A stretch of DNA of 64,000 bases from Aplysia californica (taxonomy: Eukaryota). The position numbers and the translations under genes are program-made. Positions within the stretch are counted from its first letter, which is position 1; each line of letters starts with the position of its first letter. The DNA lies in contig NW_004797315.1 in assembly GCF_000002075.1 (NCBI RefSeq), forward strand, positions 2,041,281-2,105,280. Direction: 5' to 3'. Under the pieces are notes generated by a model. It ran no database searches. It had not been told where the DNA came from and saw only the letters and a list, made by a program, of their open reading frames with translations. Below, in pieces: positions 1 to 64,000 of the stretch.

Positions 1-269
1 GAGTAACGCGCACCGATGTCATTGACCCACAGAATTCTACACTTAGTGTAGAATTCTGGGTATTGTCTCATTTGGTTTACGGTCTCTCGTTAGATCTACA
101 GTAGGGAGCAAAATACAATTTATTTCTAGTTCTTATAGAACCAAATTAAAAAAAAAAATTCAAAATAGTTATAGAATCTAGATCTAGATCTAGAACCTAG
201 ATCTAAATGGAAACTGTATCCAACTAGACAAGACAATAGGCTTAATTTTAAATTGTTTTTTGTGTCGTG

Positions 270-439
270 GAATAAACGGAAGTCGAGTTTTTTAAATATA
301 AGTTTCCGCATGCGCACTCAACTTAGTTACCTGCCGCTGTATTTTGCAGGAAATCCAAGTTCATCTAAACAAGGCGCACTTTACTTTAGGTTGGGATCTT
401 ACTGTTGCTATTTGCTTGTAAAAGTTCCATCAGAACAAA
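270..439 (+). promoter_or_regulatory. Putative DNAL4 proximal promoter / 5' UTR
   Basis: ETS-type CGGAAGT (278-284), NRF1-like CCGCATGCGC (306-315) and an RFX half-site-like GTTGCTAT (~404) lie immediately upstream of the DNAL4 ATG. Motif-only support. Confidence 0.4.
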
Positions 440-3400
440 ATGGCAGAAGCAACTGAAGAGAAGAAGGCGGATGCAGATTCCAAAAGAGTTCACACATATC
501 CTTTAATACGGGTAAGAATGATGGACTTTGAAATGTTTGTTTTAGACAAAAACGTGGCAAGACAAAGGAGAGACGATAAAAGGGCAGCTTCATTTATTCT
601 CTGTCAATATAGATATATCTATCAAATGTCATATGTGGTAAGCATAACTGGCACTCATGACGGTATTGTGTCCAACACTACTCATTACACGTTGTTGCTG
701 CTAGATTTAGCTCGATAAGTGAAATTATGTTTTGAAGTGATTAAAATTAAAGGGTAATGGATGCCTATTATTTGAATTTGAAGTATTACTATTATTGTTA
801 TAGTTTCTGACCGTCTGGAGTTTCTGTCTTGACAGGCACTGGTCAGTCAGTCACTGATAATGGTAGTCTAGTTCAATTTTTGTTGTAGAAGAGGTTACAC
901 TACCCCATTGCTAGAACCGTTTCTACCACTGTGTTGTAGAAATTCAATTAGTTAGGCCTAAAACTAATTCCTGTTTCCATACCCTTTACTTTTACATTTC
1001 ATTCAAAGAAAAAGTGCAACTCCATTTGGCTACCTTGCCTTACCAATGGGGCTGTGTTACAGTTTATTCTCCTGCCACCACTTTAAATGCTTGTTTGCTA
1101 TCATTAAGAGAGCTTTTTTATGCTTACTGTATTTTTGACACCTACAGGACTGCAGATGAGAATACTCACGAAGCCCGACTGATTCTCCAGGGCAGTAGAC
1201 AAATATTAAATAGGCCTCGTATTAAATAATGCTCGCGAGCAAATGTGAAAATGGCTTCTAAACAAAGGCCTGTCGATGTTTCCTGAAATGTATATATTTT
1301 GGCCACCTCTATTCTCACCCGGGGTGAGAATAGTGCAGGCGAGTCTTTTGGCTATTCTCACCCGGTGCGCGTTCACCGTTATAGCCTAGATCTAGGCCAA
1401 CAATTTTTGCGTTCACCCTAAACCACAGAATTCTACACTGTGATGACACAAAAATTGTAGAATTCTGTGCCGTGAACAAACGTTCCATTACAACTGTAGC
1501 CTACTAAAAGCGTACAATTTTGTCTGTGGGCAGTGGAGAGAAAGAGAGAGAGAACTTCCGGTCAAAACAAAATGGAGACCCGCGTAGTTCGGCTCGATTC
1601 AAAAAGTTAAATAGCCGTAGCATCTTTGTAGACAACCAAATTAATTTACTTTTGTGTTTTAACATCATTTTTTAACTTTGTTTTGGTCAATTTGATCGTC
1701 CACACCGATAGACAGTATTCAGAAAGAGAGAGAGAGAGGGGGGAGGAGTAGATCTTGCGAGAACTTCCGGGCAAAACAAAATGGCGACCCGCGTAGTTCG
1801 GCTCGATTCGAACAGTGAAATAGCCATAGCATCTTTGAAGACGATCAAATTAGCTTACTTTTGTGCTATAACGTAATTTTTTCTTGGCTTTTATCAATTT
1901 GATCATCCACACCGATAGACAGTATTCCAAAATGAGGAAAAGCAGGTCTTGTTTCGCACCGGGTGAGAATAGCCTGTGCTGGCAAGTCTCACCCGGGGTG
2001 AGAGGTAGATCGTTTTTCTATTCTCACCCCTGATGAGAATAGCCACTTCCATATATTTTTGCGTTAACTGAACCAGAAGTGACTCTTCCTGTCTCTACAA
2101 TTTGAACTTCTCTAATCTGAAGGAGGCCTGTATCAGGGGTCTTTATGCTGTCCTGCCCTACAAATCCAAGCACCCCATTTACTATTATACAGTACAAGCT
2201 GGGCCCCCTTTCGATGAAAGAAATGATCGGTGCTTTAGTATCAACTAAATGTCATTGGCCTACTATATTTATACTCTACTTGAATGGGACAATAAATCTT
2301 GAGAGATGCAAAAAAATTATAAGGTTTAGATATCTATATTCTCAAAACAGAATGCGCCTCGCGAAATATCACTTCCGGATTTTCTAAAATTATAGAGACA
2401 GAAGCACTGGCCTACAAAAGCGATCAGCGAAATAAAGAAATTTAGTTTTTTGCAGCAAAACTGTCTCTAAACCGAAAAAACGAAGGGCGTCATGCTCTGG
2501 AGAATCTTTTGGCGAAACCTGCATGTCAATCGATGCAGCCATTAAAAAGCCTTTTGAATAGCAAAATTCGGCCACCACCAATAGATAATAGATAACATGG
2601 ATAGCTCGAATTCGTCGGGACTGGCCTGCGTAGTTCAAGGGATCTGTAGTTCAAGGGATACGCGAACAGTGTTATGACATCGGCTGTGACAGAAAAATCA
2701 AGGAAAGCAAAAAAAATTGACAGATTGAGAATGAGAAACACGAAGAGCAACGCTTTTGAGTTCGATCGGTAATAAGCCCACCAGTACCAAGACAGTTTAA
2801 TTGCACGGTTCAATGTGAACGATTTTAAGTCTGCTCCAATCGAAGGATGCCGTCAAGCATGCAGTACTTTGCGAAGAGGGATGGGGCGGCCTATTGTGTG
2901 ATACACAACCCTTCACATGCCTCTAGACTGAGAGCCTAGGCATGGGAGTAAATTTTTACTTATGCACCCACACACAGATGCATTGATTTGAGGGCTAAAC
3001 TGCCTTAATTTTTGCTGTAGAACACACGTATGGCCACTAACAACCTTGCAAATCAATTGTTTTCTAGTAAATATCAATCCTAATTTCCAAAACATCAAAT
3101 CATTATATGCAGGGGGGGGCATGCCTGAAACCCCCCATGTTGTTAAATTCAAGTCAAATATTACTATTTTAAAACACCAATAACTCAATAACTGTTGATT
3201 TGCGGCAAAAATGAAAGCGATTGTATTCGTGTTCAGCATGCAAAATGCTACAGTCCGTGCCGGCTTTTAGCACGCCAGCTTAAAGCACGTTTCAGACTCA
3301 AGCATGCTAAACGGCTCTTACCGAATATTTGCTAAATAAATTACACACCTTTAAGCATGGTAACTTCGGCTTCAGGCTGGCTTCATTTACAACACAGTTA

Positions 3401-6400
3401 ATACTTTCATGATGACCCATCAAAGTTCAAGCACAGTCTACACCGCAGCAGTAGAGTGTGTTAAGAGAAGCACAAAGAACGCAAGTGATGGAGACACACA
3501 CTCACATGTGCGGAGAGGAAGGCAGAGAGATACACGCAGCCGTGCATGTGGACATACGATCTAGCCTAGGGCAAAGTTACACACAGACGAAAAAATACAA
3601 AAAGAGTCGGGGACATGAGAAAGGGAGGCTGGCTGCGATTTCATCTTTGCCCCTCGCTATCCGATAATCCTGATTATGTATCATGCGCGAGGTGGGATGA
3701 AGGGGGAGGTATGAATTATGAATGTGGCTCAGCAGGCAGTGGTACGCACAGGCAGTGTGTAGGTACTACAAACTGAAATTTCAAAGTCCTCTGATTTCAT
3801 AGTTAACTGCCCAACCTTATAGAATTTATCATTCTGAGCATTTTGATACCAAATTTATACATGTAGCTTCATTTTTAACAAAGTTATGAACATCTGAAGT
3901 TGCAGAAAAATGTTATAGTTTTTTAATTGCGAAATGTCTGCACTTTGAAATGTCACAACATTCTTAAATTTGAATGGACATTCACAAAAACTTGTAGACA
4001 CACACCTATGCACATAGAGAACTAGCCGAATTTTTTTCAGGGCTATCAAATAACCAGAAGATGGAAATTTATTGACGTACATGCCTTTTTGACTAAAATG
4101 GCAAGAAATACAGGGGGGGGGGGGGGGTTAAAATCACCACTCGCGACCACCGGCCTATTGGCTGCGCGTCGGGCCGCGCTGAAGGGAAGGAGAGAGAATT
4201 TATACAAAACCAGGGCGATGGTGCCCTGCTTGCGAGCCGACGGGGAGCATTCGGTATTTATTTGGGTATAATAGCTGTGTTATTCTTGAAGAGGAATGAA
4301 TGGGCTTTCTGCCGATATGTTTCCGTAGTCAGTCCTATCACTGGTTCCATAAAAAACAGCACCGAAAGTTTTCACTCGCAAATCTCTTCTATTAATTCTT
4401 TAAGGACAGTCTTTAGAAATATATCACCGGAAAGAGCGTCTTCTCATCTTGAAAAATTGACGAATCAGATTGCAGTATTTAATACCATACGCTCCCCGCT
4501 CCTGTTCAACCGAGGTCACTCAAAAAATCAATACACGAAACGCGCGGCCGCGACAGTGAAAACCTCGATAGTGTTGTCTTTTATCCCGCAAGATTTTGCT
4601 TTCAAAAGAATCGTTGATTCAAATAAATAATACTACTACAAAGAGGAAAAGCTCCTCTTTCTTCTGATATATCAAATGTCTGTGTATGCATGATGACACG
4701 GTGTTTTAGGAGGGTAAAAATATGGGTTTTGGTCTCCGTGACAGTACGCCACAGGGGCGCACGGCCAGTTTTGCGGTACCGACAGTTGTTCTTGTTTCAT
4801 GAAGCAACATCCCTGCACTCCGGACATGTCCATTGATGCTCCGTTGCTCTCTCCAAAATGTTGCCGAGGGTCCCTCTACTGATTGTGCCAGTGCACATCT
4901 GGTTGAACGTTCTTCTGTTCTTTCCTGCAAGGATGCCAGATTTTCCGCTTCCTTTTTTTATTCCCAAAAGCATCATCCTCTCCACGGCAGTACTGGCCTC
5001 TGCCTCCCTATCCTCCTCCTCAATCAGTTGGCGAGAAAGACATTTCAGGATCTCGACCCTATCTGGTTGAACCGTATTGTCAACTAAGGTGGCCTCACCA
5101 GCCAATCTGTCGGCTTTTTCATTTCCCCTAACACCTGCATGGCCAGGGCAGAAAATCCATGTGAGCGATCATATAGGCGTTGGTTCGATAGCCTGAATCC
5201 ATTCCGACAGTGTGTAAGCCTAGTGTGCTGTATCGTGACTGGCCGTCGAAATTAAGTTTTCTTTTCCCTTTCAACCACAAAACAAAACAAACAAAAACTA
5301 CTATGGCAGGTCAAAATGACAGCGCACACTTTTGCACGACCACTACTTGCAAACAAAGGGAATAGCTCGGGAAATTTTCTGCATAAAAGTCTCTGGTTTA
5401 TGACAATGTTTACTTCGCACTCAAGCACGCTTCGGCATTAAGCACGCTTGTGCTTTCTCCCAATGACCGTGCTTAAAGCCAGCATGGACTGTACTAGAAA
5501 AAAAGTATATGAGACGGATGCTTAAGTAAAAAATAACACAGCTAGCTTCTTCTTTGGTGGGGGAAAGGTGGTATTTTACCAACCTTGCCCTTTTCAGTTT
5601 GTAAAAATATTATCATTATTTTTCTCAAATGCACCTAAAAAGGACATTGACTTTAGACCTCTATGGTGGCCTGATTCGTTCGACTTTTCCTTGTTTGTGT
5701 TCGAGCTTCGCATATTTTCTTACAAAGAGATAAACAAGACGTAAAAAACGGGACTGCAGGCACATTTCGACGGATGCGTGATTTTGAGTCTTCTATGTTC
5801 GACCTATCCGTGTTACACTGTGATGAGTTCGCACATTTTAATCAAGCTCTATGCCTGCAAACAATCAAACAAAGCAGGGGTGCAGTGAGAGCAACCTATA
5901 GGGAAAACCTGAACAGATGGGTGATAGGGAAAGATAATATATGTGAGGCTTCGTGGAAAAATCAGGCGCTCGTCAAAATAATGAAACAAATTTTAATTTC
6001 AGTTTATAGGGACTACTCTCGGGCTACAGAAGGTGCCAAACTTTGGCGGCCATTTTCTCGCTAATTTTACTTCTGAAACCAGGTGACCCTGACCTCCTTC
6101 AATCGCAAATATTTTGACTTCTTTTCAAGATAGATGGATTTTTTTAACCAAAAAGAAGGCAAATGAACAGGATTTAAGATGGTACCAATAACCCATATGC
6201 CTAAAAATTGGTGAGCGCCTGATTACACCAAGTCGTGACACATAAATATATAGGTGCTTTTTTTTTTTTTAGCATCTTAACAGAATTAATGGTGAACCAT
6301 GATCGTCAATGTCTGTTACAGATGTGGCACTTTTTAATAATGATGACTGCCAATCAAAGTTTGGAAATGTATAATAATTAAAATTCACGTAGTTGTCAAA

Positions 6401-9400
6401 AGTTTTGAATGTACAGTCAGTTGACAGTTGCAATTCTTTGGCCGAAGATATTAGGAGACGTCTCCGCTGAGCACCCAGGGGCTATTGGGGCTGCACACAG
6501 ATGCACTGCTTTTGGGGTCAAACTGTTTATTGTTTGCTGCAGATCACACAGCATAGCCACTAAAACTGTCACAAATCAATTATTTTCAAGAAAATTTCAA
6601 ACCTAACTGCAAAGTATCAAATTATTGGTTAAACCCCCAAATTTTTTTTACTTGGTCCAGAGGCTCAAAGCATTTTGATTGGTCTGTCTCTGTCGGAGAC
6701 GTCTCCGGATAAATACTGTGCAATTATTTCTTTGTCAGTGTTTCTGTCAGGGTCATCAAAAAGCTTAGCTAAAATGTAAGGCTTTTAAAATATTATGGTA
6801 CTGGGTAAAAAAAGAGATTTAAATTCATCATACAGTTTAGCATGCACATAGTGAAATCAGCGGGATGCATAAATCTTTTTTGCTTTGTATGAATTTCAGG
6901 CTAATATCAATGTTTGCCTGCGTTTATCACACACATCAGTTGGCCTGCACACTGTATAATGTGACACTAGGATAACGAATGTTCGGTACATCTGTCTTGT
7001 GAACTTCGGTTGGTCATGACTTATTGTCTGTGCGAAGCTAGTTCCCACACACATGAGCACATACAGCTCATATCACTGGCTTTGGGCCTTCTCACTTCTC
7101 TTGCCTAGTGCAGAACACAGCTAAGTAACAGACACAAGTTTATAGTAGTGTGTCTGTGCTGATCTCCTCTTTCTTGTGTTCCGTGCGACTGTTTGATAGA
7201 TTTAGAAAGCTGACAATCTGAAACAGAAAACACAATGTGTACCCTGAAACTCAAATTACTGAAAGACGAACATGATAAAAAGCTAACAAAACTTATATCG
7301 CTATTGTTTATAGTTTAAGTAGGCCTATTTCATGTGTTGATAAATAGACTTTGCATTATAATGTTTATCATTGATGTTACTTTTGTGTTTATTGCAGCAT
7401 TCTGACATGAATGATGAAATGAAGACAGAGGCAATGGAGTTGTGTGTCACTGCTTGTGAGAAGTTTGCTACAAATAATGAGGTGAGTAGGCTGCTTAGCA
7501 ATATATCATGAATGGATCACCAGTTGGTTTTCATATATGCAGGATGTTTAGGATCTCACAGGATCCAAAATACACGTCTAAAGTCTCATGCCCCTTAAAG
7601 ACAAACGGCAAACTCTGGCAGTGTTATTACTTGTATATATAGAGCTTTTTTATGTAGCGACACATAGGCCTACTTTGATCGGGTGATTTTTATTAAAATG
7701 CTAGAGACCTTAGTACTTATTCATATGATCGTAAAATATTTAGACTGAACAGTGCTCAAGCACATGATCAGACGCCATTCTGTGCTACTAAATTAACTGA
7801 TAATAGTCATGGTGCAGTTTATATCTCCTGGTTTGATCATGATAATTGTAGTGAGGAAATGGTCTCTGTAAATTAATTTTTAATGTTTTAAGCCCCTTTT
7901 GACCCGGGCTGCGTGGGGTACAGCATCTCAGTAGATAACTTAGATACCGATGTAATACCTCTCAGTCTCAGAACAGGAAAATTGAACTCAGGTCTTCTCG
8001 GTGCAATGTCAAAGAGTCAAACCATTACAACAAGACATGGTAATGTGTCACAAAAGCCTATCCTGACCAGTGAAAGTAGTATTGGTATTGATTTTGATAG
8101 GTGACCAGTACCTTGGTACCCTGAAGGGTTGAAGCTAATTTAACTAATTATTATTTTATTAATAAAATAATGTTTTTGCTAGTATTCTGTGGCCACTTTG
8201 GATATGATGTATGATTCATAATTTGGTGAATTGGTTAGGTGAAATGTCACACAGGTTTTCACTTCTGTTTATGTGAACTTGGAATATCTTTTTATCTGCA
8301 AGTCATCATCAGAGGCCATCATATTCATGTTTTGGAGTCAGATTTGACAAATAGACAACACATAATTCAATATGCTTTACTTTCGTTTGGTAATTTATTC
8401 GTTTTCTGGAAGTGTATTTTTTTCTTCTGAATTTTGAGCTTTAATCAAACTCAAACCCTCTTCTTTGAAAAATGTTAATCGGGGAAAGCCCAATTCATTT
8501 TAGAAAATGTAAGAGCACTTGCAGAGTTAACAGTACAATTACCCATGCTGAATTAAAATATGTGTTCAACTCCTAATTCTGATTACCCTGAGAATGTCCA
8601 CAATTCCTGATTCGACTCCGTCATGATGTATAAATTAATACTTTGATTCCTCAAGTGATGTTTCCTCTCATCTTGTTTGATGTTGATACAGCAGTGGAAG
8701 TGATTCTGGCCAGACTACTGTGTTTTTCCCATCCAGCCATGTTTGGCCACAGCAATGGCTATAAAAAGAAAGTAAAATTTTTCAGCCTTGGTGTAGAGAT
8801 GAAAAAAAAACGTGTACAGTCAGTGTGGGTCTAGTTTCTCACGGCCCATTGAATATGTAGGCCTATACCCATGTCAAGGTACAGTCAAAATTGTCCAAGA
8901 CAGCTACCCATTGTCAAGGAGAAAAGTGGTTGTCTTAGACCGGTGTACATTTTGGACACTGTCATTATAGTGTACAGTGTTGCCTCTCTATAACGACATC
9001 GGCGGGAACAGAAAATAATGTCATTATAGAGAGACAACCAAAAATGTTACTAATGATAAATAAGGAAAAAATCGGGACCTGGGCACCATGTCGCTATATT
9101 ATACAGAGGATGTCGTTATAGCGAAGGTCTTAAAAGAGAGGCTGTACTGGAATAGAAAAACAATGCAATTGAGGAAGTGTGCAGAGGTCATTTGTACAGA
9201 TGGCTGTCTTGAACAGGTGGACGCTGGAGCAGTTTCAACTGTACTCACTGATGACTGCAAGCACCTATTGTGCAGTTGAAGAGTTTTTGTGTTTTACATC
9301 GTGTGGATAAACTTTACTTCCACTAATATTTCATCTCTGCTAGTCTTTGTATTCCCCCCAACCTTGTGTCTTTCATCTTCTACAACATAGATAATCATAA

Positions 9401-9635
9401 GATAGTATTCATTGTGTTTGAGCAGAGATGCTGCTAACCTGACTAACTTTGTATGTTTTGCTGGTTTCAGAACGCTGCAAAGATGATCAAAGACACGATG
9501 GACAAAAAGTTTGGGGCATCCTGGCATGCAGTTGTTGGTGAAGGCTATGGATTTGAAATTACCCATGAAGTGAAAAATCTGCTGTACATGTTTTTTGGTG
9601 GGAATATGGCAATTATTGTTTGGAAGTGCTCTTGA
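440..9635 (+). CDS. DNAL4: Dynein axonemal light chain 4 (106 aa); coding exons 440-511, 7398-7481, 9471-9635
   Basis: Spliced product MAEATEEKKADADSKRVHTYPLIR|HSDMNDEMKTEAMELCVTACEKFATNNE|NAAKMIKDTMDKKFGASWHAVVGEGYGFEITHEVKNLLYMFFGGNMAIIVWKCS. Both introns are GT-AG, phase 0. Matches the DNAL4 dynein light-chain signature including C-terminal WKCS. AATAAA at 9952. Confidence 0.96.
1301..2050. mobile_element. MULE-like non-autonomous element (family A, copy 1)
   Basis: 9-bp TSD ATATATTTT (1292-1300 / 2051-2059), GG..CC termini, repeated palindromic CTATTCTCACCC/GGGTGAGAATAG units at both ends and an internal ~230-bp duplication. Second copy at 38475-39477. Confidence 0.8.
3251..5491. mobile_element. 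Tc1/mariner-pogo-type non-autonomous element with nested insertions
   Basis: 24-bp TIR CAGTCCGTGCCGGCTTTTAGCACG / CGTGCTTAAAGCCAGCATGGACTG (3 mismatches), flanked by TA on both sides. Confidence 0.7.
4790..5235 (-). mobile_element. 3' fragment of an RNase H-containing non-LTR retrotransposon (I-group/Ingi-like)
   Basis: Minus strand reads WIFCPGHAGVR(fs)NEKADRLAGEA, an RNase H C-terminal motif, then ...RRTFNQMCTGTIS...EHQWTCPEC. Frameshifted. Confidence 0.7.
5943..6241. mobile_element. Sola-like MITE (related to 13907-14340)
   Basis: GTG..CAC termini, degenerate TIR containing AATCAGGCGCTC, ATAT/ATAA flanks. Internal similarity to 13907-14340. Confidence 0.6.
8975..9149. mobile_element. pogo/Tigger-type MITE (related copy ~12480-12683)
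   Basis: TA-CAGTG start, TIR CAGTGTTGCCTCTCT / AGAGAGGCTGTACTG. Shares GGACCTGGGCACCATGTCGCTATA with the 12.5-kb copy. Confidence 0.6.
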
Positions 9636-10585
9636 AGATATGGCATAGGTAATTTACTTTTTGTTCCTTTTCCCACCCTGTTTGGAAAACTAATCTATTT
9701 TTTTCACTGCTGATTACTATTACAATACTTAACTTCCACTGGTCTTGAAAGTTCTTGTATTATATACATTGTCATTATATTGACTGAAACTGAAAGGATG
9801 TCTCTTCGGTGAATTATTTATTCAGGGACTTTTTTTTTTACCGTGAGATTGTGTTGGGGTTGTGTCTTGATTTAAAAATTGATGAATAGGCCTACATTAG
9901 TTAAAACCAATTTTGTTATTTGGATGCAATCTCATGAACTCTATTATAATGAATAAATCTTCAAGAAAAAACAGCATTGCAATGTAATTAATCGTTTAAA
10001 TTAGATTTAATAGAGTTCACTGCTTCAAGAATTTACCTGGCCATTGAGTGGCGAGAATCAACTTTTCTTTTTGTATTACTTACGTTTATATGGAAAATGG
10101 ACCAAATATAGTTCCTTTTTATTGGTTGTGTTTTTACCACTGTAGCCAAACATTCCGTCCTTTGCTCTCAGTGCCTGTAAGTTGTTCTGTATGTGTGGCT
10201 GTGAATGTGTGCGTGCGTGCGTGCGTGTGTGGCGTTGCTGTCAGCAGATGTTTGTTAATGTTGTGGCCTTTTTTTTTTTTCTTGGACTGTTGTGGAAGAT
10301 AATGTGAGCACAGAATGAGAAAAGAATGAAAGATGAAATGTTTCATGGATAAAAAGTAATAAACAAAATAAAATTATGATGACATCTTGTTTTTTAGGTC
10401 TAAAATATGATTATATTTACATTCCTTTTCTTTTCTTTTCTTTTCTTTTTTTTGGGGGGGAGGGGGCAGGGTGGCTCCGGTTTCCTCTCACTTTCACAGT
10501 AGGCCTATGTTTCAAAGAGTGGAATGAGAAGTCTGTTCTGTGCACTTCTATATTGGATCAACCACACAACAGCACAGATGGAAGT

Positions 10586-10772
10586 GTGGGTGGTTGGCGG
10601 GTGCTCTAGTGTGGTTTTCTCCTTCTTTCCTATCAAACATCTATCGTCCTGATCTCTCCTTTTTTTGTGTGTTTGTTACTCTCCTGTAACACCTCTAATC
10701 TTCGGCATTTATATGACCTTATTGTGTTGCAAGTGCTGTAAAACTCTTACCAAAATTTAAAAAACCAAAAAA
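10586..10772 (+). mobile_element. Short retroposon family R1 (~185 bp); other copies 24993-25174, 43751-43933, ~52790-52964, 61277-61454
   Basis: TSD ACAGATGGAAGT on both sides, shared 5' end TGGGTGGTTGGCGGGTGCTC, 3' hairpin CGGCA(C/T)TT..ATGACCTTA..AAGTGC(C/T)G and an A-rich/(ACTAAA)n tail. Confidence 0.75.
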
Positions 10773-10785
10773 ACAGATGGAAGTA

Positions 10786-10924
10786 CAGTGGACTCTGCTT
10801 AAACCGAAATCTGCAGGACCACCAGGGTTGTTTTTTTTTCAGTTTAGAAAGGTTGATCAAATAGAAGGGGAAAAAAATTGGGATTTTATTTTCTCTTGGT
10901 TAACCACTGTTGCAGATTCCACTG
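10786..10924. mobile_element. pogo/Tigger-type MITE (related copies 13386-13542, 53740-53916)
   Basis: TA-CAGTGGA...TCCACTG-TA termini with a shared internal AAACC(G/A)AAATCTGC segment. Confidence 0.6.
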
Positions 10925-11124
10925 TATCTAGTTAAGTGTATGGATTTAACTCCCCCTATCAACACTATTAGGTTATTTCTGAGGTGGGACCTCTGATTTT
11001 AACCCCCGTCTCCAACAGGACAGAGCCAAATGAGCTGACAGCCTTGGAGACTCCACAAAAAGACCCGAGTCGAAGAATGCCTAATCTGGGATTTGAACCA
11101 GGGCCATCTATACAAAATATGCTA

Positions 11125-11582
11125 CAGTGGAACTCCGATTCAACAAAGTCGTCGGGCTTGACTTTCAATTTCATTGAAGCCGAGAGTGTTATAGCAAACA
11201 TGAGGTTTTTTTTCTTATATATAGATATTACAGGCACCAAGCAAGTAATGTATAACGGGAAGTAACAAGTCGTAGGCTACCCTGAAATGCCTGCTTTTTG
11301 CCTCTTTTCTACTTCTTCAATTAAAAATAGTTACGTTTAAAAACGAGAGGCAAATTGTTTCTTTGGTGCCATACTGAAGAAATCATTGTGACAGACTGCC
11401 ATGCAAAGCGTACGGATCGGATTAACGAGTAAATTTCCTCTTTGGAAAGTGGTGGCATAGAGTTCCCCATGCCGTATGGATATGATAGTAAAACACGGCG
11501 TACAAATAGGGTTAATGAATTCTTTTTTTAAAAACCCAAAAACGAGGAATCTGTTTCCTTTCGTTGAATCCGAGTTCCACTG
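11125..11582. mobile_element. pogo/Tigger-type MITE
   Basis: TIR CAGTGGAACTCCGATTCAAC / GTTGAATCCGAGTTCCACTG with TA TSD. Confidence 0.75.
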
Positions 11583-13334
11583 TACCGTGAAATGATTTCA
11601 GATATCCATTTTTTCCCCCTCTCTCTTTGTTCTATGCATTTCAACCTGCATCATGAAATCATGCTTGACATGGACCTAAATTCTCTCACCCAGAGAAGTT
11701 TCTGTTATACATGGGATTTACTGCTTTTCAACACTTTAGGCATTGTTAAAATTCTTACCCTAATGAACTGAAATGACAAATGACATTAATCTACCGACCA
11801 TCTGAAGGAGTATATTTTTTTTGTCCCTTCTACTTTCCACCTGATCACAGGAGATATCAGTTGGCTGTAACTACAATAATTGAAAGGATCTGATTTTGTA
11901 CTGAAACATACTGCCTTTTTTCAAAACTAGGACTAGGATCATGTAACATATGCATTATCTCCCATCTTTTAGGAAACAGTATGCAGTTTTCAAAGGTATG
12001 GTAGTACCCGTAACACAATTTCTTCAATCTTGTGCAGCGATTAATTCATATCAGATCGCCACTTTGGAAGAGCTGGCTATTTAAAAAAATTTCAACTGCC
12101 AGGGTGTCTTAACTCCTTATATATCTGGCAAATCCCCTCCTTGTGGCTTGCGGTAGGAACTGCTGTGCCCAAGATCCGCTTTCATGGGCATGGTCGAATT
12201 CCTCTACGAAGACAACTTTATATTAATTTCTAGTAATGGCCAAAAATAGGTCTCTCTGACTTACGGAGGTTCTTTCATTAGATGAAGAACTGTCAAAATA
12301 GGTTCATTTGTTTTAATTTAGTACTTAACATAGCTCCCCCTCCGGTTTCAAACCAAAGGAGGACTCCGGCATAGAGGGTAAAACCCCTTCGGAGATACAG
12401 AGTGAAGCGCGACATTCAAATTTTTCATCTTAATCTAAGGAGAAGGTGTATTCACTTTCCAGAAATAAACAAAATGTTTAGTGCAGCCTCTCTACAACGA
12501 CATCGCCGGGACCAGAAAAAAATGTTATATAGTATAGAGAGTTGTCGTTACAGAGTATAGAGAGTTGTCGTTACAGAGAGGTGACCAAAAATACTAGTAA
12601 AATATTAGGAAAAATTCAGGACCTGGGCACCATGTCGCTATACAGAGGATGTCGTAAAAGATCGTTATAGAGAAGCTGCACAGTAATTACCCAGCGGCCA
12701 CACCTACATATGAATCTGGATCCAACCAAACATGTCGACATAAAATGCTAGTAGATCTACCTCTAGACTTGCTAGTTACCCTGATAAGGGATAGGTGTAC
12801 AGATTTAAAAAAGGTGCAGTTGTAAAGTGAAATATCATTTTTATTCAATTATCACTTTCTCAGGTCTGTCACGGATGTTCAGATCAGAACTTTGTAAAAA
12901 CATGTAGAGTTTACATGAATGTCAGTACATCATGTATGAGAACAAGCATGCACAGCAAACAAGCACAAAGCAAAACGAACGCATAGCCAACAGTTCTTCA
13001 GGCCAAAAGTTCTCTTCTTGTAGTCTTTGTATCTGCACAAAAAGATTTATGCAAGGCGCTGATTTTGCTCTGTGCATGCAAGACTGTATTTTTGAAAAAA
13101 ATCAAATATATACGTACACTTGCTTGTGCATCATAAATAAAGCCTGTTGCATCACGATACAACTGGCAAACTCGTCCATGAAAAAATGCATGTCACCAGA
13201 ATTCAACCACATTGTGTCAAAATACTGAGTATTGTAACTAAAAAAATTTCCAAACCAGCACAGCAATGCAATGCCTCCTCCTGTCAGGTTTGCACAGATC
13301 ACAAGACAAATATATTACTTTCATAACAGTAGGC

Positions 13335-13337
<3 letters not shown>

Positions 13338-13375
<38 letters not shown>
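13338..13375. repeat. (TA)n microsatellite
   Basis: Pure TA dinucleotide run. Confidence 0.9.
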
Positions 13376-13377
<2 letters not shown>

Positions 13378-13906
13378 CCTATATACAGTGGAGTCCATTT
13401 AATAAACCAAAATCTGCTGGACAGTCGGATTTTCTTTGGTTTAGATACCTTGCTCAAATAGAAAAAAAAATCAGGATTCTGCTTTCTTTCAGTTTACCAC
13501 TGTTTAAGGATGAACCATGTTTGATTTAGGAGGACTTCACTGTAATGCTCCATGTGATGTGTTCCACATTTCTAATAAAGGCATGACAGCTGGCATAATT
13601 CTCATCATATTATTTTTCATATAGGGCCTAATCAGGAGAGGTTCTAGTTCTAGGATCATCGATGTTAAGAATTTGTAAAGAGTAGTTGGCAGCTATTCTT
13701 TTTTACCCATTTAGTCCATAGAGTAAAGTTGCACAGAGCCAATAGATTCACACCTAAAGCAATGTTTCAATTGCCAAATGTCTGACACTGTCATGTTATG
13801 TAATTCTACAAGGTCTAGGAAGAATGTCCAATTAGAAATGAAAACACAACAACAGGAACTCTAAGGCCCAGGCCCAGCTGTATGCTCTACAGTAGTATAG
13901 ACAATT

Positions 13907-14340
13907 GTGAGGCAGCGAGGTGGAATCAGGCTCTCGTCAAAATAATCAAAGTGAGGAAACTTGCATTTTTCCGCAGGTTTGTGAATTTTTATCAAATTTT
14001 TGTTTTTTGGCTCAGCACCTTTCATGTCCATTAAAAAACTCATTCTGTGTGGATTTTTCTGAAAAACGTTGATTAAAGGCACAAAAAATGTAAATTTTCG
14101 GTTACCACGGACTCTTAAGCTATGGAAATAACTAATCTTTGGCGGCCATTTTCTCACTAATTTTACCTCTGAAAAAAGGTGACTCTCACCTCCTGCTTTC
14201 GCAAATATCTCGACTTGTATTCAAGATAAATGGATATTTTTTTTACCCAAAGCAAGACTAATGAAAAAGCTTTAAGATGATATCAATAACTCTACATGCC
14301 CAAAAATTGACGAGAGCCTGATTCCACCACGCTGCCTCAC
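13907..14340. mobile_element. Sola-like MITE
   Basis: 34-bp TIR GTGAGGCAGCG(A/T)GGTGGAATCAGGCTCTCGTCAA with AATT TSD on both sides. Confidence 0.8.
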
Positions 14341-14416
14341 AATTTTAAACAGGACACATGAAATGGGGGGCTCAGGATTGTCATGCAATGAAATCTAAAG
14401 CAGAAGCTAAGGGCAT

Positions 14417-17400
14417 GTGTTGCCGTGCCGAAATGGAAAAGTTGATCTTGAACCGTTTCCTGCACTTCCTCAGCCTCTGGCAACACTCTTTGAAGGTGTG
14501 ACTTCTAGCTCAGCACATTTCTTAGAAAACATTAGGAAATACAATAGCGCTTTTCAGTTAACCTCACTAGGCTGTAAAGAAGTTACGATGGCAGGATGGA
14601 AACCCCAATTCTGAATCCAAGGTCAGCTTTGTCATCTTATTGGACCTCTGGAGTCATCCCGTGAAGCACAGCCTTCTTTTTTTAATATATATATTTCATG
14701 GATGGTGAATAACAGGTTGAAAGGAATAAAATCACTGATGGACTATGTCACAGCACATTACTTGACCTCCAGGATGTGTTAAGTGAAAAACAGGAATACG
14801 TAAAGGAATTGAAATGTTCCTATGAATTTGCCAACAACCAGAGCTTGGGGGATTTCAAAATTGTGATCAGTGAGGCGGCACGACCAATAGGAACTCATGA
14901 AAGGACACACAATGCACCAACTCTGAATAAAGTTGCTATTCTTATCCCAAACAATCCTGTAGGACACCGAGATATTTTGCTTCACACTAGAACTGAACAG
15001 CGGCAAAGAATTTCAGAATTTCACAAGGCCTATGACATTTTGCACTAACCTTTGCTTTTCCCATGTGGAAGTGATAGCTGGAATCTGAATATTGAAACTT
15101 ACAAGCCAGCACAAAATAACACATCTTCAATTCTATTGCTTTCATTTCTTCACAAGGCAAGGAAACTATTTATTGCAAGCACGTCAGCTCTTTCACTCAG
15201 CAGTATATTGTCGATGCTTACGCAAAGATTGAATGTGAACGCCTTCAGTTTATTCGGAGAGAACAGAACCGACTCAGGGCAGACGGTTATCAAGAACTTG
15301 GAGACACAATTTCCAGTGCAGATGGCAACCCAAACAATGTTGGACAAAAGGTTGTTCTGTCTTCTTCTTATTAATATTATGGAGGACTGCGCTACATGTT
15401 CGAAAAACAACAAGATCCATCAGCTCCTTGCATGAAAAATGGAAAATGTTCAAAACAGTTTCCTAAACCCTGAACAATTGGTCATTTTTAATGACTTACG
15501 GCAAAAACTGAAAGATAAAGTAGGAAGAATGATGTGGAAAGACATTTGTGATAGAGACAGTACTGGCGTGTGAAAGAGCGGAAGAGCACATTGCAATTGC
15601 TACAGCAAGTACTGGACTCGCAGCAAAACTATTATTACCAGGAGGACGGACAGTGCACAGTACCTTTAAGGTACCAATAAATATTGCCCTCAATGACGCA
15701 TCTACATGTGCAATAAAGAAAGGGACTGCTCTCTCACAAATACTTCAAGATGCCACAATTTTGATGACTGATGAAGTCACATCACTTCAAAGAAAAGTGA
15801 TTGAAGCTATTGACAGTACTCTGAAGGACATATGATCTTCAAATGAAGTTATGGGCGGATTGTTGACACTTGTCTGCGGTGATTTCCGACAAATCCTTCC
15901 AGTTGTGCCACGAGGCTCTAGGGCAAATACTATACTCTGTCACATTTTTAAGTATACACATTTCGAAGCTCAATAAAACAAAATCTAGGCCACCAATTAC
16001 TTTCAAATTTACACACTGATTACGTGATATACCTGTCGCTGGTGAGCTGTTTTCAGATTTCTAAACGCGCGAGTGGTTTTGTAACTTCATGCGTGTTACA
16101 TGTTTTGTCTTTTTTTTAAGAATTACTCATGATACGGCAATGATTTGTTTAAAAAAGAAGCACACATCAAAGCTTTGTTATTTTTTAAACAATTCGCCAG
16201 TGATAAAACTTCTTAAGTCTACGTTTCATCATGCCACGCCCAAAGAGAAAATGTGCGAAATCAGCTCGTTGGAATGATTCGCGGGAGTGCCTCGGTATCC
16301 ACTGTTGCGAGATATTTTAATGTAACAAGAAGACCTGTGTACACAACAATGGATCGTGAGAAAACAACAAAATCAGGAAAGGATCGAAACTGCTAACGCG
16401 GGAAAAGAAAAACTACTCCAAGAGAGGATTATTTATACGCCTGTCGCATCTACGGAATCGTTTCAAAACGGCTAGACAAACCCGAGATGAGTTGAACAAC
16501 ATGCGACAACACCAGTCTCAGACACTTCCTCAACTTGAGAGAGCATCGCATGAAGAGTGGAATAACATCTCTCATCAGGCAGTGCAGCGATTGAGTGATT
16601 CAAGGCGGCGACGATGTCAGGCTGTCATCAATGCTACTGATCGTGTTACTTGTGTAGACCATCCCCACACTCTTGTAACTTATGTAAGTCGCCAATAAAC
16701 CTGTTATGTTAACATTCCGCTTTGTGGTTGTTGTTTTTGTTTTTAAAATTGATTGAATTCGTATTCCTGAAATTTTAAAGAATATCGACTCATTGTGAAA
16801 CTAACTATTTTAATTTTAACAAAGTGTTTACTTGAAAATGTGACAGAGTACATTGTTGATGCATCTCTAAAATCATCCGATCTGTGGCACTCTGAGAAGA
16901 CGTACAAGCTGGTGAAAAACATGAGAGTGTTTTTAAATGCTGAAGCAAGTCTGCATTCTTTTGCTGACGATCTGCCGTGTGTTGGGAATGGTGATCTCAA
17001 AATAAAGGCTCCCCCAGACCAAGTTTCATTAGGTCTGTTTGGAACTCGGTGTGACGATATTGATTTCCTTATCACATATACCGAGATTTTCAGACAAAAT
17101 TTGTTGATAAAGATAGGCTTATGCAGCGTGCAATTTTAGCCCCTCACAATGACAGTGCTGCTAAAATTAATGACACCTTACTGGAAAAAATTCCCAACCA
17201 AACATTCACATACACATCAATAAATGTCATGATAAATGAGGAAGAATCAGTTCAATTCCCTGCAGAATTTCTAAATTCTATTGAAATATCTGGCCTTCCA
17301 CAACACATTTTAAAATTGAAAGTTGGTACGCCTGTCACGTTGCTGCGATCAATAAAGTCCAAACAATGAATGGCATGAGATGTGCAGTGACTTCTTGCAA

Positions 17401-17722
17401 CAGATACACTGTTGAAGTTGAAGTTGCTGTTGGTGCACACAAAGGAGAAAGGTATTTGGTGCCCAGAATTCCGCTACAGCCATCGGATACAACTTTTCCA
17501 TTCGTCTTTCAACGGAAGCAAATACCCCTACGTGCATGCTTTTCGATGACGATCAACAAAGCCCAGGGACAAATATTGTATTCCATCGGACTGGATCTAC
17601 AACAACCAGTATTTTCCCATGGAATGCTATACGTTGCCTTTTCAAGAAGTGGAAGGAGAGACGCCATTGCTTATGTGTCATCGCCTCTGACCAGGAATGT
17701 TGTCTACAAAGAAGTCCTGTAA
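14417..17722 (+). mobile_element. Degenerate Helitron RepHel (Rep region plus PIF1-like helicase), internally deleted
   Basis: Fragments CRNGKV..FLENIRKYNSAFQLTSLG, HNAPTLNKVA..ISEFHKAYD, QQYIVDAYAKIECERL, ASTGLAA..GGRTVHSTFKVP, GDFRQILPVV, RAILAPHN, LKLKVGTPV, NGMR, FQRKQIPLRACFSMTINKAQGQ..FSHGMLYVAFSR..TRNVVYKEVL*. Many stops and frameshifts. Confidence 0.92.
15935..16848 (+). mobile_element. Internally deleted Tc1-like element inserted in the Helitron helicase
   Basis: TA-flanked 25-bp TIR CTCTGTCACATTTTTAAGTATACAC / GTGTTTACTTGAAAATGTGACAGAG. Retains the Tc1 transposase C-terminus (LERASHEEWNNISHQAVQRLSDSRRRRCQAVINA). The Helitron frame RGSRAN|IVDASLKSSDLW resumes across it. Confidence 0.85.
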
Positions 17723-18247
17723 AGTTCTGAGGTTAGTGACTGTTTCAGCATTACAATATAATGTAAATTGAAAACTAATCCTTTCTTTTTCCAGGTGATA
17801 AATAAATCTCTCTTCCAGGTGATATCTAAATTTCTCTTTCAGGTGATAGCTACATCTCTTGTTCAATTGATCATTTGCAGATTTTTTCTCTTGCATGAAA
17901 ATGACTCGACGATTGATTCTTTTGAATCTGTTCATCAAACGAGTACCCAGCTGGTAATATATAACTGAGTGATGCTGCATTCCTGTCTGCATACAAAAAC
18001 AGACCATTGACGTTACCAACAGCATACTAAAAAGAACATAAAAGGAATGCATGTGTCCTATAACTCAGATTTTAATTATGAATCAAATTTGAAGAGCAGA
18101 GATGGAAGAGCACAGCAACTCTTCTCCTCATTACCTACACATTTTATCAACATCCAACCATTCACTCCCAACATGAAATATATGACACCACACATGTCGG
18201 CAACAACACAATTGCTATACGTCCACTCACTTTTTTTTTTTTTTTTT

Positions 18248-18633
18248 TTAAATAGTAAAGGGTTTTACGGTGCTCGCAACTGCATAAGGTCATATGAGCG
18301 CCAAGGGGTGGGTGTCAACAGAGAAGTCTTTACAGGGAATCAGACTTATTCTGCTCACCTCTCTAGCTTCAACAGCACAAGGTCTGCTTCGACTATCAAG
18401 GCATCCCGGAAATAGCAAGTCACAAGAGAGTGACAAACATACAAAAGAAGTAGAGGAAAATGACAATAGTAAGGATTCAGAAAGAAAAAGCAGCAGTTCC
18501 CTGTTGTAGATCAGGCACAGTTATGAGCGTGACATGAATCAGCCCATTTACAATTCTACTGTGCTTGAACGAGAAATGTCCCCCCTTTGGGAATGGCCTA
18601 AAGACACTACAGTCAGTGGCACTGTCCCGGGGG
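18248..18633 (-). mobile_element. Short retroposon family R2 (~385 bp); second copy 28150-28545
   Basis: Two highly similar copies starting CCCCCGGG and ending GGCGCTCATATGACCTTATGCAGTTGCGAGCACCGTAAAAC plus an A-rich tail (minus strand). Confidence 0.75.
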
Positions 18634-20096
18634 GTTATCCACTCACTTTACACTTTATGGCACACTAACATACAGGCCACCATATTATCACCGCTTCCCA
18701 TAGCGTAAGCCAGTAGTTCAGATCTACTAAGCCAAACATTTTGAAAAAAAATAAATTTTTAATTGCAGTTTCTTATTCTTCAGTATTGGCTGTCGGTGCT
18801 TTAAAATATTTAGTTGAAAATCAAATTTTAAATGTTGAATAAAACTAAATACATATATAATAAAAGTAAGATTTTTAAAAAAATAATAAAACATTTCATT
18901 TTCTCTCCTAAAAATATTTTGCTTTCTGGGCTTAGAACAATTCGTCCTTCTAAACACGTACTAACGTAAGCCACATCTGACCCGAAATCAAGTTATAGCA
19001 ATCACGCGATTCCCTTTATCCGATACTACATCCTCTCAAAACATCGTAGGAATCGAGCTATAAATAGCTGAGATATAGTCGATTCCAGTTTGAACGTATC
19101 CCACTTGCCCACAAAAAGATACAGCACGTACTAACACACTGTTGGTTATGCTAGTGCGTGACGTCCACTTTGACCCATTGTTCTGTTTTTATTATACAGC
19201 ACAAACTAACGTAAGCCACACAGCCGGGGCTGAGCCTATGGCAACAAAACATCACGCAGCACTTCTAGAGAGCGGGAAGACAAGCTAAACTACACACGTG
19301 AGCAGTGTGCTTCATGTGAGGCAGTGAATGCTCAGACTCCACTTCTTGAAGTCCCTTTTTACTCGTCCTTTGTTTACAAATGGGATCCCGCTCTGGACAA
19401 CCACTCTTTCTTTGACATGTAGCCCTACTGTTCAAACTCTAATTGACATTCAGAACCCTGGTGAAGTCTTAAGCTTACAGACTGCATAAGTCATGGGTGT
19501 CCAACTGCCACTGAGAACTTTAAGGGACAAATAGATGCACGTATGTGCTTCAAGGACACTGATATGCTTAGTGAGGCAGACAGTGATGAAATGTCAGCAT
19601 GGCTACGACTCAGATGGCGATCCGGAATTCAATCCTGGAACATGCTTGGTCAAAAGGTGCAATGCTGAAGTATGGGCGGCTTGTCCTGATTGTGAAATCC
19701 TTCTTTGCTTTGATCATTTCAATAAAGAGATTGCATCGTGAGTTCAACATAAAAAAGCACGAGAAGGTCAAAGGAAAAAATCAACAACACATAAAAGCTG
19801 TAGGTAGGCCCTTAAAGTTTAAGATTCCCGCTGGTGTGAATATGAACACTGATGCTCCCGATCAGTTTCAGACAAAGGAAACTGTCATTGATGAGGGGGG
19901 AGGAAGAATGCAAAGATCAGTTCCCGAGCAGTACACAGTGGAGGGAAGTGAGAAAGAAGTCAGAAAGGAAAAGAAACTCAGATCAAACAAACAGAAGGAA
20001 GCCAAAATGAAGAGGAATTTGGGACAAGAGTTCACAAGCATGTACCACATGTTCATCCAGGAATGGATACCAAGGCCATCAAGCTTCACTACATAA

Positions 20097-21032
20097 AACG
20101 ATGTATTCAAAAGTACAAATCTGTCAGTCCACCGGCCCAAGAAAGACCAGTGCTCTCTTTGTGTCAATTATCACCTAGGAAATGAAGAAACAAAGATAGG
20201 TCTTAGGGGAAAGTTTGAGATCCATGTGGGAGAAAAAGAAAAGGTCAGGGAAATAAAGGAGCTACGCAAGAAAGAAGCTCAGGAAAGTGAAAACATTCTC
20301 TGTGCAAGTTTTGATTTGCAGCAGGTCATTTACCTCCCTATGACTCAGGAGAGTGCCATCTTTTACAAAAGGACATTGTCCAACTACAACCTGACTTTCT
20401 ATAACATTGCTAACAGAGACTGTCACTGCTTCACTTACGATGAAACGCAAAGCAAACGTGGATCCTCGGAAATTTCAACTACAGTCCACCTTGCCCTGAA
20501 ATTTTATGACAACCGTGGCATCAAAAAAGTTTTTCTTTTTGCCGATGGACGCAGTGGTCAGAACAAAAATTCGATTACGCCTTCGATGATGTTGTATACT
20601 GTGAACAATAGTGTGAATCTTGAAGAGATTTCATTGAGGTTCTTTGAAACAAACCATGATCAGAACGAGGGTGATTCTGTAACTACAAAAAAGCCAGACA
20701 TTGTGTTATGGGAGGAAAAAGGCAAAGAGGTGCACTTGGTAGAGCTCACGGTGCCCCACGAGGACAATATCTATGCCGCTCATGAGCGGAAAGAAAACCG
20801 TTACGAGGCACTCGTCGAACAATGTGAGGAGGCAGGATGGAAGGCAACCCATTTTCCGGTAGAGGTAGGATGCAGAGGTTTTGCAGCAACAAGCGCCCGT
20901 AAGTGGATGAGAGTGGCAGGACTTACTGCAAAGAAAAGCAACGAACTCACAAACTCCCTTCAGGAGACAGCAGAGAAAGCCAGTCACTGGATCTGGTTGA
21001 AGCGAGAGGACTCAGGCTGGAATGAATCCTAA
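20097..21032 (+). pseudogene. Chimeric open frame: Sola1 DDD transposase core fused to a HERO-type restriction-like endonuclease
   Basis: Single stop-free frame. Transposase sequence runs to ...NEGDSV, then TTKKPDIVLW..VELTVPHE..AHERKENRY..PVEVGCRGF..AEKASHWIWLKR..W*. Confidence 0.7.
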
Positions 21033-21222
21033 AGTTGGCAGCAGAGGAAAACAGTCGAACTAACATGGAGACCTCGCATCGGTGAGAGGGCTCGGTGCGT
21101 CAGAAAAGCTGTAGAGAGGAAGAGCCCGAAACAGCGACGCATTCTCTCCTGATGATCTCCATGCTAGAGTCCGGGATACGGAGCGTTCGACGGTGAGCAG
21201 TGCATACGGCTGTTTAGACTAC
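20682..21222 (+). mobile_element. 5'-truncated HERO-clade (RLE) non-LTR retrotransposon: endonuclease domain plus 3' UTR
   Basis: PD..ELT / K..(K/R)Y / EVGCRG RLE motifs, stop at 21030-21032, ~190-bp 3' UTR. ACTAC at both junctions (20682-20686, 21218-21222). The transposase resumes afterwards. Confidence 0.82.
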
Positions 21223-24200
21223 GCAATAGGACATTCCCTGAAGAGGGCTGGGGATTTGTTCCTTCCTTCTCGGGTAGCAACAGTGAAGTCTCTCGCTCGA
21301 CCTCAAAAGCCTCACCTGGTGAATCAGATGCAGTCTAAAGACTTTCGGGATCTCAAAGGCTTATCAAAGGACTTGAGAATCCTGGACGCACGAAGAGGAT
21401 CTGATACGGAAGACACTTTTTTGTGGAACAATATCATGGAACTGCGAGTCACTAAAGAACAGCCAGATAAAGTCTTCTACAAGACGAGCCACTTTGACAG
21501 TTCATTCAAAACCCTGTCCCTCAAGAGACTGAAGAATAGTGTAAAGGACTGTGCACCTCAGAAACTGAACTCAGGACCAACAAACATTTCGAGAGAAAAA
21601 TTCACTGATTTGTTTTCACTCTGTTCTGGTCCCTCACCAGTAATTAAACTGGAAGAGCACAAAGCTTTTTATCTTTCCTTACCCCATGAGTTATAGTTGG
21701 CTGTGAAGGTCTCCTTTGGGGCGAAGCTATTTTACTTTGTTCGCTAAGGTGTAACTCCAGCTTAAGTGTATAGCAGTCAAGTTATGACACAAAATGTATT
21801 TAATTTCACATTTTCTACTCTATTTCTGAGTTACTGCTTATTAGTCTTTGAAATATGTCATTGAATTTACATCTCTACAGCAAGATCATGTTCCCAATAA
21901 GCCTAAGTGGAGCTCTAACTCTAGCGGAAATGTTCCCTGAATTCTTTATTATTTGTTTTTGCAAATTTGAAAATTTAGTGAGCACATACTAGCTCAAGTT
22001 TTTTGTAGCTTGTTTTGTTTTTAGTAAAGTACTGCTTCCCATATTAAACAGGATAGTGTTTCACAAAAGAATAGTCCATAATGAAACGTTTGTTTAAGCA
22101 GTAGATAGTTGCAGTGATTATTTAATTTTAAGTTGATTTTTTTATCATGTTCAGTTGGCGTCTGCATATTTCGAGTTGTTGTTAACATTGTCATTTGTTA
22201 CGGATAATACAGCCCGTGAATTTTAAACCAAATCGATCTTTCTTTGTATTTTTATTGTTATTTGGAAGTTACCATTTAGGCTTAAGCCACGCAATGAACG
22301 CATTATGCTTTAGAATACAAAAGCACGTACTAACGTATCCAACAATCTAATAACGTAAGCCACACATCGAGGCTTTCATTGACGTAGCACGTACTAGCGT
22401 ATCGGACAAAAAGGTCATTTTCCCTTCAAAACCTACTAATCTCACAAAGATGCTTCTAGCCAATTGAAAAGTAGTTGGCCCACACACGTTATGTCAAAAT
22501 ATTAAGGGCAAGGTCAGCTATTTGACGCCACAATGGGATGGTGAAAATCGCTCTAATCTTTAAACGTCTCTCGTGCAAAACTAACAAAATGTGGCTTACG
22601 CTAGTACGTGTTTTGAGGGACGAATTGAACAGCTAGCCAACGATAGAGGGCATCAAGGAAAAAAGAATAGCAAAATTGGCTGTCCTCTTCCCATAGCATC
22701 ACACACGCATGCACACACACACGAACGCGCACACACACACACACGCGCAATCAGTCCCAATGGTTCATCAAAAACGTACAAAGGTGTTCTCTGTACAGGC
22801 AGGTCAAACATTTTTTAAAAAGCATTATTTTCTACCCTAGCACTGCAAGCGAACTGGAAAAATCAAATTCCTTGAATACCTCAGCACTGCATATAGATTG
22901 GATTGGACAATCTATCTTTCATTCAGGTATAATAATATCAAAAGTACATGTACACCATTGATACTTTGCTGGTTTCAAAATCAACAAACTAAGTAAGAGG
23001 TAGAGTAACGTGACCCGGGCCCGGCTACTTCCGCATTCTCCCGTTTCCATGGCAGTTTTGGCTAAAATCTTCAGCGGTAATGGCGTCCCTTAACTAATTT
23101 CGGTTGTTTACTTCCGCTTCCTTTTCAAATCAAGTACGTTTTGGAAAGGCGGCACCATCAAATTGAAATTTCACCGAAAAAGTTTTTATTGTTTCTGAGG
23201 TAAGGTCGCGCTAACCTTCAATAATTGACATTATTTATGGCCCTTTCTTGCTTTCTACACTAACCCCAGCCTCATTGTTGCTAACATTTGTTGCTCAATC
23301 ATGTTTCTTTGATGCCTGTTCATAACTGACCTAGTTGGGGGGGAAGGGGGGAGGGGTGGGTCGCACCCAGTACAGGAAAATTTCATCCTCCTACCCTGGC
23401 GCCACCATGAGTGACCACACCAAGAAAACACATCAAAGGTAGGCGGTATTTGGCATGTTTGAATGTTGTCTAACAGTTCTGTATCCACATTTTGTTTACT
23501 AACATATTATACCTACTGAATACTAACAGTTCAGTTTTTGGTGACTCTGGTCGCAACCAGGGCGAAATGGTCGCGTAACAGGCAGAGTGGTCGTGCCTGG
23601 CACTGGTGGTGGCCATGCCCTCGCCGAGTGGTTGCGCCCTTGCCGAAGTAGTTACATTATTATAAACAATTTTGTGAACACAATTAAGGACGAGAACCGC
23701 ATTCTAACAGCAGAAATCGGAAGTTGATATCCCAAATTAATGGCGGACACAGTAGCGTTGTGATAGCTGCCGGCAGTAAGCGAAACAGGATATTTTAGTC
23801 CATGTGGTCGTGCCCTGGTACAGTTACTCTAGCACAAAAAGACAAAAGAATCGTATTGAACAAACCTTTCGATGTGAATTCTAAAAAAGACAAAAATAGA
23901 TGAAAAAAAAATGTTTCAAAATGTCAATAGATTCAAAAGCACTTCATAACCAGGGGTGGTAAATATTCGATACATATTAAGTAAAACAGTAAGATTTCTA
24001 CCTCTCCAAAGCTGCATTCAAATAGTTGGACTAGAAATACAGCACTCAGATTACAAACCCCATTCCCACCCGGCCAACGTGGCCAACCACATTGACACTA
24101 TAGGAGAAGCTGTACGAGCCAACAAAAGAACTGAGCAGGATATGATAGATACCGGACTTCAAATGAGATGCAATTGAAAAGAAAAAGAAGGAGACAGACT

Positions 24201-24227
24201 AAGTAGTAGAACAGGACATTTTCCACT

Positions 24228-27200
24228 TCAGAAAAGAACAAGCTCTACTTTGTTTGGCCGGGTATGTAACAGATCATCAGCCTCAAGGAGGGAGGCCACA
24301 GTAGCTTTAAATAATTCCAACTCCTCCGACGAAGCCTCATCCGTGTGACATTCATAAGGGTATGAGAGTTGTAGCACTTTGAGCTTTTTTAGTTTGGCTA
24401 CACCCTTTGTCAAAGTCAAAACTGTACTGGTGGTCCACGTGTTGCCTGCCAGGCTGAGAAACAGCAGGTTCTGGAAGCCAGAGAAATGAATGGTCAGGCT
24501 CATTACAATTTCATCGGTGAAGCGACAGTTTTCCAGTTCTAGAACTTTCACACAGGAGGAAATATTTGCAAGGATGCGGCCCAGAGAAACGTAGCACGGC
24601 GTCAGGCTGTTCTCACTGAGGTCCAGTTCTTCTAGAGACAGCGTGTGAGGGCAGGTGGCCAACGCACCCACATCAGCTGGGGTGAGTCCACATGCAGCTA
24701 GGCACAGCTGTTGTAGCGGGTGAGAAATGCCGCTCAGTATCGTGGCCAGCTGGTTCTTCAACCGGTTGTTGCTGAGGTCGAGTCTGCGCAGATGGACCAG
24801 AGGGGCGAACACCTGCTGTAAGATGAGAGCCGAGGAGGCCTGGTAGAGGTTCAGGTGATTGCACGACAGGTCCAGGGCGGTCAGCTGGGTCAGAGACTGA
24901 AGGGTTGGAGCCATCAACAGTAAATGACTGTTCTCTAGCGAGTTGTACTTCAGCTGCAGACCTCGGATCTCCTGAGGACAGATAGCAAAGTATGGGTGAT
25001 TGGCGGGTGCTCTGAATCAGATGTGGTTGGCTCCTTATGTCTTATCAAACATATATCATCCTGAATCTCCTTCTTCTTTTCTTTGTATATAATTCTCTAC
25101 TTAGTAAAAACTTTGATCTTTGGCACCTACTTGTGTTACAAGTGCCATAAATTTTTTTACTAAAACTAAAAGACAGCAAAGTTATACAGTATCCGTCATG
25201 CATGTAATGTAACGGCCTTTTCTTTATTAAAGCTGACTGGGCTTGCTCTTAAGTAAATAGCAACTTAGCAATCCATAGAGACCACAATTATTGTTATTCA
25301 AAAGAGCTTATATATAATTAAGCCCCCATCGACACAAATCAAATCATAAGGAACGTCATCTGCTTCAAATCTGTCGGTCAGAGCCAACCTGGACTGAGTG
25401 GGATACCACATTCCAGCAGACTGGTGGATACTCAGCTAAAAAAAAAAAACAACCTTTCCTCACTTAACCCTCGTCCTGCGGGGGACGGGTTTATGTCGCC
25501 CGATAAGCCTTTTTCGACACCTCGCCTGCGTTCTGGTCCCGAGTCAGTCTAGCCCCTGACTCAGCGCACGCGCACCATCTTACGTGAAATTTGGGTCCCG
25601 AGTCGGATCCCCATTCACGCAGGTCAAGTGTGTGCGTGTCAGTCTGCTTGAGTTTTTGTGCGTTTGTGGCCTTCTTCTAGAACCGCCCGCATTGGTTCGT
25701 AATCGAGGCATACGTCTCATTCAAAACACGCCAAGTTGGTAGCTCTAGATGTTCGTCCAATGAAATTATAGAAGAAATTGACCCACTTAGACATGAGGAG
25801 CTCGAAAGGATAGTCAGGAAACAAGACTTCCATTTTTCTATACAAAATCTTTCAAATTGAGCTTGATTTTGTATGAAATGATACTACCTGATAAAAAATA
25901 AGCTTGTTTGATAGTTTTGAATACCATTGTGCAGGTACAAAGAACAATTTGAGTGCAAAACATTCCGAAATTGACCTATATTATCCCTCAGGTCATTCAT
26001 AACAACAAGAGCGTCTAGAAAGGTTATTCGAATGGGCGTAACTACTTATAATGTCTCATCAGCTTATGAGAGGGGGTTATTCATGTGTTTGCAACACTTT
26101 ATAAATAGAAAGGTACGAAAGATAGAGCATTATTTTCATCATCGATTAACACACTCCCACCGTATTCATGGCAAAAACACATGTTTCCTGGCGCGTGCAC
26201 TGTACACCAACAGTGCACACTGAGTGACCCCGGCGGCCTGCCCGGAACGTCCGACGTAATCGGTTGCTGATAAGATTAAATTCGCGTCGACGACCGCGAC
26301 TGCAGCGTACGCAGATTCAACTATAATTGACTATAAAGCAAACCCAGCAGTTTAAAAATGCTTGCAAATAGCCCCAGTGGTTTAAACAGGAGATCGACAA
26401 GCTAGTTCTTTGTGGTTCGTGTATATTTACCACTTTTAGTGCGAATGAACGGGTTATTTGTCCAACGGACTGAACAACTGAAAGTAAGGAACTTCCATGC
26501 AGTTCGTTGTTGTTTCTCGTACGCGAAGCACGGCACGGCGAGTTTGTGTCGAAGTTTATTGAAACTCGATAATTTTTGTGAAGATTTAAGTGATAGTGAA
26601 GTACCAGATAGATAACTTCATAAATCAAAATGTGAATTCGCCTAGCAGTGATGAAGATGATTGAGAAAGTGACATTAGCTAGATCTAGACCAACATCGTC
26701 TCTCCATCGTGAATCTGACTCGTCAGCGAGTACGCAGCCTGGTCCGGCTGGGAATGATGATAGATCTAGATCTAGCCCCAGTACTAAACTCTAGTTCAAA
26801 TCAGCCCTCAAAGTGGAGAAGATATATAATGTACCCAGACCTGGGACATCTATTGACAGATCTAGATCTAGTCCTAGAACTAGCAACACTGACAATGAAA
26901 ACACTTCTCAGCCTGTCAACGTGGAAGATCTAGATCTAGATTTTTTTTTTTTTTTTCGTTTTCAAAATTAATTGTCACTTACATTTTTATGCTACTTCAC
27001 CGTACACACTCATGCTTCATTCTCCTACACACAAACACACACTGCCACAACCATTTTGTGTAAGTCTATTAGATTTCTGCTTTGTCACATCACTTCCTTT
27101 TCTTTTTTCAACATTTTTTTCAGGGGCAAATTTGTCCCAACTTTCTATCCCATACATTTTTTGTTGTTCATTCTTCACACAATGTGTTTATTGTGTCTGT

Positions 27201-30200
27201 TGAACCAATATCTTACTAAATAGCACAGAAAATTTCGAAGAAATAGCATTTCATTTCAATTTTTTATGAATTTTCAAAAAGTGGGGGAAATTGGGGGTCC
27301 TCTGGGGCTTGGAGGCAAATCGGGGCGTGGTGCTCAGTGAGTTAAAACTTGTCACAAAAACCTCAACCTTCTCACAACCAACACGCCTTCCCACTCTTCA
27401 TAAATTTTGGAGAATTTTTCTGAGACAACTCAGTTCATAAGAGAAATCAGTCCAGAACTATAGAAATCCTAACTTTGCAGTACTTGAAGGCTACTGACAA
27501 AGAGCTGGGGATTTCAAACGGTACTGGGGGTGGAAGGTTCACATAAAGGAGGAAAGTAGAAAGGGAAGCTGTCACACCAAAAAGTCAGCAGGATAACCCT
27601 ATGATCCCCGATAGTTGACATTTGACCTTTGAGCCACACACAGTGACTGTCACAGTGCGAGGGCATGAGAGGGTTATATTTGATTTTTAACCAATGATCC
27701 TACCTCTGGGCGCAGCTGTTTGAGCAAGAGTAGAACTCGTTCACCTCCTAAACACGTAATGCTGAGTCGTTCCACAACCAGACGAAATCTTGTCTCAGGA
27801 AAAGCGGACACAGTGAGCGCTTTACAGAGTTCTGAGTGGCACGACTCGGACGTCACAAACGCATCCAGTTTGATCTCAACAGCTGAGAATGAGAAGAGCA
27901 AGAGGAATTAGTATAATTACAAAATTTTGAATAACGCAAAAGTAACGCCTTATGGAATATGAGCATTGTAGAAAATATTCCTTTATCAATAGTACTGAAA
28001 ATAATACAGGTATGTTATGTAAGGGATATATACGTGAACTGAAAGTGAGATAGATTTCAAATCAAGGAAAAGTTTATGATTCAGGACACAATGAAAGCTC
28101 TACAGGAAAGCAGGTTAAAAATGTATTTAATATGATGGAAAGGTTTGTTTGTGTGTTTTAGTAGAGGTTTTACGGTGCTCCCAACTGCATAAGGTTATAT
28201 GAGCACCAAGGGGTGGATGTCAACAGAAAAGTCCTTACAGGGAATCAGACTTACTCTGCTCATCTCTCTAGCTTTAACAGCACAAAGTCTGCTTTGACTA
28301 TCAAGGCACCCCGGAAATAGTGGGTCACAAGAGTGTGACAAACATACAAAAGAAGTAGAGGAAAATGATGATAATAAGGATTACGAAAGAAAAAGCAGCA
28401 GTTCCCTGTTGTAGTTCAGGCACAGTTATGAGAATGACATTGTTGGATCAGCCCATTTACAATTCTACTGTGCATTAGAATGAGAAATGTCTGCCCTTTG
28501 GGAATGGCTTAAAGACATTTCAGTCAGTGGCACTGCCCCGGGGGGTAGGGAGGGTTTTGAGACAAAAAGATTTATATATCAAAATAGAGTAAAATGTTGA
28601 AAAAGCTAACTATTAAAAATAAATGACTATTTGTACACCACAGCCACAAAAAAACCCAACTACATCAAAACAGTACAAAATGACTGGTTACAGCATGTTT
28701 TGTGACAAACTATTCCAAACCCAATTAAAAGTCCCATTTGCCTTGCCATTTCAAGAAAAAAAAGCCAAAGTTTAAATGTTTGAGACAACACAATTTTTCA
28801 CAAACCCTTTAATTTGACTTAAGGTAAGTAAGCTATTCCAATACACAATTCCATAGGCAATACAATTCCATACGCAACCCAACTTGAAAGCAGTTAAACT
28901 TAAAATTTCTCTCTCAAGGATACCTACATGCTTGCAGTAAGTTCAAAGTTTATAACCCTTTAAACCCTAGCCACAAGGTACCGGTAGCACATAATATTGC
29001 CGATATGCCTAGCCACCGGTACAACAACGTGAGCAAGACAGACCCTATTCCCTATCCCCGCCCGTCTCAGACATAACGCGCATGGATAACAGTGTTTACT
29101 GCACAGGACGTTGTCGATTATTTTGAAAATCTTTCTAAATTAAAAGCTGGTAATAACAAGGACTAATGGAATGTGATTCTGACGATGATACAAATGTGAG
29201 GGTGTGATATAGCAATGAATCACCCACGAGCTCAGGCAGAGGGGCATGGTAGCCTCAGGAAGTCAGGGCTCAAAGGGTTAATGTAGACCATTCCTATCAG
29301 GATCACGATCATCCATTGTACTAGACACCTCTAAACAATAAACTTACACAAAATGCACCTAAATCTCACTGCATGGGTACGATTTTTGTTTTGCTTGTCC
29401 CCAAAACCAGAGTCCAATACATAAAAAAAAAAATTCACTCCTTACAAGTCTTCTGTGGGCTAACCCCACAAACAAATGATTTTACAAAAGTTGTTTATTA
29501 GAATCTTTTCTCTCCACACGCATTACTGGTTTGCTCAAAACAGAGCATGAACATACAGTCGAACCTGTTCTGACGACCATCTGTTCCAGACAACCACCTG
29601 CATAAATGACCACTTCTCACTTTCCCTTTGTGTTTGTTCTATATTGTAGTGACACTGTCCGAGAGGATCACCTGTCTAAGACGATCTCTTTTACCCAATA
29701 AAATGGGTGGTCGCCCACGACAGGTTCCACTGTAAATGGGAAAAGTAAGACTAAGAGACCAAAACTAGGCAACAAGCTCTTACAAATGTTCTCCGGTAAA
29801 CAGTTCTGAAAGTATGTGTCCAACGGGCTGTGTGAGTCTGGGGTAGAGCCATGGCACTCCTGGGCAAGGTGAAGAGCCTGGTTGTACAGAGTTATCATGT
29901 TGTTCCTGCGTCGCTCATTATGAGCCAGCATGCAGTGGGAGCACAGGTAATAGAGGATCACCTCCGCTGAAAAAAAAAATTTTTAAATAGTAGAGCTGAT
30001 GTTTTTAACTTATTATGTTGTGAGTAGTCAGAATAAAACATGGCCACTAAAAAAGAAAAGAATCGCCTCTGCTAAAAAAACAAGAAGAGTAAATGACTGG
30101 CTAAAAAGTCTTCAAATGTGTGGTGAAAAGTCAGAATGAGGCACAGCTGTAAAAAAAAATAATAATGCAGCACAGCTATCCTTGTAGTAGAGCTTAACTT

Positions 30201-33200
30201 AGCACCACTTTTTTTCATATCACACATATCAAAAAGTATTTATTTTCACATTAAAAAATCCAAGGGCCACATAAAAATGTCAAATCTGTAACTGATAAAT
30301 GAAATCTCAAAGAGATTTTCAAAGCTCTGTTTTTGCCAAACTGAGTCTCATATAAAAAAAACCTCAGGACAAAAAAATCTTCCAGCAGCTTTGCTCAATC
30401 CTTTGACGGTTTTTTATGTGTTCACCTATGTGACAAATAATTCTTTTCTTTATCTGTGCTGGCCGAGAGCGAATGACTTGAAAAGGAAGGTCAGGGACCA
30501 GGTTAATATTTCTATCAATTTAAAAAAAATAAACTGGTGACTTGCATGTAGCCTACCAATGCCGAAAAGAGTGGCAATAATAACTGAACTATTTGAGCAT
30601 GGCTGATACTTACAAGACCTGAGGACAACTTCACAACAAACAACCCTTTGAGATTAAAAGGTGGAGGTACACAACTGAAACTACATTAACATGAAACTCT
30701 TCAGTATGAGATATATCCAAAAAATGCAAAACAAAAGAATGGGAATATAAGAAATTAAATAAAACGAACAACTCCTCACAAAGTAAAAAGATCTAATGAA
30801 GGATATTTCAGTCTATATAAATCTCCTCATCTCTTTCACATCACAAGCTGACAAAATGGAGAGCATGGACAGACAAGTATTGAGTTCTATTAGTACTACG
30901 CACTATATGATTAGTCAAGACAAATATGGTACCAGTAGGAAATCCTGTGATGTCTAGGTGTCGTATCTTGGTGGATGATACTTGCCGCAAACACTCCAGG
31001 AATGTGTGTGCCAGAGCTGTAGTGTATCGTAAACCTGCGAATTAAAAAGAGAACATAAAAATTGGCATGAGAATGTGACTAATGACTCTTTTCCATACTT
31101 TATTTGCACAAAAGAGTAAAATAAGACATTAATATGAAACTCATAATTTTTAATAATGCCAAAAATAAGCCTGTGCACTCTGAACCCACTTTCACAGTAC
31201 AACCATCTATTTTTATCTCCAAATGTTACCACATTATGACCATCTCTGAAACACAACCAAGGCCATTTCAGTAAGGGTTTGACCATAAAAAGCTCGTAGA
31301 CTCAGTTCACTAATTTGAAATTTGATAACATCCCAAGTCAACAACATGCTTCATATACAAGTACAGCGCACAACAAATTTGAATACATTTTTCATCTCAT
31401 CATCATGTGCCCGACCTGCGACAAACATCGGTAATCATGGTGCTCCATTCATTCCTTTGCTCAAATTCTCTTAAAAAAGCTATATTGCCCTGATCTTGCC
31501 CCGTCACCATACATATATTTATATACAGAAAAACAATACAGTACAAGAGCAGTATTGCATACAGGCGTATCTAAAAGGCCGCCAAAAATGACTTACGTCT
31601 GTATGCAATACTGCCCGTGAGTAGAGAAACAAGGTTGCATAATGGGCTAAATCAACAATGTCAAACCCAGATAAATCTGTATATCGATTCAGTCATTCAA
31701 AAATTCAAAAGGAACTATCGCACGTGCAAAACTACTCTACATTGTGAATACCTGTCAAAGGCCAGTATCATTCACAAGAATGGGGAAGGGGGAGGGGGGG
31801 GGGGGGGGAGGGGGTTAGACTTGTACAGGGTTTCTTCTGCTTCAAGAACCTGGTCTGAAACTGTGGATCATCACTCATTTCTCTACTCTGATGTTCTAAA
31901 AATAGTACTACAGTTCACTGGTCTTTTCTCGTCATCCATCTGTTCAAGTTCACTAAGCAATAATCTATTCTTGGTCTACCTCTGTCTCTTTTGCCTTTTA
32001 TTTTTCCAGAGAGAGCAGGTTTTACTTTACAGTATTTACTGATAACCATGTTCACACAAGGCTTACCTTGCCTCACCAAATCAGACTGATACACCGGCCG
32101 ATAGAGAGGCAGAAGTGAAGTGAAAACACTGGGCACCAGTCGAGACAGCACAAGACTCTGCAGAGACCAGCGAGACATTAGAGCCTGTATTGACCTGTCG
32201 TGGTTTCCTTTCAAAGCAGCTTCCATCATGTGCACACGCAAGATGGATGGCACACAATCTATTGCTGCCCTGGTCATGGCTGCATCCTTCACAACATACG
32301 AGCAGCATATTTCCAGAAGTGAGGAAGTCTGAGGAATAATCATAAATGCATTCAGAAGAGATGCATCGGTAATGAGTGCAGGTGTATTTTGATTAAATTA
32401 GGCCCACAGCCTCCAAGACTTAGTGATCACATAATAAACAGAAATCGAGAACATTGAAGTTCATAGATTTTCTTAACAATTCACAATTCACAGAGGAAGC
32501 AGTGTTTCCGACATTAGATAATGAAATATTTTCTTAAATACATGTCATGTTCACTGAAGGAACAACACTAAAAGATTACTAAATAAAAGAAAAAAAAACA
32601 AGACATGAAGCTCAAGCAAAAGCAAAAACCTACACTCCTGCGACATAATAAAAGACAACAAACACAAGTTCCAACTACTATATGTTAATAAATATAGTAC
32701 GTTTAAGTAAGAAGTCTTGCTCATTAGAGAGTTAAAGCATTATATTATAAAAAGCATTTAAATAGATGACCAAACCTAACCAAGGTGTATTGACCTTAGT
32801 TGAAGAGATTGATACATTGCAGGATCTAAGCAATCTGTGTAGCAACAACAAAAGCGTCAGAAAATTATTATTAGAAAATTCATATGTAAAAGCAAATATT
32901 TTCCTCCTAACATGAGTGGATTCAAATATTGTTTCTTTCCTTTGTAACAATAATTAAGGTTCCCTACTGATAATAATAACAATAATAATAAATAGCATTT
33001 GTATAGCGCATATCCCCACTCGAAAGCAAGCTCTATGCGCTTTACACTATATTATTACCCCCAGCAGACCATAGAACACTCAGAAACATTCTCAGCTTCC
33101 CCGGAAGCATACAGAGCAAGCAGCTGGTTAAGCGCTCAAACACTAACAAACTGACAAGATCTTTCACTGTCTATAGCTGGGTACCCATTCTCACCTGGCT

Positions 33201-33472
33201 CAAGAGGGGGAAATTCGTGTAAAGTGCCTTTCCCAAGGACACAACATCGGGCCCGCGGCTCAAACCCCCGAACCCACAACCTCACAATTCCGAGTCCGGT
33301 AGCCTAACCACTGAGTATTAATTAGATAAATAATTGAAAAATGAAAAGCATTACTTACAGACGTCCGGTTTTGTTCGCAGCTAGGTGGAGCATCAAGGTC
33401 CAGTGGAAATAAAGATCCTTTGTAGTGGTCATACCAAAGACACTGGCTACCTTGCATGGGAGCCCCTGCCAT
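24228..33472 (-). CDS. LRRC14: LRRC14/PRAME-family leucine-rich repeat protein (527 aa); coding exons 33472-33359, 32328-32067, 31034-30933, 29966-29784, 27882-27704, 24971-24228
   Basis: Six GT-AG exons with consistent phases (0,1,1,1,0) summing to 1584 nt. N-terminal BC-box-like SSLLEICCSYV, IQALMSRW, KIRHLDITG, and C-terminal RI-like LRRs (LTALDLSCN, LRRLDLSNNRL, LEELDLSENSL, VLELENC). Orthology to LRRC14 versus a paralogue is not verified. Confidence 0.85.
25468..27341 (+). mobile_element. piggyBac-like non-autonomous element (long form)
   Basis: TTAA flanks and CCCT start. The first ~800 bp are shared with 37612-38464 and 47534-47846. Acidic remnant (EDLSDSE) near 26.6 kb. Right TIR matches poorly. 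Confidence 0.65.
28150..28545 (-). mobile_element. Short retroposon family R2, copy 2
   Basis: Colinear with 18248-18633. Confidence 0.75.
28956..29277. mobile_element. piggyBac-like MITE
   Basis: TIR CCCTTTAAACCCT / AGGGCTCAAAGGG, flanks ATAA / TTAA. Confidence 0.6.
29556..29732. mobile_element. pogo/Tigger-type MITE
   Basis: TA-CAGTCGAACCTGT...ACAGGTTCCACTG-TA. Confidence 0.65.
32970..33317 (-). mobile_element. CORE-type SINE with L2-like tail
   Basis: Minus strand has a tRNA-like head (CTCAGTGG..GGTTCG), CORE-like TTGTGTCCTTGGGAAAGGCACTTTAC, and tail GTAAAGCGC..GCGCTATACAAAT(TTA)n. Related head at 54133-54345 and tail at ~63267-63330. Confidence 0.75.
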
Positions 33473-33557
33473 TTCTAGGCTGACATAAATCTCCTCTCAG
33501 ACTGTTGAGTAAATTTTACAGAATGCCATATGATCACATTCAATTGAATTATAAATA

Positions 33558-34469
33558 CAGTAGTCTCCGCCTAAGATCCCACCGCTTACGATCCCGGTTC
33601 GCTTAATAAGATCCCGCTGTTTTAAGAAAACAGAATTTTTACTATACAAAAGTCACCCCTAAGATCCCGCTCTGATTCACTCTGAAGGTCCACATTCGGC
33701 TAAGATCCCGCATTTCAGATCATAATTTGCGGAACAAAAACCCGGGCGGGACAGCCGATCAACCAAGAGTGAAAAGTTGAGATCAATAAACAGTCCGTCG
33801 CATCAAAGATCAGCCACTATCGTGAATATGATCACGCCGGGGTGTGAACTGACCGACACGTTTGTTTTCCCCACGCATCGCACTCACACCTGAGCTCTCC
33901 CCCTAAACTTACATCATACCTCCATGAGTGGGTAGGGCCTCCATGTTCCCTCCAGGCGGGATCACATCGAACCGTGAACTCTTCCTTGACCATTGGAGCA
34001 GTTGTCTCTACTCCCGAATTTGCGAGACAGACTGAATTTTAATTGGTGGCTTCACAGCGTAATGGGGGTGTAACGATAAAGGTGGTTTGGGGAGCGGGGG
34101 GGGGGGGGGGGGGACACTCGATCAGAGATGGAAAGCGATACATTTTTGACAGGTAAAGGGGAGGGGCAACTGGATAAGCGTAGATCTTGAGACTCATGAT
34201 AGGATAATAAGTGAAAATGGCACGCCTCATCCCACTATGCACTGTGATAGGTCATCAAGGTTAACCACTCTTTGCTCGCCATATGCCATAAACCCACCAA
34301 GCAGTCACGTCAGTTCATTTCAGAGTGGAAGGAGACCATTTTACCGATTGTGAGCCTTAATATGGGTCACTGTAGATTCGTCCCTGGGTTCGTCGGTTAA
34401 GATCCTGGTTTGTCTAAGATCCCACATTTCCTTGCTCCCGAGCACCGGGATCTTAGGCGGAGACTACTG
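33558..34469. mobile_element. pogo/Tigger-type non-autonomous element (copies 40961-41887 inverted; 48673-49405 partial)
   Basis: Perfect TIR CAGTAGTCTCCGCCTAAGATCCC with TA TSD and subterminal AAGATCCC repeats. Three copies in the window. Confidence 0.85.
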
Positions 34470-35124
34470 TATATAAATATTTCTTTTTACTTGAAGCATA
34501 TAAAAAATTTTAAGCTTAACAAAGCAATCTTGTAATATGATGAATGCAAATCCAGCTTCAAAATAAAATAAAAGATTCTTTAAGTTGATTAAAATACAAT
34601 TAAGTCTTACTTAATTTGTAAGACAGAATTTGCATGCTGAGAACAAAACTTAAATTCCAGAATATACAGAGCTCTATTTCTTGACAAAATAAAATGATGA
34701 CAAGATTTGGAAGGACTTCCATAACAAGCTACCACCTTAACAAACACAATAATAGAAGAGACCTAACCCTAACACTGACCCAATCTCTAACCCTATCCTT
34801 ACCCTTACCTAAAACCCTAACCATCTATTCTACCGTGACATAGAGCATAAGTGGTCATTCGTTAAGGAATTCCTTCTCGAGATGTTCTAATTCATTAAAA
34901 TTTACTCAATTTACTGACTTGATAAAAGTTTCAGGTTTGAAAATCAAAACCATATTTCAGAGTATGAATTTTGCAAAACAAATTCAAGACAGAAGTTAAG
35001 ACAGGGGTGCCTAAACTTTTTTCCCTCGAAAAAAAACAAAACATTTTTGACGATTTTACCAAAAATATTAGGACAATTATGATACACATGCAAGATTGAT
35101 TATACATTTAGGAGGTGGCTATTT

Positions 35125-35522
35125 GCAATGGAAGCTCTCCAGTCACTGTAGACCCACCCACTCCTGATTTTTTCTAGGGTGCTCATCGGATCTGTGAATA
35201 ACAGGGCATGTTTATACGATTCCATACTGATCCATTCCAGCGCCTCTGTTATTGCCTTAACCTCCATTGCCATGCTCGATGTAGTGCACTCGTAGGCTCC
35301 AGTCTGTTCTTTAATTATCTTCCCGTCAACTCAAGAACTGAACGCCCACCCAGCTTTCTGGCCACGCCTAACTGATCCGTCGGTGAAGACGACAACATCA
35401 CCCATCACTGAATTTCCCTCAAGGATGGTCACTATTTTCGCATTAGTTGCATTTGCTGGCCACTCGCGACACTCTCGACCTAAACCTGAAACGCGGACGA
35501 GTAACGCATGCGCAAAAGCCAT
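35125..35522 (-). mobile_element. RNase H fragment of a non-LTR retrotransposon
   Basis: LGRECREW..VVFTDGSVRRGQKAGWAF..TSSMAMEVKAITEALEW..FTDPMSTLEKI, carrying the RNase H D/E/D residues with an in-frame stop. Likely the same family as 4790-5235. Confidence 0.8.
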
Positions 35523-36009
35523 GTTGACGTTCTGTCTGTAAGAATATGTCTAAAATTTTAGGGTGTAAAATTGAAGATCAGCAGACCACCTGCTGGGAAT
35601 ACTTTTTTGGCACCAAAAACTGTCGCAAAAGAGGGCTAGCTAGATCTATGGTGATCTTGTTGTTCCGTTCGTTAAAGTCTACCTCCCATTTGTTTACATT
35701 CAGAGAAGAAATCCGGAAGTCTTAATTACCAAATCTAAGGCCACACAAAGAACAGGGATGAAACCTAACTGCAAAACGTAAATTTGGTAAAATTCAGGGG
35801 CCCCCCCCTCCATGTAAAATTAGGTAACGGGGCGGGGCCTCTTGGGGCCCAAACCGGTGAATAATAATTGGGGGTGGGAGCTGCCGAAAAAGGGCCATTC
35901 TTTGCTTAAATTTTGATTTTCTCTTCAACGATTACCTGGCAATTCAGGGTCTCTGGCATTCAGCTTTGGACTTTAACAATCTAGATCTAGAATCTAGATA
36001 TTATTTTTG

Positions 36010-36600
36010 CGAAGTGACTATTTCTCAGAACACTCGGAAAAATAAACTTGAACTTTATTTCTCAGAACGGTTTCCGTTCTCGAGTTTTGTTGGTTATTTG
36101 CATAGAGTTACATCTATGGTTATTTCGAGAGTTCGGCGTCATCTTTCATTCTGCCATTCTGGGAAGAAACATATTTGGGGGGGCATCAAATTCAATTTCT
36201 AGAGCTAGAGATTTTTAGTTGTCTGAATATTCAGATACTTCAATTGTAGTTGGGGCAACGTTCCTGGACTATACTTCATTTGAAAATACCTTCAAAGGTA
36301 CTGCGAGAAAACAAGACTGGTCGACTTTGGCAGTAACCTATTTTGCATCTAGTCTAATCACCCCTAAAGCAAAAACTACATCACAAAAAAATCCCTCTAC
36401 GCCCCCCCACCCCTCCCCCGATCACAACGTACACACACAGGCACACTACACATTCATATAGATCTAGATCTATACACAAACACACACCACACACGGGCCA
36501 CTCCATTCGCAAATAACTAGAAAAACTCGATAACGGAAACCGTTCGGAGAAATAGAGTTCAACTCTATTTTCCCGAAAGTTCGGAGAAATAGAGCCGGCC
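36010..36600. mobile_element. MULE-like MITE (family B); partial copy ~59075-59140
   Basis: 9-bp TSD TTATTTTTG (36001-36009 / 36601-36609) and ~90-bp imperfect inverted ends with repeated CTATTTCTC(C/A)GAAC. Confidence 0.75.
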
Positions 36601-37049
36601 TTATTTTTGTGACATAAGCGGGGGGGGGGGGAGTAGATCTATATCTAGATCTAGATCTAGATCTAGATTAGTGGTGATCTCTGCTGCTAATGTTCAAAGA
36701 GGCCATTTAGGGGGGAGGATTGGACAAAATTTGATACGCCAAAGATAATCTATAAAATTGCGTTTTTATATAATGATGGGAAATCCAGTAAGACCAGTAA
36801 ATCAGATGTAATCATCATCAAATTGGGTGATTGGTAGTGAAGTAGAAGGTAAGTGTAGATCCCCTGCCCTCCCTAGAAGACAAGAAGAAGAGTTAGATAA
36901 TTATTTCAGAACTGGACGCTGGGAAACAGCGCTGCAATGAGATTGGCGTGACCTGGAAGAGTATGAGAGAGGAGAAATAAAAACAACTAAAAACGAGCAG
37001 AATAGTATTGCAGGGGACCCACCAGAGGAAATAAATGTCCATCTACTGA

Positions 37050-37210
37050 CCACCCTGAGAAATAGAGAGAGGCCCTTGTTGTTGATTGTTGTCCTGTTCT
37101 GGATCTCTGCCTCTGTGAAATTTCGTTTCGACCACGATTCATGACTTTACTTCCGCTGCTAAGCTCGCATAAACAGGAAGTTTTCTTTTTTTAAAAACAC
37201 ACCATCGAAG
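37050..37210. promoter_or_regulatory. Putative bidirectional promoter of LRRC14-like (-) and MRPS7 (+)
   Basis: Opposed ETS motifs ACTTCCG and CAGGAAGT, YY1-like AAGATGGC overlapping the MRPS7 ATG, and a candidate minus-strand donor (GTCAGT) near 37050 for an LRRC14 5' UTR exon. Confidence 0.5.
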
Positions 37211-40200
37211 ATGGCTGCGTCCTTGTCGACTGTCAAGGGACTCTGTGCCACTGCGAGTAAAGTGCTTGCTGCAACGCAATGTAGTAATTTATTTGCTGAC
37301 CACATTGCTAAAATCAGGTATTGTTAAATTGTTGTTTCCTCATTCTTAATACCTTTGAAGTGCTGTAACTTAATTACAGAATGCACCAGTAGATTTCTAT
37401 CAGTCCGCACACAAATAAACAGGCCAAAATGCTGAACTTGCCTTGATTGATTTGTTGGGGCTCTCTCTTTGGAAATTGCCTTCCCGTTTGTTTATCATGA
37501 TAAGAAACCGAAGTGATAACTAAGGACTCAAATGGCCATGTAGCCTAAGTGAACCCTACCACATTAGCCTAATCACTAGCCAGTAATATTTTTCTGCCTT
37601 TTTTGTATTAACTCTTATCCTGCGTCTGTGCCCAGATGCGTGGCGTATCTTATCAGCAACCGATTACGTCGGACTCGCCGGGCAGGCCGCCGGGGTCACT
37701 CAGTGTGTACTGTTGGTGTACAGCGCGCGCGCCGGGAAACGTGTGTTTTCGCCATGAATACCGCGGGAGTGTGTTAACTGATGATGAAAATAACGCTCTA
37801 TCCTTCATAGCATTTTATTTATAAAGTGTTACAAACACATGAATAACCCCCTCTCACAAGCTGATAAGACATTACGAGTAGTTACGCCCATTTGAATAAC
37901 CTTTCTGGACGCTCTTGTTGTTATGAATGACCTGAGGTTCGAAAAGGGATAATTTAGGTCAATTTCCGAATGTTTTACACTCAAATTGTTCTTTGTACCT
38001 GCACAAGGGTATTCAAAACTATTAAACAAGCTCATCTTTTATCAGGTAGTATCATTTCATACAAAATCAAGCTCATTTGAAATATTTTGTATAGAAAAAT
38101 GGAAGTCTTGTTTCCTGACTATCCTTTCGAGCTCCTCACGTCTAAGTGGGTCAATTTCTTCTATAATTTCATTGGACGAACATCTAGAGCTATCAACTTG
38201 GCATGTTTTGAATGAGACGTATGCCTCGATTACGAACCAACGCTGGTGGTTCTAGAAGAAGGCCACAAACGCACACAAACTCAAGCAGACTGACGCACAC
38301 ACACTTGACCTGCATGAATGGGGATCCGACTCGGGACCCGAATAACACGTAAGAGGATGCGCGTGCGCTGAGCCAGGAGCTACACTGACTCGGGACCAGA
38401 ACGCAGGCGAGGTGCCGAAATAGGCTTATCGGGCTACATAAACCCGGCTCCCGCAGGATGAGGGTTAAAAATTTGGCGGCCACCTCTATTCTCACCCCGG
38501 GTGAGAATAGCGCAGGCGAGTCTTTTGGCTATTCTCACCCGGTGGGCGTTCACCGTTATAGCCTAGGCCAACCAGTGAAGTGTTCACCCTGAACCATAGA
38601 ATTCTACACTGTGATAACAGAATTATAGAATTCTGGGTAAGATTGAAGAATACCGGACCAGCGGACTGACTTTGCCTATGTCTCAACCTTACGAATTCAT
38701 AATTTTCCCGATTTTAATCTCTCAATGGAGAATCTCGGACCGGTAGATCTAGGCCTATTCATTAAAATTTTGTCTGAACCCCCCTCCCCCCTCCTCCATC
38801 CCAACCACCAGCCCCACCTACCTCACTTTCTCGCGCAATAATGTACGAGTGGTCCGGTATTCTTCAATCTTCACGAATTCTGTGCTGTGAACAAACGTTC
38901 TAGATCTATTACTACTGTTAGTGTTAGCCTAAAAGCGTGCAATTTTGTCTGTGGGCAGTGGAGAGAGACAAAGAGAGAGAGGAGTAGCGCGAGAACTTCC
39001 GGGCAAAACAAAATGGCGACCCACGTAGTTCGGCTCGATAGCCGTAGCATCTTTGTAGACAACCAAATTAATTTAGTTTTCTTGTTTAAAATCATTTTTT
39101 AACTTTGTTTTGGTCAATTTGATCGTCCACACCGATAGACAGTATTCAGAAAGAGACAGAGAGAGAGGGGAGGAGTAGATCTTGCGAGAACTTCCGGGCA
39201 AAATAAAATGGCGACCCGCGTAGTTCGGCTCGATTCGAAAAGTGAAATAGCCATAGCATCTTTGAAGACGATGAAATTAGCTTACTTTTGTGCTATAACG
39301 TAATTTTTTCTTGGCTTTTATCAATTTGATCATCCACACCGATAGACAGTATTCCAAAAGGAGGAAAAACAGGTCTTGTTTCACACCGGGTGAGAATAGC
39401 CTACCCTGGCAAGTCTCACCCGGGATGAGAGGTAGATCGTATTTCTATTCTCACCCCGGGTGAGAATAGCCACTTCCTAAAAATTTATTTTTGCCGGATT
39501 GAACTTCGTGGACGGTGGACCCACCGTGTTTATGTCAAGCGCCATTTGCCGATCAGCGCAATCTTAAGATGGCGCAGAACCATATGACGATCCGCAGAAA
39601 GCGCTGCCATCTCGAGATGGGCGCGACGCTCCATCACACACAAACAAACGATTTGCAAAGTTCACAAACAAAACTCGGCAAAATTGCAAAATCGTTTGTT
39701 TGTTTGTGTGTGTGTATGTTGTTTTAGCGTGTGTATGTGTGGTGTGAAGTGACTTTTNNNNNNNNNNNNNNNNNNNNNNNNNNNNNNNNNNNNNNNNNNN
39801 NNNNNNNNNNNNNNNNNNNNNNNNNNNNNNNNNNNNNNNNNNNNNNNNNNNNNNNNNNNNNNNNNNNNNNNNNNNNNNNNNNNNNNNNNNNNNNNNNNNN
39901 NTATGTGTGTATATATATAATAATTTGTTGTATGTGTTTGTGTGTGTTTCCAAGCGATCGGCAGATGGCGCAATTCTTGTCTTGCTTGCTTTGCACAATC
40001 TTAAGATCACGCAGCTCTATTCATTTTCAGAAATAATCTGTAGATGATGCGCCCATCTCGAGATGGCCGCGCTTTGTGTGGATCATTTGACGTTTACATG
40101 ACATGAAGCTACAGCGAGCACCTAGCACATTGCTGGATTGGCCCAAATATGGATTAGATGACATATTTCCGCCATCTATTTTTGTTATCTTCCGGGGCTT

Positions 40201-43200
40201 CCCTTGCCAGTTGACTAGATCTCACCAGAGACAATGTACGTAAACGTACTCTGTCTCTGATCTCTCCGTGGTAGGCCCGCTTTGTGTGTAGTGTCAGTGT
40301 GTGTGTGCATGGGCGCGCTTGTATGTGTGTGTGCGTGCACACAGGCTTGTGTGTGTGTGTGTGTACAAACTTTGAGAAGGTTAATTTATGGAACGAGAAT
40401 TGCTGATGTTGTATAAAAGATTATAACACAAATGAATTAAATTGATATAACAAAAAAAACAAAGACAGCGAGATCCAGTCAACAGTTACTGGCGAGGGAA
40501 ACCCAAGAGTATTGGAGGAAGCCCCGGCAGATGACAAAAATAGATGGTGTAAATACGTCATCAATATTTGGGCCAATCACAGAGGTGTGCTAGGTGCTCG
40601 CTGCAGCTTCATGTGTTTACATGTGTATTAGGCTAATGTGCACTAGCCATTTAACAGTGGGGGGTTTCAAGGGGGGCACCCCCTGGCAAAAATAATTATT
40701 TTTAAAAAGCACACAATCACGTTTAGGCTACCTGGCAAATTATCTGTTACAAAATGGCTGCCAATGGTCGCGAACGGGAAGGCAATTTCCAAAGAACACC
40801 ATATGGACAATTTGGTTGATACTGAGTGATGATTGATAACGTTCGGATGACTTGATTCAAGTTTGATGGCCTACAAACTGTAACTACATCATCAACTTTA
40901 CTTCTCATATGTTACTATTGCAGTGTCAGTGTACTACTAGATTAGATCTAGATTTAACTACAGTAGTATTCACCTAAGATGCCGGTGCTCGGGAGCAAGG
41001 AAATGCGGGATCTTAGACAAACCGGGATCTTAACCGACGAACCCTGGGAAGAATCTGTGGTGACCCATGCTAAGGCTCACAATCTCTAAAATGATCTGAC
41101 GAGATCGCTTGGTGGGTTTATGATGTATGGCGAGCAAAGAGGGGTTAACCTTGATGACCTATCACCGTGCATAGTGGAATGAGACGTTCCATTTTCACTT
41201 ATTATCCTATCATGAGTCTCAAGATATACGCTTATCCAGTTGCCCCTCCCCCTTACCTGTTGAAAATTTATAGCTTTCCATCTCTGACCGAGTCCCCCCA
41301 ACAACACCTTTGTCGTTACACACCATTACGTTGTGAACACACCAATTAAAATTCAGTCTATGTCGCAAATTCGGGAGTAGAGACAACTTCTGCAATGGTC
41401 AGGGAAGAGTTCACAGTTCAATGTGATCCCGCCTGGAGCGAATGTAGAGGCCCTACCCACCCAGCGAGTGGTGTAAGTTTAGGGGTAGAGCTCAGGTGTG
41501 AGTGCAATGTTCGGGGAAAACAAACGTGTCGGTCAGTTCACACCCTGGTGTGATCCCGTCTGGGGTAAACATTGTATCGCTTCATCGAGTTTTACAACGT
41601 GTATCTGATCACATTTACGATAGTGGCTGATCTTTGAAGCGACGGACAGTTTATTGATCTCAACTTTTCATTCTTGGTTGATCGGCTGTCCTGCTGGGGT
41701 TTTTGTTCCACAATTTATGATCTGAAATGCGGGATCTTAGCCGAATGTAGACCTTCAGAGTGAATCAGAGCGGGATGCCCGGATCTTAGGGGTGACTTTT
41801 GTATAATAAAAATTTTTTTTTCTTAAAACAGCGGGATCTTAAGCGAACCGGGATCGTAAGCGGTGGGATGTTAGGCGGAGACTACTGTACTAGTATTCAC
41901 TAACTCTCTTGACCTGACTTGTGAGGAAGGTTTTGTTGAAACAGGGAAGTACGTTATGGCTTTTAGCTTCATTTGCCTTAGGAATTGATGACAAACCATC
42001 CAAACTATTTACCCCCCTGGAGGACAGTAGCCTGTAGTTGCGGAGTTGCACATGACAGTGTCTACTGGATCGACTAACCACTGACTGGAGTGATGAACGC
42101 ACTACTGACTCTGCCGTGGTAAAAAAAAAGACTCTGCCGTGGTACCATGCATTTCTATCAGGTGTACACAAAATGTCCTAACAACAGATTATGATATGGC
42201 TGAAAACTAGAATCTAGGTTATAAATGCTCAAGCTTTTTTTCAGTTTTTGAATGGCCGAGATCGACCCTGAAATAGTGGGTGTGTGTTGTTACTTAATTA
42301 AAGTATTATGAAATGGAAACTTGGTAAAATCCAAAGGAGTCTTTACAAAAATGCACAATATTGTCAATGGTTATAAGTTCTGCCCGTGAAGCGATTTAAA
42401 CAAAACGAAGACGCTTTGAAACTGTATCGTTTTCTGTCAAGTGCTTTTCTGCACTGATGTTTTTTTACCTCTGAGGATGGGTAACCTCTCTATAGCAAAG
42501 TATAGACCCATGAAACTGCTCCGTATGGGAGCTTGGATTTGAAATAACTCAGTTGTGTGTAGAACAACATTAAACTTTACAAAGCAAATAATCAAATTTC
42601 TTCTTCACAGTGTACAGCCTGTTCGGCAGTCTATGTACAACCCCAAGTATGTGGAACCGATCATCGACAAAGCAACCCTGGAAAAGGGCCTCGATCCAGA
42701 TGACCTTCGCAGACACCGGCCAATCAAAGCCCCTACGACGGATATCTCCATATCGCCACTGTTCTATGACCCTGAGATCTTGTTAGTTCTTGTTTACTAC
42801 ATTTCCCGGTTTATGATACAATGAAAAGATTTTGAATTTATGTGCTCACACTGTTATTATCTGCAAGATCAAGCTTTAAAATTGTTTTGCCTTTTTAATG
42901 AAGGACCATGAAAGAACTGTAGAAATCAACAATTTTATAATGGCAGCATTTCTGTTAACTTTTGGAAGCTTTTTTGTGCATTCAGTGTGGCTTTGGAAAG
43001 GAGTCACCAAGAAAATAATTTATTGATATTTGTAAGAGAATATCCTTACTTTCATGAATTTCTTTTAACAAATTCTTCAAAAATATATTGACTGTTCTAC
43101 TTTTCAAAATTTTGTCTTTGAAAATAGCTGTTCCCTACTTTTTAATTCTTCGATCTTTTGTACACATATGATTTTTTATGGGTTTTTTTATCATGTTTGT

Positions 43201-46200
43201 TTCATTCCAGGAAATTTACAAATATGATGATGAAGGCAGGAAACAAAGAACGTGTGAGAGAAGTCATGCGAAAAGTAAGAGATGAATTTTGTTGTTTGAA
43301 CAGAATATATTCTTTTCTACCAACTGACATGCAATTTGCAGGCTACAGCTATGTTATGTACCAGAAACTAGATTTTCTAAGTAGCTATATGCCAAATTTA
43401 TCTGTTTCATATCAAAAACGTCTGTGTCTCCTAAGAATTTTGAAACCATTCTTTTTACCTCTTAGTAAATTTTAAAGAAATTGGCAACTGTTTTGATACA
43501 ATTAAATATTTCCAAGTTTGCCAACTGATTGTTACCCCAGGTTTGGTAGATCATAATAAAACAGTACCAAGTGCACCAAACATCTACACAGAGTATAATC
43601 ACTAAAAACATAGACATGGAGCTGAATTTTTTTCAAGACTATGAGATCATTGCAGATCAGTGTTTGATTGCCTCAAACTTGATGATTTGTCGTTATACCT
43701 ATACTGTAGTGTACAGAGGCTCTATACTACTATACTGTAGTGTACTGTGTGGGTGGTTGGTGGGTGCTCTGGTATGGTTTGCTCCTTCTTTCCTATCAAA
43801 CGTCGATCGTCCTGATCTCTTCTCTTTCTTTTTTGTGTTTGTTTCTCGCTTGTAACACCTCTAATCTTCGGCACTTATATGACCTTATTGTGTTGCAAGT
43901 GCCGTAAAACTCTAACTAAAACTTTTAAAAAACTAGTGTACTGTGTACTGAGTGCTCTCTGTGTTGGGGGTCATATTTCAGAGTTTTGCAAGATGAATGC
44001 AAAATTAGTCCAAGCCAATTACTCTATTCTAATAGAAAGTGAACTGATCTTTCTGTTGGTGCCGTTTTGTTGCCCATATTTTACAAGTAGGCCTATTTCA
44101 TGTAACAAATGATCTCTGAAAACTTTTACACTATTTATAATTGCTTTTCTTTACACGTCAAAGGCCAAAAAATATACCACTGGAAACCCCTTTCAAGACT
44201 GTATAGTTCTCCACTAATGAAAAAGCGGTATTTCCTCGAAACATTTGAATGCGTGGGTGTCGGTTTTTTTACTGGCCGATCTTGCATTCCAACAGTGAGG
44301 GGCTTCACTTTCCATGGCGAGTTTATCCATACTGAGTGAGAGTAAAGTGTAGGTAAGCAGTTGACACAGAGGGTTAGACAGATAGATGTGCCCCCCCCCC
44401 CCCCCCCTACTGTTAATCTGTGAAAGGACTACTGTAACTGATGCAAAAAAAAATGTTCCTTTATTTTCTTCTTTCAAACCAGCTTTTTGAGAATTTGAAG
44501 CACATGCAGGTTGAGAAATACAACAAAGCCACATCTGAGAGTGAAAAGGCAGAAATTGAATGCAACCCTGTTGTCATATTCAAGCAAGGGGTGGAGAACT
44601 GCAAACCGCTGCTGCTAGTCACGAGAGTAGTGAAGGGTGGAGTGGCATACAGAGTAAGTGGCGAGTAAAGTTACCAAAAATGTCTGTGGTGTTGGTTTAA
44701 TGCGTCTTTCATTCTTTCCCTAATAGTGTTCTTTGTTTATTTTGTACTACTTTATGATAGTGCCAAGATGGTTGTAAAGGACAGCTAAAATTACATAAAG
44801 TGTTTGTAGAGTTGGTCCAAATGCAACTCTAATATTTTCCTGTATGGTCTTCTTTGTTTTATTTTGTACTTTTATTTATGCTTCTCTTTGATAGTGTCAA
44901 GATGGGAGTAGGTGAGAGTTTAAATTAGTAAAAACAATTTTCAATTTTGGTTCTATAATCTCTCATTCTTTCCTCTTTTAGTCTTTTTTATATTTTTAAA
45001 TAATTTATGCAACTCTATGATTGTGCCAAGATGAGAGAAGTTGACAAAAAAAATTACAATAAGTTTTCTTGTGTCAGTTCAATACATCTTTCATTCTTTC
45101 CTCTGTAGTCTTCTTTGTTTTATTCCGTACTCATTCATGCTGCTCTGTGATAGTGCCAAGATAAAGGTGACAGTCTTGTTGTCACATATAACTTAATTTA
45201 AGAAGAGTCATGCCTATCTCGCTGTTTTGCCTCCTGGTGGGGTCAGTTTGATTTGAATATGAAGATCAATGTACTGAGTAGTTTGATCAGCCATTCTCAG
45301 CTTTCGTCGGGGTAAGAGGTAAAGTAAATACTCATGTTCACTCAGTCCGCATTTCTACTTCCCCTTTGTAATTTAAAAAAAATTGCTATTGCTATGAGTT
45401 GAGCATCAAAGAACTTGCTGTTTATGATGTACATTGTGTTAACCTACTGATTTTAAATATATAATGTTACCTGCTACATAAAGTTAACCACTTTTTCACA
45501 ATTAATGGCTACCGTGTACTCTGAGGTTGAATGAATGCCAGAGTTGTGCTGCTTTTTACTGTCGTCCATTTTAATTTTAATATATGTCGGTTATTCTCTC
45601 CAGAACTAATGCTACTTATAGTGTTGTTGTTTTTTTTAAAGTGTTAACTCATTCTTGGTCCAGAGAAGAATCCTTTGCTTAACACGTTTGTTTGTCCTTC
45701 TCAGGTTCCAGTATGTGCTAGGCCGAATGAGCAGCGTTTCCGAGCCATGAAGTGGATCATTGAAAGCTGCCGCGATAAGGAACGTCGCATTCCCATGGAA
45801 CAGAAACTGGCATGGGAGATCATGGATGCTTACAACAACCAGGTAGGTTGGGTTTTTTTTACAGTACTGTTGTAGATATCACAGTGGGATAGGGTAAAGA
45901 GAAAAGACCCCCCCCCAAAATGTGATTACAAGAGACAATTTGGAAAATTTACAACAGAGGAGCTGAATGTCATCTTCTAACCGCTGATATTTAAGGAGAA
46001 TGTGAAAAATAAGAAACCGGTTACAGGCGACTTGGAGCAGTGTTAGTGCAGGACCGGCAGCCAAAACGGCAAACCATATACTTCAAGCGTGCCCAATGCA
46101 TAAAGCACTCACTAGGCAGGGAGCCGCAAACTCTAGATTGGGGACTCTTATGGCCTAGAGGTTAAAGTGTTCGCCTCTCATTCAATAGGTCCTGGGTTTG

Positions 46201-49200
46201 AATCCGGATAGTGACGGAAAATGTTAGACATTTCTCACCCTTTCCTGCTCTATCAATGTTCTGTAATCTTTCGCCTCCACTTTCAGCCTTCACCACCTTT
46301 GCCCCTTCCTCTGGGCTCCTTAGCTCTTTCTACTGCTTCTCCTTGGCTCCTTCTTACTGGTGTCTTTAAGCCACACCCCTGATCTTATGGTAGGCAAGAT
46401 CTACACCTGGCCTTCTCGGGCAAGGGCGAAAAATCTCGGAGGTCCTGTGTGCAGTTGCGCACGTTAAAGACCACTTGGTGGTCCCAAATCGATGAGAGTA
46501 GGCTTCGGCCGACACTCAAACAAAATTCAAAATTTCCTACCAACTGAAAATGTTTGGTGTGTCCCCCGCACTCACATGACCGCATGCAGTTGCTAGCGCC
46601 GTTAATAAACACTTACAAAAAAACACAAAAAATATATATATATATGTGTGTACTAGGGACCAAACCCAAAGAGATCGTCGCATATCTGACTCCATTCGGC
46701 AAGCTGCCGCCCTCCAGAGGAGGCCAGCCACAGAAGGAAAAGAAGAAGAGCCCCAATTTCTGCATCAGCCTTCGCACTAGAGACTGGGATGTATTTAAAT
46801 TTAAAGATGATGAGAAGAAGAGAAACTAATCTTATGGTTAAATTGGTTGGGGGGGGGGGGGGGGGGTAATATATGTCGAAGATTACATGTGTTACCAGAG
46901 AGTAACGTACAAAGAAAATAAAGGGGGAGGGAGGGGAGGGGTGATAAGGAGGTTAGATGTTTCATAGGAAAGAAGGAGAAAACCAGACAAATAAAGTAAG
47001 ACTAAATCATATGTAAAGATATTTACTAAAATACGTAAGCCATAAACAAACGAACAAAAATAAGAAAATAACAAATTAAAAATCTTACCAGCCTATAAAA
47101 ATTATCAGTAAGCTGTCATTCAGGCATTTTTCACCCTTGTAAATCTGTCAAATAATTCATACTTCGTCCCCATAACGCACCTCTTTTTTAAAGCTGCAAC
47201 CCCCCTCCCNNNNNNNNNNNNNNNNNNNNNNNNNNNNNNNNNNNNNNNNNNNNNNNNNNNNNNNNNNNNNNNNNNNNNNNNNNNNNNNNNNNNNNNNNNN
47301 NNNNNNNNNNNNNNNNNNNNNNNNNNNNNNNNNNNNNNNNNNNNNNNNNNNNNNNNNNNNNNNNNNNNNNNNNNNNNNNNNNNNNNNNNNNNNNNNNNNN
47401 NNNNNNNNNNNNNNNNNNNNNNNNNNNNNNNNNNNNNNNNNNNNNNNNNNNNNNNNNNNNNNNNNNNNNNNNNNNNNNNNNNNNNNNNNNNNNNNNNNNN
47501 NNNNNNNNNNNNNNNNNNNNNNNNNNNNNNNNNNTTTTCTATAATTTCTTTGGACGAACATCTAGAGCTACCAACTTGGCATGTTTTGAATGAGACGTAT
47601 GTCTCGATTACGAACCAACGCAGGCGGTTCTAGGAGGCCTCAAACACACACAAACTCAAGCAGACTGACGCACACACACTTGACATGCGTGAATGGGGAT
47701 CCGACTCGGGACGCGAATGACACGTAAGAGGATGCGCGCTGCGCGTGCGCTGAGCCAGGGGCTACACTGATTATGGACCAGAACGCAGGCGAGGTGCCGA
47801 AATAGGCTTATCGGGCTACATAAACCCGGCTCCCGCAGGATGAGGGTTAATACATAAAACATCCTCTTCTTTTCACGTATTCAATTCCAGCTATTTTAGC
47901 ACTGCTTATTTCTATACTATGTTACCAGCCACTCCAAGGATCTTTTTGAAAAAAATTACCGAGCTGTTGCGATTACCGGTTATCATAGGTTTATTTCATT
48001 TTGAGTGCTTTTTCATAACTTTACTTAAAAGAAAGGCAAAAAGAATTTAAATGTTTTAAATTGTCCTATTTGTATGATTTTTAAAGTCTCGTTTATTTGA
48101 TTTTGTTTTCCTATTCCTATTTACTCTTACTGTGGATGATGCAAAAGTCAAAGCTCCGACTTATTGGTATTGTCGTCTCATGATCCAGCTTCAGTTTTCA
48201 CAAATTCTTTAGTCCTTCCGAAGTCCATCGTATTCTGGAAAACAGAGATGTACCAAGAGATGTTACCATACCATTTAAGCGAATGCAGTGGAGTCCTGGT
48301 TAGTTAAGGGAAACTTCGAATCTCGTACATTGAAGACTGAAGAACAGTTTCCCCTATCAGGGATCCCCTCCCAAAAAATGTCACCACAACAATGATAATT
48401 TTTAAACAATGTAATAAGGTTCGTTTGCTCATTTATGATTCCATTAACATTATCAAATGCCCCGTTATTTGTGACCAGAGCTGGTAGTAACGGAGTACAA
48501 GTACTCCGGTACTTGTACTTACGTTACAATTTTCGGTACTTTTACTGTACTCCAGTACATTTTTTAAACCAGTACTTTTACTCTACTCCGATACTTTTTA
48601 TAAAAGTACTTTTGAGTACTTTTTAAGTACATTTTGAGTACTTTGGTAGCTAAATGAAAGTGTAAGTGCAGGCATTTCTGATCATAATTTACGGAACAAA
48701 AACCCGATCAACCGCCAAGAGTTAAAAGTTGAGATCAAAGAACGGCCCATCGCCACAAAGATCAGCCACTATCGTGAATGTGATCACAAGCGTTGTAAAA
48801 CTCCATGAAACAGTACAATGTTTGCCCCAGATGGGATCACACCAAGGTGTGAACTGACCGATGCGTTTCTTTTCCCCAAACATCGCACTCGCATCTGACC
48901 TCACCACCTAAACTTACATCACTCCCCGGGGTGGGTAGGGCCTACAAGTTCGCTCCAGGAGGGATCACATCAAACTGTGAACTCTTCCCTGACCATTGAA
49001 AGCAGTTTTTCCCGAATTTGCGAGACAATCTGAATTTTAATTAGTGTGGTCACATCGTAATGGTGCGTAACGACAAAGGAGGTTTGGGGAGGGGGGGGGG
49101 ACTCAATCAGAGATGGAAAGCTAAAATTGGATAGGTAAAGGGGAGAGGCAACTGGATAAACGTAGATAAAGATCTCAAGACTCACGATAGGCTAATGAGT

Positions 49201-50311
49201 GTGTATATATAATATTATTTATGGCATGCCTCATGCCACTGTGATTGGTCATCAAGGTTGACCACTCTTTGCTTGCCATATGTCATAAATCCACCCAGGG
49301 GTCACGTCAGTTCATGGGTCACTGTAGATTCTTCCTTGGCTTCGTTGGCTAAGATCCCGTATTTTCCTTGCTTCCGAGCACTGGGATCTTAGGCGGAGAC
49401 TACTGCAGTAGAGAATCTTTGGTTACACTACACTTACTAGACTCTAGGAAACTATTGTATTTTGGTTTGCCGTGGGCGCCGTGGACTACACAGTGTGACC
49501 AAAATCTGTCAGACTACTACAATCAATTGAAACTGAAACTGTGTTCTCAATGTGTATCTAACAATTTTTAGGCTGCCTAAATTTCTTTTAAACTTTTTTT
49601 GGGTGGTTTTTGCTTAAGGCTACATTGATTCCTTGAGGATTTGTTAATGAAAAATTCAATGCACTTTTCCATTTCTATGCGGGCCATTTTCATCAATTTT
49701 ATGTTTTCTTAAGAGCAACTTTGTATCTACATTTTTCAATTTGGATACTCTTTCTGTAGAAATTTCCGACCTCTAGGACTGACTTACATTTGATCATATT
49801 GTCTTGCTCAAACAAGTTCTATTCATAATATCACTTACCCACTAGTTGCGTCTGTTCGTTTGGGTTGTTTTTTGTTCAACTTCACGGACCATTTCCACCG
49901 TTCAGTGCGTACATTGTATATTCAAATGCTTTGTATACTGTTTCCATTTTTAGTAATAAATAGCCTAATTTGTCAAATATACTGGATAAGTTATAAAATA
50001 TGATGTTTTGCATAAGCGCTGAAGTGTTTTAGCATATTAGCAGAAAGTACTCAAAATGTACTCATAAGTACTTTTTTAAAAAGTACTTGTACTCAAGTAC
50101 ATTTTATAGGAAAGTACTTTTACTGTACTTAAGTATATTTTTTAGATTGTACTTAAATTTGTACTTAAGTACTTTTTAAAAAGTACTTTAACAGCTCTGT
50201 TTGTGACCTTGTGTTCTTCCTCCATTTAATCAACAGGGCAAAGCAATTCGGAGAAAGCAAGAAATTCACAGGATATGCGAGAGCAACAGAGCTTTTGCCC
50301 ACTTACGATGA
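37211..50311 (+). CDS. MRPS7: Mitochondrial ribosomal protein S7 (uS7m, 241 aa); exons 37211-37317, 42611-42781, 43211-43274, 44483-44653, 45705-45842, 50237-50311
   Basis: Six GT-AG exons, phases 2,2,0,0,0, total 726 nt. Presequence-like N-terminus and motifs YNPKYVEP, PIKAP, KFTNMMMKAGNK, IECNP..NCKP..KGGVAYRVPV, FRAMKWII, NQGKAIRRKQEIHRICESNRAFAHLR. Confidence 0.95.
37612..38464 (-). mobile_element. piggyBac-like MITE (short form)
   Basis: TTAA on both sides, TIR CTCTTATCCTGCG / CGCAGGATGAGGG. Colinear with 25468-26275. Confidence 0.8.
38475..39477. mobile_element. MULE-like family A, copy 2 (with nested MITE)
   Basis: Perfect 9-bp TSD TAAAAATTT. Colinear with 1301-2050. Confidence 0.85.
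38636..38874. mobile_element. Nested MITE with 8-bp TSD
   Basis: 22-bp perfect IR AAGATTGAAGAATACCGGACCA and GAATTCTG duplicated. Absent from copy 1, which shows the empty site. Confidence 0.8.
40101..40614. mobile_element. Foldback/MULE-like MITE
   Basis: ~100-bp imperfect TIR starting ACATGAAGCT(A/G)CAGCGAGCACCTAGCACA and 9-bp TSD GTTTACATG. Confidence 0.8.
40961..41887. mobile_element. pogo/Tigger-type element, inverted copy of 33558-34469
   Basis: TA-CAGTAG...CTACTG-TA; colinear reverse complement. Confidence 0.85.
44700..45165. repeat. Degenerate ~120-130-bp tandem repeat (x4) in MRPS7 intron 4
   Basis: Recurrent CATTCTTTCC..TCTT..TTATG..TGAT(A/T)GTG(C/T)CAAGAT units. Confidence 0.7.
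45925..46112 (+). mobile_element. I-group LINE C-terminal CCHC fragment
   Basis: Decayed C*CRTGS..TANHILQACPMHKAL zinc-knuckle-like reading. Confidence 0.5.
46141..46620 (+). mobile_element. tRNA-derived SINE
   Basis: A-box TGGCCTAGAGG and B-box GGTTTGAATCC at tRNA-like spacing. Downstream GCACGTTAAAGA resembles Nin/Deu-type central domains. 3' boundary approximate. Confidence 0.6.
47534..47846 (-). mobile_element. piggyBac-like MITE, copy 3 (truncated by N gap)
   Basis: Ends GCAGGATGAGGG-TTAA. Colinear with ~38155-38464. Confidence 0.75.
48476..50199. mobile_element. hAT-like non-autonomous element containing a partial Tigger-type element (48673-49405)
   Basis: CAGAGCTG..CAGCTCTG termini, perfect 8-bp TSD TTTGTGAC and dense AGTAC/GTACT subterminal repeats at both ends. 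Confidence 0.85.
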
Positions 50312-50610
50312 CACCTTTCTCACTGTTTTTTTTGTTGTTTGTTTGAGTTTTTAAGAGTGTGCATGTTGAGAGATGAAGAGATATTTCCTTTTGTTTTCAT
50401 GACAGGGACTTACTGGCCCATCAATAGAGGCAAAAAGAGAAATCATGTCATTAACATGATTAACTGTCATGGTGCTTGAAAAGTTCAACCTCCTGGGCAT
50501 AGGCCTACATTGTTCCAGTAATGAAGGCCGCAAAGGGTTTGTGTTTTTTTGGCAGAGAAATATTTTACCATCAGTGTGTGTAGGTGTACCGTACCCTCTC
50601 TAAAGCTATA

Positions 50611-51110
50611 CAGTGGAGACCTGATATAACGGGTGGTGGGACCAGAGACAGAAATGCAAGGGAAGTAAGCATTTGTGGACTAATCCAGCTGTATTTATTC
50701 ATGGGTGGTTTCCCTTGCCGTATGTACCCACGAACAGCACACAGCACCCCTCTCTGGTGGCCATGTGGCAGGCCTGCGCATGACACATTACGCGTGCGTG
50801 TAGCTAGGCTTTGGGCTAGATCAAAGTCTGCGGCACACAGCAGCCCTCTCTAGCTTCACCCGCTGCGTGTGCTTGCAGTGGCGTGGCTTGCGTAGGCTTG
50901 CTCAATCACTGCGTTACTCTCTCTCTCTTACCTTTTACACATTGTTAACGAGCATTTGTCCCTGCTATAACCGATTGGGCTCCGATGAGGTCCTGTTAAT
51001 ACCGATAACTTTTAATAGAGACAAAGAGTGGGAAAAAACGGGAATTTAAAAAATCCCTGTGTTTACTGGATCCCTGTTATTTGCGGGCCTGTTATATATG
51101 GTTTCCACTG
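50611..51110. mobile_element. pogo/Tigger-type MITE (related to 57502-58169)
   Basis: TA-CAGTGGA(G/A)ACC..ATATAAC termini and shared internal sequence. Confidence 0.75.
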
Positions 51111-52258
51111 TAATTAGTAAGGAAATAGTACAAAATATTAAATAGTCTTTGAATGCTCATACGTTGGATTAGATCACCACAGCTGTGTGGACAAAAAAGC
51201 CTGTAAGCCTGTCACTGTATTTTCTAGTTTGCAACTAATTAGAAATGGTACTATGGCTGCTCTGCTTTCTTTTGTTTAGAGCAACTGCAGTGACAACTAC
51301 ATAGGGATTGTATGATGTAAAGTGAAGAATGCTTTTTGAAATGTCAGTGCGTTCTTTTCATCTTTTTACTCAAAAGAAAGGGGAACACTTGTAGGTTTTG
51401 TGTGTGTATGAGTATGTGATGTGCGCTCGTGAGTATGAACTAGTGCAAGAAGTGTGATCATTTTATCATTTTTCATGAAAATCTATACTTCACATGTTTT
51501 AATTAAAATGACTGATGACAGATATATGGGACTTTTGGGGTTTTTCTTTTGTTTTTGCCTTTTGTCTTCATTGCAAAAGTTGGTAATATTTTGGCCTGCT
51601 AATCTTGGATACTGTAGTCAATTGTAGATTTATCTACCATTCTTTTGTTTACAAGAATTTGACAGCTGTGTTGACTGTTGAACAGTTTACATGCGACAAA
51701 TGCAACAAGCCCATACTCTGCCAAGAAAAGTCCTTTATTTTAAGAATTCACAACATTTTTGGCAAAAACGAGTCATTCAAATCTGAGGAGATTCTGTGGT
51801 CAGTACAAAGTACAGCGCTGGAATCAGGATGTGCTGAGCCAATGAAATTGGTTGTCTAAATTTTTATGACTATCCGCTCTCTGGCTACACTCCAGTCACT
51901 TTAGCCAGCTTTGCATCTCTATTTTTTTTTCAATATATGCCTAGCAAGTTTCAAAGAACATCCACCCTTTCACGAAGGGAAGAAGAAGACAAAAAATATT
52001 AATAATGCCACCCCTCTCTGTTATGTGGAAATACTTACAACAAATCATGCACCAGCTTACATTTGTGAAGTAAAGAGTGGGCATGTGTCGCACTGCAGTG
52101 AGATTGAAAAAGATAACCTTTTGATATATTACATGCCAGAGTTGGCCTTCTGTGACTGCTTTGAGAAACAAATCTAAAAAATAAAAACGAAATTGTGGTA
52201 GCCGGTACATCCTAGGCCTAGGACTCACAAGTGCAAGACAACATTTGGTCGCTTTTAA

Positions 52259-52477
52259 GAACAAGAGGGCTAACCCAGATTTCGGGGGTTACCAGAAATC
52301 TTGACCTACACCAAAAGTGGACATCGCCCTACCTGTAGAAGTTTGGTTTCATTGGTGTGTATATTTCTTTGGTTAAAGAGAAAACTCTCCTGGTCTTTAA
52401 AAGAAACTGAAGAAGGGTCCAAAAACTTTAACTTTGATTTTCTCAAAACAGCATTTTTCGGGATAGCCCCCTTGTGC
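52259..52477. mobile_element. TTAA-flanked MITE (superfamily uncertain)
   Basis: TIR GAACAAGAGGGCTA / TAGCCCCCTTGTGC with TTAA on both sides. Confidence 0.55.
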
Positions 52478-54132
52478 TTAAAAGCGACCATATAAAATAT
52501 GACCATTGATAGAAAGTGGAGAAGACTGTCTCTAGTCAACTTGCTCTCAAACTACACTTCGCAATGTGTGTTATCGTTTATACTTTTTTTTAAAACAACT
52601 TTCATTCACTTTGGAAAGGTTTTTCTGACCACAGGCTGGCATTAATTATACAGCTAAGCTACATACTACATGTACAACTATAGTTATGACCAACGTTGTT
52701 CCCGATGTCACCTGCCATCTAATCTACCTTTTTTCTTTCATTTTCATCCTTGCTAAAAAGTACAATTCCATGACTCAAGAAACAACATGGGTGATTGGCA
52801 GGTGCTGTGGTATGGTTCACGCATTTCTTATAAATCAAACATCTGTTGTCCTTTTTTCTTCTTCTATTTTTTTTACTCTCTAGTAACAGTTCTAATATAC
52901 AGCACTTACATGACCTTTATTTGAGTTGCTAGTAATGTGAAATTCTTACTGTACGAAGACTAAAACAGAAACACCCATCAAGTGTAAGTGTAAGAAGCAG
53001 ACTAACATTAACAACACATTTATTATCTTATATCTTTCTTTTACTTTTTGAACCTATATATATGGCCAGAAAACCAGCTCATGGTGTACATTCGTTAAGC
53101 CAGAGGATGGTGATTCAATTGAGAAAAATGTTTTAAAAAGTTCGGGATTCAGAGGATCTGGCCATGGTTAACTCATTGAGGACACGCAGTCTGGTCATTC
53201 GGCAAAACAAGTTGAAGAGACGCTGTTTTGGGGTACGACTTAACAAAAAAAGAAATAAAAAATAGGCCTATAACTAGATCTAACTATAACTTAACTTTAT
53301 CATTCAAACAGATTTTTAAAAAAATTGTTTTCATTTTTTAATCTTAAAACTTAAAAAAGCAGTCAACAACTTGGATACACACTATGAAATACAAGCAAAT
53401 TCATGTTTCTGATTTGTGTCTGATGGTTCTAAATGTGCGGCTACTTTGCCTTTGGTCTGCTGCTGATCAGACATATGTGTCCACTACATCCTCAAATGAC
53501 TGATGTCATTGCTGGTCTATGGGGTAAAGGACAGGCTTTTCTCTGTTGCATATAGTCTGAAGTTGGATTTTCGCAAGGCAAAGATTATTTCATCGAGTCT
53601 TCGTTTTTATAATCAGGGGCTGTATCACACACAGCATGGATTTGGCCCTGACAGGCAGGGTCAACAGAGTAGCCTCCCTTCTAAATTAGTCTGAATAAAC
53701 TAAATTATAATTATAATAAATACAAATACAAGTCATGTACTGTGGAGTCCACAAACACTTTTAATCTAAAAATAGCAGTTAAATGAAAGAAAATAAATTC
53801 CCCAATTTTTTTTCTTCTACATGTATATGAGCAACCTCTCTAAACCGAAAAACCCAGCTAAACCAAAGAATATCCAGAAGTCCTGCAGACTTCGGATTAT
53901 TAAGCAGACTCCACTGTAGTGTTAATGGAGGTGTAAAAACTTTCTTTTCAAATCAAACCAAAATGCTGATGAGAAGTGGACCACTACAACGGAGTTAAGT
54001 GTAACATTGCAAAAAAATTAAACAGATGATCTCTAAAAACTTTTGTCTCAAATCCATAGTTTTATTAATTAAAAAGCCTCTCGTCAAATTGATGCATTAT
54101 CCATCTCAAAGCAAAGTCCTTTCTATCAAGAC

Positions 54133-54345
54133 TGCCCTGGTGGCATTGGTAGCCCAGTGGTTAGACTTAGACTACCAGATGTGTAATCGTGAGATTGCGG
54201 GTTCGGGGGTTTGAGCCTCAGCTCGGTCCAACGTTGTGCCCTTGGGAAAGGCACTTAACACAAATTTTCCTCTTGGCTCGGTCCTTTCAGAGGTGGACTC
54301 GAAGGCGTCCTAACAGTGTTGACAGGGATGTAAAACCTACACCAT
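54133..54345 (+). mobile_element. CORE-type SINE (head plus core)
   Basis: TAGCCCAGTGG A-box, GGTTCG, then TTGTGCCCTTGGGAAAGGCACTTAAC. Confidence 0.65.
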
Positions 54346-54984
54346 TTCACTATTTCAAGTCTGCCCTGCGAGGACTCCATCTTATCTCTTTCACCCTAGC
54401 ACAAAATGTGTTCCTGTCTTGAATTTCAGTGGTTAAAGGATGCCACTGGAGAGGTTTATTTCTTTACCTCTGTTGTTTCATTCCAGCTTTTAGCACTACT
54501 AAATGATCATGATTGTGTCAATATGCTTCTCACTACCGAAATGGAACCTAACTTGGTAGGTGTTGCACCCATCAGCCATAGTTCAATCCAAAGTTTCCAC
54601 ACACGTTGCATGGTTCCTCGGAATAAGTCAATTCAAAAGGAAGACCTTATTATATTCATCAAAGGAGCCTTCATCGTACATGTACTTTTAGAAAATCTCT
54701 TTAAAAATCCCAGAAATTTCCCAAACTACATAAGCAATAAAGTAGACCTATGACAGCACAATGAAATATATAGGGGTTTTTAGTTCTCGTAAGAATTTTT
54801 TTTAACAGCATTTGCAACACAAATAGATCATAAAGGTGCTGAAATTGAGTTTTATGTCACTGACTAAAATACTGTTTGTTTTGGAGATTTTCAAAACCGA
54901 AAATACACTTTCTGGCACTTATTCTCAATACCTGAAGCTTTTAGGGAAAATCTTCACCCAATCAAAAAAAAAATATGTACAGTA

Positions 54985-55834
54985 CAGTCAAATCCCGTTA
55001 CACTGCCTAACTTGGAACAAGCATGAAATTGGCGTTACAGCAGGGCTGGTTGTACAATGGGATAGCACCAATTGCCATTTTGACTAATGGTTGACTGGTA
55101 TATATAGTGACTATAGAGACAAACTGTGACAAGTCTTCTTTCATCTAGATCTGTCTTGCGTGATTGCCATGCGCAGAGGAAAAATGAGTAGCCACCAATT
55201 GCATGTATTGCTCAATCTGAACTTCACATAAATTCAAATTGAAATTTTTTTGCCAGATCAGAAGCTAGGCGATATGTGTCAAGGACCCCATAATCCGATA
55301 CTCGTCTGTCCTCAAGACACCTAAGACCGAGAACGTAGACTTAAGCGTGAGTCCTCACCTTATAGAAGTCTCAAGGGCGCCTGCCACTGCCAGCCTTTCA
55401 CTTTTAGTCATTGGGCTGATATCTGGCGAAGCCATATATTTTGCTAAACGGCCACGGTAGCGCAGTTCCTTTGAAGTTTCTCCAGGTCACTTTAGAATTA
55501 CATTCCCTTTTCTAATATAAAATAGACAAAGCCTACAAATAAAAGTTTTCTCATAATCAGAAAATTAGAAGCATCGGAGACAAATGCTAAGCGGAACTCG
55601 CAGAGACGTTTGGGAAATGTAGGCCTACTATCAAGTAGCCACTGAGAGGATGCCATGCCCCGAGTGTAGTGTGTACCTCTGGCGACCAATTCTCAGACAG
55701 GTGGCGGATGGTGGAGTAAAGGCGCAAATACCATGTATGTTCATATAAGCGTTCCCTTTCAAGCAAAACCTGGCGGTAAGCGGGACAGGCAGTATAACGG
55801 ACCGGGGGAGGGGGGTAGCAACAAGGTTTGACTG
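54985..55834. mobile_element. pogo/Tigger-type non-autonomous element
   Basis: TA-CAGTCAAA...TTTGACTG-TA termini with weak extended TIR. Confidence 0.55.
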
Positions 55835-56343
55835 TACATAGTATTATGATTATTATGAATACTGTGACAGTTTTGTATTCAGTGACATAAACTTCATTAT
55901 CTTTCTGTTATTATGTATACAAATAAACTGTTAATCAGGAAAGCAAACAACTTGTTAAAAATTTAAAAACCATTTATTTTCGTATCACAAAAGACATGAA
56001 GTTCTGAAGTAGACTGAAGCATTCCCTGCACAGGTCTTTTCATGAACTGAAATACATTTCTGAATTGTACATGAAGAAACTTCCAATCATCAATTCAGTT
56101 GTGATTCATCTACAGTTCATCCCCAACCATGGAATGGGTATACCTCTTAGCAGCATTTTTAGTTTGTGTGATTTTGTCATTGACACAACATTTATTCCTA
56201 CTCTTTAACTTCAACACAACAACATTAAACCTAAAGCCACTCATTCTGATTAAACGACACTGATCCTTTTAAATGCAGCAAAGAGGTCATACTGGTGGAT
56301 TAAAACATTAATTTTAAAATTTGAATGCACAAGTGTCACTTAA

Positions 56344-56562
56344 TCAGCCTTTCAACTTCTTTTTCAATCCTGCTTCCATACACTTCCGAAATTCTGTGAC
56401 CGTCTGTTGACACTGTCGCCAGTCCTGCTTCTCCGCCATACACTCTTGCACAGCATAATGAAGCTTGAGACAGCCAGTCTTTTCAATCATGGTGATGACC
56501 GGATCATCCTCTTCTTCCTCCTCTGGCTTCCTCGTTCTGTCGTGGGCAGGGGGTTGAGCCAT
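56344..56562 (-). CDS. COA4: Cytochrome c oxidase assembly factor 4 (CHCHD8), 72 aa
   Basis: Twin CX9C motif with COA4 signature EEEDDPV..MIEKTGC..LHYAVQECMAE.QDWRQCQ..V.EFRKCM. Single coding exon. AATAAA on the minus strand at 55973-55978. Probable non-coding upstream exon with donor at ~58740. Confidence 0.95.
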   Translation of the reverse strand: MAQPPAHDRTRKPEEEEEDDPVITMIEKTGCLKLHYAVQECMAEKQDWRQCQQTVTEFRKCMEAGLKKKLKG

Positions 56563-57215
56563 TGTTGATAGTTGTTCTAAATCCTAGGCTTCCAGATGTT
56601 GCACACAGGAGAGGTTCTGGGGAGTACATTATTCATTTAATATTGATAATAATTTCCAGTAGCATTTATTGCTGCCATAAAAATATCATTATAATATGAA
56701 AACCACAGCATTTGATTTCATCTGGAGATCAAAAGAATGGTACAAATTTGTGATTATTTTACATTCCACATAGAATCTAATCTGCATTAAAAAAAACTCA
56801 CTTTGACTCTTTGTTAAATCTTTTAAGTTCAGATAATTCTTCAACCAGCACATTATCTCACTTGAGCCTATTCCCGTGTATTTAGGATGCACTGCCAGCC
56901 CGGTGGCCCAATCTCGTGTATTTACTGGGTGCGCTTTATCGATCGATAATTATCTCCTGTGTTTTTCGGTTACAAGCTTCGGGAAGCAGCGAGACAACTG
57001 TTGACCCACTTGTCTTCTTATGTTAATAATTTGGTGAAGTCAGTTATTTGCGATATTTTTTTAGCTGTAAGAGACTAAATCAGTCATTTCACCGCCATAA
57101 TAAGCTGTCCACCACGGAGGTAACCACTTATTAACCAAAACCCAAAAGTACCTGTCCAAGATAGCCACTTAAATGATCTCTCCTCACACAATGTAGTGCC
57201 ATTTAAAATAAGTTA

Positions 57216-58472
57216 CAGTAGTCTCCGCCTAAACGCACAGTGTTCGGGAGAGCTCCCTAGTGTGTGTTTATACGGAGCGTGCGTTTACATGATCCTTTGC
57301 AAGGGGAGGAAGGGACGCAGTCATGTCATTGCCTTATTACTCTACTGACCTCCCTTGGAAGGAGGGGGCCATTTTGGCAGATAATGTGACGACACGTGAC
57401 TGTTTTGTGAAGGATTCCACGACAGGGCTTAAGAATACAAAGGCGTTGAAAGGGGGGGGGGGGGGGGGGGGGAGAAAGACAAACTCAATTAAATTAATAT
57501 ACAGTGGAAACCTGATATAACAGTGATGGTGGGAGTAGAGAAAAAGTCCTGTTATATCCGATCCCTGTTAAATCAGAACTGCTAGGAAAGTAAGCATTTG
57601 TGGACTAATCTAGCTGTACTTATTCATGGGTAGTTGCCCCAGCCACAAATACCCACGAACAAGGGTTTTGGCACTAACTTTCTCCTTGCCTCCTTAAACC
57701 ACATCAGCATCGGGTAGTCTCATCTCCTTTCTATCCAGAGCAAACTTTCCATTGGAGTATGCTGCCACTATCTTCTCTCTATCCTTGATAATGGTGTGAA
57801 TCGGCCCTTGTGGAATGTCGAACTGACGACAAATCTCTGTCAGTGGAGCTTGCTTTTTGTCAACAGTCTGGATTATTTCGTATTTTTTGTCAATTGAAAG
57901 GCATTTTCTCTTGCGCTTGACATCGTTGGTGACCATAATGAAAGAAGTAGGCTTAGATCGAGGCCGACCGATTGTCCTCTCTCTCTCCCTCTCTCTCTCT
58001 CTCTTACTTTTTACACATTGTTAATGAGCCTTTGTCCCTGCTATAACCGATTGGACTGCGATGAGGCCCTGTTATTGCCGATAACTTTTAATAGAGACAA
58101 AGAGTAGGAAAAAACGGGGATTTTAAACATCCCTGTTATTACCGGGCCTGTTATATATGGTTTCCACTGTATATGCACTGTAAACGTCGGGAACAGATAG
58201 CCTAAGAGGAAACTGTTGGTCATAGTCATAGAGACGACGGACCAGCCACGTGGCTTTCCAAGCGACCACCCCCGACCATTACTCTCTTTGTACAGTGTGA
58301 GGGGTATTCTCACACTTGTCGGCGTGTTTTGCGGATCGGTGCGTGCGTTTAAAGGGAGTGACCATGCGTTTGTACGTCTAAATTATGTAGTTAAAAAAAA
58401 CGTCAGATGACGAAAGCGTGCGTTTGAGCGGAGCGTGCTTTTGTATGGCGTGCGTTTAGGCGGAGACTACTG
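57216..58472. mobile_element. pogo/Tigger-type element with nested insertion
   Basis: Perfect TIR CAGTAGTCTCCGCCTAAACGCAC with TA TSD. Confidence 0.85.
57502..58169 (-). mobile_element. Nested Tigger/pogo deletion derivative retaining the N-terminal HTH (psq/CENP-B-like) ORF 57694-57936
   Basis: TA-flanked TIR CAGTGGAAACC..ATATAAC. ORF KRKRKCLSIDKKYEIIQ..LTEICRQFDIPQGPIHTIIKDREKI..RKEMR is typical of Tigger N-termini. Confidence 0.85.
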
Positions 58473-59619
58473 TATTTATCAGCCCTTGATGCTGTGGACA
58501 AGATGCCGTAATCCATTCACTTGTTATAGTTTGCCTGTCTTATTAAGTCTTATGAATGAATCAATTGCTGGCCAGTATGTTCTGCAAGTCCTTCCCACTC
58601 TTTACCCAAGTTGACCAGTTGGCAAGAAATTTTCAGCTGCTGGTGGGGGAAGAGTGCCAACTGTCATAACCCATTAGCTCCTTGTCGCTCCCACAACTCT
58701 CACCATTCACAAATCATATAAAAGTGAGATAAGTACTTACAACAGAAGAGTCATTGTTCACTGAGTAGAGTACAACTGCCTACCGCTGCTGCCATGTAAC
58801 TCAATTTTCATAACTCCCACCAAAAACGAATTAGAAACAATCTGATTGGTCTGAACCTTATTCCTAAACCACAGTCCCCTTCTTTGCTTTTGTCCAATCA
58901 CAATGATGCAAAGCAATCGGTGAAGGAATCATTTGATTGTATGTATGTGAGTGACTGAAATATCTCTAGAAATTGAATTTGATGCAAAAAAATGCTTCTT
59001 CCCAGTCCTCGCAGAATGGCAAAATGAAAGGATGACGCCTAAATCTCGCAAAGAACCCAAAAAATCTCGAGATTGGAAACCGTTCGGAGAAATAGAGTTC
59101 AACTTTATTTTCCCGAAAGTTCGGAGAAATAGTCACTTCGATAAAATAAACATTTTACATGGCCCTTCTATGGTAGATCTAGATATCTAGTCTAAAACCT
59201 GCAACCACCTCTGGTTGGAACCTCAGACTCAGAAGTAGAAGGGAAAGGTAAATTTTTCATTTTAATCAGTAGGCTGAGTAGGCCTACTGCCAAGACGGCT
59301 AGCCTCTTCACCTCCTCAACAAGTGGTGGGCCCGGGTGGCTGTCTACGTCCTAAATAAGAAACAAGAGTTCGCAGTATCCACACAAAGGAAAATGGATAG
59401 ATCTAGATCTAGATCTATATGATATACCGCAGGGTCTCGGTTCTTCTTCAACAGCTGCAAATAGAAGTATAGATCTAGATCTAGTATCATAATCAAGCTT
59501 ACACTGAAGTACCTATGGCAGGGTACAGGAGACTTGTAAGATCGAATGCAAAATAAGCAGCAAAATGACAATCCGCAGCTTGTGTCAAGGGAAGGTAAAA
59601 GGAAGCAATTTCGTAAGAA

Positions 59620-59720
59620 AGAACCTTGACAGGACTTCACTGGATAGAATACGAAAGTAAAACCAAGGAGGTCGCCATTTTGTACTATAAAAATATAGAC
59701 TGGGTTGTGGACAGCGCCGA
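59620..59720 (-). promoter_or_regulatory. Putative COA4 promoter / first non-coding exon
   Basis: YY1 motif CAAAATGGCGAC on the minus strand (~59671-59682) upstream of COA4, with TAGATC runs nearby as at the other promoters. Confidence 0.35.

Positions 59721-64000: not shown

Follow-up and report, generated by a model that had tools for sequence, protein, structure and literature searches.

Can a reading frame that runs without a stop from the catalytic core of a DNA transposase into the nuclease domain of a retrotransposon be a working gene, or is it the chance meeting of two elements? The question is raised by a locus of Aplysia californica (assembly GCF_000002075.1, contig NW_004797315.1, positions 2,041,281 to 2,105,280), which we analysed as one stretch of 64,000 nucleotides, hereafter the window. 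Our explanation, to which we assign as a whole a probability of about 0.6, combines an accidental fusion with a conserved, rewired hammerhead that is predicted to cut and with a likely circular mode of copying. The fusion itself is ordinary, and its passenger RNA matters more.

The stop-free frame occupies positions 20097-21032 (311 codons, 311 aa). Its codons 1-195 (20097-20681, + strand) make up the catalytic region of a DDD transposase, with the motifs FDLQ at 20310, ADGR/GQNKN at 20541 and NEGDS at 20664, the aspartates D73, D150 and D193, and the substitutions R93T, W114Y, C152R and G188D. The last 116 codons encode a restriction-like endonuclease (RLE) domain that follows directly and whose profile matches R2 endonuclease structures (9nl3, 9dou and 9nl2; E 2.5e-4 to 6.5e-4). 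The PD-(D/E)XK letters and all three catalytic aspartates of the transposase are retained. Searches of Pfam gave nothing above cut-off for the fusion, the RLE part, the upstream frame or the C-terminus.

Around this frame lies a Sola1-type element (18943-22622), bounded by terminal inverted repeats (TIRs) at 18943-18976 (+) and 22589-22622 (-) and by an AATT target-site duplication (TSD) at 18939-18942 and 22623-22626. Broken remnants of the transposase N-terminus, in two frames (19601-20042, +; residues 91-150 and 192-235 of the homologue P0121), stop at an internal deletion of about 520 nt common to seven siblings, and an in-frame TAA (20094-20096, +) immediately precedes the fused frame. 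The LINE insert spans 20682-21222, with one ambiguous base per end (541-543 nt), and is a 5'-truncated copy of a Hero-like element: the RLE domain and its stop (20682-21032, +), with CCHC motif and reverse transcriptase (RT) missing, are followed by the 3' UTR (21033-21223, +), which reaches the family's fixed 3' end and carries neither poly-A nor TSD. From 21223 the displaced transposase C-terminus resumes (21223-21696, +; P0121 residues 631-785). The preliminary description had recognised this architecture from the letters of the DNA, including the length of the frame, the motifs, the TIRs, the 3' UTR, the displaced C-terminus and the defects (TAA, N-terminal deletion, substitutions at conserved positions, missing CCHC), and our analysis bears it out, C152R and G188D being among the substitutions. 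Its further statement that one restored base would regenerate GDSVHxAI was mistaken, since uninterrupted siblings read GDSVHSAI and the insertion site has lost six bases (His-Ser) without any TSD.

The host family comprises 27 matching loci, and among the seven siblings with both ends read the duplication is AATT in five, ACTT in one and ATAT in one (clipped by the locus end). A 4-bp AWWT duplication is a hallmark of Sola1 in the accessible part of PMC3845634. The window element resembles Sola1 in having such a TSD, TIRs and three conserved aspartates, and differs in that it is a non-autonomous derivative which has suffered a deletion and holds a LINE insert. The label Sola1-type follows the structural features tested, and the assignment to Sola1 is putative. 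Longer homologues of the transposase region (n = 58, the best 69% identical to the frame of sibling L024) are unnamed or assigned to DUF7869, a Pfam family that the sibling transposase matches only below cut-off, and they conserve the three catalytic aspartates in 58/58, 57/58 and 55/56 cases.

Several other features of the window copy bear on the state of its frame. Changes affect C152 (conserved in 58/58 homologues), R93 (56/58), G188 (53/57) and W114 (55/58), and H196 (57/57) is separated from the fused frame together with the 156 C-terminal residues. In the N-terminal half about 170 residues are missing and the remaining pieces lie in different frames; ATG first appears in the fused frame at codon 82 (20340), past the first catalytic aspartate. 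The deletion of about 520 nt and the TAC-to-TAA stop are found in the same 7 of 19 siblings compared as well as in the window copy, which shows that the frame was already broken before the LINE inserted. Sibling L024, which has no insert, contains a 353-codon frame running from the same TAA. A second Sola subfamily (L027, L031-L034, L036-L041 and L043) keeps the N-terminal region but is about 680 nt short in its 3' part, and this distinct deletion indicates that two different deletion derivatives have spread.

Elsewhere in the window, fragments in several frames at 14713-17722, whose motifs resemble those of the PIF1-type helicase of a Helitron, are split by a segment that has 37-nt inverted repeats at its ends (15926-15962 and 16821-16857). 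A leucine-rich-repeat-like frame of 262 codons (24228-25016, - strand) is probably a host exon.

The fused frame is almost certainly a single accidental nested insertion in an already broken Sola1-type copy, and it is likely non-functional. A 20-mer across the junction has one match in G000 at ≤1 mismatch, and the junction is spanned by one of 40 scored matches (187 candidates). Compared with its five closest siblings, the transposase part carries 15 nonsynonymous and 3 synonymous changes (pN/pS 1.22), and with all 19 siblings 18 and 6 (pN/pS 0.73); these counts indicate that it is evolving neutrally. Private changes in the RLE part (2 nonsynonymous, 1 synonymous) are too few for a selection test, and against the family majority this part shows 3 of each kind (pN/pS 0.26). 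Given a truncated LINE landing in an open frame, the arithmetic probability of a sense, in-frame insertion is 1/6, and the in-frame fusion is no more than chance.

RNA data were examined in three confirmed runs (X19-X21), which are poly-A runs of one study, look 3'-biased and come from animals that may lack the insertion. They contain no junction-crossing reads, and at position 21087 none of 74 reads carries the window allele while all 74 carry the family allele. Past 21223, most family reads (71, 63 and 42 in X19-X21) enter one identical flank, which suggests that poly-A transcripts of the 3' UTR in these libraries come mainly from one locus elsewhere. Contigs from X1 and X2, which belong to two studies and whose RNA status is presumed, do bridge the junction, with at least 31 letters on each side and a depth of about 8 as against 122-196 for ordinary family contigs; no counted bridge was found in X7 or X8. 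The bridging contigs imply that the junction is real and occurs in more than one sample, and they leave room for weak transcription of the fusion.

Two other readings of the junction may be weighed here. The multicopy repeats on both sides could have been joined by the assembler into a chimera, a negligible prospect given that contigs of two studies bridge the junction and that the displaced transposase C-terminus picks up again after the insert. The preliminary description had raised, speculatively, the idea of a functional Sola1 transposon with a captured RLE nuclease and a structured RNA, moving or expressed as a unit, and had itself named a junction that is single-copy, untranscribed and evolving neutrally as the observation that would speak against it. 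The frame is indeed open across the junction with its aspartates and PD-(D/E)XK letters in place, the intact TIRs would permit mobilisation in trans, and the junction occurs in samples of two other studies. However, there is one copy, its TAA and deletion predate the insertion, pN/pS of the transposase part is about 1.2, an invariant Cys and His and the C-terminal 156 aa have been lost, the RLE lacks CCHC and RT, and no read of the confirmed RNA runs spans the junction. This functional reading is therefore largely refuted and, in our judgement, highly improbable. Nuclease-cargo transposons are exemplified by Fanzor/TnpB, and the window element resembles them only superficially, in holding a nuclease domain and a structured RNA within TIRs; unlike them, it shows no multi-copy cargo, no conservation, another nuclease fold and no guide RNA, and one junction locus stands in place of several independently inserted copies. 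What survives of the original proposal is the structured RNA, which is real but belongs to the LINE and not to the fusion.

The donor of the insertion is a young and abundant LINE family with 388 candidate 3' UTRs, the top matches being 98-99% identical. Copies vary in their 5' truncation and share a fixed 3' end. Locus L053 holds a 1040-codon frame with an RT match (RVT_1, E 1.4e-19), the CCHC motif is visible in family translations, and the single ORF comprises RT, CCHC and a PD-(D/E)XK endonuclease. Insertions are mostly non-specific (57 distinct 3' flanks, with a bias of 1-3 shared nt). The label Hero-like follows the preliminary description and the structural features tested, and membership of the HERO clade is putative. 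In the portion of PMC4640811 available to us, HERO elements have a single ORF with RT, CCHC and RLE and many non-specific insertions. The present family agrees with them in both respects. With R2 it shares an RT followed by a C-terminal RLE (the profile match to 9nl3, 9dou and 9nl2) and, in addition, a predicted self-cleaving RNA. In R2 the ribozyme is HDV-like, lies 5' and releases the RNA from a co-transcript with rRNA (PMC6765202 and PMC13580325, both in excerpt), unlike the present candidate, which is of hammerhead type and lies behind the ORF of an element whose insertions are not site-specific. At L011 (176-1052), a minisatellite of mostly 51-nt period, derived from the last 31-47 nt of the LINE, lies directly behind a truncated copy.

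Inspection of the 3' UTR by eye revealed CUGAUGA and GAAAC, together with a complementary GUA site, in non-circular order. The permuted hammerhead candidate (21064-21163, + strand like all its parts) is closed by helix P0 (21064-21071/21156-21163), followed by hairpin P1 (21072-21087), stem II with its partner upstream (21088-21093/21122-21127), helix X (21096-21101/21136-21141), stem III (21108-21112/21131-21135) and stem I (from 21114, to 21148), with the core letters GAAA at 21128-21131 and CUGAUGA at 21149-21155. By analogy with the hammerhead core, self-cleavage is predicted after GUA, between 21113 and 21114. The core is intact in the window copy. In hairpin P1, positions 21076 and 21087 differ from the family majority, and the change at 21087 is private and opens the base pair next to P0. 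Searching Rfam over the element returned no hammerhead at E ≤ 5, with one chance-level match, and the 3' UTR alone folds modestly (z -1.85) in a model without pseudoknots.

The fold was compared among relatives. These are 79 loci on metagenome contigs that encode RLE domains related to that of the LINE; they come from the best 80 kept of 268 and are partly redundant. A descriptor made of the core, stems I and III, the upstream stem II and the closing helix P0 matches 33 of the 80 3' regions among the best 80 of 268, and 30 of the 69 that are at least 200 nt long, so that 39 of the long regions fail the full descriptor; it matches none of 1380 Markov controls and none of 69 reverse complements. 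Anchoring on the core and stem III retained 51 of 80 regions, 28 of them non-redundant, for swap tests in which strands were exchanged 1000 times with relatedness ignored. True partners exceeded swapped ones in stem I (4.75 against 2.10 bp), upstream stem II (4.68 against 3.76), P0 (6.5 against 4.78) and helix X (5.43 against 3.73), and in each case 0 of 1000 swaps reached the observed value. The downstream stem II of canonical SGC hammerheads, by contrast, stood at chance level (1.39 against 1.28 bp; 244 of 1000 swaps). Stem III varies with its pairing kept, though it had served as an anchor. Since the MAFFT alignment A2, which keeps 12 invariant core columns, misaligns the stems, pairs were counted by script.

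The core was also approached blindly, by searching for the helices only with the core letters left free. This was passed by 28 of 80 regions, 18 of which remained after a score floor and a redundancy filter. All 18 read CUGANGA, with N7 the only variable position, and all have U16.1 and a non-G at position 17; GAAA is found in 17, the remaining one being a register shift of one base. We conclude from these comparisons that the hammerhead fold in the LINE 3' UTR is very probably real. From the resemblance of its core to known hammerheads we further predict, with good but lesser confidence, that it cleaves in vitro. The triplet at the cut site is GUU in 10 of the 28 non-redundant sequences, and GUU is a slow hammerhead cleavage triplet. 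A palindromic six-mer occupies the P1 loop in about 13 of the 28 non-redundant ribozymes (L117-L195, by eye) and not in the window copy; it is possible that it acts as a kissing-loop dimer signal.

No pile-up of RNA ends at the predicted cut was seen in the three poly-A runs. Tag-like loose ends at 21114 in X19 (8 reads) were considered as RNA 5' ends at this site and dismissed because similar numbers occur at 21046, 21088, 21173 and 21180. A loose end at 21114 in X21 belongs to an unrelated dispersed repeat (L224-L226) with about 1000 matches in G000 at ≤1 mismatch. Of the three copies of this repeat that were fetched, one goes on into a short stretch matching the sequence at the cut site.

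How does this fold relate to known hammerheads? The circular order of the three blocks that defines the classical types I, II and III is not seen here. In the consulted portion of Eckert et al. (2023; PMC10085705), type SGC (HRIMA-1 and its variants) has an uninterrupted block C, the non-circularly permuted type is reported from no known organism's genome, with the exception of one bacterial GCS candidate, and in no known hammerhead alignment is CUGAnGA separated from its stems by over 1-2 nt. The candidate resembles SGC in its block order (5'-S, G, C-3'), in all core letters, in a short linker between stems I and II (2-7 nt here, typically 3 in the same portion of PMC10085705) and in an additional helix that joins the outer strands. 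It differs in that the partner of stem II lies upstream of block S and not after CUGAnGA, in that block C is closed by helix P0 and hairpin P1, and in sitting in an animal LINE, unlike the SGC examples of that text. We did not file it as SGC because of the upstream partner and the chance-level pairing downstream; the fold works like SGC and falls outside the class as defined by an uninterrupted block C. The two helices between CUGAnGA and its stem may impair catalysis. The literature that we searched, which lay outside subscription journals, Repbase entries and supplements (including the alignments of Eckert et al.), yielded no link between HERO elements and hammerheads. Within that literature the wiring is undescribed, and sequence comparison makes it a well-supported variant of permuted hammerheads, for which cleavage is predicted.

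The anatomy of family copies suggests a role for such a ribozyme. The LINE unit is 3683 nt long and its fixed 3' end, without poly-A, lies 110 nt past the predicted cut, while the 5' ends of family copies show no pile-up. In 23 of 54 solitary copies the 3' flank matches the continuing unit for at least 3 nt. None of the 28 loci matching the 5' region starts at unit position 1 with its own flank (the nearest start at 5 and 32), and 13 of them, one marginally, continue into the 3' end of a previous unit via the same link, at 83-99% identity. A search with the link pattern gave 15 matches, 12 of them true junctions. Seven of these 12 loci reach beyond the predicted cut (to -1293), and the other five have their starts in the interval from the cut to the junction (+5 to +95), none exactly at the cut (nearest +5 and +14); no indel was present at the predicted cut in 45 of 45 copies. 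Among distant loci with at least 1 kb downstream, an ORF start follows on the same strand in 7 of 40 and on the opposite strand in none, and these head-to-tail contigs may be repeats collapsed by the assembler. In one junction-spanning copy (L213/L252, G000:C92), unit position 182 is joined to 3631 by way of a 7-nt microhomology; the 3' end is therefore present twice and 3.4 kb are absent.

Variants shared between tandem repeats offer a closer view of the template. Twelve tandem loci were fetched, three of which are informative, the other nine having no variants, N gaps, a clipped second repeat or rearrangements. At L242 five variants that occur in none of 54 other copies are common to both repeats, with 2 of 1403 sites different between them; at L246 both repeats carry the same five non-majority variants, and 6 of 365 sites are different; at L252 they have one subfamily variant in common. 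No discordance at subfamily sites was found among these three. The shared private variants, together with the run-on into a previous unit, point to one template read twice, likely an RNA circle, and on this sequence evidence we lean, by a modest degree, towards the prediction that the family is copied from circular RNA. The shared variants might also come from gene conversion, from precise jumps between template ends, or from the misassembly of repeats that are nearly identical.

Circular RNA intermediates have been proposed for Penelope-like elements (PLEs) and retrozymes (PMC6765202, in excerpt), and hammerhead-bearing members of both groups are known (compare PMC7229834 and 10.64898/2026.07.22.740005). 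Like them, the LINE family has a hammerhead within a retroelement, forms partial tandem copies and is proposed to pass through a circular RNA. Those elements have classical type I or III hammerheads and a GIY-YIG or borrowed enzyme, whereas the present family is an RLE-encoding non-LTR element with non-circular wiring and fixed priming 110 nt past the predicted cut.

These observations could also be read in terms of a linear template. The ribozyme of an upstream partial repeat would trim the 5' end, on the model of the 5' HDV ribozyme of R2 or the upstream repeat of PLEs, the downstream ribozyme would stay uncut, and longer-than-unit copies would be made either on tandem transcripts left uncut or by an RT that jumps between the two ends of a single molecule, template jumping being a property of R2. 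The five junction copies that begin at +5 to +95 also fit linear RNA starting from the cut, and uncleaved oligomers figure as possible PLE templates in the part of the review available (PMC6765202). Nevertheless, copies derived from cut RNA would lose the upstream ribozyme, so that the overlap should erode, whereas the junction persists in copies 83-99% identical to the reference unit; the predicted cut shows no scar in any of the 45 copies, and both L242 repeats carry the same private variants. A linear template thus appears unlikely. More doubtful still is a hammerhead-shaped RNA that cleaves hardly or not at all, kept for RT binding or translation, with tandems produced by template jumps or gene conversion. 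The split block C, the frequent GUU, the lack of an RNA-end pile-up and the intact predicted site in all solitary copies would suit such an RNA, but the blind test found G at position 17 in none of 18 sequences and N7 free to vary, the pattern needed for cleavage.

Copying from a circle, our preferred reading, would join these parts into the following course. A Sola subfamily lost about 520 nt and gained the TAA before spreading non-autonomously, as the shared lesions show, and a LINE copy inserted with the 6-nt target deletion visible at its borders. In the LINE RNA, stems I, II, III, X and P0 fold around an intact core, as compensation and the blind core test show; the RNA would cleave after NUH and the cut ends would rejoin into a circle. 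To judge from the anatomy of the copies, target-primed reverse transcription would start at a fixed internal site with 1-6 nt of microhomology, and the RT could run round the circle more than once. We give even odds to the broader proposal that Hero-type RLE LINEs across animals possess a hammerhead of undescribed topology, whose split block C is held by two inserted helices and which cuts their RNA and closes it again into circles of unit length, and that the RT primes at an internal site of these circles and travels round them.

If the candidate is a ribozyme, the occurrence of non-circularly permuted hammerheads, known from anonymous metatranscriptomes, would widen to animal genomes, with a wiring that departs from the block-C rule given by Eckert et al. 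in the available part of PMC10085705. If the template is circular, the clade of this LINE would not follow the textbook view in which LINEs prime at the 3' end of a linear RNA, and an RLE LINE would replicate by the logic that has been put forward for Penelope elements and retrozymes. The comparison of shared variants made at L242 is a test that needs only sequence and is usable in any genome. A circular template would also bear on the engineering of RLE retrotransposons for gene insertion. Should the broader proposal be true, an autonomous clade of LINEs would retrotranspose from circular RNA and not from a linear 3' end.
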